Assembly (NCBI GenBank): GCA_964291215.2
Contig: OZ219791.1
Span: 2,112,001 to 2,176,000 of the forward strand
Length of the DNA stretch: 64,000 nucleotides
Source of the DNA: Alphaproteobacteria bacterium
Lineage (GTDB): Bacteria; Pseudomonadota; Alphaproteobacteria; MPNO01; UBA830
Direction of reading: 5' to 3'
Under the pieces are notes generated by a model. That model did no database searches and was not told where the DNA came from. It saw nothing but the letters and a program-made list of their open reading frames with translations. Of the stretch, positions 1 through 64,000 are shown piece by piece (within the stretch, counting starts at the first letter, position 1; each line of letters opens with the position of its first letter). The position numbers and the translations under genes are program-made.

Positions 1-1
1 T

Positions 2-2395
2 GCCGCGAGAGAGCCGATCGAACCGGACCTCTCGCATCCCGCGATGGCGGTCAATCTCGATGCCTGCATAAACTGCACATTGTGCGTCCGCGCATGCCGC
101 GAGGTGCAGGTCAACGACGTCATTGGAATGGCCCGCCGCGGCGCGGAGGCGCAGATCGTCTTCGATTTTGACGATCCGATGGCGGCGAGCAGCTGCGTCG
201 GCTGCGGCGAATGTGTCCAGGCCTGCCCCACGGGGGCGCTGCTGCCAGCCGCGGTGGCGTCCACGGAAGGACGTGTCACCGCCGACCGGTCGGTCGAATC
301 GCTGTGCCCGTATTGCGGTGTCGGCTGCCAGTTGACCCTTCATGTGAAGGATGACCGGCTGCTCTTTGTCGACGGCAGGAACGGCCCGTCAAACCGCAAC
401 AGGCTCTGCGTCAAGGGCCGGTTCGGTTTTGACTACATCCATCATCCGGACAGGCTGGTCACGCCGCTGATACGGCGCACCGGCGTGCCGAAGGATCTCC
501 AACTGCCGGTCGGTCCGGACAAAGTGTCGGACGTGTTTCGCGAAGCGAGTTGGGAGGAAGCACTCGATGCGGCCGCCGCCGGCCTGCAGAAGGTGATCGC
601 AGAGCGCGGCGGGTCGGCGCTTGCCGGTTTTGGCTCCGCCAAGGGATCCAACGAGGAGGCCTACCTTTTCCAGAAGCTGGTGCGCACCGGTTTCGGCACC
701 AATAACGTCGACCACTGCACGCGGCTCTGCCATGCGTCGTCGGTGGCCGCCCTGATGGAAACCGTGAATTCCGGCGCCGTGTCCGTACCCTTCGGCGAGT
801 GCGAAAATGCCGAGGTGATCATCGTCATCGGGGCCAATCCCGCTGCGAACCACCCGGTGGCGGCGACCTTCTTCAAGAATGCTGTCAGGAAGGGTTCGAC
901 GCTGATCGTCATTGACCCGCAGGGCCAGTCGCTGGCGAGGCACGCGGCCCATGTGCTCGCCTTCAAGCCCGGCACCGACGTCGCGCTTCTCAACGCGATG
1001 CTGCACACGGTCATGGACGAGGATCTGGTCAACCGTGAATTCGTCGATCGCTACACGGAAGGCTTTGCCGCTCTTGAAACTCAGGTGAAGGCATTTCCGC
1101 CGGAGAAAATCGCGGATCTTGTCGGGATCGACGCGACGGAGATTCGGCACGTCGCACGCCTCTACGCGACCGCCCGGAGCAGCATTGTTTTCTGGGGTAT
1201 GGGCATCTCCCAGCATGTTCACGGCACCGACAATGCGCGTTGCCTGATATCGCTCGCGCTGCTGACCGGACAGATCGGCCGTCCCGGGACCGGGCTTCAT
1301 CCGCTTCGCGGGCAGAACAACGTGCAGGGTGCATCGGATGCCGGCCTCATTCCCATGGTCTATCCAGACTACCAGGCCGTCGATGACGACGCGACACGGG
1401 CCGAGTTCGAGAGGCTGTGGCGGTCGGAACTGAGACCGGAGCCCGGCCTCACGGTGGTCGAGATCATGAATGCTATACGCGGCGGCGAGATCCGAGCCAT
1501 GTACGTCATGGGCGAGAATCCGGCGATGTCGGATCCCGACCTCCACCATGCGCGCGCAGCGCTGGCATCGCTTGAACATCTCGTCGTGCAGGACCTGTTC
1601 CTGACCGAGACCGCGGCCTATGCCGATGTCGTCCTGCCCGCCAGCGGGTTTCCCGAGAAGGACGGTAGCTTCACCAATACCAACCGCCAGGTCCAGATCG
1701 GCCGCAAGGCACTGCCGCTGCCGGGCGAAGCGCGCCAGGACCTGTGGATCATCCAGGAGTTGGCTCGCCGCCTCGGGCTTGACTGGACTTATGGCGGTCC
1801 GTCCGACGTGTTTGAGGAAATGAGGCAATGCATGCCGTCCATCCGGGGGATATCGTGGGAACGGCTGGTACGCGAGGACTCCGTGACCTATCCCGTTGAG
1901 CGCGAGGACCAGCCTGGGCAGGAGATCATCTTCACGGACGGGTTTCCGACCGCGAGCGGGCGCGGTCGGTTCGTGCCGGCAGAGCTGACCCAGCCGGATG
2001 AGATCCCCGATGACGACTATCCTCTCATATTGACGACCGGGCGGTTGCTCGAACACTGGCACACCGGTGCAATGACCCGCCGTTCGCAGGTGCTTGACCG
2101 CATTGAGCCGGAAGCGACGGCGGCCCTCGCGCCGGCTGAACTTGCCGAACACGGACTGCAGGTCGGCGATCCGGTCTGCGTCGAGACGCGGCGCGGCGCC
2201 ATCGAGCTCAAGGTGCGGGCCGACGGGAACGTTCCTAAAGGGATGGTTTTCATACCGTTCTGCTATGTCGAGGCTGCCGCCAACCTGCTTACCAACCCGG
2301 CTCTGGATCCGGTCGGCAAGATCCCGGAGTTCAAGTATTGCGCCGCGCGCCTCACCGCAGCCGGAACAGGAAAGGTAACTGCGCGTCCCTGCTGA
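2..2395 (+). CDS. Formate dehydrogenase alpha subunit (molybdopterin, FdhF/FdsA-like); 5' end outside window; C-terminal tail altered by insertion at 2375
   Basis: Ferredoxin motifs CINCTLC and CVGCGEC, Fe-S motif CPYCGVGC...C, active-site CTRLCH, LRGQNNVQG, C-terminal GKIPEFK. Frame is open to the window edge. Confidence 0.93.
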   Translation, partial: AAREPIEPDLSHPAMAVNLDACINCTLCVRACREVQVNDVIGMARRGAEAQIVFDFDDPMAASSCVGCGECVQACPTGALLPAAVASTEGRVTADRSVESLCPYCGVGCQLTLHVKDDRLLFVDGRNGPSNRNRLCVKGRFGFDYIHHPDRLVTPLIRRTGVPKDLQLPVGPDKVSDVFREASWEEALDAAAAGLQKVIAERGGSALAGFGSAKGSNEEAYLFQKLVRTGFGTNNVDHCTRLCHASSVAALMETVNSGAVSVPFGECENAEVIIVIGANPAANHPVAATFFKNAVRKGSTLIVIDPQGQSLARHAAHVLAFKPGTDVALLNAMLHTVMDEDLVNREFVDRYTEGFAALETQVKAFPPEKIADLVGIDATEIRHVARLYATARSSIVFWGMGISQHVHGTDNARCLISLALLTGQIGRPGTGLHPLRGQNNVQGASDAGLIPMVYPDYQAVDDDATRAEFERLWRSELRPEPGLTVVEIMNAIRGGEIRAMYVMGENPAMSDPDLHHARAALASLEHLVVQDLFLTETAAYADVVLPASGFPEKDGSFTNTNRQVQIGRKALPLPGEARQDLWIIQELARRLGLDWTYGGPSDVFEEMRQCMPSIRGISWERLVREDSVTYPVEREDQPGQEIIFTDGFPTASGRGRFVPAELTQPDEIPDDDYPLILTTGRLLEHWHTGAMTRRSQVLDRIEPEATAALAPAELAEHGLQVGDPVCVETRRGAIELKVRADGNVPKGMVFIPFCYVEAAANLLTNPALDPVGKIPEFKYCAARLTAAGTGKVTARPC

Positions 2396-3228
2396 TCATT
2401 GATCGTTTGTGTCTGCTCGCGCGCCTCTGGACCGAGCTCCAGCCACGCCTAGACCGCCTTCTCCGCCAGTTCCTCGCAAGGCGCCTCGTGCACGCTGCCG
2501 CCCCGCAGTTCCACCGCTTCGACTGGATCGCCCGCACCACCGCGTTCACTGCCTTGCGCAGGTCCTGATTACGTTGTCGGCGGATGTCGTTCATGACCGC
2601 CGTCGTCATCCCCGCCTGCTGCAACAGCCGGAAGGGCTCACCCGCCTTCACCGCGCAAAGCTGGCCTTGGTCGCCCACCAGCACCCCGCCCCAGCCTGCC
2701 CCGGGCTTGATCCCATATGAGGCGTGTGCGCTGTTGTGCCCATATCCCTGTCACGCGCGGGCGCCTAGTCGCGGGATCGTAGCCCCGCGTCTGCAACATC
2801 GTCTCCTCGATCCAGTCGAGCGCCGCTCGCACCGCCTTGTCGTGGCAGCGCAGCACCGACCGGTCGCCGCGCGGATGCCTCTCCGTCGGCAGCGCCGCCA
2901 GCACCACCGACTTCGGTGCCGAAAACGTGATGTCGAAACCCGGGCAGTGCTCGTGCCTGCCCTCCCGCCTGCGCCACGGACGGATGTCCGTCCCGCGAAC
3001 ATGGCCCTGCAGGCGCCTCCCGAACGCGCCTGCCGCAACCTTCGACCCGGCTTGAGTTCCACCGCAGCCGCCGCCTGTCCGTGCCATGCGCTCGCCTGGC
3101 GGTGCTCCTCCGCCTTCGCGCGCACCGCCTCACGGTCGCCGCCGGCCGTCACATGGTCGCCGCCCTCCTTGAGGAAAGTACGCCGCCGTCGATGATGACG
3201 ACGTCAGATTGCGGACACGCGCGACCAT
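2385..3228 (-). pseudogene. MobF (TrwC/TraI-like) relaxase-helicase remnant with large internal deletion
   Basis: N-terminus MVARVRNLTSSSSTAAYF, WHGQAA, PGFDITFSAPKSV, HDKAVRAALDWIE, joined directly to helicase motifs LVGDQGQL..V.AGEPFRLLQQAGM and DIRRQRN. Frameshifts and stops present. Confidence 0.88.
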
Positions 3229-3481
3229 GGACCGGTATCATATGGAGATTCCACGAAACCGGAGAGGACCGGATCGGGGCCCGACGGGCACGGTCATCGG
3301 CCACCGCAGGATGGCCGGGTCGTCCGAATCCCCCATGACGGGACGCCGGTAAAACCCCTGAGCGTTTCCCGATCGCGAGGAGAGCGGACGCTTGCGGCGG
3401 CTGCCGGGGTAGGTTAGCGTTTCGGCTTGAGATGCCTTCATGCCCTGCTATGGAGGCCCGTACTACTTAGGGGAGAGCGCG

Positions 3482-4300
3482 ATGACCCAAGATATTTCCC
3501 GGACCGGCGCCGCCGGCGACGACACGCTGACGGGCGGGTGCGCCAGGTTAACTGGCAGGATGTCGCCGGGTGAAAGTCCCGGCAGGAAGAGAGGCTAACC
3601 ACCACTTCCGCCGTGAACCATGCGTCGGACATCGCGAGGCGAAGCGTTGGGGAGCGGCAGGCGCGGGCCGGGCTATTGGGCCAGGAGATGTAGTGAAACC
3701 GGAGTGCCGAGGTTGTCCACAAGGCCGAAGGCAACACCCTGCGGGCCGAGATGGTGAGGCGAGCGGGGGGCTCCGCGGGGTCTGAGAACCATGGCACACG
3801 CTGAAAGTCTACCGGGACGTGGGAGGTCTTTCAAACGCCCCACTGTCGTAGAGCAGCCGCAGAGAAAAGGGACTATTCCGTAACCCGATGATGAATGATT
3901 TGAAGAAGTCAGATTCGGCCATGGTACCGTCGAAGGCGGCGAACAAGGGTTCTTCGGAGCCTGCGGAGTTGCTGGAGGGAAGGCCAATGCAGTTGGCCAA
4001 GGCCCGCGCCGCGCGCAGAAGCGGGAAAGCGGGTTACAGGTGGTCGAGCGCATACGACAGATCAGCGTCTTGTCGTCAGGACCTGAGGGAGGAGCCAGAT
4101 GCGAACAGCGCCCGTCCGGATCTGTGCGGGGGACCGGGGAAACCCGGTTCCCTACCGCGATAACTGCAAGCTCGGTAGCCGATGTGGACTTTCTCGCCAT
4201 GAATCCCGGCAGTTCGGACGATGACACGCTGGAGGCCCGTGATCTCGCCCCTGCGGCAGCCGGACAACAACATCACCGCGGGCGGCGGCGTGGTTCATGA
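3482..4300 (+). pseudogene. RTX/hemolysin-type Ca-binding repeat ORF remnant interrupted by a group II intron
   Basis: RBS GGGGAG then ATG 3482. Exon 1 MTQDISRTGAAGDDTLTG-G joins in frame to TASSVADVDFLAMNPGSSDDDTLEA after intron removal. Confidence 0.6.
3538..4161 (+). mobile_element. Group II intron, ORF-less (IEP internally deleted), class E-like
   Basis: 5' GTGCG; 3' domains V/VI GAGCCAGATGCG...GTCCGGATCTGTGCGGGGG...CCCTACCGCGAT; IEP N-terminal stub MMNDLKKSDSAMVP; collinear with the copy at 25350-26999. Confidence 0.9.
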
Positions 4301-4560
4301 TTTGCCGCAAGGTGTCGAGGACGCGGTTGGCGCCGCCCCGGCATCCGACCTCCGCGCAATCGCCACGCCGTCTGATCGCAGAATGTGTTACACATCGAGC
4401 CCTCCGATGCCTCTCTCACGCCTCTGTCCGAGCCCCGCGCGACATTCCTCTCTTCTAACCCAATGTCCCGCCGAGGCTCGAGCAATATGCCTTTTGCTCG
4501 AGACCTGTCTAGCTGCGTTCTGGTTGTCCTATCCCTGTATTGCTATCTAGGAGCAACACG

Positions 4561-5256
4561 ATGGTCGATCGCCTCATCAGGAAATGCGACTTTGGTATAG
4601 AAGCGGAATTTGCCAAGTCTGCCTTCAATCTCCAGCGCGCTGACTCCGATCTGCATACCACGGTCGTCTCTGCTTTCGCCCCTTTCTGCCGGATTCGTGC
4701 TGACGATATCCGGATTGAGACTGACACGTTGCCTCTCAGCAATGCCAATGTCGTCTATGACCTAGCTGGCTTGGGGGGGTTCGCTCGACTCAATCTCGAC
4801 AAGGCCTTCATTGTATTTTTCAATCCTCATGTCGGTGATGCCACATCCATTACCTCTTTGTCGGAAACCTGCTTGGAGGCAGTTGGGGCCTTCTTGTCAG
4901 CTGTTGAATCCGTAATCCCTGACTGTGCATACGGATCTTTTCAGGTACAATTCATGTGTCACTACGAGCTTATCGACTCGTCCCCAGCGGATCATATTCG
5001 TCAATACGTGTCTCCCCTACAGGACGATACCAATCGGGTCATAGGAAGTGCTGTCACCTATCACCTGGGACCTAAGGGCCCGCAGACCGACGCCTCCATA
5101 GTGCTGGATTTATCCGGTGAATATTCAGATTGTGTTTTCGCAAGAATATCGATTACCTTTGATGCGTCAGGAATATCCTTGGAGGAAATGTTGGGATCTG
5201 TATTTCAACACTGCCGTCGTCTTCTTGCTCTCGTAGGATTGGAATCCAACGAATGA
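4561..5256 (+). CDS. Uncharacterised alpha/beta protein (loosely TIGR04255-like), first gene of a 3-gene operon
   Basis: RBS AGGAG then ATG 4561; intact 231 aa; ATGA overlap with the next gene; visibly lower GC than the backbone. Confidence 0.75.
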   Translation: MVDRLIRKCDFGIEAEFAKSAFNLQRADSDLHTTVVSAFAPFCRIRADDIRIETDTLPLSNANVVYDLAGLGGFARLNLDKAFIVFFNPHVGDATSITSLSETCLEAVGAFLSAVESVIPDCAYGSFQVQFMCHYELIDSSPADHIRQYVSPLQDDTNRVIGSAVTYHLGPKGPQTDASIVLDLSGEYSDCVFARISITFDASGISLEEMLGSVFQHCRRLLALVGLESNE

Positions 5257-6065
5257 TGAGAGATTTTTCTTCGTTCTACCAGGCGAACCCCCAACGATCC
5301 GGTGCGAGACGGTCTATCCCGATCTCGCGTGACCGACATCGTTACCCAGACATATTCGTATCCAATACAAACGTCTCGGACAATTTGCCCAGGAATTGGG
5401 ATTTTTTCTTTGAACACCTTGCACCTGTTTATCGCAAAGGGCCTTCACTTTATTACTATTACGAAAGACCTGAGATTCGCCAACAAGCGCCAAGTGAGAA
5501 TTTGTCCCAGGCACTGAGGGGAGAGGCTCTCACGGTCAATTTGACTAACTTGAGAGAACTGGCAGACGTTTTCACGCTGCGGCAACGTCTTGTGGTTGGC
5601 GGTTTCACAGTTCCGGTTGATCTGGTTTCGAGACAGGTTGCTTCTTGTACGCAGGGCCCGGCACGATCTGTCATGGAGCGCCCAGTCGGCGCCACTACTC
5701 TCCCAGTAGTGGTATTGGAGAAGGCTAAAATGCTCCTTGGGGAGAATAACGTTCAAGAGGCTGTTTGCGTCCTCCGATCGGGAGTTGAGCAGTTTCCGGA
5801 TGATTTGAGAATAGCTGACCTACTGCGGATCATTTCGCCCCAAGGCAGGCCTAGGAAGGTCAACATGGTTATCAAGAGTTGCCAGGAGGAAACGTCCTGG
5901 ATCAAAACGCATGGTAGAAAATACAGAGGCAAGTGGATCGCATTAGATGGTAGTGAATTAGTTTCTTTCTCCGATACGCTCAGGCAGTTGCTGGAGAACG
6001 TAGATCGCAAATCGGAAGAAGAGGGAATGCCGTTGATTCAGTATGTAGAGTCGGGGGCTGGCTAG
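5253..6065 (+). CDS. Protein with TPR-like helical hairpin and C-terminal DUF5678-like domain
   Basis: Helical pair LEKAKMLLGENNVQEAVCVLRSGVEQFPDD; WIKTHGRKYRGKWIALDGSELVSFSDTLRQLL resembles the DUF5678 Y.GKWVA motif. Confidence 0.75.
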   Translation: MMRDFSSFYQANPQRSGARRSIPISRDRHRYPDIFVSNTNVSDNLPRNWDFFFEHLAPVYRKGPSLYYYYERPEIRQQAPSENLSQALRGEALTVNLTNLRELADVFTLRQRLVVGGFTVPVDLVSRQVASCTQGPARSVMERPVGATTLPVVVLEKAKMLLGENNVQEAVCVLRSGVEQFPDDLRIADLLRIISPQGRPRKVNMVIKSCQEETSWIKTHGRKYRGKWIALDGSELVSFSDTLRQLLENVDRKSEEEGMPLIQYVESGAG

Positions 6066-6067
6066 GT

Positions 6068-6505
6068 ATGCTGGAGCTGGATGGCGAGCCATTTGTATGT
6101 GGTGTATCCGGGTACTTTGAGGAAGACCCGACGTTAGCCTCAGGGCAAACGTCAGTTTACGTGAGCGTACTACTTCATGGAGACCGGGATATTCGAACCT
6201 TGGCCCGAGTCGATCCGGCCACCCCGTGGGTGGTCCTTAACTCGGAGATCAACGAACAAATAGGTCTCAAAGGAAGTTCGGAGACAGTGACCCTGCACAC
6301 CGTGGCAGGAGTTAAGGGGGGCAGCCTGGAAAGATGTCGGATTACCCTTGTGGCTGAGCGGGGGTGTGGTCTGGAGGTGGATGCAACGGTGTTTGTTTGC
6401 GATGACTGGACGCGAGGCAATTTCTTGGGTTACTCGGGACTGCTGTCCCGAATTCGGTTTGCGTTGGACCCGCAGGATCTCAAGTTTTATTTCGGTCTTG
6501 CTTGA
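6068..6505 (+). CDS. Retropepsin-like (clan AA aspartyl protease fold) protein
   Basis: 145 aa; LARVDPATPWVVL at the usual DTG position; NFLGYSGLLSRIRFALDP..FYFG C-terminus typical of single-domain clan AA proteins. Confidence 0.7.
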   Translation: MLELDGEPFVCGVSGYFEEDPTLASGQTSVYVSVLLHGDRDIRTLARVDPATPWVVLNSEINEQIGLKGSSETVTLHTVAGVKGGSLERCRITLVAERGCGLEVDATVFVCDDWTRGNFLGYSGLLSRIRFALDPQDLKFYFGLA

Positions 6506-6654
6506 TGGAAGTGCCGGGAGGGTGGGGGCTCCGGCTACCGGAGGTCGGTCCAACGCAGGGGCCGCGCGGTTACCCCTGTTGTGACGCGAGGTTTTGGTGG
6601 TTATCTCCAGCACGCGGTGCGCCGGTCTCCATGGGCGCATGACGCAGGATCGAA

Positions 6655-7747
6655 GTAAGGACTCTCGCCATAATGAATTGATCATTGTGTCCGTGGTGTG
6701 AGGGTGTAGTTCCACTCGCCGTGGAACGGGTCTCTGCGGATGGCGAGGCCGTCCATCTGATCGTCGCTGACCTTGACCCCGAGCGGATAGCTGTTCTCGT
6801 CGAGGTCCGAGCGTATGGTGAGGCCGGTGGTGGTCGCGGCGATCAGCTTGACGATCACCTGGTAGCTGACGAGGGGCCGGCCGCGCCAGTTCTGGGTGAT
6901 ATGGCAGAACATCCGGTGCTCAATCTTGTTCTACTTTCCGGGCGGGAAGTGGGCTACCGACACCTTCAACCCGAGTTCGTCGGCGAGGTGCTGCAGCTTC
7001 CACAGCCGGTTGCGGCTGCTGCCGTCGGCGGTGATCAGCAGGCATCGGGACAGACCAGCCGGCCCATCTGCCGCCACCAGGGGCGCAGGGTCTCGACCGC
7101 GAATGCCGCCGTGTCGTGCCCGACGCTGACCCAGCCGGCATTGGCGGTGAGATCGTAGACCCCGCAGGGGATCCGAGCTCCGGATCGGGGAAGTCAGCAC
7201 GTTGACGGCTTCAGGGTCGCCCTTGGGCCGCCATTCCCGGCCGCCATTGCGGTACTGGATTTCCTTCTTCTTGGTGTCACCACAGGCTGGCCCAGCCTCC
7301 GGACCGCGCGCACCCGGCGCGTCGGAACTGCGCATCCCGGGCTGGCGACCTTCCAGCGTCTTGCGGTTGGCCTGAAGGCTGTACCCCGGATCGTGGAGCA
7401 GCCGGTTCACCGTGCGCTCGCTGACGCCCTCGACCGCAAGACGGTCCGCCAGCGGCACTGTGACACCGCAGCGGACTCTCCGGATCGCCGCGCGTCATCG
7501 GTTCAAGCTCGCGCGCCGCCACCAACCCTGGATCCGTTGCGCCCGCCGCCGGGGCGACGCAAACGTCCTGAAGGAATCTCACTCGAAGACTCCGCATCAA
7601 GCTCCTCCGGCGCGAACGGTGCCCATCCCCGTCGCCTCGACCACTCGCCCGATGGCACGGGCCTCCGTCGCCGCCCAAAGGCGCCGCGCGCGTTCGTCCG
7701 GAACCGGACGCAACACCACAAACTTGGATCGCAGGATTACGCAACCT
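6655..7747 (-). mobile_element. ISAzo13-family transposase pseudogene
   Basis: DERARRLWAATEARAIG, GYSLQANRKTLEG, DTKKKE, LLITADG, HITQNWRGRPL, FHGEWNYT, spread over several frames. Confidence 0.9.
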
Positions 7748-8958
7748 GATGTCTGGAAATTGTCGTGAAGCTCTCAGTCATCGAGCTGTTCCCATTTGAT
7801 CTTGGTTTCGGTTTCCCATTTTTCGTCGATGAGGACCGCGGTTGAGAGGCGCTCCAACGAGGCGAGGTTCGGAAAGACCCTGACTTTGGAGGTGCGCCGC
7901 TTGAGCTCTTGCTGGATCGGTCGCTCGATGCCATTCGAGGTTCGCATGCGCTTGTGGTGAGCATCGGGCAAGGTGAAGACAGCGAGCCCCGCATTGTTTT
8001 CCAGCCAGGAAGCCTGGATGCTTGTCGCGATAGCTGGCCACGAGGGCGCCCGGTTCAGCCTCGGCGGTTTGGAGTGAGGAGGCGTGGCTCTGAGCTGTTT
8101 TCCAATACGTTTCCTGATGTCGTTGTCCGGTGCACGGCGTTTTGTGCCAAGTGGAACTGGCAGCGCTGCCATGTCGCCGCGCCCAGCACCGCGCGTCGTG
8201 CCGCTTTCAGCCCGGCATCCGAGACGATGAAGGTCGTACCATGCAGGGCTAGCAAGCTTTCCAGGAAGGCTCTCCAATGGACCTCGGCCTCGGAGAGCGC
8301 CACAGAGAGTCTCAGAACGTGCCTGCAGCCCCTATTCCGATGGCCGAGAGCACTGCAACATCGCGCACAACGCCGTCATGGCGGGCTTTTTCATAGCGCG
8401 CATCCAGGTATTTCATCAGGGGCCGGTTGCGCGGCGAGTTCTTCATCGAGCAACCTGGTGGCCCCCTGAGAAGAGGACAGGCTCCCGAACTCGCGCATTA
8501 CATCTTGCCGCGTGGAAACACCCTTGATGCACATCTCGGCTACGGCGCGAGAAGATCGCTGGCCGCGTTCAAGCGACTGGGGGGTCGTCCCCGTGACCGG
8601 CCGTCTTTGGCACCTGAACGGTAACAGTGGGGGTGTCGATCCGCTTGTAGCCGTTGGCATAGCCCTGTCGCTCCGGCGTCCGGTGGCCCGCTTTCAAGTG
8701 CTGCTCGCGCTCGATTTGCATCGCAAGCTCGAAGAGCTGACCAAAGATCCGCCCCAGATCCGTTGCTCCGTTTGCGATCAGATGTTCCAAAACGGCCTCA
8801 ATCGTCGTAGTGTGTCGCAGGTCCATTCGCTTCCTCCATGAAGGTTTTACAACTCCATGGGATAGTACGATGGCGCTGCGTTTCACTGGGGGGCTAGCCC
8901 CCCCCCCCCCCCAGTGAAACGCCTCAAAGCGCAAACCCCAGACAAATTTCCAGACATC
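7748..8958 (-). mobile_element. IS256-family element with degraded transposase (ATG 8826)
   Basis: Terminal IRs GATGTCTGGAAATT (7748) and AATTTCCAGACATC (8958). Motifs RQGYANGYK, KGVSTR, WQRCQFHLAQN, MRTSNGIER..QQELKRRT..VRVFPN. No target duplication seen. Confidence 0.92.
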
Positions 8959-9054
8959 AAGTTACAGTACCGATGTCCCCCTGACCTCGTGAGTTGACTT
9001 GATCCGTCCGGCTCCCCTTTTTTCCAGCACAATCAACGATTTTCTCGGTTTTGC

Positions 9055-9083
9055 TTGACAACGTAGCCGCGCGATGATACGAT
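9055..9083 (+). promoter_or_regulatory. Near-consensus sigma70 promoter
   Basis: TTGACA, 17 bp spacer, TACGAT, with a TGn extended -10. Confidence 0.55.
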
Positions 9084-9183
9084 ATACCATGATGCCTAGA
9101 ATTGGATGGCCTAGGTCATGAACACGCTCGCGATGCACCCTCTTGAAGCCGTCCAGATCGGAACCTCAAAGAAACCTGCAGGC

Positions 9184-9228
9184 GGCGTGAGCCGCGCGAC
9201 CGTGCAGCGGGCGGTGAATAAGCTCCGG
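9184..9228 (+). pseudogene. Helix-turn-helix gene fragment
   Basis: Translates GVSRATVQRAVNKLR (wHTH recognition helix); no full-length ORF around it. Confidence 0.45.
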
Positions 9229-9340
9229 AACCGGCCTCCGCATGATCTATGAACCGTCAGACAACGCACGCAAACTCGGCCCAGAAGCATCACTCTGATT
9301 GGAAGAAATCAAAGCCGAGGTCAGGGCGTCTGAACTCGGG

Positions 9341-9399
9341 GAAAACCCGTTCGTTGCTCTACCCCGACGTCAAGCCGGAACCAGGGGGTGAGCAGTTGC
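9341..9399. repeat. IS66 terminal segment, 59 bp, near-identical to 28180-28238
   Basis: GAAAACCCGTTCGTTGCTCTACCCCGAC(G/A)TCAAGCCGGAACCAGGGGGTGAGCAGTT(G/A)C at both sites. Confidence 0.93.
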
Positions 9400-9470
9400 C
9401 AGGAAAGAAGGGATCCGGCGAGCCGTCGCAGGCTTCCGCCGACTGACGCCGGGAGATGCGTTGTCGGCGA

Positions 9471-10256
9471 TCAGAGCTCGGCGATTGTCGTTCGCGGAAA
9501 GTCCGGCTTGATCGAATCGGTCGAAAGAAGCGACCGGCGTCGACGCCGGAGAGCGGCGTCTGAAATGTGTCCCATGATGAACGTGTCGAGATCCGCTCCC
9601 GGATCAAGACGGTCGCGCGCGAAGGCAAGCATTTCGGTTTGCGTCATGTGCCCGAAGTTCCGGCCTTCGGCCTTGATTTCGGAAAGTGCCACCGGATTGC
9701 CGCTGACATTCACGCAGCCGACGGCCGCCGTGTAGACGTGGATGCAGGACAGTTCCTCGCCGGTCTCGCATATTTCGACATGGGCATCGTTGAGCCGGTC
9801 GAAGCTGTAGGTCGGCTCGGTCTCGTGCATGCGCGCAAGCTGGACCTCGTCCAGCCACAGGACGTAGGTCGAAACGATGGTTCCCGGAGATGGGCAGAAA
9901 GTCGCGGGAATCGAACCGTAGGACGCCAGCTGCGCGGCATAGACGGTGTCGAAGCCGTGGAATCTGGCGTGCTGCACCGGTATTTCGGCGTCCTTGCCGG
10001 AAGCGGCATACTTCCGGGCGATCTGCTCGTGGGACTGGTTCGATCCGGCGCCGAGAACGGGTACACGCCCGGTCCGATCGAAATCATGGTCTTCCAGGGG
10101 ATGCGCGCCCCCCGCGCGAAAGAGGTACGAACGTCCCGGCAGTGGAAACGGATAGGATTTGGCGTACGTCGTTGTCTTGCCGAACGCCGGACTTGATGGC
10201 GGGGTAGGCAGGGATTCATCAGTCACGGAAGGCTGCGCACTGATACCGTCATTCAT
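9471..10256 (-). CDS. Conserved hypothetical protein (possibly GGCT-like fold)
   Basis: 261 aa globular ORF with host-like codon usage; PVLGAGSN and YGSIPAT motifs. Confidence 0.75.
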   Translation of the reverse strand: MNDGISAQPSVTDESLPTPPSSPAFGKTTTYAKSYPFPLPGRSYLFRAGGAHPLEDHDFDRTGRVPVLGAGSNQSHEQIARKYAASGKDAEIPVQHARFHGFDTVYAAQLASYGSIPATFCPSPGTIVSTYVLWLDEVQLARMHETEPTYSFDRLNDAHVEICETGEELSCIHVYTAAVGCVNVSGNPVALSEIKAEGRNFGHMTQTEMLAFARDRLDPGADLDTFIMGHISDAALRRRRRSLLSTDSIKPDFPRTTIAEL

Positions 10257-10621
10257 CGCAGGACTCGTCCCTTGTCTCGCTTGTGCCGACGGCTTGCAAC
10301 CCCGGTGCCCGCGCCAAGGTCAGGGCATTGCGCCCCCTCCTGTCGCTGCGGTTATCATACGGGTTGTCCGAACCCGGCGCCAGATGCGTTCGCACTGGCG
10401 ATTCGCCACCTTGGCCGGCGCACTTGGGAAAGGTTTCGGTTCGCGCCGGGATTTCCGTATACTGCGACTTCTCCCATGTCGATGGCGATGTTGGCTGCCG
10501 CATTGCCTGTCGGAACATGACCGACGGCGTGTTCGCCCTTGCGGCTGGCGCAAGGGCGGATCGGTCGTTCGGTCGGGCATTAGTCCCCGTGATCGAGTTG
10601 TTGTTCTGAAAGCGGACGCCG

Positions 10622-11536
10622 ATGAGATTGAGGAATCCCCTGCAACTGATCGAGGAAATGGACCGCTTCCCACCGGAGGTGCGGGGGAGCCTGCTGGTGC
10701 TGTTTTCCGGTGCGTTCTTTGCCTCGATGCATGGTTCCGTCCGCCTGCTTTCGCGCGAACTGGATGCGCTGGAGATTGCCTTTTTCAGGGCGCTGTTCGG
10801 TTTTCTCTTCTTCGCCCCGGCGCTTCTGCGCTCGCGACTATTGATCCTGCGGACGCGTCGGCCGGCGCTTCATCTCGTGCGGGGCGTGTTCAATGGCGGC
10901 TCGCTGCTGTGCTGGTTTACGGCGCTGAGCCTGGTCCCGCTCGGCGATGCCACGGCGCTTTCGCTCGGTGGGCCCGTTGTCGTCACCCTTGGCGCCATGT
11001 TGTTCCTCGGGGAACGGGCCCACCGCGCCCGCTGGCTCGCAATCGTCCTCGGGGTGGCAGGCGGCCTGGTTATTGTCCGCCCCGGGTTCCAGACCATCGA
11101 CTACGGCATGATCCTGGTCCTGATTTCGATTTTCTTGGTCTCCGCGTCCAAGCTTATGGCCAAATCCCTCGCGCGCACCGACGAGCCGGCAACCATCGTC
11201 GCCTATCTGTCGCTCATGATGATGATTCCGTCCGGTGTGGCGGCCGTCTTCGTATGGCAGACGCCAACGCTCGAGCAGTTTGCGATCCTCGCCCTGATCG
11301 GGTTCCTCGGCAGTTCGGGGCACATGCTGCTGACGACTGCCTACAAGATCACCGATATCTCGGCTGTCGAACCTGTCGTGTTCGCCCGGCTCGGCTGGGC
11401 CGCCCTCGTCGGCTGGATCCTTTTCGGCGAGTTTCCGGGGGCGTGGATATGGGCAGGCGCCGTCCTGATCGGCGTCGCCTCGATATTGCTCGCACGCTCG
11501 GAAACGCGCCGGCAGCGGGCTGGCCGGCAATCCTGA
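10622..11536 (+). CDS. DMT/EamA family transporter
   Basis: About 10 hydrophobic segments; two EamA repeats (FFRALFG, LFLGER, ILFGEFP). Confidence 0.92.
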   Translation: MRLRNPLQLIEEMDRFPPEVRGSLLVLFSGAFFASMHGSVRLLSRELDALEIAFFRALFGFLFFAPALLRSRLLILRTRRPALHLVRGVFNGGSLLCWFTALSLVPLGDATALSLGGPVVVTLGAMLFLGERAHRARWLAIVLGVAGGLVIVRPGFQTIDYGMILVLISIFLVSASKLMAKSLARTDEPATIVAYLSLMMMIPSGVAAVFVWQTPTLEQFAILALIGFLGSSGHMLLTTAYKITDISAVEPVVFARLGWAALVGWILFGEFPGAWIWAGAVLIGVASILLARSETRRQRAGRQS

Positions 11537-11552
11537 CGGCGGCGATCCGCGA

Positions 11553-12842
11553 TCAGTCGGACTGGCTGCCCTGGCGGACGGCGCGCAATCCGATGTCACG
11601 CCTGCAGAATCCGTCGGGCCAGTCGATCCGGTCGATTGCGCCATAGGCGCGCTGCTGCGCCTCCGCCACCGTCGCCGCCACGGCGGTAACGCCGAGGACG
11701 CGTCCGCCGGACGATACGATCTCGCCTGTTTCGCTCCGAACTGTTGCCGCATGAAATATGGTCACTCCCTCGGTTTTCGCGGCCTCGTCGAGACCGCCGA
11801 TCACGGACCCGGCGACGACCGGACCCGGATAGCCTCGCGTGGCCATGACCACGGTCAGCGCCGCCTCGTCGTGCCAGCGGAGATCGAAGTTTCCCAGCTC
11901 GCCGTCACAGGCCGCGACCAGGGCCGGCACGATGTCGGACACCAGCCGGGGCATCAGGACCTGGCATTCGGGGTCGCCGAAACGGACGTTGAACTCGAGA
12001 AGCTTCGGACCGTCGGCGGCGAGGATCAGCCCGGCATAAAGAACGCCCCTGTAGGGCCGGCCTTCTGCCTTCATGGCCCTGACCGTCGGATGGATGATCG
12101 TGTCCATGACCGTGGCCGCAACCTCGTCGGTGCAGGCGGGCGCTGGCGAATAGGCGCCCATGCCGCCGGTATTGGGACCGGTGTCGCCGTTGCCGACGCG
12201 CTTGTGGTCCTGTGCCGACGCCAGCGGCAGGGCATGTTCGCCGTCGACCAGCGCAAAGAAGCTCAGCTCTTCGCCTTCGAGGAATTCCTCGATGACGATC
12301 TCCCGGCCGGCGGCCCCGAAGGTTCTTTTCGTGAGCATGTCTTCCACGGCCCGCGCCGCCTCGCCGGCGGTGTCGCAGATGATCACGCCCTTGCCTGCGG
12401 CGAGGCCGTCGGCCTTGACGACGATCGGCGCGCCGGTGGCCGCGATATAGGCCTTCGCCGCTTCCGGTTCGGAGAATCGTCCATAGGCTGCGGTGGGAAT
12501 TCCGTGGCGGGCGCACAGATCCTTCATGAAACCCTTCGATGCCTCAAGTATCGCTGCGTCCGCGCCGGGCCCGAAGGCGCGTATGCCGAGCGTTGCAAGC
12601 CGGTCGGCCAACCCGGCCGCCAGCGGTGCCTCCGGTCCGATGACCACGAGGTCCATCGCCTGCTCCCGCGCAAAACCGGCGAGTCCATCGACATCGGCGG
12701 TCTCGATGCCGACGCATTCCGCGTTTGCGGCTATGCCGGCATTGCCGGGCGCGCACCAGAGCTTGTCGACCAGCGGCGAGGCCGCGATCGCCCAGCACAG
12801 GGCATGTTCCCTTCCGCCGCTTCCGACGACCAGTATCTTCAT
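11553..12842 (-). CDS. purD: Phosphoribosylamine-glycine ligase
   Basis: [53 protein letters not shown]. Confidence 0.98.
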
Positions 12843-12922
12843 GGGCAGGCCTCTTGCGGCCCGCTCGGAGCGACCGCGATCTGTGGCACGGATGCAATCG
12901 AGCATATAAGATGCGAATCATC

Positions 12923-14452
12923 ATGACCGATCAATACCCCGAATCCTCCGGCGGTCCCGAGGTTGCAAGCAATGTCGCGGAATTCACCGTCGGCGAGATC
13001 TCGAACGCCATCAAGCGGGCACTGGAAACCCGATTTGACCGCATTCGTGTGCGCGGAGAGGTTGGGCGCACCAACTATCACGGGTCTGGGCACCTCTATT
13101 TCACGCTCAAGGATGCGGACGCCGCGATGGACGCCGTTGCTTGGCGGGCTACGGCGGGCCGCCTGTCGTTGCGCCTCGAGGAGGGCATGGAGGTCATCTG
13201 CACCGGCCGCATCTCGTCCTATGCCAAGACCTCCCGCTACCAGATCGTCGTTGAGGCGGTGGAGCTGGCTGGTGAAGGTGCGCTGCTGAAGCTGTTCGAG
13301 GACCGCCGCCGCAGGCTTGCCGCCGAAGGCCTGTTCGATCCCGAAGGCAAGCAGGAACTGCCTTATCTGCCGACGACGATCGGTGTCGTGACGTCTCCGA
13401 CGGGCGCCGTGATCCACGATATCCTGCACCGCCTTGAGGATCGTTTCCCTACTCGCGTCCTGCTGTGGCCGGTGCCGGTCCAGGGCGACGGCGCCGCTGC
13501 GAGAATTGCAGCGGCGATCGAAGGATTTAACGCATTCCCCGAAGACGGCGAGGTGCCGCGTCCCGACCTGCTGATCGTCGCCCGCGGCGGCGGCAGTCTG
13601 GAGGATCTTTGGCAGTTCAACGAGGAGGAGGTGGTGTACGCCGCCGCGACCTCCTTGATACCGCTGATTTCGGCCATCGGGCACGAGACCGACACGACGC
13701 TGATTGACTTTGCCGCTGACCGTCGCGCGCCGACGCCGACCGCTGCCGCCGAAATCGCCGTTCCCGTCCGCGTCGAGCTTCATGCCGCGATCACTGAGAT
13801 TGGACGCCGGCTTGGCGCCGCGGCCTCGCGCCTGCTCGAGGAACGGCGCATCCGCGTCGAGGGCCTGGGGCGCGGCCTTCCGCGTCCCGAGCGCCTCTTC
13901 GAGGGTGCGATGCAGTCTCTCGACCACGAGACAGAACGCCTGTTCTCGGCCATGACGCGGCGGATGGACCACGCCGCTTCGCGCTTGGGCACCGCTTCGG
14001 CGGTGCTGCGGCATCCGCGCCACCTGCTGGAGCGAAGCGGACGGGAAATCGCCGAATTCGACCGCCGGCTCGACGCTGCCGTGGCGGCCCTTGTCCGCGA
14101 GCGTGGTGCACGGTTTCGCGGGCTCGCGCCGGCGGCACGCCTTGAGAGAGGCGTCCGAAATCTCCTGTCCGGAGCCGCGAACCGCCTCGAGGCCATGGAC
14201 AAGCTGCTCGAATCACTTTCCCACGAGCGCGTGCTGGAGCGGGGCTTTGCGCTGGTGCGCGATGCGGCGGAGAATCCGGTGACCGCCGCCGCGGCCACTC
14301 ACGCCGGCCAGGAAGTGGTGCTTCAGTTCAGCGACGGCGCTGTCACCGCGACGATAGCCGGCCCGTCCGGAACGAAAAAGCGCGGGACGGGTCGCCGCGG
14401 GCGCGCCAAGAAGGCGCCCAGCGCGGTGTCGCTGCAGCGTTCCCTGTTCTGA
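12923..14452 (+). CDS. xseA: Exodeoxyribonuclease VII large subunit
   Basis: SGHLYFTLKD, IGVVTSPTGAVIHD, ARGGGSLEDLW, ISAIGHETD, RAPTPTAAAE. Confidence 0.98.
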   Translation: MTDQYPESSGGPEVASNVAEFTVGEISNAIKRALETRFDRIRVRGEVGRTNYHGSGHLYFTLKDADAAMDAVAWRATAGRLSLRLEEGMEVICTGRISSYAKTSRYQIVVEAVELAGEGALLKLFEDRRRRLAAEGLFDPEGKQELPYLPTTIGVVTSPTGAVIHDILHRLEDRFPTRVLLWPVPVQGDGAAARIAAAIEGFNAFPEDGEVPRPDLLIVARGGGSLEDLWQFNEEEVVYAAATSLIPLISAIGHETDTTLIDFAADRRAPTPTAAAEIAVPVRVELHAAITEIGRRLGAAASRLLEERRIRVEGLGRGLPRPERLFEGAMQSLDHETERLFSAMTRRMDHAASRLGTASAVLRHPRHLLERSGREIAEFDRRLDAAVAALVRERGARFRGLAPAARLERGVRNLLSGAANRLEAMDKLLESLSHERVLERGFALVRDAAENPVTAAAATHAGQEVVLQFSDGAVTATIAGPSGTKKRGTGRRGRAKKAPSAVSLQRSLF

Positions 14453-14457
14453 TTTCT

Positions 14458-15288
14458 GTGCGGCCCGTCGGCATGCTGCGCCGGTGGCTGACGCTCGGCA
14501 TCGCCACGGTCGCGCTCGCAGCCACGCAAGCGGACGCCGTGACGCTGCGCGGCGCGCTTGTCCAGGGCGGCATGATCGTCGGCGAGACGGAACCCGACAA
14601 CAGGGTCGAACTTGACGGCCGAACACTCGCTGTCGATCGGGATGGCCGCTTCGTTTTCGGATTCGGCCATGACGCCGGCGCGTCGGCCGTCCTCGACATC
14701 ACGCTCGCCAACGGCGGACGCGAGAGCCGCAGGCTGTCGATAGGGCAGCGCCGGTACCGCATCCAGCGCATCGACGGCCTTCCGCAACGCATGGTTACGC
14801 CGTCGGCGCGACAGCTCGCGCGTATCCGTGCCGAGGGCAGAAAAATCGCATCGGCGCGGGCGACGCAGTCGGCGCTGCCGCACTTTGCCGGGAAGTTCAT
14901 CTGGCCGGTGAAAGGCGTGGTCTCAGGCGTCTATGGCAGCCGGCGGATTCTGAACGGCAAGCCGCGCCGCCCGCATCTCGGCGTCGATATTGCCGTTCGG
15001 GCGGGCACACCGGTCAGGGCCGCCGCCGCCGGCGCGGTAACGCTTGCAGAACACGACCTCTATTTTACCGGCGGGACGGTGATCATCGATCACGGGCTCG
15101 GGATATCAACCGTGTATTCGCACTTGCGTGCGCTGCATGTGGAGGCCGGGAACAGCGTGGCGCAAGGCGACGTGATTGCCACCGTCGGATCGACCGGCCG
15201 CTCGACCGGGCCGCATCTCGACTGGCGGATCAACTGGTTTCAGGAACGCCTCGATCCGGTCCTGATCGTCGGCCCGATGCCGCAATGA
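14458..15288 (+). CDS. M23 family metallopeptidase
   Basis: Signal peptide; HLGVD, STVYSHL, STGPHLDW. Confidence 0.93.
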   Translation: MRPVGMLRRWLTLGIATVALAATQADAVTLRGALVQGGMIVGETEPDNRVELDGRTLAVDRDGRFVFGFGHDAGASAVLDITLANGGRESRRLSIGQRRYRIQRIDGLPQRMVTPSARQLARIRAEGRKIASARATQSALPHFAGKFIWPVKGVVSGVYGSRRILNGKPRRPHLGVDIAVRAGTPVRAAAAGAVTLAEHDLYFTGGTVIIDHGLGISTVYSHLRALHVEAGNSVAQGDVIATVGSTGRSTGPHLDWRINWFQERLDPVLIVGPMPQ

Positions 15289-15299
15289 CCGCCGCCGCA

Positions 15300-16229
15300 T
15301 CAGACGCGCTCGCCGGCCTTGGTTTCCTTGCGTTCCGGATTCTTGCCCCACCGCCAGTGGAACCAGAACCACTGTTCCGGCCGTGCGCGGATCCATTCGC
15401 TCATGCGGTCGTTCACCCAGGTCATGGTGGTGTGGATGTCGGCAATCCTGTCGCCAGTGTCGACCGGAGGCCGGGGCTGCTCGACCGTCACCCTGAAACA
15501 CGCCGCCCCGGTGCGTTCCGTCCGCACCGGCACCAGCAGCGCGCCATGCCTGAGCGCGAGGCTGGCGGGCGCTGACGGTGTCATTGCCGTCCGGCCGAGG
15601 AACGGGACCGCTACGCCGGAGCCGAGGCGCACGTCAACCAGCAGCAGGACGTGGCCGCCGCCAGCGACAAGCGCCGTGAGCTGGCGCGCGCCTTCGTGCC
15701 CCTTGAAGATGACCTCGGTGCCGTTCCGGTTCTGCACGCGTTTCACCTCGGCACCGACAAGCGGGTTGTTGATCGTGCGGTTTACCACGGTGACGTTCAG
15801 GCCGTGCCTCCGAGCCGCGAGCGGGATCATCTCCCAGTTGCCGGTGTGGGCGGTTAACAGAATTCCGGGCTTCCCGCTCCGGTGCAGTGTCTCGAGATGC
15901 TCGCCGCCCACGAGTTCCACGCGCCCCTCCTGGTCCGCGCAGATCCTGTCGAGGTTCCAGTAGTCGCAGAGGACCCGGCACGAAAACTCGCAGACGCCGG
16001 CGACCAGCCTTTCGCGTTCGCTCTCGGGCATGTCAGGCCATATGAATCGCAGATTGGACCGTACGCGGTCGCTCCAGCCGAGCCGCGGCCCGACAATTCG
16101 GGCGAGAGCGGCGATGGCGTTGGACGCGGTGTCGAGGGGAAGAAGACGCGAGAGGTCTCCTGCCGTGCAGCCGATGAAATACTCGATGTAGTGGAGAAGC
16201 GTCGGGCGCCTCCGCTCGCTGCGCGCCAC
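15300..16229 (-). CDS. lpxL: Lipid A lauroyl/myristoyl acyltransferase (LpxL/HtrB family)
   Basis: AHTGNWE, VPFLG, RPEQWFWFHWRW; located in a lipid A cluster. Confidence 0.88.
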   Translation of the reverse strand: MARSERRRPTLLHYIEYFIGCTAGDLSRLLPLDTASNAIAALARIVGPRLGWSDRVRSNLRFIWPDMPESERERLVAGVCEFSCRVLCDYWNLDRICADQEGRVELVGGEHLETLHRSGKPGILLTAHTGNWEMIPLAARRHGLNVTVVNRTINNPLVGAEVKRVQNRNGTEVIFKGHEGARQLTALVAGGGHVLLLVDVRLGSGVAVPFLGRTAMTPSAPASLALRHGALLVPVRTERTGAACFRVTVEQPRPPVDTGDRIADIHTTMTWVNDRMSEWIRARPEQWFWFHWRWGKNPERKETKAGERV

Positions 16230-16232
16230 CGG

Positions 16233-17204
16233 TCAGGCCCCCGCACCGAGCATCGTGTCGACCGCATGATCAAAGATGTCGGGATCACGCCATTCGAGTT
16301 CGACACGGAGGCATTCGACCATGGGCTGCGCTTCTGGCGGAAGGCGCACCAGGTCCTTTTCTGTGGTCACTGCGGTGGCCTCGGCGGCGGCGGCCGATTC
16401 GACTAGCCGCATCACCTCGTCGGCCGCATAGGGATGGTGATCGGGAAACCGGTGGGTGGCCACGAGCTTGCAACCCATGCCTGACAGCGTCTCGAAGAAT
16501 TTTTCCGGCATGCCGATTCCCGCAAAGGCGACGACCGGCATGCCCGCCAGCCTATCCGATCCGGGGGTCGGCCGGAACCGGGCCGCCAGCACGGGCATGT
16601 CGAGTTTCTGCTCGATCCCGAAGCGGTCCTCGCCGACGAGTACGACCGCGTCGGTGCGCGCAAGCGCGGCGCGAGGCGGTTCGCGCAATGGGCCGGCGGG
16701 GATCAGCCGCCCGTTGCCCATGCCATGTCGTCCATCGATGACGAGCAGCGAAAAGTCCTTGCGCAGAGAAAAGTTCTGGAAACCGTCATCCATCACCAGG
16801 ATGCCTGCGCCGGCGGTGACGGCGGCCCGTGCGCCCGCCAGTCGATGGCGGGCGATCCAAACCGGCGCGATTCCATCGAGTAGCAGCGGTTCGTCTCCGA
16901 CATCGCGGTAGCCATGGCGCGAACGGTCGACCCGCACCGGACCCCGAGCAGAGCCGCCATAGCCGCGCGAGAGAAAATGCGGCGCTGCGCCGCGCCGGGC
17001 CAGCGCCGCGCCGACCGCGCTTGCGACCGGCGTCTTGCCGGCACCGCCGGCGACGATGTTGCCGACACACACCACGGGCACCCCCGAGTCTTGCGGGGTC
17101 GTCCGCGCCCTGCGGATTGCTGCGCCAGCATGCCACAGCGCGCCGACAGGGGAAAGGAGTCGCGGGACGTACCCGTCCCGTTGCCAGAATTCAGGCGCCT
17201 GCAT
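16233..17204 (-). CDS. lpxK: Tetraacyldisaccharide 4'-kinase
   Basis: VGNIVAGGAGKTP, SRGYG, GDEPLL, MDDGFQN, PAGPLRE, TTEKD. Confidence 0.97.
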   Translation of the reverse strand: MQAPEFWQRDGYVPRLLSPVGALWHAGAAIRRARTTPQDSGVPVVCVGNIVAGGAGKTPVASAVGAALARRGAAPHFLSRGYGGSARGPVRVDRSRHGYRDVGDEPLLLDGIAPVWIARHRLAGARAAVTAGAGILVMDDGFQNFSLRKDFSLLVIDGRHGMGNGRLIPAGPLREPPRAALARTDAVVLVGEDRFGIEQKLDMPVLAARFRPTPGSDRLAGMPVVAFAGIGMPEKFFETLSGMGCKLVATHRFPDHHPYAADEVMRLVESAAAAEATAVTTEKDLVRLPPEAQPMVECLRVELEWRDPDIFDHAVDTMLGAGA

Positions 17205-18498
17205 CGCCCGCGGCGGGAGCCGCCGATTCCGCCGGGATGCTGTCGAGCACGCCGTCCAGATGCGAAAACACGGTGTCGAGAATGTGCCGCCGGTCCATGG
17301 CAAGGCGCCGCGCCGCATCGATGCGATGCGCGCGGAGGGCGGCATCCGTCAAGAGTGCGCCGACTTCGAGGGCGACATCTTCTGCCGTCCGCACCACCCT
17401 CGCCGCCCCGGCGGCGCATAACTCGTTCTCGATGGTGCCGAAATTCTCCATGTGCGGTCCATGCAGGATCGCACAGCCGAGCAGCGCGGCCTCGATCGGG
17501 TTGTGTCCGCCGTGCGGCGCGAGAGAGCCTCCGACCAGGGCGATGTCGCTGAGGCTGAAGAACAGCCCCAGCTCACCTATCGTGTCTGCGAGAAGAATAT
17601 CGGTGTCGTCGGTGACCGCTTCGCCGCGGCTCCGCAGCGTCGCTCGGAGGCCGCGCCCGCGCGCCAGCTCCGCAATCTCGGGCCCGCGTCCTGGATGGCG
17701 CGGCGCGATCATCGTGAGGAGACCTGGATGGCGGCCGGCGATCTGCGCATGGGCGTCGAGCAGGATCTCCTCTTCGCCGGGATGGGTGCTGAAGGCGAGC
17801 CAGGTCGGGCGTTTGCCGATCGCCGTGCCGAGCGTCGCGAGGGTGTCCGCGGGCGCCGGGAGCGGAGCGGCGGCAAGCTTGAGATTGCCCGGGCAGACCA
17901 CGTGCGGGGCGCCGAGGTCGCGGAGTCGTTCGGCGTCGGTTTCGGTCTGCGCCATGCATAGTTCGAACATCCGAAGAAGGGCGCGGATCATCCCGCGCCC
18001 AAGCTGCCACCGCCGCCACGAGCGCGTCGAAAGACGGGCGTTTATCAGGATGGCTGGTACCTTCCGGCGACCGATCTCCGACAGCATCGCCGGCCAGAAT
18101 TCCGATTCGACCCACAGCACGAGATCCGGTTTCCAGTGGTCGAGAAAGCGCCGGACCCAGGCGACCCGGTCGACCGGAGCATATTGGTGAATGACAGTGT
18201 CGGGCAACCGGTCGGCCAGAACCTGCGCCGACGTGACGGTTGCCGACGTCATCAGCAGCGACAGCGCCGACCGATCGCGCTGCAGGCGCTCGATGACCGC
18301 CAGTACGGAGGTCGCTTCGCCGACGCTGGCTGCATGGATCCAGATGAGCGGTCCGCGGGGCCGGGCTTTCGATGCCATGCCCATTCTCTCGCCGAAGCGG
18401 TCGCCGTCCTCGCGGCCCCTCCTGAGGCGCCGCCGAAGATAGCTGTCGATGACGGGAGCGGCGATCCATGTCGCGGCGCGATAAGCGGTAATGCTCAT
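17191..18498 (-). CDS. waaA: 3-deoxy-D-manno-octulosonic acid transferase
   Basis: WIHAASVGE, ESEFWP, APRHP.R, GGHNPIEA. Confidence 0.97.
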   Translation of the reverse strand: MSITAYRAATWIAAPVIDSYLRRRLRRGREDGDRFGERMGMASKARPRGPLIWIHAASVGEATSVLAVIERLQRDRSALSLLMTSATVTSAQVLADRLPDTVIHQYAPVDRVAWVRRFLDHWKPDLVLWVESEFWPAMLSEIGRRKVPAILINARLSTRSWRRWQLGRGMIRALLRMFELCMAQTETDAERLRDLGAPHVVCPGNLKLAAAPLPAPADTLATLGTAIGKRPTWLAFSTHPGEEEILLDAHAQIAGRHPGLLTMIAPRHPGRGPEIAELARGRGLRATLRSRGEAVTDDTDILLADTIGELGLFFSLSDIALVGGSLAPHGGHNPIEAALLGCAILHGPHMENFGTIENELCAAGAARVVRTAEDVALEVGALLTDAALRAHRIDAARRLAMDRRHILDTVFSHLDGVLDSIPAESAAPAAGDAGA

Positions 18499-19236
18499 TC
18501 AGGACACCCCGTGCCTGGACGGTTCCATGTCCGTGGCCGGTTCCGTCACCGGCAGTCCGAGCGCGGTATCGACATCCCGGCAGAGGCGGATCATCTCGTC
18601 CTCGAGGCGCCGCCGCAGGCGGTCGAGTTCCTCGCGCCCGGCGTCCGTCGGAACCTCGATTGGGTTTCCGATCCGCAACATGCCGCGTGAAAGCGGCAGC
18701 GGCAGTGGCAGCAGGAAACGGTCCCATGTCTTGAGTATCCGGCATGGCTTCAGGCCGCCGGCGACCGGCAGCAGCGGAATGCCCGAGAGCTTGGCCGCGA
18801 CCACGGCGCCTGGGGCGGCGCGCATGCGCGGTCCGCGCGGCCCGTCGGGAGTGAATATGACGCTCTCGCCGCGCCTGAGCAGGCGTACCGTGCCGATAAG
18901 CGCGCCAGCCCCGCCGCGGCCGGTCGATCCGGCAATCGAAGCTATGCCCAGATAGCGCAGCATGCGTGCGATCAGCATGCCGTCGCGGTGACGCGATGTC
19001 ACGGCGGTGATCGGGGCTGCGCGAAGCCCGAAGGCCAGCTTGAGCGCGACCAGCATGCGTCCGTGCCAGAAGCAGATGATCGCAGGCCGGCCGGTGGCCG
19101 CCAGTTCGGCAAGCTGATTCGGATCGTCGATCCGCCATCGGCTCCAGGCCCAGACGATGCGGACATAGCGCGCCGCGAAGCGGCCCGCGAGGTCGACGAC
19201 AACCGGGTGCCGCAGGAACTGTTTGGTCGCGGCCAT
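18499..19236 (-). CDS. DUF374 lysophospholipid acyltransferase family protein
   Basis: FWHGR, SRHRDG, FTPDGPRGP, TWDRFLLPLP. Confidence 0.92.
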   Translation of the reverse strand: MAATKQFLRHPVVVDLAGRFAARYVRIVWAWSRWRIDDPNQLAELAATGRPAIICFWHGRMLVALKLAFGLRAAPITAVTSRHRDGMLIARMLRYLGIASIAGSTGRGGAGALIGTVRLLRRGESVIFTPDGPRGPRMRAAPGAVVAAKLSGIPLLPVAGGLKPCRILKTWDRFLLPLPLPLSRGMLRIGNPIEVPTDAGREELDRLRRRLEDEMIRLCRDVDTALGLPVTEPATDMEPSRHGVS

Positions 19237-19240
19237 GGCG

Positions 19241-21067
19241 TCAGGCGAGCATGCCGACCGGCATGTCCGGCTCTTTCTCGGTGCTGAACTGCAGGGCATG
19301 CAGGCGGGCGAAGGCGCCGCCGCGGGCCAGCAGTTCGCGGTAGCCGCCGGTCTCCACGATCCTGCCGCCGGCCATCACGACAATCAGGTCGGCATCGATG
19401 ACTGTCGACAGGCGATGGGCGACCACGACTGTCGTTCGGCCGGCTTTCAGCCGTGCGATCGCGGTCTGGACAAGCCGTTCGGTTTGCGTGTCGAGCGCAG
19501 AGGTTGCTTCGTCGAGAAGCAGAATGGGAGCATCCTTGATGATCGCGCGGGCGATCGCGATCCGCTGGCGCTGTCCGCCGGACAACTTGACGCCGTCCCC
19601 TCCGACCTGGGTTTCGTAGCCCTCTGGCAGCGCCTCGATGAATTCGCTGGCGCCGGCGTCCCTGGCTGCGGCGGCGACGGCGTCCTCGCCGACGCCGGGT
19701 TTGCCATAGGCGATGTTGGCGCGGATGGTGTCGTCGAACAGCGATATCTCCTGGCTGACGAGGGCGATGGCGCTGCGCAGGCTGTCGAGAGTCAGGTCGC
19801 GAACGTCATGCCCGTCGATCCGTAGGGCACCATCCTCGACATCGAAGAACCGGGGGATGAGGTTGAGCATCGTCGTCTTGCCGGCTCCCGAGGACCCCAC
19901 CAGCGCGACCGTCTTTCCCGCCGGGATCTTGAGGTCGACGCCGTCAAGCGCGGTGACGCCGTCGCCGTAGCCGAATCGGACGCCGTCGAAGCGGATATTG
20001 CCGGCAAGGCGCGGCACGGATCGGGCGCCGGGACGGTCCGCAATCGATGGCCGGAGATCCTGGAGTTGAAAGATGCGCTGGGCGGCAGCGAGCCCCTGCT
20101 GCAGGTTTGCATGCAGGGTCGCGATGCTCTTCATGGGCTTGTAGGCGGCGAGCACGGCCGCCATGAACGAGGCGAGCACGCCGGCCGTCAACGTTTCCTC
20201 AATGACCAGGATGCCGCCGAAAAAGGCCGTAAGCGCAAGTGCGATGCCGCCCAGCATCTCCATCAGCGGCCGGCTCAGCGCGTTGACGCGCGCCGACCTG
20301 CGCCAGAGCTGGAATATCGTCTCGAGGATCATCCTGGCGCGGTCGGTCTCCCTGGCTTCCATCGTATAGGCCTTGACATGTCGGATGCCCCTGAAGGTCT
20401 CGTCGAGCATCGTCGTCAGATCACCGGTTTCGACCTGGGTGCGGCGAGAGAACTTGCGCATTCGCCGGCCGATTGCCCGTATCGGATAGAGGGCCAGCGG
20501 GAACGTGACCACGGTCACGAGCGCGAGCTGCCAGCTGTTGAAGAACATGACCGCCGCCAGGAAGACGACGGTCAGCGAGTCCTTGACCAGGCCGGTCAGC
20601 GCCCGTGCGATGGAGGAGCGCAGGAGCGCGGCGTCGTTGACGAAGCGCGAGATCAGCTGGCCGACGGCGTTGTCGTGAAAAAAACGAAGATCGGCGCAGA
20701 TGATGCGCTCATACATCGAGTGTTGCAGGTTGGCGACCATGCGATGGCCGATCACGTCCATGAGAACCGACTCGGCATAGCTGGCGGTGCCGGTAACCAG
20801 GGCAAGGGCGATGATCGCGCCCGGGATGAGGTAGAGCATCTCCCGGTCCCGGTCGATCAGCACATCGTCGATGACCGGGCCGATCAGCAGGACCATGCCG
20901 GCTGCTGCCGCGGCGACCACGACCATGCAGGCAACGGCAGCGGCGATGCGGCCCGCTTGGGGACGGATCTGCTCGCGGATCAGGCGCCGGACAAGGGCTC
21001 TTGAATCAGCGCTCGCCGCGTCTTCCAGTGTCTGGCTTGCCGTGGGTGCCGATGCGCTGTGGGTCAA
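19241..21067 (-). CDS. msbA: MsbA-like lipid A export ABC transporter
   Basis: TMD plus NBD: GSSGAGKT, LSGGQRQR, ILLLDEATSALD, VAHRLST; lipid A context. Confidence 0.88.
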   Translation of the reverse strand: MTHSASAPTASQTLEDAASADSRALVRRLIREQIRPQAGRIAAAVACMVVVAAAAAGMVLLIGPVIDDVLIDRDREMLYLIPGAIIALALVTGTASYAESVLMDVIGHRMVANLQHSMYERIICADLRFFHDNAVGQLISRFVNDAALLRSSIARALTGLVKDSLTVVFLAAVMFFNSWQLALVTVVTFPLALYPIRAIGRRMRKFSRRTQVETGDLTTMLDETFRGIRHVKAYTMEARETDRARMILETIFQLWRRSARVNALSRPLMEMLGGIALALTAFFGGILVIEETLTAGVLASFMAAVLAAYKPMKSIATLHANLQQGLAAAQRIFQLQDLRPSIADRPGARSVPRLAGNIRFDGVRFGYGDGVTALDGVDLKIPAGKTVALVGSSGAGKTTMLNLIPRFFDVEDGALRIDGHDVRDLTLDSLRSAIALVSQEISLFDDTIRANIAYGKPGVGEDAVAAAARDAGASEFIEALPEGYETQVGGDGVKLSGGQRQRIAIARAIIKDAPILLLDEATSALDTQTERLVQTAIARLKAGRTTVVVAHRLSTVIDADLIVVMAGGRIVETGGYRELLARGGAFARLHALQFSTEKEPDMPVGMLA

Positions 21068-21262
21068 CTATCCGTGTCCTGTGTCCCGGTTTCCGGCTGC
21101 GCACCTCTCTGCCGGCTGAGACGTCTCGGCGGCGCCCCGCCCGCCATGCCCCGCGGCTCCGGAACCGGCTGCTGCGTCGCTTCGGTCAGCATAGCACGAT
21201 CCACCGCGCTTCGTCAGCCCTGGAGCGTTCGCAGCGGCGTCAGTCCGCGGGGCACGGACGGT

Positions 21263-22600
21263 TCAAACGCCGGCGACGGTCATGTCATCGATGCGAATCG
21301 TGGGTGCATTCGTGCCGAAGCGGAAGACTAGGTCGTTCGCGGGCACCAGCCTTGCAAACATGTCCTTCAGGTTTCCAGCGATCGTCAACTCGCTGACCGG
21401 ATGCGTGATTTCGCCGTTCTCGATCCAGAATCCGCCGGCGCCGCGGCTGTAGTCGCCGGTCACGATGTTAACTCCCATACCGATCAGTTCGGTGACATAG
21501 AACCCCTGATTGATGTCGGCAATGAGATCTTCCGGGCTCTGCGTTCCGTTCTCCATGTAGAGGTTTGTCGTCGCCGGCGAGGGCGGCGACCCGAGGCCCC
21601 GCGCCGCGTGCCCGGTGCTCTGGAGTTCCAGCTGGCGGGCCGAGGCGAGGTCAAGAACCCAGCTCGTGAGAACGCCCCTGTCGGCGAGGGCGCGGCGGGT
21701 GCCGGGCAGTCCCTCGCCGTCGAAGGGTTTTGATCCGAGACCGCGCATGCGGTGGGGATCATCGACGATCGTCACACCCTCGGCGAAAACCTTTTCGCTC
21801 ATCGCGTTGCGCAGGAAGGACGTGCCGCGGCGGATGGCTATACCGTTGATGCCCTGTGCGAAATGGCGGACAAGGCCGCCGGAGACGCGCGGGTCGTAAA
21901 CGACCGGCACCTGCTGCGTGTTGACCTTTTTCGCGCCGAGCCGCCGGACCGCACGTTCTCCGGCATTGCGGCCGAGCGCCGCGGGGTCCTCTAGATCCGC
22001 GTAGTGGACCGCGCTGGCGAAATCGTAGTCGCGTTCCATGCCGAGGCCTTCTCCGGCGAGGACCGATACCGACAGGCTGTGGCTTGACGTCGCGTAGGAT
22101 CGCGCCAGGCCGTTGGTTGCCGCCAGCGCGACCTCGGAACGGATCCAGCCGGTCTCCGACCCCTCGGAGTTGGTGACACCGGCAACGGCTCGGGCCTCGT
22201 CCTCGGCCGCGGCGGCATTGTCCTTGAGCGTTTCCGCGGTCGGTTCGCTGTCGTCGCAGATGTCGATCTCGGGGGGCTCCGTTACGAGCTGCTCCGGATT
22301 CGCGAGGCCGCAATAGGGGTCCTCCGGCGCGGCTCGCGCCATGGCCACCACGCGTTCGACAACGCTCGCCAGGGTCTCCGGTGCGAGATCCGTCGACGAC
22401 ACCGTTGCTTGGCGCCGTCCGATCAGGACCCGCAGCCCGAGCGCGCAGCTCTCCGAACGCTCGAGATTCTCGAGCCTGCCCATTCTCCAGGCCACCGATA
22501 CCGACGTCGAATTGAAGGCAACAGCGTCAGCGGCGTCGGCGCCCGCCTTCCTGGCGTCGTCGAGGAGGCCGCCAAGCAGCGGCACGAGAGAGGGGGTCAT
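21263..22600 (-). CDS. pmbA: TldE/PmbA family protein
   Basis: MERDYDF, SKPFDGEG, TGDYSRGAGGFWIENGE, TIAGNLKDMF. Confidence 0.93.
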   Translation of the reverse strand: MTPSLVPLLGGLLDDARKAGADAADAVAFNSTSVSVAWRMGRLENLERSESCALGLRVLIGRRQATVSSTDLAPETLASVVERVVAMARAAPEDPYCGLANPEQLVTEPPEIDICDDSEPTAETLKDNAAAAEDEARAVAGVTNSEGSETGWIRSEVALAATNGLARSYATSSHSLSVSVLAGEGLGMERDYDFASAVHYADLEDPAALGRNAGERAVRRLGAKKVNTQQVPVVYDPRVSGGLVRHFAQGINGIAIRRGTSFLRNAMSEKVFAEGVTIVDDPHRMRGLGSKPFDGEGLPGTRRALADRGVLTSWVLDLASARQLELQSTGHAARGLGSPPSPATTNLYMENGTQSPEDLIADINQGFYVTELIGMGVNIVTGDYSRGAGGFWIENGEITHPVSELTIAGNLKDMFARLVPANDLVFRFGTNAPTIRIDDMTVAGV

Positions 22601-24114
22601 GTTCTGTCCTCCGGAATTGTCGTCCATATGGGCGTCCCCGTTCCCGGCAGGCCGTACTCCTTCCACCGGTGCGAGACTTCGCTGACGATATCCTTGGACA
22701 TGCGAATGCGTCGTCCCCACGGCCGCGTCGTTTCGGGTGGAACCTTGGCGGTGGCGTCGATGCCCATCTTGGCGCCCAGCCCTTCGACCGGCGAAGCGAA
22801 GTCGAGATAGTCGACCGGGGTATTTTCGATCACGCTGACGTCCCGTCCGGCGTCGACGTTGGTCGATATGGCCCACACGATGTCGGACCAGTTCCGCGGG
22901 TTGATGTCGTGATCGACGACGATCACGAACTTCGTGTACATGAACTGCCTGAGAAACGACCATATGCCCATCATGACGCGCCTGCCATGGCCGGGATATT
23001 GCTTGCGGATGGCAACGACGGCGACGCGATAGGAACAGGCCTCGGGCGGCAGCCAGAAATCGATGATCTCGGGAAACTGTCGGGTCAGGAGCGGCACGAA
23101 CACCTCGTTCAGGGCCTGGCCGAGCACCGAGGGCTCGTCCGGGGGGCGGCCGGTGAAGGTCGAAAGGTAGATGGCGTCCCGGCGCATGGTGATTGCCGAC
23201 ACCCGAAACAGCGGAAATGGCTGGACGGCATTGTAGTACCCGGTATGGTCGCCGTACGGACCTTCGGGCGCCGTTTCGTCGAGCGCGACATGGCCCTCGA
23301 TCACGATCTCGGCCTCTGCGGGCACCTGCAGCGGTACGGTCTTGCAGTCGACCAGAGTAAGATTCTCGCGGCGCAGCAGCCCTGCGAAGCGGTATTCGGA
23401 CATGTTCTCCGGTACCGGAGCGACGGCGGCAATGATGGTTGCCGGATCGGCGCCGATCACTGCGGCGGCCGGCATGGTGCTTTGTCCCCCGAGGGCGGCC
23501 TCATCGGCATGCCGGGCGCCGCCGCGGTGGGCGAGCCAGCGCATTAGCGTCGTGTCGCGGCCGGTTACCTGCATCCGGTATATGCCGATGTTCTGGGCAT
23601 CGCCGTCACCGCGCGTGACCACCAGCGGCCAGGTGAGGAGCGGTGCCGGCTCCCCGGGCCAGCAGGTCTGGATCGGCAGATCGGCAAGGGAGATTTCGTC
23701 GCCTTCGCGAACGATTTCCTGGCAGGGTGCGCGGGTCGTTGTGCGTGGCGCCATTGCCAGCGCTGTCTTGAGGAACGGCAGCATGCCGACGGCGTCCCGC
23801 CAGCCGCCGGGCGGTTCGGGCTGGCGCAGAAAGGCGAGGGTTTCGCCGAGTTCCCTGAGCCCGTCAGGGGCGGTGTTCATGCCGCGTGCGACCCGTTCTA
23901 TGGTCCCGAACAGGTTGGCGAGCACGGGCAGCGGCGATCGGCTTCCGTCGGCGCGAATCGGGTGTTCGAAGAGCACCGCAGGACCCTTTTCAGCAAGCAG
24001 GCGGGTCTGGATCTCGGTCATCTCGAGAACGGTCGACACCGGAGCGGTGACGCGGACGAGTTGTCCGTCTCGTTCCAGTTGATCGATGAATTCCCGGAGG
24101 TTGGCGTAGGCCAT
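22597..24114 (-). CDS. ubiD: UbiD family decarboxylase (4-hydroxy-3-polyprenylbenzoate decarboxylase)
   Basis: MRWLAHRGGA, EGPYGDHTGYYN, GRPPDEP, SFLRQFMYTK, DYLDFASP. Confidence 0.96.
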   Translation of the reverse strand: MAYANLREFIDQLERDGQLVRVTAPVSTVLEMTEIQTRLLAEKGPAVLFEHPIRADGSRSPLPVLANLFGTIERVARGMNTAPDGLRELGETLAFLRQPEPPGGWRDAVGMLPFLKTALAMAPRTTTRAPCQEIVREGDEISLADLPIQTCWPGEPAPLLTWPLVVTRGDGDAQNIGIYRMQVTGRDTTLMRWLAHRGGARHADEAALGGQSTMPAAAVIGADPATIIAAVAPVPENMSEYRFAGLLRRENLTLVDCKTVPLQVPAEAEIVIEGHVALDETAPEGPYGDHTGYYNAVQPFPLFRVSAITMRRDAIYLSTFTGRPPDEPSVLGQALNEVFVPLLTRQFPEIIDFWLPPEACSYRVAVVAIRKQYPGHGRRVMMGIWSFLRQFMYTKFVIVVDHDINPRNWSDIVWAISTNVDAGRDVSVIENTPVDYLDFASPVEGLGAKMGIDATAKVPPETTRPWGRRIRMSKDIVSEVSHRWKEYGLPGTGTPIWTTIPEDRT

Positions 24115-24388
24115 GGCGGCGTGGTTTTGCACCACGGTTCGATTCCGGTCAAGCAAGTACGGAGCGCGGCAATGCGCTGTTTTTTTGTCTGGGCGGGGTC
24201 TCTTGCGTCCATGCCGGTTGTTTCGGGAGCGGGTTCCTGGGGGTTGATCGGGGCTTTCGATACGCCGCGGGGCCAAGTGCCGCGGACGCTGTCGTCCCCC
24301 GCCCTAGAGTTTTTTGAGACACCGCTTAAGCTGATCCTAGGGGGTGATCGGATCCCCGCGGTCCGCCGCAAACGGCAAGCGGCCTGCT

Positions 24389-24673
24389 TGGTTGACTGCG
24401 GCCGTCTGCTATGATGCGACGGATCTTGGCCTTGCTGCGGATTCCAGGAACAAGTCGGATGTTCTGGCGATCCCTGTGTTCAACAGAGACGTGAAAACGT
24501 TCGACCAGATGGCCTTGGCTCTTCACTACCACATGTTCCAACTCGTGATTGTCGCAAACAGCGGGCAGTACGGCGGGAGCAACGCCTATTGGCCGCACAG
24601 CGACGCTCATGTCTGGCATGTTTTCCATGTTTACGGCCAGCCCCAGGCTTCAATCACATTTCTTGAAAACGAC
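24389..24673 (+). pseudogene. Fragment of the nitrilase domain of a UG1/DRT1-type RT-nitrilase protein
   Basis: LTAAVCYDATDLGLAAD, FNRDVKTFDQMALALHYHMFQLVIVANSGQYGGSNAY, FHVYGQPQASI; cut at 24674 by an IS66 end. Confidence 0.72.
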
Positions 24674-24694
24674 GTAACTGCTCACCCCCCCCCC
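24674..24694. repeat. Solo IS66-type terminal inverted repeat
   Basis: GTAACTGCTCACCCCC is the reverse complement of the end at 28223-28238. Confidence 0.8.
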
Positions 24695-25109
24695 CTTCAA
24701 TCTGACACTATCGAGTTCATTGATTTCTGCATATCGAGTTTCCGCATCGCTCGGTGATATTCGTTGAAATTGAGGAGGATCTTGTAACCCTGCCAGAGTT
24801 TCTCGGTTCCCGGCAGGGGTTGGCGTTTGCCGGGGATGAAGCCTGCCACACGTGCGACCTCGATGGCGAAGACTGGTCGGTTTGGGGTCGAGAGGCCCAC
24901 GCGGTTTGTACTGTTTGTAGATCTTGTAGTTGTTCAGGACCGTGATCTCATCGCGGTGGACGATGCGGCTGGCCGGCGTGCGAGACGCTCGACGGTCATG
25001 ACGCGGCATGCGGTGATGGCGTCGAAGGCCGGACACTTCCTCAGGTCGTCGGCCTGGCCGGTCCTCGATCCGTGTGCCGACCTTCAGGGCCTTGAAGTAT
25101 TCTTCAATC

Positions 25110-28100
25110 GTATCTACTCACCCCTAGTTGGGTTCTGATTGGTCGTAGTGCTCGTTGATGATGTCTGCGGCTTTTCCGTCGAGGGCGATCTGGGTGGCGA
25201 CGAGTGGGTTGTAGCCGAGTGCGGCCATGGAGGTGAGGTAGCTTGAGCTCCGGCACCATGCTTTTGCGTGGAGCGGAAGCATCCGGACACCTTGAGCTTT
25301 GCCATCCTGATCTTCTGTTCTCCGGCATTGTTGGTGAAGCTGACGTTGGGTGCGCCAGGCTAACTGGTGGAATGTTGCCGGGTGCAAGTCCCGAGAGAGG
25401 CTAACCACCACTTTCTCCGTGAACCATGCGTCGTGAGGCGTCAGGCGAAGCGTTGGGGAGCGGCAGGCCGGGCTATTGAGCCACGAGATGCTTTGAAACC
25501 GGAGTGCCGAGGTCGTGGCCGAAGGCAACACCCCGCGAGCCGCGTTGGTGAGGCGAGCGGGGGCTCCGCGGGGTCCGAGAACCATGGCCGAAGCAGGGAC
25601 CTGGGAGGTCTTGCCCCTCTGTCGTGGAGGGGCCGCAGAGGAAAGGAACTATTCCGTAAACCGATGATGAACGAGAAGTCAGATTCGGCCATAGTACCGC
25701 TGAAGGCAGCGAACAAAGGTTCTCCGGAGCCTGCGGAGTTGCTGGAGGGAAGGGCAATGCGATTGGCCCGCGCCGCGCGCAGAAGCGGGGGTCACAGGCG
25801 GCAGGTAGCGAAGAGGAACCCGGAAGAGCGTCTTTACTCCACCACGTGATGTCCTGCACGACGCGTTCCATTCCTTGAGGAAGGACGCGGCGGCGGGGCG
25901 TTGTGTGGCAAGCGTACGCGGAAGGTGTGGAACTGGTTGACCTACACGACCGTGTGCACAGGGGTGCGTACCGAGCGCCTCCAGGGTCTACATTCCCAAG
26001 GAGGATGGAGGGCAACGACCGCTTGGCATTGCCTCGGACAAGATTCTTCAGCGGGCAGTGTGATTCTGGTGCCGCTCTACGAAACGGAGTTCCTCGGTTT
26101 CAGCTACGGTTTCCGGCCGGGGCGCATCACGCGCTCGACGCCGTCACGGTGGAACGGCGGAAGGTCAACTGGATCGTTGACGCCCGTGGGTTCTTCGACA
26201 ATCTCGACCGCGACCATCTGATTGCGATGCTCGAGAAACGGATCGGGGGGTCTGATCATCAAGTGGCTGAACGCCGGCGTCATGGAAGGGACCGACTGGC
26301 AAGGGAACACCGCAGGGGGCGATTGTATCGCCCTGCCTCGCGAACGTTTACCTGCACTACGTGCGACTGGTTCCAGAACCACTGGCGCAAGCGGATGGCT
26401 GGAGGCGACACGATCATTATGCGGACGACTTCGTGTGCGGCTTTCAGCATCTGGGCGATGCGCAGCGCTTTCTCCGGGACCTTGGGGAGAGGCTGGCCCA
26501 CTTGAACTGCACCCGGAAAATCATCGAGTTCGGTCGGTTTGCCAGAGCGAACCGCCGGAAGCGTGGGCAAGACGTTCGACTTCCTCGGCATGACGCACTT
26601 CTGCGAACAGACGAGGAAAGGCAGGTTCAGGGTCGGTCGCAAACCGTCTCGCAAACGGGCACCCTGCGGCGGATCAAGGGGGCCTTGCGCATGCGATGGC
26701 ACGACAACCGGCACGAAACGGCCAAGTGGTGAGTTATCAACGGCTGCTACTACGCCGTCCCGGGAAGCAGTCAATCCCTGCAGGGGTTCATACACCAATG
26801 CAAACGGCTGCGTGCCCTTCGGCGACGCTCCCAAAAGGACTTCACCGGGGACATAGACACCCTTGCCGCCGCCCACTGAGCCAGCATCCGCCACCCGTGG
26901 CCAAACCAGCGCCTTGTCGTCAGGGGAGGAGCCGGATGCGAACAGCGCATGTCCGGTTCTGTGCAGGGGGACCGGGGCAACCCGGTTCCCTACCGCAATG
27001 GTTGTCTGTGAAGCGCAGGTTTTCGTGTTTCACGAGACGTTCGTGCAGGTTGTGCGCGTTTGCTATGCGTTTTCCTTTCGGCGGGATGTCGGGCAGTTCC
27101 CTGGCGCCCTGATGGTGCGGTAGCGCTTGCGCCCGGCGTCGTTCAGGGTCTTGGATGCGCTCTTGTTGACCTTGTGGCAGACCTCGCGGAGCAGACTCTT
27201 CATCAGTCGCGCGGTAGCCTCGACGACAAAGGTCAGTTCGCGCAGCAGGTGGCTGCCGCACAGCTGGTGGCTACACTGGCCCATGTACGAGGCCCAGGAC
27301 GCCCTTGTAGCACGGGCAGATCTCTTGCCCGCGCTTGCGGTGCGGGAACTTGCACGTCCCGACGACATGGAGCCACTTGCTGTTGATCCGAAATCGTCGA
27401 CATCGGGCGTTGCAGGAGGTGCGCCACGGCGGCCTCCTCCCATGACGCATCGTGAAAGCATAGCCGAGGCCTCGGAGAGCTTGATGCCGGAGATCGCCTG
27501 CACGAACGCGACGGCGCAGGGGCAGCATTTGGGCGACCAGCAGGTTGATGACGAGGGCCTGAATGCCGATGCCGTACTGCACGGGATGTTGTCGGGGAAC
27601 CGGCCCCGGGCCTTGCACTTCGGGCATTCCTTGATCTCGGCGCGGCGCTCGACGACCTCGAACACGATGTCATGCGGCGCTCCCGATCGACGGGGCCGTC
27701 AGCGCCGCAGGCGTCGCAGGCCGCGACCGTCTCCTCGACGATGATCTTGCGCAGGTTGTCGCCCATCTGCCGGTTCGGCTTCGGGCCGTTGCTTCCGGCA
27801 CGCTCTTGTCCGTCTGTGACGGCGGCAGACCGGAGTTCCGGCTCGTGCGTAGTCTTCTCCAGAAGGACGACGATGATGATGTCGAGCAGGATGACGAGGA
27901 CGCGGATCACGGCCTCTTCCGCCACCTTGCCGGCCGCACGCAGCGCCTTGGCCGCTTCGAACTCCTCGCGCGCCGCCCGTCGCCATCACCCGGCCTTGCG
28001 CTTCATCAGCGCGCCGCCTCCGAGATGCGTTTCCACATACAGATCATGCGGGGGCTGGAGCCCCGGAAGCAGCTGGCACAGCCCGCTCGTCGCCTTCGAT

Positions 28101-28238
28101 CCAAAGTAGCCCACTGGCGGTCCTCGTCGTTCTCAATGACCACCACTAAGCGAATCGGCCTGCAATGTCAAATCTCCACGAAAACCCGTTCGTTGCTCTA
28201 CCCCGACATCAAGCCGGAACCAGGGGGTGAGCAGTTAC
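25110..28238 (-). mobile_element. IS66-family (ISBst12-like single-ORF) element, transposase degraded and intron-interrupted
   Basis: IRs GTATCTACTCACCCC (25110) and GGGGGTGAGCAGTTAC (28238); 8-bp TSD CTTCAATC at 25102-25109 and 28239-28246; motifs HQLCGSHLLREL and FTNNAGEQKIRMAKLKVSGCFRS. Confidence 0.93.
25350..26999 (+). mobile_element. Group II intron (class E-like) with degraded RT/maturase ORF
   Basis: 5' GTGCG; RT pieces YETEFLGFSYGFRPGR, FFDNLD, YADDFVCGFQ, TFDFLGMTHFC; domains V/VI GAGCCGGATGCG...GTCCGGTTCTGTGCAGGGGG...CCCTACCGCAAT. Confidence 0.95.
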
Positions 28239-29560
28239 CTTCAATCAACCATCGCCTTTCGCAGAAGGAGACGGTGTCGAGGGCAGCGGTGACGTCGCCT
28301 TCGGTGGTGAGCAGCATCCGGTCAAGGGGATCTGCCGGTGGGCCCGTGACGTGTACGGCCATCATGGAGAGCGGCGGCGTTCCCCGGGGCTTCCGGTCCG
28401 GTGGCGCAAGGTCGACCCTTGCCGTGCGGACCTCAAGGCCCTTGCGCTCCTTGCGGCCCTTCGCAGGCTGCGATGTCGATCGGCCTCGCGATGCACGGCT
28501 CATCGGCCATGTGGTCCCGAAGGTCCCGGTGCGTGCCCGTTGCGGTGACCACGCGGCGGCATGTCGAGCGCCTGACGCGCACCAGCTCCGGGCCAGCAGG
28601 TCCCGGATGTTGCCTTCACGGATCACCAGCACCCTTGTCGAGGGACAGGCCAGTTCCACGGCCCTGTCGTACCCGCCGGCTCTCCTTGTCGTCCTCCTCG
28701 TGGATCGAGACGGAAGTCGGCGTCGAGATGGAACAGGCCGAGGGCACAGCCGCCTTCGGTGAAGGCGACCCCGGCATGGGCCGCAATGCCAGGGGCACCC
28801 GAGCCGCCGATGTCGACAAGACCCGCCTCCAAGCCATTGCAATTCAGGAACGTCTTGTCCTGGATGGCAAGGACCCGGCGCTGGCAGCGTTCCACCATCG
28901 CTGCCCCTTGAGGATATGGTCCATCGTCACCTCGGGGTTCGACAACAGACGGCAGGCCGCCTTCTGCTCCGCCGGGGAAGATCACCGGCAGGATCTCTCT
29001 GGGACGATCGTTCCACGCCCATGGTGACAAGACGGTCGCGGATGAGCACGTCACCGTGGTTGCTGCGGCTGTACTCTCTCATCGCCCGGTTGTCATCATC
29101 AACAAGAGGTGCCCCATGACATGCTCCCGGCACGTCTTGCCAGGGGCTTCATCCACACCGCACGCCCTGGCCCCGGGAGGTCGACCCGAGGTCATCTTCT
29201 CACAACGCTCCCGGCCTGCCGCCCTGCAGCTCGTGCCGGTGTGTTCGGGACCCGCATAGGTGCAAGCCAGAACCGGCGTCACTTCTCGTGCCAGTCCGCA
29301 GCAAGCCCGACCCGACAGGATTGGGCCTGTGCAACCTCCCTCCATCAGCAGTCGGCAAGATCGAATGCAGCGTGGGAAAGTCCTGCCCATGAACTGCTAT
29401 CATGTTGATTCGCCGCGCAGCGTCGGCTACGAGAGAGTGCCGACATAGCATTCTGCGGGATAGTCAACCGCTCGGGCCGCGTCGGACAGGCCCAATGTGG
29501 CATTCATGGAGGCGACCGGGCAAACTGCGTCTCCGTGGGAAAGTAACGGTCAGGGACCGC

Positions 29561-31117
29561 ATGGCAAAGCAAGCGACCAGCAACGGTGCCAATCTCGGGT
29601 TCGAGGCGCAGCTCTGGGCCGCGGCGGACAAGCTGCGCGGCAACATGGAGCCGTCCGACTACAAGCATGTCGCTCTCGGGCTGATCTTCCTCAAATACAT
29701 CTCCGACGCCTTCGAGGCGAAGCGGGCGGCGCTGCTCAAGGAAGACCTGGCCGACCCGGAGGATCCGGAGGAATACCTTGCCGAGAACGTCTTCTGGGTC
29801 CCCAAGGCAGCCCGCTGGCCGCATCTGCAGGCCAGAGCCAGGCAGTCGGCCATCGGCAAGGACATCGATGACGCCATGCTGGCGATCGAGGCCCGGAACG
29901 CATCGCTCAAGGGGGTCCTGCCCAAGGACTACGCCCGCCCGGCGCTCAACAAGGTGATGCTCGGCGAACTGATCGATCTCGTGAGCGGGATCGGCATGGC
30001 CGAGGAGGCCGACCGCTCCCGCGACATCCTCGGGCGGGTTTACGAGTATTTCCTGGGCGGCTTCGCCGGAGCGGAGGGCAAGCGCGGCGGCGAGTTCTAC
30101 ACGCCGCGTTCCGTCGTCCGGCTGCTGGTGGAGATGCTGGAGCCCTACAAGGGCCGCGTCTACGACCCGTGCTGCGGTTCCGGCGGCATGTTCGTGCAGT
30201 CCGAGAGATTCGTCGAGGAGCATGGCGGGCGCATCGGCGACATCGCGATCTACGGACAGGAGAGCAACTACACGACCTGGCGTCTCGCCCGGATGAACCT
30301 CGCGGTCCGAGGCATCGATGCCGACATCCGCTGGAATAACGAGGGCAGCTTCCACAAGGATGAGCTGCCGGACCTCAGGGCCGACTTCATCCTCGCCAAT
30401 CCGCCGTTCAATGTCTCCGATTGGGGCGGCGACCGGCTGCGCGAGGACGTCCGCTGGAAGTTCGGCGTTCCGCCGGCGGGCAACGCCAACTATGCCTGGC
30501 TCCAGCACATCCATCATCACCTCGCCCCGAACGGGACGGCGGGCGTGGTGCTCGCCAACGGCTCCATGTCCTCGGCACAGTCCGGCGAAGGCGGCATCCG
30601 CCGCGCCCTGGTCGAGGGCGACGCGGTGGATTGCATGATCGCGCTGCCGGGGCAGCTCTTCTACTCGACGCAGATTCCGGCGTGCCTCTGGTTTCTTACG
30701 CGCAACAAGAATCCCGGCGAGGACTGCCGCGACCGGCGCGGGGAAGTGCTGTTCATCGACGCCCGCAAGCAGGGGCATATGGTGGACCGGACCCGGAAGG
30801 AATTTTCCGACGAGGACATCGTGCGGATCGCCGGTGCATATCACGCCTGGTGCGGCGGGCCGGATACACCCCCCTACGATGACGAGCTAGGATTTTGCAA
30901 GTCCGCCACGCTGGAGGGGATCAGAGAACACGACCACATTCTCACACCCGGCCGCTATGTCGGCGCCGCGGCAACCGAAGAGGACGGCGAACCCTTCGAG
31001 GACAGGATGAAGCGCCTCGCCGCGCAACTGCGCGAGCAGCAGGCCGAGGGGGCGCAGCTGGACGCCGCGATTGAGAAGAATCTCCAGGCGCTGGGCTTCG
31101 AGGGGCGCGAGGCATGA
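29561..31117 (+). CDS. hsdM: Type I R-M methyltransferase subunit
   Basis: [42 protein letters not shown]. Confidence 0.97.
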
Positions 31118-31359
31118 CGGTCGCGGAATTGATCGAGCTGCTTGGCGGCTATCCGCCCGCGCTGCGTGTCGTGGTGGACGGCTACGAAGAGGGTTACGAT
31201 GATCTGTCTCCCGAGCGCCTGATTGTGAAGGAGATCCACCTCGATACGGGAACCGAGTTCTCGCAGGGAAGGCATGGCGATCCGGAAGGGTTGCCCGGCG
31301 GGAAGCCGGATGCGGCCGGAACCGTTGAGGCGCTGGTCTTGCGCCGCTCTTTCTGGTGA
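31114..31359 (+). CDS. Small hypothetical protein
   Basis: ATGA-coupled to hsdM; [28 protein letters not shown]. Confidence 0.7.
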
Positions 31360-31381
31360 AAGCGGTGCGGAAGGGCTGTTC

Positions 31382-31798
31382 ATGATCGATTACGGAAAAT
31401 TCGAGTTGTCCCTGAAACGCCTGGAGGAGCAACATGACAACTACCAGTCGCCGGACGAAGGACTATCCGAACTGACCCGGGAAGGGGTCGCGGAGTCGGT
31501 CATTCAGCGCTTCGAGACCTGCTACGATTGCTTGTGGAAGGTGCTGAAAAGATACCTTAACGAGAAACTCGGCATTGCCGAAGTGCCCAACAGTCCCAAG
31601 CCTCTCTTCAGGCTTGCACATGAAAACAGCTTGTTCGCTTCTCCGTTGGAAGATTGGCTTGAATATGCGGAAGCGCGCATCAATACGTCGCACGATTACG
31701 ACGGCGAGAAGGCGAAGGCCTGCCTGGCATTGATGCCCACGTTTATCGACGATGCCATAGGCCTTTACCAGACGATGACCGAGCAAATATGGGAATGA
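31382..31798 (+). CDS. HEPN protein (nucleotidyltransferase substrate-binding, HI0074-like)
   Basis: VIQRFETCYDCLWKVLKRYL, SPKPLFR, RINTSHDY (Rx4H). Confidence 0.9.
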   Translation: MIDYGKFELSLKRLEEQHDNYQSPDEGLSELTREGVAESVIQRFETCYDCLWKVLKRYLNEKLGIAEVPNSPKPLFRLAHENSLFASPLEDWLEYAEARINTSHDYDGEKAKACLALMPTFIDDAIGLYQTMTEQIWE

Positions 31799-33408
31799 AC
31801 TTCTCCATCGACATCACCGCCGGGCAACGCAAAGATATTTTGGCGCTGCTCGAACGCCATCTCCCGGACACCAAGGCTTGGGCGTACGGCTCCCGGGTCA
31901 GTTGGACTTCTCGCCCCCAATCCGACATCGATATGGTGGTGTTCGCGACGCCCGAACAGAAACGCGCCGTTTCCGACCTCCGGGAAGCGCTCGAGGAAAG
32001 CAGTCTCCCATTCCGGGTGGACCTGTTCGTCTGGGATGACGTGCCGGGCTCCTTCCGGAAGCAAATTGAGCGGGACCATGTGGTACTGGCCAAACCGCCA
32101 GTTCCTGCCAATCATTGGCACAGGATGCGACTTGGCGAATGCACCGTAATGAATGAAGCAACATATTCCCCGAAGGAAGATTGGCCATTTGTCAATTACC
32201 TTGATACAGGCAGCATCACAGATAACCGAATAGAGAGGATTCAATGCCTGAAGCCGAACAAAGACAAGCTGCCTGACCGTGCGCGTCGCAAAATTGAACC
32301 GGGCGACATCGTATTCTCAACCGTCCGGCCCAATCAAAGGCACTTCGGATTGCTACGGGATGTTCCAGAGAATTTTCTCGCATCTACTGGCTTTGCGGTG
32401 CTTCATGCGCGCGATGAAATTGCTCACACGGGATTCATATATTGGTTCCTCACGCAGGCAAAAATCATCGACCAGCTTCATACCATCGCCAAAAACAGCA
32501 CTTCGGCTTATCCGTCAATAAGGTCCTCGGATATCAAGAATCTGAACATCGATTTACCTCCCCTCCCCGAGCAGCGGGCGATTGCGGGCATCCTTGGTGC
32601 GCTGGACGACAAGATCAACCTGAACCGGCGGATGAACGAGACGCTGGAGGCGATGGCGCGGGCGCTCTTCAAGGACTGGTTCGTCGATTTCGGGCCGGTC
32701 CGGACAAAAATGGAAGGCCGCGACCCCTACCTGCCTCCCGAAATATGGAACTTGTTTCCCGACCGCTTCGCCAATTCCGAAATCGGCGAGATACCGAAGG
32801 GGTGGGAAGTGAGCCCGCTCGACGATCTGATCTCAGTCAATCCCCTGCGACGTTTGCCCAAGGGGCAAATGGCTCCGTACCTCGATATGGCGAACATGCC
32901 AACCAAGGGACATATACCTGATACCATCTCTGCTCGTCCCTTTGGCTCGGGGACAAAGTTCATGAACGGCGATACACTTGTGGCTCGCATCACGCCACAC
33001 CTCGAGAACGGAAAGACGGCCTATGTCGATTTCTTGCAGGAAGGCGAGGTCGGCTGGGGATCCACGGATTACATTGTCTTTCGCCCCAAGTCTCCGCTTC
33101 CGTATGAATTCGCATATTGTCTCGCTCGAAATCTTCGTTTCCGCGAATTTGCCATTCAGAACATGACCGGTACAAGCGGTCGCTGGCGGGTGCAGGCCCA
33201 AACCTTGCAAAAATTCCCACTGACGTGCCCGACGGAGCAAGTCGCCGTCGCGTTCGGAAACCTGGTTCGTCCGCCTATCGCTCGAGCAAGTGCGGCCTCC
33301 CGGCAAAGCCATTCTCTCTTCGGCATTCTACACGGGCTGCTTCCCAAGCTGATGTCCGGCGAAATCCGACTTCGCGATGCCGAAAAGGCGGTTGAGGCAG
33401 TGGCATGA
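31795..33408 (+). CDS. hsdS: Minimal nucleotidyltransferase (MNT) fused to type I R-M specificity subunit
   Basis: N-terminal AYGSRV...SDIDM and LPFRVDL; then TRD1, LPPLPEQRAIAGILGALDDKI, ALFKDWFVDF, TRD2, LLPKLMSGEIR. Confidence 0.93.
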   Translation: MNFSIDITAGQRKDILALLERHLPDTKAWAYGSRVSWTSRPQSDIDMVVFATPEQKRAVSDLREALEESSLPFRVDLFVWDDVPGSFRKQIERDHVVLAKPPVPANHWHRMRLGECTVMNEATYSPKEDWPFVNYLDTGSITDNRIERIQCLKPNKDKLPDRARRKIEPGDIVFSTVRPNQRHFGLLRDVPENFLASTGFAVLHARDEIAHTGFIYWFLTQAKIIDQLHTIAKNSTSAYPSIRSSDIKNLNIDLPPLPEQRAIAGILGALDDKINLNRRMNETLEAMARALFKDWFVDFGPVRTKMEGRDPYLPPEIWNLFPDRFANSEIGEIPKGWEVSPLDDLISVNPLRRLPKGQMAPYLDMANMPTKGHIPDTISARPFGSGTKFMNGDTLVARITPHLENGKTAYVDFLQEGEVGWGSTDYIVFRPKSPLPYEFAYCLARNLRFREFAIQNMTGTSGRWRVQAQTLQKFPLTCPTEQVAVAFGNLVRPPIARASAASRQSHSLFGILHGLLPKLMSGEIRLRDAEKAVEAVA

Positions 33409-34560
33409 TTCGTGCCCCCGTCAATCCCGAGCTTCTGCGGTGGGCGCCGCGAGCGCGCCGGGATCGCGCAGGAAGATTTGACGGAGAAGTTCAGGAAACT
33501 TCCCGAATGGGAAAGCGGTGATGTCCAGCCCTCGCTGAAGCAGGTGGAGGCGTTCGCTCGCGCCATTCATGTGCCGGTCGGTTATCTGTTCCTCCCGGAG
33601 CCGCCGAAAGAAGGTGTTCCCATCCCGGATTTCCGCACTTTCGCCGGTCGCATGGTTACGCGGCCCAGCCCCAACCTGCTGGACACGATCTACGCCTGCC
33701 AGGAGCGGCAAAGCTGGTACAGGGAGTTCGCGCGCATCGCCGGCGAGTCGGTGCTCGATTTCGTCGGCAGCGCCTCGGTTGAAGAGTCTCCTGAGAAGGT
33801 TGCGGCCCGGGTGCGGGAGACTCTGGGTTTCGATCTGGCTGCCCGCCGGGAATGTCCGACATGGACCGATGCGTTGCGGCTGTTCATCCGCCAGGCCGAC
33901 GAGGCCGGCGTTCTTGTCATGGTGAGCGGTATCGTGATGAGCAACACCCGCCGCCGTCTCGATCCCGCCGAGTTTCGCGGCTTCGCGCTGTGTGACCCGC
34001 TCGCGCCGCTGATCTTCGTCAACGGCAAGGACACGAAGGCGGCGCAGATGTTCACGCTCGCCCATGAACTCGCGCATGTCTGGCTCGGCGCTTCGGCCTT
34101 ATCGAACCTCGGCACCGTGCCAGGGACGGGTTTCCGGCGGGAGGAAGTGTGGTGCAATGCGGTGGCGGCAGAGCTTCTGGTACCACTGGAAGCCCTGCGA
34201 TCCGATCTGCGACGGAACGAGCCGCTCCCGGACACGCTGTCCCGACTGGCGCGCACCTTCAAGGTCAGCACGTTGGTCATCCTGCGCCGCCTGCTTGATG
34301 CCGGCTGGCTCACTCGCGAGCGCTTGGACGCGGCTTGGACGCAAGAGAGCGAGCATCTGAGAAAGCTGGTCCAGGCGGGCGGCGATGGCGGCGACTTCTA
34401 TCGCACGACGGTCGCGCGCGTCGGACGGCGGTTTACGCGCGCGCTGGTCGTGAGCACGCTCGAAGGCCAGACGCTTTATCGGGATGCGTTCCGGATGTTG
34501 GGCGTCAGGAAGACCGAGACCTTCAACAATCTCGGGCGCGAAGCCGGGGCGATGGGATGA
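33405..34560 (+). CDS. XRE-HTH plus ImmA/IrrE metallopeptidase; +1 frameshift near 33447 (or alternative GTG start 33412)
   Basis: MIRAPVNPELLRWA continues in another frame as RERAG..WESGDVQPSLKQV; FRGFAL, FTLAHELAH, EVWCNAVAAELL. Confidence 0.88.
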
Positions 34561-35063
34561 CGGCCTATCTCGTCGATTCGAACGTCTTCATCCAAGCCAG
34601 GAACTTGCACTATGGCTTCGATTTCTGCCCCGCCTTCTGGGATTGGCTGGTTGAGCAGAATGGCGCGGGCAAGGTCGCGAGCATCGAGAAGGTCGCGGAC
34701 GAACTGCAGGCCGGAGACGACGAGTTGGCGGAGTGGGCCGCGGCGCGGGGTGACGGGTTCTTTCTGCCGCCCGATGATGCGGTGTTGCCGGCGCTTGGCG
34801 CCGTGAGCGACTGGGCAAGCGGGCATGGATACCAGCAGGCCGCCGTCGCAACCTTCTTGCAGGTCTCCGACTACTGGCTTGTCGCGCATGCGCTGACTCA
34901 CGCGTGCATCGTCGTCACGCACGAAGTTCCCGCCGATACCGCCAGAAAGATCAAGATTCCGAATGCCTGCACCGGTCTCGGCCTGCGCTGCATGAGCCCG
35001 TACGAGATGCTCCGCCGCGAGCGTGCAAGATTTGTCCTGGGAGCGCGCAGAGCCGCGGCGTAA
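34557..35063 (+). CDS. DUF4411 family PIN-like protein
   Basis: YLVDSNVFIQA, FDFCPAFWDWL, SDYWLVAHA, VVTHE, KIKIPNAC. Confidence 0.9.
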   Translation: MTAYLVDSNVFIQARNLHYGFDFCPAFWDWLVEQNGAGKVASIEKVADELQAGDDELAEWAAARGDGFFLPPDDAVLPALGAVSDWASGHGYQQAAVATFLQVSDYWLVAHALTHACIVVTHEVPADTARKIKIPNACTGLGLRCMSPYEMLRRERARFVLGARRAAA

Positions 35064-35252
35064 TGACCAGAATCACCGAAAGCGAGGTCGAAGCCGCCGC
35101 TCTCGAATGGCTCGCCGTGCTCGGTTATGCCGTGCTGCACGGACCGGACATCGGCCCGGAGGGTCCGGCATCGGAGCGCGGCAGCCACGATGAGGTGCTG
35201 CTGACCGGTCGGCTCCGCGAGGCGCTTGTACGCCTCAACCCGAACCTGCCCG
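34991..35252 (+). repeat. 262-bp direct repeat, copy 1 (DUF4411 3' end plus hsdR 5' end)
   Basis: Near-identical to 37670-37931 (offset 2679). Confidence 0.95.
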
Positions 35253-35893
35253 ATGCGCTGGACGAGGAGGGCAAGCCGGTTGGGTGGTTGACCTATACGC
35301 TAGGCGAGTTGGCGCAACATCACTGCGCCACCTTGTCGCCTGGTGCCCAACCGGAGCGCATCTACGAGCACTACAGTATCCCAGCTTACGATGCCGGAAA
35401 TGAGCCGACCATTGAACTTGGCGGCTCGATCAAGAGCAACAAGACGATTGTGCCGAAGGGCGCGGTTCTTCTGTCCAAGCTCAATCCCAAGATTGAAAGG
35501 GTATGGTTGCCTAACCTCAATGGAAAAGTGCCTCCAATTGCGTCCACCGAATTTCTAGCCCTTACGCCTCTCGCACCGGCGACCCGCAGTGTACTCTATT
35601 GCCTCTTTAGAAGCTCAAGTTTCAGAGCGGAGATGGGCGCGAGGGTTACCGGCACTTCGAAGAGCTATCAACGCGTCCCGCCAAGGTCTCTTCTCACTTG
35701 CGAGGTCCTAGTCGCAAATCCAAAATTGCTTGCATCGTTCGACAGGACGGTTAGCACCATGATGTATCGGCTGCTCTCAAATCGTCGAGAGTCCCGCGAA
35801 TTGGCGCAGACCCGCGATCTGCTTCTCCCAAAGTTGGTGTCGGGAGAAATCCGCCTTCGTGATGTTGAGCGCGCTGTAAAGGCGGTTGCTTAA
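35063..35893 (+). CDS. Chimeric ORF: HsdR N-terminus (about 63 aa) fused to the C-terminal half of a second HsdS
   Basis: MTRITESEVEAAALEWL...RLNPNLP then DALDEEGKPVGW, one TRD, and LAQTRDLLLPKLVSGEIRLRDVERAVKAVA. Confidence 0.85.
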   Translation: MTRITESEVEAAALEWLAVLGYAVLHGPDIGPEGPASERGSHDEVLLTGRLREALVRLNPNLPDALDEEGKPVGWLTYTLGELAQHHCATLSPGAQPERIYEHYSIPAYDAGNEPTIELGGSIKSNKTIVPKGAVLLSKLNPKIERVWLPNLNGKVPPIASTEFLALTPLAPATRSVLYCLFRSSSFRAEMGARVTGTSKSYQRVPPRSLLTCEVLVANPKLLASFDRTVSTMMYRLLSNRRESRELAQTRDLLLPKLVSGEIRLRDVERAVKAVA

Positions 35894-37629
35894 TGATCCG
35901 GGACGAAGACATCCGCCGCCAACTCCGCTTGGCTGAGGACAGCCAGTGGGAATTCAAGCGTATCGAGTTCCGCGGCAACACACCGACCAGCCCACTCAGA
36001 GACGATTGGGCGGACGAACTCGGCGCGTTTGGCAACGCGGACGGCGGGATAATGCTCTGTGGAGTGTCTGACGACGGAACAATCAAAGGCATGTCGCGAG
36101 AACAGATGGCGGCCCTGGACCACCTTCTTGTGGAGGTCAGCACCGATGTCCTTGAGCCGCCGCTGCGCATCGGCGTCCACCACAGAGAACTGGATGGTAG
36201 AGCATTCCTGCTGGCCGCAGTTCCACGCGGCGAAGCCCTGCATGAACGGAACGGGCAGGCATTCGTCCGGGTCGGTGCGACCAAGCGGCGCCTGCGCAGG
36301 GACGAAGGTCTGAGGCTGGCGCAGAATCGTGCGCAGAACCGCTACCTGTGGTTCGACAAGCAGATCGTTCCCGAAACCGGCTTCGAGACACTCAGCGAAC
36401 GCCTGTGGGAGCCGCTGCTCAGCGTGGCGGCGGCGGCGGACCCACGGCGCGGATTGCTGAATCTTCGCCTGCTGGCGCAGGATGAAGCGGGCGTGGATCG
36501 GGCCACCGTGGCCGGCATACTGCTTTGTACTCCTTCGCCGCAGGACTGGTTGCCGCAAGCGACCATCGCGGCGACGCATTATCGCGGATTGGATCGTGCC
36601 TCGGGCCAGCTGGACGCGCAGGAGATCGCCGGACCGCTCCCCGCACAGATTGCGGACTCGGTCCGGTTCGTCGTTCGCAATATGCGCGTTTCCGCCCGCA
36701 AGACTCCGGAACGGGAAGATGTTTTCCAGTACAGCAAGGCCGCCGTATTCGAGGCGGTGGTCAACGCGGTTGCGCACCGCGACTACTCCATGTCTTCCCG
36801 CAGGATCCGGCTATCCATGTTCAAGGATCGCCTGGAAATCGATTCGCCCGGCCAGCTTCCGAACGGCATGACCATCGAAAGCATGGAGGACAGTCAGGCC
36901 ACGCGCAACGAGGTGATCGCATCCGTGTTCGGGCACATCGCCGTCGGTAATGTGGCAGGGTCGGGTCGTCGTAGGTACCTGATGGAACGCCGCGGGGATG
37001 GCGTGTCGATCATCCGCACGGAAACCCAGGAGGCCACCGGCTTGCCGCCGGAATACAGATTGGTTGAAGAATCGAGCTTGGTGCTCCGCATTCCTGCCGC
37101 CAAGCTGGAGCTGGTTCCTGCCGACGCAACAGTCACGGTGCATTGCGGAGGTGAGCCCCTCGCCGGTATCGAGGTTCTCGCGCTCTTCCCCAACAAGACT
37201 TGGGTCCGGGCGACGACTGACGAGGCCGGCGATGCGGCCCTGGACCTTTACACGACGAATTTGCCGATGACGATCTATGCTGCCGGGTCGGGGTATGCCG
37301 CCGGATTGGAACGAGCTTGGACCCCCAATCGGGGCGGCCTGCTGCTCGAACTCGAACCGCTCGAATCCGGTGGCGCCGCGATTTTCTCTCAGAGCACGGG
37401 ACACCTTCCTGGCCTGCACGGACGGCTGAACCCGATACGCGATACGTCCGACCGGACCTATCTGTACGCCGACAACATCGCCATCGACGAGGGGCGTCCG
37501 CAACCCGTGCCGTTTCGGCCCGGCAAACCGATACGGCTGACGGACGCCCATGGCTCGGAATTGTCGGTCACTATCGTGGACATCCTCGGCCGGTCCGCCT
37601 TGATCGAATACAGACCGTTTGAACCGTGA
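35893..37629 (+). CDS. Schlafen/AlbA_2 domain plus HATPase_c_4-like domain plus unknown beta-rich C-terminal region
   Basis: EDSQWEFK, AFGNADGGIMLCGVSDDG, EAVVNAVAHRDY, DRLEIDSPG, MERRGDGV; about 170-aa tail that is not a wHTH. Confidence 0.88.
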   Translation: MIRDEDIRRQLRLAEDSQWEFKRIEFRGNTPTSPLRDDWADELGAFGNADGGIMLCGVSDDGTIKGMSREQMAALDHLLVEVSTDVLEPPLRIGVHHRELDGRAFLLAAVPRGEALHERNGQAFVRVGATKRRLRRDEGLRLAQNRAQNRYLWFDKQIVPETGFETLSERLWEPLLSVAAAADPRRGLLNLRLLAQDEAGVDRATVAGILLCTPSPQDWLPQATIAATHYRGLDRASGQLDAQEIAGPLPAQIADSVRFVVRNMRVSARKTPEREDVFQYSKAAVFEAVVNAVAHRDYSMSSRRIRLSMFKDRLEIDSPGQLPNGMTIESMEDSQATRNEVIASVFGHIAVGNVAGSGRRRYLMERRGDGVSIIRTETQEATGLPPEYRLVEESSLVLRIPAAKLELVPADATVTVHCGGEPLAGIEVLALFPNKTWVRATTDEAGDAALDLYTTNLPMTIYAAGSGYAAGLERAWTPNRGGLLLELEPLESGGAAIFSQSTGHLPGLHGRLNPIRDTSDRTYLYADNIAIDEGRPQPVPFRPGKPIRLTDAHGSELSVTIVDILGRSALIEYRPFEP

Positions 37630-37745
37630 CGGTCGTCAATGCGTTCATCCGGGCCCGGAACCTGCATCACATGAGCCCGTACGAGATGCTCCGCCGCGAG
37701 CGCGCAAGATTTGTCCTGGGAGCGCGCAGAGCCGCGGCGTCATGA
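37626..37745 (+). pseudogene. Internally deleted second DUF4411 copy
   Basis: VTVVNAFIRARNLH joined to MSPYEMLRRERARFVLGARRAAAS, i.e. both ends of the 34557 gene. Confidence 0.8.
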
Positions 37746-37931
37746 CCAGAATCACCGAAAGCGAAGTGGAAGCCGCCGCTCTCGAATGGCTCGCCGGGCT
37801 CGGCTATGCCGTGCTGCACGGACCGGACATCGGCCCGGAGGGTCCGGCATCGGAGCGCAGCAGCCACGATGAGGTGCGGCTGACCGGCCGGCTCCGCGAG
37901 GCGCTTGTACGTCTCAACCCGAACCTGCCCG
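37670..37931 (+). repeat. 262-bp direct repeat, copy 2
   Basis: Matches 34991-35252. Confidence 0.95.
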
Positions 37932-40045
37932 CCGCGGCGCTGGAGGAGGTGCTGCGCAAGTTGCGGCAGACGGAGACCCCCTCCCTCGTCGAGGAGAACC
38001 GCCGCCTGCACCGCTACCTGATCGCGGGCGTGCCGGTCGAGGTGGTGCGGGAGGACGGCAGCATCGGCGGCGACGCCGCCCGTCTGATCGATTTCGACGA
38101 CCTCGAGGCCAACGACTGGCTGGCGGTGAACCGGTTCACGGTGATCGAGCACGAACACAACCGCCGCCCCGACATCGTGCTGTTCATCAATGGCCTGCCG
38201 CTGGCCGTGATCGAGATGAAGAACCCCGGCGACGAAAACGCCACCCTCGAAGGGGCGTTCAACCAGCTCCGGACTTACAAGAACGAGATACCTTCCCTGT
38301 TCCGCACCAATGCCGCTCTCATGACTTCGGACGGTCTTCAGGCGCGGCTCGGAGCTGACGGCCGGTCCCGAACGGTTCATGCCCTGGCGCACCGTGGACG
38401 GCGCCGCCGTCGCCCCGAAGGGCGCGCCCGAGCTCGAAACCGTCGTCGAAGGCGTGTTCGGGAAGAACCGGTTTCTGGCCCTGGTCCGGGACTTCACCGT
38501 GTTCGGGGACACGGGCGCGGGACTGGTCAAGATCGTGGCCGGCTACCACCAGTTTCACGCCGCGCGGTCGCGGCCACATTGCGCGCGCTTCCCGGGCAAC
38601 TGGAGACACTGCGCGAGGACCCGGCCCCATACGGGCTGCCGTCCGTTGAAGCGCAGCCGGCGGGCGACAGGCGCATCGGCGTGATCTAGCATACGCAAGG
38701 CTCCGGCAAGAGCCTGCTGATGGCGTTCTACGCCGGACAGGTCATCGCCCACCCGGCGATGGAGAACCCGACCATCGTGGTCATCACCGACCGCAACGAC
38801 CAGTTGTTCGGCACGTTCTCCATGTGCCGCGACCTGCTCCGCCAGGCCCCGCGGTAGGCCGACAGCCGGGAGGATCTGCGGAAAGTGCTGACGCGCCCAT
38901 CCGGCGGCGTCGTGTTCACCACTCTCCAGAAGTTCGCACCCGAGTCCGGTGAAACGGACTATCCGGTGCTCTCCGACCGCCGCAACATCGTCGTGATCGC
39001 GGATGAGGCGCACCGCAGCCAGTACGGTTTCCGCGCCAGGGTGGCCCGCGAGACCGGGGAGATTTCCTACGGCTTCGCCAAGTACCTGCGCGACTCCCTG
39101 CCGAACGCTTCCTTCATCGGCTTCACCGGCACACCGATCGAAAAGGAGGATGTGAACACGCCGTCCGTTTTCGGCAATTATATCGACATCTACGACATCA
39201 ACCGCGGCGTCGAAGACGGCGCGACCGTACCGATCTACTACGAGAGCCGCCTCGCCCGCATCGAGCTCGACGAAAGCGAGAAGCCGGCGCTCGACGACGA
39301 GATCGCCGAACTGACCGAGGACGAAGGCGAACAGGAACGGCTCAAGAGACGATGGGCGAACGTCGAGGCCGTCGTCGGGACGGAGAAGCGCCTGCGCCTG
39401 GTTGCCCGGGATCTGGTCGAGCACTTCGAGAGGCGTGTCGCCGGCATGGACGGCAAGGCCATGATCGTCTGCATGAGCCGCCGCATCTGCGTCGCGCTCT
39501 ATGGCAAGATCGTCAAGCTGCGCCCGGACTGGCACAGCGACGACGACGAAAGCGGCGTCATCAAGATCGTCATGACCGGCGCGGCGTCGGACCCGAAGCA
39601 TTGGCAACGCCACATCGGGGGCAAGGCGCGCCGGGAGCTGCTCGCCAAGCGGATCAAGGACGCGGACGACCCGCTCAGGCTGGTGATCGTGCGGGACATG
39701 TGGCTGACCGGCTTCGACGCGCCTGCACACGATGTACATCGACAAGCCCATGCGGGGGCACGGGCTCATGCAGGCCATCGCCCGCGTCAACCGCGTGTTC
39801 CGCGACAAGCCCGCCGGTCTGATCGTGGACTACATCGGCATCGCACAGAATCTGAAGTCCGCCCTCGGCCAATACTCGCGCGACGACCGAAGGCACGCCG
39901 GCATCGACGAGGCCGAAGCCGTCGCGGTCATGCTGGAGAAGTACGAGATCGTGAGCGCCATGTTCCACGGTTTCGACTTCCGCAAGGGCCTTGTCGGGTC
40001 GCCGCAGGAGCGGCTCGCGGCGCTGGCCGGCGCCATCGAGCATGA
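37742..40045 (+). pseudogene. hsdR: Type I restriction subunit R, inactivated and 3'-truncated
   Basis: [62 protein letters not shown]; TAG stops near 38687 and 38854; frameshifts. Confidence 0.95.
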
Positions 40046-40056
40046 CAATCCCATGC

Positions 40057-40972
40057 TAATCACCTGAATCTGAAGTTCGTGGCATAAGTTTTGTTCGACG
40101 CGGAGACAGAAGCGCTTGACGGCGGCGAGGATTTCGTCGGTTGATTTGGTCCACCTGAAGGGCTTGGGATTTTCGTTGTGGGTTGAAGGCCCGGATGTCG
40201 GTTTCGAGTTGCAGGGTCGAGACGCGACGCTGCAACTGCTTGCGGGTCGGCGAACCAGCGCTCCTGAGCCACGAGGCGGATGTCGGTGGACATGCGGCCG
40301 CCAGCCAGACCGCCGCGGTTTTGTGGGTGGCGAGTTGGACGATGTGGATGGCCGTCCGGGACATTGCAGTCGATCACCTTGAGGAAGTCGAGGAACTCCC
40401 TGGCCCGTCTGTAGCACGACCGCGCCGGCGGCGGCGAACAGCGAGGTCGTGCGGTTGCGCTTGGGGTGCGCCGGCCGGGCAGCAGGACCGGCTGGGTGCG
40501 GTCTGGCTCTTTGACGCTCAGCGCGCGATCCGGCGGCGAGAGGATGTCGCGGACCTTGTCGACGAAGTGCGGATCACTTGAACGGCCCGGCTGCAGGCGC
40601 GCCAGATCGACGTCAGCCCCGCCTCCTTCGCCAGCAGCGGGTCGCGGGCGTTGAGGTGAGCGTGCGCTCGATCACTTCCGCCACCTTCGCGATGCTCCGC
40701 CGGCAGCCGGGGCCCCTCGATGCGGTCCTTGGCTTGCGCCACTTGCCGACGGTGTGCACGCCGATCTCACCGCCTTGTTGCCAAGCCCGTCCGCAGGATC
40801 ATGCGGCAGCGAGCGCGCCATACGGTGGCGGCGAACCTGCGCCTCCAGATACGACCGATCACTCAAGACCAGCACCGCCAAGGGCCGTCCCGTGGCATCG
40901 CCATGACCTCCGTGTTCACACTCCGACTGCCATCATACAATCATACTTACTTCCTTCAGTTCCAGATGACTA
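40057..40972 (-). mobile_element. IS630-family element, degraded
   Basis: TA-bounded imperfect IRs TAATCACCTGAATCTGAAG and CTTCAGTTCCAGATGACTA; ATHKT and KPFRWTKSTDEILAAVKRFC. Confidence 0.88.
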
Positions 40973-41288
40973 ATTTGGAGACGCGAAATCCGAATGCGTT
41001 GGGGCTCGGCTCATCACAGATCGCCTCCTTGATCGCAATTTTCGTGCCAAGAAGGCCCCATCAAGCCTTGGCGGCACGATTGCAGCGCGACGCAAACTGA
41101 GAAAATCTCGCCAGTCGTCGCCGGATTAGCGGCGTGGGATCACCGTGGCGCAGCAGACGGATGCATTGTCAGCGCACGGGCATCGGAGTATGCTGGGTGC
41201 GTCGTGACCGGCCGCTGGCGCCGTTCTGGACGCGCGCGAACAATGGCTGCTGTCCGGCCTGTTGCGCGGGCTGTGTCGCGCGGAATGT

Positions 41289-41365
41289 CGGGGCGTAGCG
41301 CAGTCTGGTAGCGCATCTGCTTTGGGAGCAGGGGGTCGGCGGTTCGAATCCGTCCGCCCCGACCA
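41289..41365 (+). tRNA. tRNA-Pro(TGG)
   Basis: CGGGGCG acceptor stem, anticodon loop TTTGGGA, GGTTCGAATCC, ends CCA; 77 nt. Confidence 0.97.
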
Positions 41366-41431
41366 TGCCTTTTCCGGTCATGGCCCGCCGGCGGGCGCAT
41401 CGAGGGGACTCACGGTCGGCGGTGCGATTTC

Positions 41432-41905
41432 TCATGCGGCGAGCGGCAGCGCGGTTTCGTACTTCACGCGCTTGAGCGAGAAGCTGGACTTGATGCTGCT
41501 GACGCCGGGAATCCGCGTCAGATGGTTTTTCAGGAACTGCTCGTAGGCCGTGACATCGGCGACGACCACCCGCAGCAGGTAGTCCGCGTCCCCGGTCATC
41601 AGATAGCATTCCATGACCTCCGGCCGGGCGGTGATCCGTTCCTCGAAGATTTCAAGTGAAGGCTCCGTCTGGCGCTCAAGCGTGACCTGCACGAAAACGC
41701 TGATCGCCAGATCGACGGACTTCTGGTCGAGCACTGCTACATAACGGTCAATGACCCCCGATTCCTCGAGTTCCCGGATGCGGCGAAGACAGGCCGACGC
41801 CGAGAGCCCGACATCACGGGCGAGGTCGGCATTGCTGATGCGGCCGCGGGACTGGAGGCGGGCGAGGATCCGGTGATCCATCGCGTCGAGTTCCTTGAAA
41901 CTCAT
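41432..41905 (-). CDS. Lrp/AsnC family transcriptional regulator
   Basis: LDAMDHRIL..LQ..GRISNADLA..VGLSASACLRRI; ECYLMTGDADYLL. Confidence 0.96.
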   Translation of the reverse strand: MSFKELDAMDHRILARLQSRGRISNADLARDVGLSASACLRRIRELEESGVIDRYVAVLDQKSVDLAISVFVQVTLERQTEPSLEIFEERITARPEVMECYLMTGDADYLLRVVVADVTAYEQFLKNHLTRIPGVSSIKSSFSLKRVKYETALPLAA

Positions 41906-41931
41906 GATATTGCTCCTGTATCTATATACAC

Positions 41932-41959
41932 GCAATTATATTGCATAAGAGTGCAATAT
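41932..41959. promoter_or_regulatory. Palindromic operator candidates in the AT-rich divergent promoter between lrp and the E1 gene
   Basis: GCAATTATATTGC overlapping ATATTGCA-N6-TGCAATAT. Confidence 0.5.
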
Positions 41960-42108
41960 GGTAGGAAAAATATCACAAAAATATGTCCACTAAGGGTGTA
42001 TGATTGAATCGGAACGCGATCCGACGTTATCGGTTTGTGGCCCCTGCATCGCCGGAAGCGGACGGCTTTCCGGTGCCGCAATCGACATCCACGATGGGAA
42101 CAAGTGCC

Positions 42109-44490
42109 ATGGAGACTGCCGGCCCTCAGATCGCGGTTGCGCCGGACCCGGTTCCGGTCGACGACGCCCTGCCCATGCTGCGGGCGCTCGAGCGCAAGGT
42201 GCTGTGGCTGTCGACCTGGATGATCCATCATGCCAACCATGTCAGGCCGTCGCGCGACGGCCTCAAGGTTGGCGGCCACCAGGCATCGAGCGCGTCGGTA
42301 GCGACCATGATGACGGCGCTTTATTTCGACATCCTGCAGCGGCAGGACAGGGTGGCGGTAAAGCCGCACGCCGCGCCCGTCTTTCATGCCATCCAGTATC
42401 TCCTCGGCAACCAGACGCGCGAGAAGATCGCCGGGCTGCGCGCGTTCGACGGCGCCCAGTCCTATCCGTCGCGGACCAAGGACAGCGACGATGTTGACAT
42501 TTCCACCGGATCTGTCGGTTTGGGTGCGGCGCACACGGTGTTCTCGTCGATCGCGCAGGATTATGTGCGCTTCCGGGAAAGCGCCCCGCCCGGACAGCCC
42601 GACGGCCGGATGGTCGCCATCGTCGGCGATGCCGAGCTCGACGAGGGCAACATGTACGAGGCATTGCTCGAGGGCTGGAAGAAGGAGGTCCGGAACGTCT
42701 GGTGGGTTATCGACTACAACCGCCAGAGTCTCGATTCGGTGATCTCCGACCGGCTGTTCGGCCGCATCGACAGCCTGTTCGAGAACATGGGCTGGCGTGT
42801 CGTGCCCATGAAATACGGCAAGCTGCTTACGCGTGTCTTTGCCGAGCCTGGCGGTGAGACGCTGCGCGACTGGATCGACCGCTGCCCGAACTCCCTCTAC
42901 TCGGCGCTGACTTACAAGGCCGGCCCCACCTGGCGCGAATACCTCAAGCGCGATATCGGCGATGCCGCCGGCATCCGCGCACTGCTCGACACGCACGATG
43001 ACGACAGCCTGCACGCGCTGATGACCAACCTCGCGGGCAACGATCTTGAGGCGTCGCTGGAGGCGTTTCGCGGAATCGACGACGACCGGCCCACGTGTTT
43101 TATCGGGTACACAATCAAGGGGTTCGGTCTGCCGTTCGCCGGCCACAAGGACAACCATGCCGGGATCATGAATCCTGCACAGATGGACGCCTTCCGGACC
43201 GCGATGAAGATTCCTCCGGGCGCCGAATGGGAGCGTTTCGCCGGCCTCGACATGGACCCCGGCGCGCTGGCAGCGTTCCTGGAGGATGTGCCCTTCGCGC
43301 GGGCGCCGGCGCGGCGCCATGCGGCGGCGCGGATCACGGTGCCGGATCGGCTCGAGGTCGACATCCGCAGGCAGATGTCGACCCAGGAGGGGTTCGGCAG
43401 GATTCTCGACGGCATTGCCCGGTCCGACGGGCTCTTTGCCGACCGTATTGTCACAACATCCCCGGATGTCACGGTCTCGACAAACCTTGGCGGCTGGGTC
43501 AATCGGCGCGGGCTGTTCGGCCTGTCGGAACATGCCGACACGTTTGCCGAGGAAAGCGTGATTTCGGCGCAGAAGTGGGAGACATCGCCCCGAGGCCAGC
43601 ACATCGAGCTCGGGATAGCGGAGACCAACCTTTTCCTTCAGCTGTCCGCGCTCGGGCTTGCCGGCAGCATGTTCGGCGTGCGGCTGCTGCCGGTGGGCAC
43701 AGTGTACGATCCGTTCATCCGGCGCGGGCTCGATGCGATGCACTACGGCTGCTACCAGGAGGCGCGATTCATGCTCGTGGCAACGCCGTCGGGGATCACG
43801 CTCGCTCCCGAGGGCGGGGCGCACCAATCCTCGGAGACGCCGCTGATCACGTTGGCACAGCCGGGCCTTGCGGCCTTCGAACCAGCCTATGTTGACGAGC
43901 TGTCCGAGATCATGCGCTGGGGATTCGAACACTTGCAGGACGATGACGGAGGCTCCGTCGCGCTGCGGCTGTCGACGCGTACCATCGAACAGCCGGAGCG
44001 ACAGCTCGATGCCGCCACCTGCTCCGCGATCACGGCCGGCGGGTACTGGCTGCGGGAACCGGCGAACACCCCGGGGATTGTCCTCGTCTATACCGGCGCG
44101 GTGGCTCCGGAAGCGCACGAGGCTTGCCGCATACTTTCCGAGGATCTGCCGGGAATCGGCCTCCTTGCCGTGACTTCGGCTGATCGCCTGCATAAGGACT
44201 GGATCCATGCTCGCCATGCGCGCAGGTCGGGCGTTGCCGGGGCGGTCGCCCATATCGAAAGTCTGCTCGCCCGGGCCGGCGACGAGACCGCGCTGATCAC
44301 TGTGTGCGACGCCCACTCCGCGACCCTCGGCTGGCTCGGATCGGTGGCGGGCCAGGCGATCTATCCACTTGGGGTCGACGGGTTCGGCCAGTCGGGGGAC
44401 ATACCCGACCTGTATGCCCATTACGGGATTGATACGGAGTCCATCCTCGACACCGCCGCACGCGCCTGCCTTCGCCGCATCGCAGGCTGA
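42109..44490 (+). CDS. TPP-dependent homodimeric 2-oxoacid dehydrogenase E1 (AceE-like)
   Basis: VGGHQASSAS, KPHAAP, QSYP, STGSVGLG, GDAELDEG..YNRQSLD, ELGIAE, EGGAHQS. Start codon uncertain. Confidence 0.9.
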   Translation: METAGPQIAVAPDPVPVDDALPMLRALERKVLWLSTWMIHHANHVRPSRDGLKVGGHQASSASVATMMTALYFDILQRQDRVAVKPHAAPVFHAIQYLLGNQTREKIAGLRAFDGAQSYPSRTKDSDDVDISTGSVGLGAAHTVFSSIAQDYVRFRESAPPGQPDGRMVAIVGDAELDEGNMYEALLEGWKKEVRNVWWVIDYNRQSLDSVISDRLFGRIDSLFENMGWRVVPMKYGKLLTRVFAEPGGETLRDWIDRCPNSLYSALTYKAGPTWREYLKRDIGDAAGIRALLDTHDDDSLHALMTNLAGNDLEASLEAFRGIDDDRPTCFIGYTIKGFGLPFAGHKDNHAGIMNPAQMDAFRTAMKIPPGAEWERFAGLDMDPGALAAFLEDVPFARAPARRHAAARITVPDRLEVDIRRQMSTQEGFGRILDGIARSDGLFADRIVTTSPDVTVSTNLGGWVNRRGLFGLSEHADTFAEESVISAQKWETSPRGQHIELGIAETNLFLQLSALGLAGSMFGVRLLPVGTVYDPFIRRGLDAMHYGCYQEARFMLVATPSGITLAPEGGAHQSSETPLITLAQPGLAAFEPAYVDELSEIMRWGFEHLQDDDGGSVALRLSTRTIEQPERQLDAATCSAITAGGYWLREPANTPGIVLVYTGAVAPEAHEACRILSEDLPGIGLLAVTSADRLHKDWIHARHARRSGVAGAVAHIESLLARAGDETALITVCDAHSATLGWLGSVAGQAIYPLGVDGFGQSGDIPDLYAHYGIDTESILDTAARACLRRIAG

Positions 44491-44551
44491 CTCGCGGTCT
44501 GGTCGGCTGTTGACGGATTACGGGCTAGCCATTAAATCTTGTCGCGACTGC

Positions 44552-44636
44552 GCGGACGTGGTGGAACTGGTAGACACGCCAGATTTAGGATCTGGTGGCG
44601 AAAGCCGTGGGGGTTCGAATCCCTTCGTCCGCACCA
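44552..44636 (+). tRNA. tRNA-Leu(TAG)
   Basis: 85 nt, anticodon loop TTTAGGA, long variable arm, GGTTCGAATCC, CCA; upstream of tig. Confidence 0.97.
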
Positions 44637-44688
44637 TCGCAGGATCATGTCGCAACAGATCGGCGCCGAGCCGTCGAAGGCAGGGACC

Positions 44689-45987
44689 ATGCAGATCAGG
44701 GAAGACAGCAGCGAGGGGCTGCGCCGGGAATACACCATCGTCGTTCCCCGCACGGATCTTGAGGAGCGTCTGGCGACCAAGCTTGCTGAAATTGCCAAGA
44801 CATCCAGGGTGCCGGGTTTCCGACCGGGAAAACTCCCGCTGAGCGTCGCGCGCCAGCGTTGGGGCAGGCAGCTGCACCCGCAGATCGTGAACGAGACCCT
44901 TGAAACTGCGATCGGTGAGATGGTGGCCGAGCGGGAACTCAAGCCAGCGGACACGCCCTCGGTCGAAGTGGTTGCGGACGACTTCGAAGCGGACCTCGAA
45001 TGCAAGGTCGTTCTCGACATCCTTCCCGAGATCCCTGCCGTCGACTTCGCATCCATCGTGCTGGAGAAGCCTGTCGCCTCGATCGAGGACGGTGATATCG
45101 AGGAGGCTCTTGACAATATCGCGAAGGGCAGGGCGAGCTATGAGGTAGTCGAGGACCGGGCTGCGGAAGACGGTGATCAGCTCGCCCTTGAAATCGTTGC
45201 CGAATCCTCTGAAGGACCAGCCGAAGGGGCGAGGAAGATAACCGTCACTCTCGGGAACGACGACCAGATTCGGCCGGAATTCGCGAAGCAGCTTCTCGGC
45301 GTCAGGGCCGGTGAGACCCGGCTGCTGCAGATGCCGGCGGGTGCGGACGACGCCGCCGCGGATGCGGAATCCGGTGGTGGCGACACGATCAAGACTCTTG
45401 TCAGGGAAGTCCGCGAACCTTCATTGCCGGCGATCGACGACGAACTGGCGACCGCTGTCGAATGCGAGGATCTTGCCGGACTCCGGAGCAGGATTCGCGA
45501 AGGGCTTGCGAAGTCGTATGCCGAGATGACTCGGCAGGTTCTGAAGAAGTCGTTGCTTGATTCCCTCGACGAAGCGGTTGAGTTCGAGCTGCCGCAGTCG
45601 CTCGTCGACAAGGAGTTCGATCCCATGTGGGCGCAGATCATGCAGGCGCGCGAGAAGGGCACGCTTGACGAAGAAGACAAGGACAAGCCGGAAGAGGATC
45701 TCCGCGCGTACTATCTCACGATGGCGCGGCGCCGTGTTGCCCTCGCCCTTCTTATGACCCACACCGCCGCTAAAGCCGCCATCGAAGTGAGCGATCAGGA
45801 GCTCGAACGGAGGATCGGTACGCTGCCTCCAGAGTTTCGCGCGATGACGACCGAGATGCCCGGCCGGCGCGATGCCCTGCGGCTGGCGATGCTCGAGGAG
45901 AAGGTTACCGCCTACATGCTTGAGAAGGTCGACACCACGGAACGCAGCGTTCCGGCGGCCGAGCTTCGGGAACTCGTCGGCGCCTAG
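44689..45987 (+). CDS. tig: Trigger factor
   Basis: Ribosome-binding motif PGFRPGKLP, three-domain length, tig-clpP-clpX-lon synteny. Confidence 0.93.
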   Translation: MQIREDSSEGLRREYTIVVPRTDLEERLATKLAEIAKTSRVPGFRPGKLPLSVARQRWGRQLHPQIVNETLETAIGEMVAERELKPADTPSVEVVADDFEADLECKVVLDILPEIPAVDFASIVLEKPVASIEDGDIEEALDNIAKGRASYEVVEDRAAEDGDQLALEIVAESSEGPAEGARKITVTLGNDDQIRPEFAKQLLGVRAGETRLLQMPAGADDAAADAESGGGDTIKTLVREVREPSLPAIDDELATAVECEDLAGLRSRIREGLAKSYAEMTRQVLKKSLLDSLDEAVEFELPQSLVDKEFDPMWAQIMQAREKGTLDEEDKDKPEEDLRAYYLTMARRRVALALLMTHTAAKAAIEVSDQELERRIGTLPPEFRAMTTEMPGRRDALRLAMLEEKVTAYMLEKVDTTERSVPAAELRELVGA

Positions 45988-46098
45988 GCCGCGTGGCGGC
46001 CGAGGGCCGCCGCTTTCACGTATCGATGCCGCGGAGCCGTGTCCGCAGGCATTCACCGCGACGTTCCGCAATCGCCTCGGACAAAGACAGGATTTCAC

Positions 46099-46758
46099 AT
46101 GGACTTCGACGACCACACGAAAATGAACACGCTGATTCCCGTCGTCGTCGAGCAGACGAGCAGGGGCGAGCGTTCCTATGACATCTATTCCCGGCTTCTC
46201 AAGGAGCGCATCATCTTCCTCATCGGCCCGGTCGAGGACCATGTCGCAAGCCTCGTCTGCGCCCAGCTTCTGTTCCTCGAATCGGAAAATCCGACCAAGG
46301 ACATCGCCTTTTACATCAATTCCCCGGGCGGGCTCGTAACCTCGGGGCTCGCGATCTACGACACCATCCGCTACATCCGGCCCGACATCTCGACCGTATG
46401 CATCGGCCAGGCCGCGTCCATGGGCTCGCTGCTGCTTGCCGCGGGGGCGCCCGGCAAGCGCTATGCCCTGCCCAACGCGAGAATCATGGTGCACCAACCG
46501 TCCGGAGGGTTCCAGGGTCAGGCGACGGATATCGAGATTCACGCCCGCGAGATCCTGGCGCTCCGGTCGCGTTTGAACGAGATCTACGTGAAACACACGG
46601 GCCAGAGCCTGAAGCGCATGGAGCGGGCGGTCGAGCGCGACAATTTCATGACGGCGGCCGAGGCCAAGGATTTTGGCCTCATCGACGAGGTTGTTACGGA
46701 ACGTCCGGTGCCGGCCGATGCCGAGCCGGGTGATTCGGAGGAGAACGCCGAATCGTGA
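46099..46758 (+). CDS. clpP: ATP-dependent Clp protease proteolytic subunit
   Basis: [33 protein letters not shown]. Confidence 0.99.
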
Positions 46759-46962
46759 GCTTCGGGGGGTGTGCCGAACGCGGGACAGAACGGCAGCGCC
46801 GGGAAAATTCGGCGTGAAGGCGCCGTTCGGGGCCGCGCGGTTGCCGGGCGTCGCGACTGGCGGCGCGGCAATCCGCGTTGGACGCTCACCGCCCGGATGG
46901 TTATTATGGGGGCGATCTGAACCGGCACCGTCGGCGAGTCCGGTCACGGCACGGGAGTGACA

Positions 46963-48228
46963 ATGAGCAAGTCTGCGAGCGGCGACTCGAAGAACGTTCT
47001 GTACTGCTCCTTCTGCGGCAAGAGCCAGCATGAGGTTCGCAAGCTGATTGCGGGGCCGACCGTGTTCATCTGCGATGAATGCGTCGAGCTGTGCATGGAC
47101 ATAATCCGGGAGGAGCACCAGACCACGCTGGTCAAGTCCCGGGACGGAGTGCCGACACCCCGGGAAATATGCACCGTGCTCGACGATTACGTCATCGGCC
47201 AGACCTATGCCAAGCGGGTGCTTTCGGTCGCCGTGCACAATCACTACAAGCGCCTGTCGCACAGCCAGAAGAACAACGACATCGAGATCGCGAAATCGAA
47301 CATCATCCTGATCGGCCCGACCGGCTGCGGCAAAACCCTCCTCGCGCAGACGCTCGCGCGCATCCTCGACGTTCCCTTCACCATGGCCGACGCAACTACC
47401 CTGACGGAAGCCGGCTATGTCGGCGAGGATGTCGAGAACATCATCCTCAAGCTCCTTCAGGCGGCGGATTACAATGTTGAGCGGGCGCAGCGGGGCATCG
47501 TCTATATCGACGAGGTCGACAAGATTTCGCGCAAGTCGGACAACCCCTCGATCACCCGGGACGTGTCCGGCGAAGGGGTGCAGCAGGCGTTGCTCAAGAT
47601 CATGGAAGGCACGATTGCGTCGGTCCCGCCGCAGGGCGGGCGCAAGCATCCGCAGCAGGAGTTCCTGCAGGTCGACACCACCAACATCCTGTTCATATGT
47701 GGCGGCGCCTTCGCCCGGCTCGACAAGATCATCAGCAGTCGCGGACAGAATTCCAGCATAGGGTTCGGAGCGGATGTCAGGAGCCCTGATGATCGCTCGA
47801 CCGGCGAGATCCTGCGCTTGGTCGAGCCCGAGGATCTCCTCAAGTTCGGGCTTATCCCCGAGTTCGTCGGCCGCCTTCCCGTTATCGCGACGCTTGAGGA
47901 TCTCGACGAGGCTTCCCTGGTCGAGATCCTGACCAAGCCCAAGAATGCGCTGGTCAAGCAGTACAGGCGACTGTTTGAGATGAGCGATGTCAAGCTTGCC
48001 TTCAGCGATGACGCGGTGCGCTCGATCGCCGGCAGGGCCATCGGCCGCAAGACCGGCGCGCGCGGCCTGCGGTCGATCATGGAGAGCATCCTGCTCGAGA
48101 CCATGTTCGAACTTCCGGGGCTTGAAGGGGTCGAGGAGATTGCAATCAACGGCGAAGTCGTCGAAGGACGGGCGCAGCCGCTGTACATCTACTCGGATCG
48201 GCTGGAGGAAAGCGGAAAGACGGCCTGA
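46963..48228 (+). CDS. clpX: Clp protease ATP-binding subunit ClpX
   Basis: CSFCGK zinc finger, [19 protein letters not shown] loop, TGARGLR. Confidence 0.99.
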
Positions 48229-48338
48229 CGGTGGCGACATCGTCGGCGAATACAGCTTGAATCCCGGACGCAGGGTACCATGTTAAGCGTCGGTGCGGGT
48301 TGTCCGCGCCGGTTCGGGACAACCTACGGAACAGTAAG

Positions 48339-50747
48339 ATGTCAGAGCAGCCACGCAGCACCGCAGTCTTTCCGGTTCTTCCGCTTCGCGACATAGTCGT
48401 GTTTCCGCACATGATCGTGCCGCTCTTCGTCGGGCGCGAGAAATCCGTGCGCGCGCTCGAGAATGTGATGAAGGACGACAAGCAGATCCTGCTCGTGGCC
48501 CAGAAGAACGCCGGAAATGACGACCCGTCTCCCGACGACATCTATTCCGTGGGCACGGTCGGCACGATCCTGCAACTCCTCAAGCTGCCGGATGGAACCG
48601 TGAAGGTGTTGGTCGAGGGCAGCCGCCGGAGCAGGATTGTCCGCTATGTCGACAATGATGCGTTCTTCGAGGTCGAGGCGGAGCTCCTCGACGACGAGGC
48701 GGACGAAGACCGGGATATCGAGGCGCTCTCCAACTCGGCGATCAGCCATTTCGAGCAGTATCTGAAGCTCAACAAGAAGATCCCGCCCGAGGTCCTGGTA
48801 TCCCTTAATCAGATCGAGGAGCCCGGCAAGTTTTCGGACACCATCATCTCGCACCTGACGCTCAAGATTCCGGAGAAGCAGGAGCTTCTCGAACTCCTGT
48901 CGCCAGCCGACCGGCTCGAGCGCGTATACCAGGCCATGGAGACGGAGATCAGCACCCTCCAGGTCGAGAAGCGGATTCGCAACCGCGTCAAGCGCCAGAT
49001 GGAGAAGACGCAGCGGGAGTACTACCTGAACGAGCAACTCAAGGCGATCCAGAAGGAGCTCGGCGGCTCCGAGGAGAGCAGCGACGAACTTGCCGAACTT
49101 GCGGAGCGGATCGAGAAGACGAAGCTGAGCAAGGAAGCCAAGGAAAAGGCGACGGCGGAGCTCAAAAAGCTGAAGTCGATGAGTCCGATGTCGGCCGAAG
49201 CGACGGTCGTACGCAACTATCTCGACTGGATCCTGGGCATCCCCTGGCGCAAGCGTTCTCGGGTGAAGAAGGACCTCAAGCTGGCAGAGAGGATCCTGAA
49301 CGAGGATCATTACGGGCTTGAGAAGGTCAAGGAGCGCATTCTCGAATATCTTGCGGTGCAGATCCGCGTCGGCAAGGTCAAGGGCCCGATCCTCTGCCTC
49401 GTGGGCCCGCCAGGCGTCGGCAAGACCTCTCTGGGCAAGTCGATCGCCCGCGCCACCGGTCGCAATTTTGTCCGCATGTCACTCGGCGGCGTGCGCGACG
49501 AGGCGGAGATCCGCGGCCATCGGCGCACCTATATCGGCTCCATGCCCGGCAAGATCATACAGAGCATGAAGAAAGCCAAGTCCTCGAACCCGATGTTCCT
49601 GCTCGACGAGATCGACAAGCTCGGGTCGGACTGGCGCGGAGATCCGACTTCGGCGCTGCTGGAGGTTCTGGACCCCGAGCAGAACCATACCTTCCAGGAT
49701 CACTACCTCGAGGTCGACTACGACCTGTCCGACGTGATGTTCGTGACCACGGCCAATACACTGCGCATGCCGCAGCCGCTCCTTGATCGCATGGAGACGA
49801 TCAGTCTCTCCGGCTACACCGAGGACGAGAAGGTGGGTATCGCCCGTAGTCATCTGATCGCCAAGCAGCTCGAGGGGCACGGGCTGAAGGAGTCGGAGTG
49901 GTCGATTTCCGAAAGGGCGCTGCGCGAACTGATCCGCCTCTACACGCGCGAGGCTGGCGTCCGCAACCTCGAGCGGGAAATCGCCAATCTGGCGCGCAAG
50001 GCGGTAAGGGAGCTTGCCGACGGCAAGAAGAAGGCCCTGCAGATAACGCCGCGCAACCTCCAGCGGTACGCCGGGGTGCCGCGCTACCGCTCGGGCGAGA
50101 TCGAGAAGGAGGATCTCGTCGGTGTGACCACGGGACTCGCATGGACCGAGGTTGGCGGCGAACTGCTCTCGATCGAGGCCCTCGTCATGCCGGGCAAGGG
50201 TCAGATATCGCATACTGGCAAGCTTGGCGACGTGATGCAGGAATCCGTGCAGGCGGCGCGCAGCTACGTACGCTCGCGCATGGCGGTGTTCGGCATCAAA
50301 CCGAAGATCTTCGACCGGCGCGACATCCACGTCCATGTTCCGGAAGGCGCCACACCGAAGGACGGTCCGTCGGCCGGCGTGGCCATGTGCACCTCCATCG
50401 TATCCGCGTTGACCGCCATACCGGTGCGTCGCGATCTGGCAATGACCGGCGAGGTGACCCTTCGCGGCCGGGTGCTGCCGATCGGAGGGCTCAAGGAGAA
50501 GCTTCTCGCGGCCCATCGCGGTGGTATCCGCGCCGTCCTGATACCAAAGGAGAACGAGAAGGATCTCGCTGACATTCCGGACAAGATCAGGCGGGATCTC
50601 GAGATCGTTCCGGTCTCGTCGGTCGACGAGGTCTTGTCCAACGCGCTGATGCGCGAGCCGGTTCCGATCGACTGGGAGGAGGATGAGGACGACATCGCCT
50701 CGGTTGGCGACTCGAAACCAGATGTTGAGGATGTCGTCACGCACTGA
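48339..50747 (+). CDS. lon: Lon protease
   Basis: [33 protein letters not shown]. Confidence 0.99.
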
Positions 50748-50895
50748 CGCTGCCGCCCGGGCACCGGCGTTGGCTGGCTGTCGTGGCGAGCGAGCGGATG
50801 TCGGGGCGGGGCGGATCTGCACGCAGGGTAAACGCCCTGAGGGACGCCGCTTTGGCCGTTACGTGGCAGGAACCGCGCATGTCGGGTGCCGGCAG

Positions 50896-51771
50896 TTGAA
50901 ATATCCTCCACCACCCCATCCGGCACCGCGTCGGCCGCAGTTCGTGCCACCGCCGGGCGCTTGCGACGCCCATGTCCATGTTTTTGGCCCTTCGGACCGG
51001 TTTCCCTATCATCCGGCAGCGACCTATCGTCCCGTCGACGCATCGAAGGAACGCTTGCGCCGCCTGCACGGCCTTCTCGGGTTCGACCGGTCGGTAATCG
51101 TCCAGGCGACCTGTCACGGAATCGACAACTCGGCGACCCTGGACGCGATCTCGTCATCGAACGGACGCTGGAAAGGGGTTGCGATCGTCGATGAAACCTT
51201 TGCCGACGAGGATCTCGGGCGGTTGCATGCGGGCGGGATCCGGGGAGCGCGCTTCAGCTTCGCGCGCCATCTCTCGGGAGCGCCGGATTTCGGGCGGGTG
51301 CGGCGCATTGCCGAACGGATAGCGACTTTCGGATGGCACCTCGTCATCTATATCGAGGAGCAGGATATCGTCGAGTTCGCCCCGGAACTCCGCACCTTCG
51401 GGCTGCCCGTCGTCTTCGACCACATGATCCGGGTCAAGGTCGCCGGTGGGACCGGAGCGCCGCCGTTCCAGCTGCTCCTGGATTTCCTCCGCAACGAGGA
51501 TGTATGGGTGAAGATTTCCTGCGCCGAGCGCCTGTCCGCCAAGGGAGTGCCCTATGACGATGTCGTGCCCTTTGCGCAGGCCGTGATCGAGGCCAACCCG
51601 GACCGCGTGCTGTGGGGGACGGACTGGCCGCATCCCAACCTGTGGGAAGGTATGCCTGATGACGGGGACCTCGTCGACATGGTGCCCCGCTACGCGCCCG
51701 ATCTCGCGTTGCAGCAGAAGATCCTGGTCGACAACCCTGCGGCGCTCTACGGATTCGGCGCAAGCGGATAA
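50896..51771 (+). CDS. Amidohydrolase, 2-pyrone-4,6-dicarboxylate lactonase (LigI)-like; start uncertain
   Basis: ACDAHVHVFGP, VQATCHG.DN, VFDHM, LWGTDWPHP. Confidence 0.88.
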   Translation: MKYPPPPHPAPRRPQFVPPPGACDAHVHVFGPSDRFPYHPAATYRPVDASKERLRRLHGLLGFDRSVIVQATCHGIDNSATLDAISSSNGRWKGVAIVDETFADEDLGRLHAGGIRGARFSFARHLSGAPDFGRVRRIAERIATFGWHLVIYIEEQDIVEFAPELRTFGLPVVFDHMIRVKVAGGTGAPPFQLLLDFLRNEDVWVKISCAERLSAKGVPYDDVVPFAQAVIEANPDRVLWGTDWPHPNLWEGMPDDGDLVDMVPRYAPDLALQQKILVDNPAALYGFGASG

Positions 51772-51792
51772 GCGGCCCGCGCCAGCGGCTCC

Positions 51793-52710
51793 TCAGTGAG
51801 CCGGGCCGCTCGATATCCATGACTGGTCGATGAAGCTCATGAAGCGCCACCGCCAGGTGTCGCCGTCGCTAAGGACATGTCCGGCCGTCTGGTCGGGGAA
51901 ATGCGCCGGAACGACGACGGTATCGCTGTCCGCCACTTCGGCGAGTATGCGCCTCCGGCTCTGCGCCGCCTCTCCGGGGTCGGAGCAGAAGCAGGTGCTC
52001 CAGTCGGGTTCGCGGCACTGCAGCGGATGGTGCATCATGTCGCCGGTGAAGATCGCGTGGCCGTCCCCCGACCGGAAGTTGACGCAAACCTGTCCCGGCG
52101 AGTGGCCAAAGGCCGGGGTGAGCCAGATCCCGTCCTCGAGCTCGAAATCGCTGTCGACGAGTTGCGCCCGGCCGGCCTCGACGATGGGGCGACAGCTGTC
52201 TTCCCATATTGCTGCCTGCCGGTCCTTGGGCCTGCCAAGTGCGGCCTCTGCCTCCCAGGCCTCGTATTCGCGCTTTCCGAATATGTAGGTGGCGTTCGGG
52301 AAGGTCGGCACCCAGCGTCCATTCACGAGCCGCGTGTTCCAGCCGCAGTGATCGACATGCAGATGGGTGCAAAAGACGTAGTCTATGTCCTCGAACCGGA
52401 GGCCGTGGGCCGAGAATCCATCGAGCCAGGACTGTTTCGGGTAGGCGAGGCCGGAGCCCCGCATCGGCTTGTCTTCGCCGACGCAGGTGTCGATCAGGAT
52501 CGTGTGGCGCTCCGTCCGCACCACGAAGGTCTGATAGTTTATGATCAGGAGATTGCGTCCGGCGTCGTAGACCCAGGACGGCATCTCGCCAAGATGGGCA
52601 AGCGCGGTTTCCTTGTCCGATGTCGGAAACATGGCCTCGGGCTGGCGCCACGGGCCTTCGCGTTCAACGAAACTCGATATCAGGATATTGCCGATCTTGA
52701 ATGGCCGCAT
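51793..52710 (-). CDS. MBL-fold metallo-hydrolase
   Basis: THLHVDHCGWN, GHSPG, FTGDMMH, PAHF. Confidence 0.93.
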   Translation of the reverse strand: MRPFKIGNILISSFVEREGPWRQPEAMFPTSDKETALAHLGEMPSWVYDAGRNLLIINYQTFVVRTERHTILIDTCVGEDKPMRGSGLAYPKQSWLDGFSAHGLRFEDIDYVFCTHLHVDHCGWNTRLVNGRWVPTFPNATYIFGKREYEAWEAEAALGRPKDRQAAIWEDSCRPIVEAGRAQLVDSDFELEDGIWLTPAFGHSPGQVCVNFRSGDGHAIFTGDMMHHPLQCREPDWSTCFCSDPGEAAQSRRRILAEVADSDTVVVPAHFPDQTAGHVLSDGDTWRWRFMSFIDQSWISSGPAH

Positions 52711-53137
52711 GATTCCGTCCGTTCATGGTTTGTGGTGGCAGCCGGAAAACGCATCGCCTATCGCCGCCTGACGGTGCTGTTTCAGTCTGGAATGGCACCT
52801 GCGCAAGGATACAATCGTTGCCGCAGGGCGGCAAAGCCCTGTGCGGCCGGAAGGATGTTCCACTTCGGTCGCGGATACCACCCCGCCTTCGGATAGTCCA
52901 GATTTTGGTGGAATCGAGTCCCGCCAAGCGCGAATGCCGACAACTGGTAGGGAACGGCCGCGATAGCAGCTTCTATCGGCAGGATCGCTTACACCTGCGC
53001 AGGACGTGAATCGCTTTGGAACCGTGCGGAGGCGAAGTACAATCATTGTTGCAGGTTGGCGGGACAGTGTGTGGCCCGAACCGATTGCGGGTCGGCTCCT
53101 CCCGATGCTGGAGCAACCGTCGACAGGAGACTAGGCC

Positions 53138-54358
53138 ATGGATATCAGCGTTGAGCAGCTTCGCGAAATACCGATCAAGGAGATCACCACTGCAACCGAC
53201 ACCCGAGACATTCTTGCTCATTGCCGTGCACAGGGCGAATCGCTCAGCTTCGAGGACATTGTCATCATCGACACCGATGCCCACCACATGGAAATCGAAT
53301 CGTGGGCCGACATCTGCGCCTATATTGAGGACGAGGTGGTACGGGCCCAGGCTCTCGACCATCTCCGGAACCGCACCGGATCGCCGCCTTACGGGCTGAA
53401 CGGCGACCACGCGTTGCGCTACCAGGATTGCGGAGGCCGCATACCCCATCAGGCCAAGCTCGGCGAAACGGTTGGAAACTCTCCGGTCCACCGCGACGTT
53501 ACCCTCGTCCGTCGCGCCATCGACTCATTCCATCTCGACTACATGGTGGTCTTTCCGACACCCATGCTTAATCTCGGGATGCATCCCCAGTACGATATGG
53601 AGGCTATTCTGGGCCGCGCCTATGACAGGTGGTTCTGCGAGAATATCCTACCCGTGGATCAGCGGATGAAGACGCTGCTGTACCTTCCATTCGGTGATTC
53701 GCAGGCGTCCCTGAGGACGGTAGAGGATCTCGGGGACCACCCGGATGTCGTTGGCTTCATGGTCACGTCGGTCCGTCACAAGCCAGTGCAGCACAACGAC
53801 TACATGAAGCTCTACCGGGCGATTGAGCAGACCGGCAAGCCGCTTGCCTTCCATGCCGGCTACAACTGGCAGGATCCGTCGATGCTCCAGATCAACCGGT
53901 TCGGCACCATGCACGCGCTGTCCTTCGTCTGGTGCAACGTCGTCCACATGAGCAACTGGGTCATGAACGGGCTTCCCGAACGTTTTCCGGGTCTTGACGT
54001 GATCTGGATCGAGTCGGGGTTGGCTTGGGTGCCGTGGCTCATGCAGCGCCTCGATCACACCTACCTTATGCGGTCTTCCGAGGCCCCGCTCCTGAAGCGG
54101 TTGCCGAGCGAGTATATGCGCGAGATGTATTTCACATGCCAGCCGATGGAGACCGATCATCCCGAGGCGCTGAAGGTGACCCTCGACATGATCAATGCGA
54201 AGGACCAGCTGCTCTATTCCTCGGACTGGCCGCACTGGGACTTCGACACGCCAAGCGTCATCTGGAATCTGCCAATGCTCGATGAGCAGGCGAAGAAGAA
54301 CATCCTGGGCGAGAATGCGCTCAAGCTGTTCGGCCTCGACCGGCCGCCTGGCAAGTAG
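53138..54358 (+). CDS. Amidohydrolase_2 family protein
   Basis: DTDAH, LAFHAG, ESGLAW, YSSDWPHWDFD. Confidence 0.92.
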   Translation: MDISVEQLREIPIKEITTATDTRDILAHCRAQGESLSFEDIVIIDTDAHHMEIESWADICAYIEDEVVRAQALDHLRNRTGSPPYGLNGDHALRYQDCGGRIPHQAKLGETVGNSPVHRDVTLVRRAIDSFHLDYMVVFPTPMLNLGMHPQYDMEAILGRAYDRWFCENILPVDQRMKTLLYLPFGDSQASLRTVEDLGDHPDVVGFMVTSVRHKPVQHNDYMKLYRAIEQTGKPLAFHAGYNWQDPSMLQINRFGTMHALSFVWCNVVHMSNWVMNGLPERFPGLDVIWIESGLAWVPWLMQRLDHTYLMRSSEAPLLKRLPSEYMREMYFTCQPMETDHPEALKVTLDMINAKDQLLYSSDWPHWDFDTPSVIWNLPMLDEQAKKNILGENALKLFGLDRPPGK

Positions 54359-54416
54359 GCTGCAGGCGCCTGCGACGAGCGCGAAACCGGGGCAGGTGCC
54401 GCCGGTGCACGGGCCT

Positions 54417-55574
54417 TCAGCCGTACAGGTTGAGGACGTGACGCTGCAGGGCGTGCTTGAGGATTTCCTCGGGTCCTTCGGTGATCATGAAGGACCGGGC
54501 ATCGCGCCACAGTTTCTCGATCGGGAGGTCGGTCGTGAGTCCAAGCCCCCCGTGAATCTGCATGCAACGGTCGGTCGCCTCGAACGCCTTGCGGTCGCCG
54601 ATATATTTGCACATGTATGAATCCCAGCGGATATCCTCGCCAGCATCATGCTTGGCTGCCGCGTTGTAGATCATCAGGCGGACCATGTGCATGTCGGCGT
54701 AGGTGTCTACCAGCATCCACTGGACAGCCTGTCGTTCTGCCAGCGGCTTTCCGAATGTCACCCGGTCACGGGCATAGGATGCGCCGAGTTCCAGGCATCG
54801 TTCCATGGTACCGACGCTGATTGCGCCGTGGCGGATGCGGCCCATAGTGATCCACGTCTGGGCCATGCGGAAGCCGTCGCCTTCCTTGCCGACGAGGTTC
54901 TCGACCGGGACGCGGATGTCGTCGAACGCCATCTCGCAGGGCTGATCGTCCATCATCGTCATCTGCTTGCGGAGAATCCTGATGCCCGGCGTGTCGGCGT
55001 CGACAAGGATGCAGGAAATGCCGCCGCGGGTGCCCTTTTCGGGATCGGTGACACAGATAACCTGGAAGAAATCCGCCTCGTCGGCGCCGGTGATGAAGCG
55101 CTTGGTGCCGTTGATCACATATTCATCGCCGTCCCGGACAGCCGTCGTCTTCATTCCTGACGGATCGCCGCCCGCGTCGGGTTCGGTCTGGGCGAAACCC
55201 GGCTTCTTTTCACCGTTGATGCAGGGCTTGAGGTAGCGCTCGATCTGGTTCTCGTTGGCGAACTCCGCCAGCAACGGACTGACGTCCGGTCCGAAGATCC
55301 ATTTCTTGCGACGGGGAAACGCGATGGTGCGTCCGGTTTCCTCCCAGATGATCGTGCGCGCCAACAGGCCCATGCCAAGCCCGCCGAGCGCCTCGGGCAC
55401 ATCGACGCCCCAGATTCCCAACTCCTGCGCTTTCGCTTCCAGCTTCTGGCGAATCTCGGGCACCATTTCGGGACCGTCATAGGCCTCGCGCTCGATGGGG
55501 ATGACTTCCGAGTCGATGAAACGCCGGAGCGTCTCCTTGAACATGCGCATTTCTTCCGGAAGTTCGAAGTCCAT
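54417..55574 (-). CDS. Acyl-CoA dehydrogenase
   Basis: FAQTEPDAGGD, INGTKRFIT, RVTFGKPL, MQIHGGLG, ITEGPEEI. Confidence 0.95.
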   Translation of the reverse strand: MDFELPEEMRMFKETLRRFIDSEVIPIEREAYDGPEMVPEIRQKLEAKAQELGIWGVDVPEALGGLGMGLLARTIIWEETGRTIAFPRRKKWIFGPDVSPLLAEFANENQIERYLKPCINGEKKPGFAQTEPDAGGDPSGMKTTAVRDGDEYVINGTKRFITGADEADFFQVICVTDPEKGTRGGISCILVDADTPGIRILRKQMTMMDDQPCEMAFDDIRVPVENLVGKEGDGFRMAQTWITMGRIRHGAISVGTMERCLELGASYARDRVTFGKPLAERQAVQWMLVDTYADMHMVRLMIYNAAAKHDAGEDIRWDSYMCKYIGDRKAFEATDRCMQIHGGLGLTTDLPIEKLWRDARSFMITEGPEEILKHALQRHVLNLYG

Positions 55575-55759
55575 CTGTCCCTGTCTCCGCGAGTTTTGTC
55601 CGATGTGCTCACGATACAGCAATGGTCGCGCTGGCGCAGCACGTGGTCCGCGGCGCTGTGCCGCGGCCTTTGCGGAAAAGGATGGCGGAATGGCTTTCCG
55701 GTTTCGCTGCTTATGCGCGGAGCTGTCTTCCGCTTGGTTCCGCGACTCCTGCGCTTCGG

Positions 55760-56209
55760 TCAGTCAGGTCGTGCCGCGTCATCAAGAAGCGGGTTGACGT
55801 GCCTAACTCCTGGAAAGCGCCCGAAGTCGTGATCGGCAGAAAAGACTGTCGCACCGTTTTCGATCGCCATGGCAGCGATGTGCGCATCGGACGTGAGGTT
55901 TCCGGCCGTACCCGTCATGCTTAGGAGGTTGTGTAGAATTGGCCAGTGCTGGTCTCCTGGTGAAACGGGACGGACGTAGGGCTGATCCAGCCAGTCTTCG
56001 ACAAATCCGGCCGCGTGGTCGCTCGATAGGGGCCGGGGGAATATGGCTGAATGGGTTGTGATCCGGAGAAAGGCCAACAGGGAAATCCATGGTAGCCCGA
56101 TGGACGAAGCGCCGGACAGGGTTTGTTGGAGCCAGTGCCGGGCCCGATCATGATGCACAGCGTTGAGGTTGACGGCATAGATTAGCAGATTGGCATCTAC
56201 GAGGATCAT
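55760..56209 (-). CDS. vapC: VapC PIN toxin
   Basis: MILVDANLLIYA, FLRITT, SDAHIAAMAIE, SADHDF. Confidence 0.94.
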   Translation of the reverse strand: MILVDANLLIYAVNLNAVHHDRARHWLQQTLSGASSIGLPWISLLAFLRITTHSAIFPRPLSSDHAAGFVEDWLDQPYVRPVSPGDQHWPILHNLLSMTGTAGNLTSDAHIAAMAIENGATVFSADHDFGRFPGVRHVNPLLDDAARPD

Positions 56210-56475
56210 TTTCTGAGAAGCAGCTTGCGGGTGAGCTCGCCATCTTCCAGCCGATCTGCGAGCGCCAGCGTCTTGTCGAGATCCTGACCACCGATCGGTT
56301 GGCCCATTGAAACAGGCTTCAGCCGGTAGGGTCTGGACATGTCGGCAATGCGCCCGGTCTCTATTCCGGCCCGCAGGGCGTCATTCACAACCGCCTTGAA
56401 GGACCTGCCCGACAGATGGGCGATGTCCCGGAGCTTCTTGGAAATGTCGTCATCGAGCGTCAACGTGGTTCGCAT
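56206..56475 (-). CDS. vapB: VapB antitoxin (RHH/CopG-like)
   Basis: MRTTLTLDDD..SFKAVVNDALRAG; overlaps vapC by 4 nt. Confidence 0.9.
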   Translation of the reverse strand: MRTTLTLDDDISKKLRDIAHLSGRSFKAVVNDALRAGIETGRIADMSRPYRLKPVSMGQPIGGQDLDKTLALADRLEDGELTRKLLLRK

Positions 56476-57562
56476 CGTATGCTTCCTCTTCCGCCTAGAA
56501 ATAAACATCATATCATCACATTATATAACATCAAGTCATCATCCAGGTTTGTGGATTGATCGGCGTGTCTCCAAGCCTTTGTCATGATCGTCACCGTTGT
56601 CTGCAAACATGCTGCTCATACTTTCGACAGAATCGGCCGCGCTTGCTGCAACAACGTAACCTGCATCGTCGATATCCCTGTCTGCCCTGTTGATAGTCAT
56701 CAAGTCATCATCCCCCCTCCGGACCGGGGTCGATTTCCATTCGGACTTGCGAAACAAGCTCAGATTGACCTCCAGAGTGCAGCACGTTCGTTTTCTCTCC
56801 GCAGGGACAGTGTGGATGCGATGGCGGGTGCCGGTGGGAACCGCGCCCGGCATGCGTATTATCGGAGACCTGCGCATCGGGGCGGTTGCTGCTGCCGTGT
56901 GCGCAGTTCCGTCTGACAACGGAAGCGGAAAGGCCACGCGATCAAGCAATGCGTCCGATGAACGGTCGAAACGGGCGTCTGCATGCGGGCAGGGTTCGGC
57001 AACGCCGAGTGGCCACGCAAGGCAATGTTGCATGCTCTCGGCTTGGACCCGCTTCCGGAACCGCAGCGGCACCGACGAGGAGAGCTGTGCCGGAGTTACG
57101 ACTTGCGGGCGCACGGCGATCCCATGCTGATAATCCAGCGGCGACTGGCGAGATTTTTGGGTCTGCGTCGCGCTGCAATCGTGCCGCCAAGATTACCCAA
57201 CCGCGTCAGAGTGGCCGTTCTTGAAGTTGGTGGCACCGTCTCAAGGTCGGAACCGGCATATCGACAACGAAATCCGCTCCCGAATGGACCTCCAGATCTG
57301 CCTACAACGCCCCCTGGTCGGACGAAACCGGACAAAAGAAGAGCCCTGCACGAAGGGGCATTTTTGCTCCAAAGGACCGGGAAGACTGCTATACTGGCAG
57401 TGTGCGCTCATTCGGGCGCGCCAATGATCTGTAAACGTGGTTGGCAACGGACCATGCCGGCTTACAGCCCCCAAGAATAAGGTCCTGCCAAGGTTGTCGG
57501 CTCGGTTGACGTGATGTGGCGGGCGGATCGGAGCAAGCACGCGATAACGGGAGACGCCAAGC

Positions 57563-58534
57563 ATGGGCATGCTGATTGACGGCAAGTGGATCGACGACGA
57601 CGCGAAGTACCGAACCGGGGAGGGCGGCGCGTTCGTGCGCGCCGAGTCGGTCTTTCGGAATTTTGTTACGGCCGACGGCTCGTCGGGCTATGGTGCCGAG
57701 CCCGGACGGTATCACTTGTTTCTGGCGCCGTCCTGTCCATGGGCGCACCGCACGCAGATCGTCCGCCGCCTCAAAGGGCTCGAGGACGTCATTTCGGTGA
57801 CGCTGTCGGACCGCCCCCGCAAGCGAAGCTGGGCCTATTCCCGGGGAATCGACGAACTCCAGCCAGGAGAAAACGGCGTGCTCGAACTGCATGACGTCTA
57901 TATCGCCGCCGATCCGGCCTGTACCGGGCGGGTGACGGTGCCGACTCTCTGGGACCGTCACAAGAAAACGATCGTCAACAACGAATCCTCCGAGATCGTC
58001 CGGATGCTCAATTCGGAATTCAACGAATGGGGGGATGCTTCGCTGGACCTCTATCCGAAGGCTCATCGCGCGGAGATCGACATGCTGAACGATCGGATCT
58101 ACACGACCGTCAACAACGGCGTTTATCGCTCCGGTTTTGCGAGAACGCAGGACGCCTACGAAAACGCCGTGTGCCCTATGTTCGAAACGCTGGATTTTCT
58201 CGAGGAGCGGCTCGCGGACAGGCGCTATCTCGTTGCCGATCGTGCCACGGAAGCGGACTGGCGCCTTTTCGTGACCCTGATTCGTTTTGATTTCGTGTAT
58301 TTCAGCCACTTCAAGTGCAACATCAGGCGAATTCAGGATTATCCCAATCTCTGGAACTACACCCTGGATCTGTACCAGACTCCCGGAGTTGCCGAGATCG
58401 TCGACATCGACGGAATAAAGAAGGGCTATTACGGTGATCAGGCCAATGTAAATCCGTCTGGAATCGTGCCTGTTGGGCCGACGATAGACCTTGTGCAGCC
58501 ACACGATCGCGAACGCTTCAGGGCTGCGGCCTGA
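57563..58534 (+). CDS. Glutathionyl-hydroquinone reductase (YqjG-like GST)
   Basis: CPWAHR, RVTVPTLWD, IVNNESSEI, NNGVYRSGFA, NPSGIVPVGP. Confidence 0.95.
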   Translation: MGMLIDGKWIDDDAKYRTGEGGAFVRAESVFRNFVTADGSSGYGAEPGRYHLFLAPSCPWAHRTQIVRRLKGLEDVISVTLSDRPRKRSWAYSRGIDELQPGENGVLELHDVYIAADPACTGRVTVPTLWDRHKKTIVNNESSEIVRMLNSEFNEWGDASLDLYPKAHRAEIDMLNDRIYTTVNNGVYRSGFARTQDAYENAVCPMFETLDFLEERLADRRYLVADRATEADWRLFVTLIRFDFVYFSHFKCNIRRIQDYPNLWNYTLDLYQTPGVAEIVDIDGIKKGYYGDQANVNPSGIVPVGPTIDLVQPHDRERFRAAA

Positions 58535-58575
58535 CCGCGTCGGGATCCGGGCAAGCCGCGATCCCGCCCGGACGG

Positions 58576-59661
58576 TTACGGGCCCGGTCCTGGCCTGTCG
58601 AGGGCCACGGCCTTGACCATTGCGTAGACGGTGCGTCCGCGCTCAAGTCCGAGTTCGCGGACGGATTTCGCGGTGACGCGGGACCATAGCCGCGTCTTGC
58701 CGAGTTCGACCAGAACATCTGCCTGCGCTCCGTCCGTAGCTGCGATTTCGGCGATCCGGCCCTCGAAGACATTGAGAACGCTCACCTTCACGGGCTGCTC
58801 GAGAGCGAGACTGACGTCACGGGCCCGCACCCGGATCCTTGCCTGGGTACCGACCGCCATCCCGGTCGCGGGAATGCGGAACTGTCCGCCGGGAAAGGCC
58901 AGCGTAGCAAGGTTGTTCATATCGTCCTGGTCCGTGACCGTGGTGGCAATCACCGTTCCGGCATCGCCCTGTCCGACCACGCGAGCAAGTTCCGGCCGGT
59001 TCATCACCTTCTCGACCGTTCCCGAAGCCGTTACGTGGCCGTGTTCCAGCAGGACCATTGCTGTAGCGAGCTCCAGGATTTCCTCGACCGAATGGCTTAC
59101 ATAGATCGTCGGAATCTCGAATTGGCGATGAACGCGGTCGATGAACGGAATGATCTCCCGTTTGCGTTCGGCATCGAGAGACGCCAGCGGTTCGTCCATC
59201 AGCAGAAGGCGTGGCGACGTTAGGAGCGCCCGCCCGATCGCCACCCGCTGGCGCTCCCCGCCCGAAAGATCATGCGTTCTCCGTCCGAGGAGATGCCCGA
59301 TCCCGAGCACCTCCGTAACGGCATCCTCCGTTACGTTCGCCCGCCTTTCGCCCTGGCGGCGTCTTCCATAGTTCAGGTTGCGACGCACCGTCATGTGAGG
59401 AAACAGGCGGGCATCCTGAAAGATGTAACCGATGCGGCGCTGCTCGGGAGGTGTGGTGGTCCTGTCGGCGGTGTCGAAGAGGACCTTGCCGTCCAGCACG
59501 ATCCGACCCCTGTCCGGCGTGATCAGTCCCGCCAGCATCTGCACGATGCTGGTCTTGCCGGCGCCGGATTTTCCGAACAGCGCCGTGATGCCGGCGCCGG
59601 CTTCGAACCACGCTTCGACGGTGAAACTCCCAAGCGCCTTCCGGATGTCGATTTCAAGCAT
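58576..59661 (-). CDS. modC: Molybdate ABC transporter ATP-binding protein
   Basis: GKSGAGKT, FQDARLFPH, LSGGERQR, C-terminal TOBE; mod operon. Confidence 0.96.
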   Translation of the reverse strand: MLEIDIRKALGSFTVEAWFEAGAGITALFGKSGAGKTSIVQMLAGLITPDRGRIVLDGKVLFDTADRTTTPPEQRRIGYIFQDARLFPHMTVRRNLNYGRRRQGERRANVTEDAVTEVLGIGHLLGRRTHDLSGGERQRVAIGRALLTSPRLLLMDEPLASLDAERKREIIPFIDRVHRQFEIPTIYVSHSVEEILELATAMVLLEHGHVTASGTVEKVMNRPELARVVGQGDAGTVIATTVTDQDDMNNLATLAFPGGQFRIPATGMAVGTQARIRVRARDVSLALEQPVKVSVLNVFEGRIAEIAATDGAQADVLVELGKTRLWSRVTAKSVRELGLERGRTVYAMVKAVALDRPGPGP

Positions 59662-60355
59662 GGCTGCCTGCAATGCGCCGCCTGACGCGCCGTGCGACGA
59701 TCTCCGACACCAGGAGTGCCATGCAGGCCACCAGCACCGAGATCACCACCAGCCGCATGGCGCCGAATTCCTCTCCGGGGATCTGGGTGAGCCCGTAGAG
59801 GGTGACGGGAAGCGTCGTGGTCTCGCCGGGAATCGCCGAGACGAAGGTGATTGTGGCGCCGAACTCGCCCAGCGACCGGGCGAAGGCGAGGAGTGCACCG
59901 ACCACGATTCCGCTTCCGGACAATGGCAACGAAATGCTGAAGAACACGTCGACAGGTCCGGCGCCGAGGGTTCTTGCCGCCTGTTCGAGACGGCGATCGA
60001 CAGACTCTATCGATAGCTGGATGGCGCGCACCATCAGCGGAAACGCCATGACCCCTGCTGCCACCGCCGCGCCGCGCCACGAGAATCCGAACGTCAGCCC
60101 GAACGTGTCATTGAGCCAGGCTCCGATCAGCCCCTTGCGACCGAGAACGATCAGCAGGATGTAGCCGACCACGACCGGCGGCACGACCAGCGGCAGGTGA
60201 AGTATGGCGTTAGCTAGCGTCTTGCCCGGAAAATTGCAGCGGGCCATGACCCAGGCCACGGCGATTCCGAACGGAAGGCTGATGCCTACCGCCCACAGCG
60301 CGACCCGAAGGCTGAGGAGGATCGCTTCGGTTTCTGCGGGCGACAGCGACAACAT
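59654..60355 (-). CDS. modB: Molybdate ABC transporter permease
   Basis: HLPLVVPPVVVGY, LEQAARTLGA, FARSLGEFGAT. Confidence 0.97.
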   Translation of the reverse strand: MLSLSPAETEAILLSLRVALWAVGISLPFGIAVAWVMARCNFPGKTLANAILHLPLVVPPVVVGYILLIVLGRKGLIGAWLNDTFGLTFGFSWRGAAVAAGVMAFPLMVRAIQLSIESVDRRLEQAARTLGAGPVDVFFSISLPLSGSGIVVGALLAFARSLGEFGATITFVSAIPGETTTLPVTLYGLTQIPGEEFGAMRLVVISVLVACMALLVSEIVARRVRRRIAGSHA

Positions 60356-60358
60356 GGC

Positions 60359-61114
60359 TCAGTCGACGAGAAATCCGTAGCGCCGGTAGATCCCTTTGGC
60401 CGAATCGGAGGCGAGGAATGCCATCACGTCAGCACCGGGGCCGTCGGCATCCGAGATCCTGACCGCCTGGTAGACGATAGGCTTGTGGCCGGCCGCGTCC
60501 AGCATGAAGAGAATCTTTGCCGATCTGCTCAGCTTCGCATCCGTGCGGTAGACGACAGCAAGTGCGGCCTCGCCGCGTTCGACCAGCGCCAGCGCAGCGC
60601 GGACGGTCTGGGTGCGGGCAATCTGCGGCGTCAGGGCATCCCAGATTCCAAGTGAGGCGAGCGCCTGTCGCGCATATTGCCCGGCTGGGGCGTGCCGTGG
60701 ATCGGCGATCGCCAGGCGCTCCGCATCGCCAAGGCGGGTAATCAGTCCGGCGCCGTTCTGTGGACCCGCGAAATCCGGCGAATCGCCGGGCGCTACGACG
60801 ACCAGCCGGTTGCGGAAGAGCGTCCGCCGTGTGTCGGCGGCTGCCAGCTTGCGTTCTGTCAGGTAGGAAACCCATTTGAGATTTGCCGAAATGAAGACAT
60901 CGGCTGGAGCGCCGTCCTCGATCTGGCGGGCAAGGCTGCCGCTCGATGCGAACACCGGCCGGAAGCGTTTGCCTGTCGAGCCGGCATAGGCTGCCGCGAG
61001 GTCGTTCACCACCTCGGCAGTACTTGCGGCGGCAAACACGACCGAGGCCGCTGCATGCGCGGGTGGCGCCATCCAGACTGTGGCGATGGCGATGGCAGCA
61101 ATGTTTCGAATCAT
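60359..61114 (-). CDS. modA: Molybdate ABC transporter substrate-binding protein
   Basis: VFAAAS, FASSGSLARQIEDGAPADVFISAN, PAGQYA, VYRTDA. Confidence 0.96.
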   Translation of the reverse strand: MIRNIAAIAIATVWMAPPAHAAASVVFAAASTAEVVNDLAAAYAGSTGKRFRPVFASSGSLARQIEDGAPADVFISANLKWVSYLTERKLAAADTRRTLFRNRLVVVAPGDSPDFAGPQNGAGLITRLGDAERLAIADPRHAPAGQYARQALASLGIWDALTPQIARTQTVRAALALVERGEAALAVVYRTDAKLSRSAKILFMLDAAGHKPIVYQAVRISDADGPGADVMAFLASDSAKGIYRRYGFLVD

Positions 61115-61180
61115 GAGCGGCGTTTCCCGTACCAGTATCTGATGCTTCCTCGAGGGCCCGGACGAAGGCCGCCCGCATGG

Positions 61181-62246
<1,066 letters not shown>

Positions 62247-62257
<11 letters not shown>

Positions 62258-63422
62258 CGTTCAGCCTTGCGAAGCCGTCGTTGAGGTCGGCAATGAGATC
62301 CTCCACATCCTCAAGCCCGGCATGTATCCGGATCAGTTGCCCGGGTCCGTGCCAGCTGGTTGCGGTCCGGTTCGGTGCCGGGTTGGTAGGGAGGATCAGG
62401 CTTTCGAAGCCGCCCCAGCTGGCCCCCATTGCAAAGAACTGCATGCCGTCGAGGAGGGCGGTGATCTGGCCGTCGCTGAAGCCTTCCTTGAGAACAAAGG
62501 AAAACAGTCCACTGGCTCCGGTGAAGTCACGCTTCCAGAGGTCGTGTCCGGGAAATTCCGGCAACGCGGGGTGGAGGACGCGGTCGACCTCCGGACGCGC
62601 CTGCAGCCATCGCGCGAGCACAATCCCGGTTTCCTGGTGGCGCTTGAGGCGAACCTTGATCGTCCGCAGGCCTCTGAGTGCCAGATAGATGTCGTCCGGC
62701 CCCGAATTGGCTCCGAGCACTGCTGCCGACGGGCGTACCCTGTCCCAGTGCTCCTCGTTGCTCGTAATCAGCCCCATCATGACATCCGAATGTCCGACGA
62801 TGTACTTGGTAGCTGCCATCGCGCACACATCGACGCCGTTTTCGAATGGCTTGAAATAGATGCCGGCGGACCATGTGTCATCCATGATCACGACACATCC
62901 GGCCTCGTGCGCAGCCGCCGAGATGGCCGGTATGTCTTGGATCTCGAAGGTCTGCGATCCCGGCGATTCCACGTATACGATCCGCGTGTTGTCGCGAATC
63001 AGGTCAGCGATGCCGGCGCCGGTCGCCGGGTCGTAATAGGTTGTCTCGACGCCGAAACGGCCGATGACATTGTCGCAGAAATTGCGCGCCGGGCCGTAGA
63101 CACTGTCGACCATCAGCACGTGGTCTCCCTGCTGGAGAAATGCGAGCATGGCGGCGTTGATGGCGGCAAGCCCGGAGGCAACTGCAACCGACCGGTATCC
63201 GCCGGAGACGGCGGCAAAAGCTTCCTCGAGCGCTTCATGGGTCGGCGTGCCGTGGCGCCCGTAGGTATAGATCCCGGGCTCCCAGCGGTGGTCGCGCCGA
63301 TAGCGCATCTCGGCCACCGAGCCCCATGCTATCGTCGAAGCCCGGTATACGGGCGGGTTGATGATGCCATGATTGGCAGCGGGATCACGCCCCTTGTGGA
63401 CGATTTTCGTGTCTTCTTTCAT
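62247..63422 (-). CDS. metC: Cystathionine beta-lyase
   Basis: NPPVYRAST, YGRHGTPT, ESPGSQTFE, AATKYIVGHSD, GASWGGFES. Confidence 0.95.
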
Positions 63423-63482
63423 GTCTCGGGTCGGTCCCTCGGGTCGCTCCGCGAAGTTTGATTCAGGATAGGCGCGCGGCCT

Positions 63483-64000
63483 TCAGGTTTCCACCGGCAT
63501 GTCGCTGCTGCCCCATTCCGTCCATGATCCGTCATAGACGGCAACATCCCCCTTGCCGAGAAGATGGAGGCCGAGGGCGAGAACGCAGGCGGTGACGCCT
63601 GAACCGCAACTCGTGATCACCGGAGCTCGCAGGTCGAGGCCCGATTCGGCGAATCTCGCTTCGAGCTCGGCGGCAGCGCGAAACGTTCCGGTATCGGGAT
63701 CGACCAAGGTGACCGACGGCAGGTTGAGGCTTCCGGGAATGTGGCCCGGTCGGCACTGTGGACGCGGCTCCGGTTCTGTGCCGGCAAAGCGCCCCGCCGA
63801 CCGGGCATCGAGCACCTGTTCGCTCCGGCTTTCGATGTTGCCGCGGATGTCCTGCATCGAACGGATCATCGTGGCGTCCAGCCTTGCCGTGTAGCGCGTT
63901 GCCGTGACCGTGGGCGTATCGGCGGCAACCGGGCGGTCTTCCGCCAGCCATTTCCGCATCCCGCCATCGAGCACAGATACGCGGCGGTGCCCGAAAGCGC
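63483..64000 (-). CDS. sseA: 3-mercaptopyruvate sulfurtransferase, C-terminal part (5' end outside window)
   Basis: LDGG..KW, DARSAGRF.GTEPEPR, GHIPGS, CGSGVTA, YDGSWTEWG. Confidence 0.94.
   Translation of the reverse strand, partial: AFGHRRVSVLDGGMRKWLAEDRPVAADTPTVTATRYTARLDATMIRSMQDIRGNIESRSEQVLDARSAGRFAGTEPEPRPQCRPGHIPGSLNLPSVTLVDPDTGTFRAAAELEARFAESGLDLRAPVITSCGSGVTACVLALGLHLLGKGDVAVYDGSWTEWGSSDMPVET

Follow-up and report, generated by a model that had tools for sequence, protein, structure and literature searches.

A low-GC cassette of an unnamed, predicted TBP-like protein and a DUF5678-retropepsin pair: a possible toxin-antitoxin-type module with a guarded antitoxin tail

Introduction

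What keeps three small genes intact and in step amid the debris of mobile elements, and what do they do together? The question is posed by a trio of open reading frames in a stretch of 64,000 nucleotides of alphaproteobacterial DNA, the whole of which is referred to here as the window. From the sequence alone, the initial annotation took the trio for a protease-gated toxin-antitoxin or anti-phage module, built of a possible sensor or chaperone (gene 1), a TPR-like/DUF5678-like protein (gene 2) and a protein with the layout of a clan AA protease (gene 3), and put its intactness down to selection, addiction or recent arrival.

What sets off type II toxin-antitoxin systems has long been an open question, with answers so far in a few cases such as the SecB-type TAC systems. 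In these, according to the accessible text of bioRxiv 10.1101/2024.02.24.581848, a SecB-like chaperone stabilises the antitoxin via a disordered C-terminal ChAD; once the ChAD is removed the pair no longer depends on the chaperone, for which a phage protein competes.

Results

The three genes (Table 1) are, as first described, tightly coupled, intact and of lower GC content than their host: 51.1% for 4561-6505 as against 64.1% for the genome, with 0 of 3164 non-overlapping genome tiles of the same length equally low. They are flanked by a TrwC fragment, by pieces of ISAzo13 and Mutator-family transposases and by an ORF-less group II intron remnant. Promoter and terminator scans of the locus gave results at chance level. 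Public contigs from three runs of one study (one of these runs might itself have supplied the window's sequence) agree with the trio over most of its length, showing 0, 1 and 1 differences; they cover 4136-6406, 4204-6292 and 4204-6085, and two of them span the D-P-A codons of gene 3, so this motif is not an assembly error.

Some features of the surroundings lie outside the module. The intron remnant sits within a glycine-aspartate repeat remnant, and the joint expected of its empty site (3537/4162) is present in contigs. Intron-related sequence recurs at 71 sites in the genome, some 50 of them with both ends and mostly 1.4-1.8 kb long, a large intron expansion. The right edge of the decayed region holds an intact 261-aa ORF (window 9471-10256, minus strand) with a weak gamma-glutamyl cyclotransferase-like match (E 0.1).

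Table 1. Features of the trio and its context, in window positions
Feature	Position	Strand	Basis
Gene 1 ribosome-binding site AGGAG	4549..4553	+	sequence
Gene 1, 231 aa; unnamed family, predicted two-repeat TBP-like alpha/beta saddle; proposed chaperone/guard of gene 2 tail	4561..5256	+	ORF; AGGAG at 4549-4553
Gene 2, 270 aa	5253..6065	+	ORF; ATGA overlap with gene 1 at 5253-5256
Gene 2 N-terminal tail, residues 1-148, hypervariable	5253..5696	+	present almost only with gene 1
Gene 2 core: helical hairpin, linker, DUF5678 (5916-6050); proposed antitoxin/inhibitor of gene 3	5697..6065	+	Pfam, alignment
Gene 3, 145 aa; retropepsin-fold protein by model, D-P-A 6212-6220, F-L-G psi-loop motif 6422-6430; proposed effector	6068..6505	+	ORF; 2-nt gap after gene 2
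Context, outside module: ORF-less group II intron remnant	3538..4161	+	Rfam RF02005 E 2.5e-29, RF00029 weak

Comparison of eight locus pairs gave dN/dS values of 0.15-0.32 for gene 1, 0.18-0.36 for the core of gene 2 and 0.10-0.31 for gene 3, all three being under purifying selection, and of 0.52-0.94 for the gene 2 tail, whose reading frame is nonetheless open (in the L015/L019 pair the boundary of the tail had been placed wrongly, which leaves the range as it is). Locus L002, in the MAG of another alphaproteobacterium, matches over exactly the stretch 4540-6526, where its DNA is 78-83% identical, and in two short pieces further upstream; this same-site copy implies that the cassette has long been resident here. 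Together with the dN/dS values, this copy shows that the trio's intactness reflects long-term selection and not, as was also first proposed, recent arrival.

The genes are nevertheless patchily distributed: a gene 1 profile found 0 matches in 60 related genomes, among which 4 belong to the same genus, and the neighbours differ from genome to genome, the trio genes being horizontally spread. Gene 1 is rare among the genomes sampled: with the seed genome counted in each time, the six group samples gave 3/401, 7/401, 3/201, 1/251, 4/330 and 3/321. Viral contigs yielded no relative of gene 1 (single-protein query) or of gene 3 (alignment query). Eighty of 101 neighbouring ORFs from 16 loci were read: those with names are mostly housekeeping or transposase genes, with few toxin-antitoxin-like ones. 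The loci looked at do not lie in defence islands, and the anti-phage half of the original proposal draws no support from the neighbours; we consider an anti-phage role doubtful.

Genes 2 and 3 together make up a two-gene cassette of DUF5678 (PF18929) and retropepsin, for which no published function was found in the literature searched. The DUF5678 assignment, at gene 2 residues 222-266, exceeds the Pfam cut-off (32.2 against 23.2 bits, E 9.7e-8); the TPR-like character ascribed to the helical hairpin is weak (best E 0.015). W216, W228 and A230 are invariant in the core over 56 aligned homologues. The idea that DUF5678 is a HicB-like domain was discarded, hhalign giving a probability of 0.9% against eight HicB-type pieces.

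Scans with a gene 3 alignment provided 59 loci in GTDB genomes and, from metagenomes, the best 80 of 165; with the window's own locus and four reached via gene 1 they make 144 loci, carrying 154 protease matches. A gene 2 homologue lies directly upstream in 146 of the 154, and 6 of the other 8 are near a contig end. These 146 pair rows, which include near-identical metagenome copies, frameshift repeat rows (L059, L060, L149) and L017 from the unpublished genome G463, have gene 1 upstream in 64 cases and lack it in 57, the remaining 25 having too little upstream DNA. The genes thus co-occur widely, in GTDB genomes and metagenomes, but the trio can be taken apart: the gene 2-3 pair often stands alone, and it is the pair that is the conserved core. 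Relative to the plain cassette, the trio adds gene 1, the 148-residue tail and a degenerate motif in gene 3.

The pair has traits of type II toxin-antitoxin systems, in being made of two small coupled genes, the proposed antitoxin first, and in being sporadic and duplicated; tandem arrays of up to three diverged pairs are found at L026, L042, L047 and L049. L043 was also counted among the loci with such arrays. In Thermoanaerobaculia many pair-only loci keep to a single position behind galT-galK, which is not how a roaming selfish element behaves; several of the tandem arrays lie directly behind these two genes. On balance we lean, if slightly, towards a toxic/antidote pair. PADLOC v2.0 gave 0 matches at E<=1 for the three proteins, none of which is named by NCBIfam or PHROGs either, so the module has, as supposed, no existing name in these collections; a distant retropepsin (L089) weakly matches the PADLOC candidate PDC-M08B (E 9e-4).

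Gene 1 proved not to be confined to this pair. Profile searches of six group samples and ten genomes, not seeded by the protease, gave 24 further gene 1 loci, in 22 of which it precedes a tail-extended partner. These partners are of five kinds: DUF5678-retropepsin (5 loci, one of them, L182, from the unpublished G1357); an Xre/MbcA antitoxin (5, with RES seen in 3 and the contig ending in 2); a small antitoxin with PIN (4); an MNT-like gene (3, with HEPN seen in 2); and an unnamed pair whose last gene is ART-like by eye (5). The last two loci, one from G1357, are disrupted. Pfam confirms RES (L063, L064), Xre_MbcA_ParS_C (L063, L080, weakly L064), PIN (L083, L085, L088) and, weakly, HEPN (L091), the latter locus also matching PADLOC HEPN_IX (E 3e-6); the labels of L187, L188, L183, L184, L086 and L090, and of the ART-like pair, were given by eye or from our own profiles and are not library-confirmed. 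Some of the gene 1 proteins at the heads of other pairs are close relatives (L083, E 8e-74; L091, E 1e-65; L085, E 5e-40). The second gene at these loci is longer than what we take to be the norm for its family, and its recognisable part is C-terminal. A gene 1 tree of 50 of the 54 rows, without L064, L158, L164 and L180, which were short or could not be found, requires 8 partner changes, the least possible being 4; several of its deep branches are long and weak. Because alignments of gene 1 diverged too much to be used on metagenomes, that scan was run with gene 3, which biases it towards the protease pair. With toxin-antitoxin families of such different kinds behind it, gene 1 is probably a dedicated accessory of toxin-antitoxin-like pairs, and its suggested role as chaperone or sensor gains independent support.

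A second trio with a gene 1-family member is present in the same genome as the window (L062, G000:C2:2385392-2388979, minus strand), and comprises a 235-aa gene, a tail-extended 222-aa gene and a small unnamed gene, ART-like by eye, with a TrwC-like fragment nearby. Trios of this type, whose pair is without a library name, are also seen at L065, L078, L079 and L082; their third gene has no Pfam, PADLOC or PDB sequence match.

The presence of gene 1 goes with that of the tail on gene 2. In rows with gene 1, an open frame of at least 71 codons precedes the gene 2 core in 64/64 cases and one of at least 80 codons in 62/64, as against 4/57 with at least 80 in rows without it; the gene 1 stop codon lies 58-154 codons before the core in 63 of the 64. 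Exceptions are L051, with gene 1 and a gap of 34 codons, and L055, where there is a tail of 91 residues and gene 1 was not detected. On the protease tree, built from 93 dereplicated rows without L017, the presence of gene 1 requires 5 changes, 2 of them forced by well-supported branches; the counts are thus not independent, and inside the protease family the link rests on few independent events. The tails are rich in P, S, T and G (32%, compared with 19% in the cores) and variable, 47 of them falling into 27 unlinked BLAST groups; that of the window is aromatic-rich and, on the disorder scale used, not clearly disorder-biased.

At one locus (L004, 4422-5192) gene 1 is in three pieces and genes 2 and 3 are intact, with tail and D-P-A motif; either the guard gene has been lost naturally or the assembly is wrong here.

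This arrangement is close to a mirror image of TAC. In the accessible descriptions of TAC systems (M. tuberculosis HigBAC, E. coli HigBAC, MqsRAC, CmdTAC) the third gene is tied to several unrelated toxin-antitoxin pairs, as here, and the antitoxin has an added, highly variable tail that pairs lacking the third gene do not have. The differences are that the third gene of our trio shows no SecB match in Pfam or NCBIfam and has a predicted TBP-like fold; that the accessory gene comes first, not last, the order being accessory, tailed partner, effector; and that the variable tail is N-terminal, the C-terminus of gene 2 being DUF5678, with no C-terminal ChAD. Tail position and gene order place the trio outside TAC proper; it would work like TAC if our reading holds. 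From the mirrored pattern (gene order, N-terminal tail, exchangeable pairs, tail-less lone pairs) we infer that gene 1 guards the tail, and the gene 1 relatives in front of RES, PIN and HEPN pairs with tail-extended antitoxins point to the trio as likely a new chaperone-guarded toxin-antitoxin module.

By analogy with SecB-type TAC, gene 1 would bind and guard the variable N-terminal tail of gene 2, which would otherwise destabilise the antitoxin, and the gene 2 core would hold gene 3 in check. A competing ligand, such as a phage protein or a misfolded protein, or loss of expression, might then free the tail, upon which gene 2 would be removed and gene 3 would dimerise and act. The roles of the DUF5678 protein as antitoxin and of the retropepsin as effector are assigned by positional equivalence. 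That gene 1 acts through tail binding seems, by this analogy, somewhat the better bet; for the complete three-part cassette of toxin-antitoxin type, with gene 1 guarding the tail of gene 2 and gene 2 restraining gene 3, we would put the chances a little short of even. The toxin-antitoxin side of the original proposal is thereby upheld in part.

An AlphaFold2 model of gene 3 based on a 38-sequence alignment has a pLDDT of 89.7, and Foldseek placed it nearest to 5c9f, Rickettsia APRc (E 3.7e-5, TM 0.63), with retroviral proteases next; on this model gene 3 has a retropepsin fold. The clan AA layout noted earlier therefore stands as to fold, but its hallmark is absent, the motif at the catalytic position being D49-P50-A51, not D-T/S-G. 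Among the 38 aligned homologues, one 82-aa fragment being left out, 27 have D-P-A-T and 11 D-T-G-A; the hydrophobic-hydrophobic-Gly psi-loop motif is kept as F119-L120-G121, with G121 invariant. On the protease tree the D-P-A-T genes and the D-T-A variants share a single supported branch, which is nested within D-T-G genes and contains both alpha- and gammaproteobacterial MAGs, so that the replacement of D-T-G by D-P-A is, on these sequences, a clade-wide change; every one of the 13 D-P-A-T rows that could be tested has gene 1. The motif that marks such enzymes is Asp-Thr/Ser-Gly, whose Thr makes the fireman's grip, as stated in the accessible part of PMC11313796. With D-P-A, ordinary proteolysis is doubtful in this lineage; as an effector, gene 3 would be atypical, weak or non-catalytic, and we rather doubt that the D-P-A enzyme cuts proteins. 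With APRc/ApRick of Rickettsia conorii (5c9f) it has in common the fold, the aspartate at the catalytic position and the hydrophobic-hydrophobic-Gly motif; it differs in having D-P-A instead of D-T/S-G, in sequence (17% identity), in that no signal or membrane segment is seen, and in being encoded behind a DUF5678 partner.

A protein of this kind could also belong to a non-toxic unit of regulated proteolysis or scaffolding, gene 2 being its adaptor or inhibitor and gene 3, in our lineage, a pseudo-protease kept for binding. Such a unit would agree with the maintenance of D-P-A-T in most homologues under purifying selection, with the housekeeping neighbours and with the fixed site in Thermoanaerobaculia; but Asp49 is invariant in 38/38 homologues, the gene 1 family fronts bona fide toxin families, and tandem duplication with divergence fits conflict systems, and we regard it as unlikely, though the best placed of the alternatives to a restrained toxin.

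Gene 1 belongs to a family of 178 relatives among 50%-identity representatives (E<=0.001) that has no name in Pfam, NCBIfam, PADLOC or PHROGs, 33 relatives having been checked too; an Atlas feature search returned unnamed clusters only. Its AF2 model (pLDDT 86.1) is a two-repeat alpha/beta saddle, for which Foldseek found TBP and AdoMetDC matches at TM 0.3-0.37 and VIA a best Z of 8.1 (rmsd 3.9, 134 aligned). Matches to TBP, AdoMetDC and McsB being at fold level only, we describe it as a predicted TBP-like duplicated fold. None of 106 family members matched SecB in Pfam or NCBIfam, and SecB is not among the fold matches listed, which are TBP/AdoMetDC-like. A Tic22 match in 1 of the 106 (E 0.004) was put down to chance.

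A TBP-like saddle at once suggests a nucleic-acid-binding regulator, which would autoregulate the operon through its promoter or mRNA, with the tail of gene 2 as co-repressor arm or degron. The best structural neighbours do include TBP and rolling-circle Rep proteins, gene 1 comes first in the operon, and Pfam recognises no DNA-binding domain in gene 2. The similarity is, however, in a range that the tool calls a common arrangement (TM ~0.33, Z 7-8), the nearly invariant residues of gene 1 (H134, S185, G162, G170, D183, D201) are not basic, and gene 1 also precedes Xre/MbcA-type antitoxins, which carry their own HTH. A regulator is accordingly improbable, slightly more so than the non-toxic unit.

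Least probable is that the protease is the trigger, cutting the tail in the manner of ImmA/RmrA-type proteases and so setting free gene 1, which would then be the active component, toxic or signalling: a long variable tail beside a protease is a plausible substrate, and protease-type antitoxins exist (the accessible part of PMC10440598), but 17 of the 24 independently found gene 1 loci have a partner other than a protease pair, and 57 pair rows are without gene 1.

Discussion

A cassette guarded at its antitoxin tail by gene 1 is thus the reading that we prefer for the trio. No description of such a module was found in the literature searched, although subscription papers, or preprint supplements such as the one that defines PDC-M08, could alter this. 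Under aspartyl or aspartic protease, the accessible parts of PMC2701414, PMC3632139, PMC6393860, PMC7159879, PMC10440598, PMC13069673 and bioRxiv 10.1101/2024.01.29.577857 contain nothing relevant. The new part of the trio is gene 1, with its lack of a family name. It would be a bolder step to see in gene 1 the founder of a second, non-SecB class of toxin-antitoxin guard, a TBP-like saddle able to capture any type II pair through a grafted N-terminal tail and serving that pair as phage or stress sensor, and in the DUF5678-retropepsin pair the first toxin-antitoxin family with an aspartic protease as toxin, here with a non-canonical D-P-A site; we think this combination unlikely, if conceivable.

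Were it true, an unrelated guard would serve at least five types of toxin-antitoxin pair by way of a removable tail, and the logic of chaperone addiction would have evolved twice. The trio also offers a first testable role for DUF5678 and for the widespread stand-alone bacterial retropepsins, and gene 3 is a natural D-P-A active-site variant under purifying selection.

A comparable layout, judged by eye, recurs in trios of the TIGR04255 family (L092, L093, L095, L100): a front gene of about 250 aa, a tail-extended second gene and a toxin-like third. Their front gene has no detected homology to gene 1: the TIGR04255 HMM matched 0 of 106 gene 1 members at E<=0.05, and hhalign gave a probability of 0.3% for the two families, a value from a thin profile (3-sequence alignment) that leaves remote homology open. 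TIGR04255 is not named in the literature searched, and Azaca, considered as a possible match for these trios, was set aside, PADLOC giving no match. One of them lies in the same genome as the window (L093, G000:C2:3443888-3447637, minus strand) and, like those at L092, L095 and L100, consists of a TIGR04255 gene, a tail-extended HTH gene and a gene that is PemK/MazF-like by eye.
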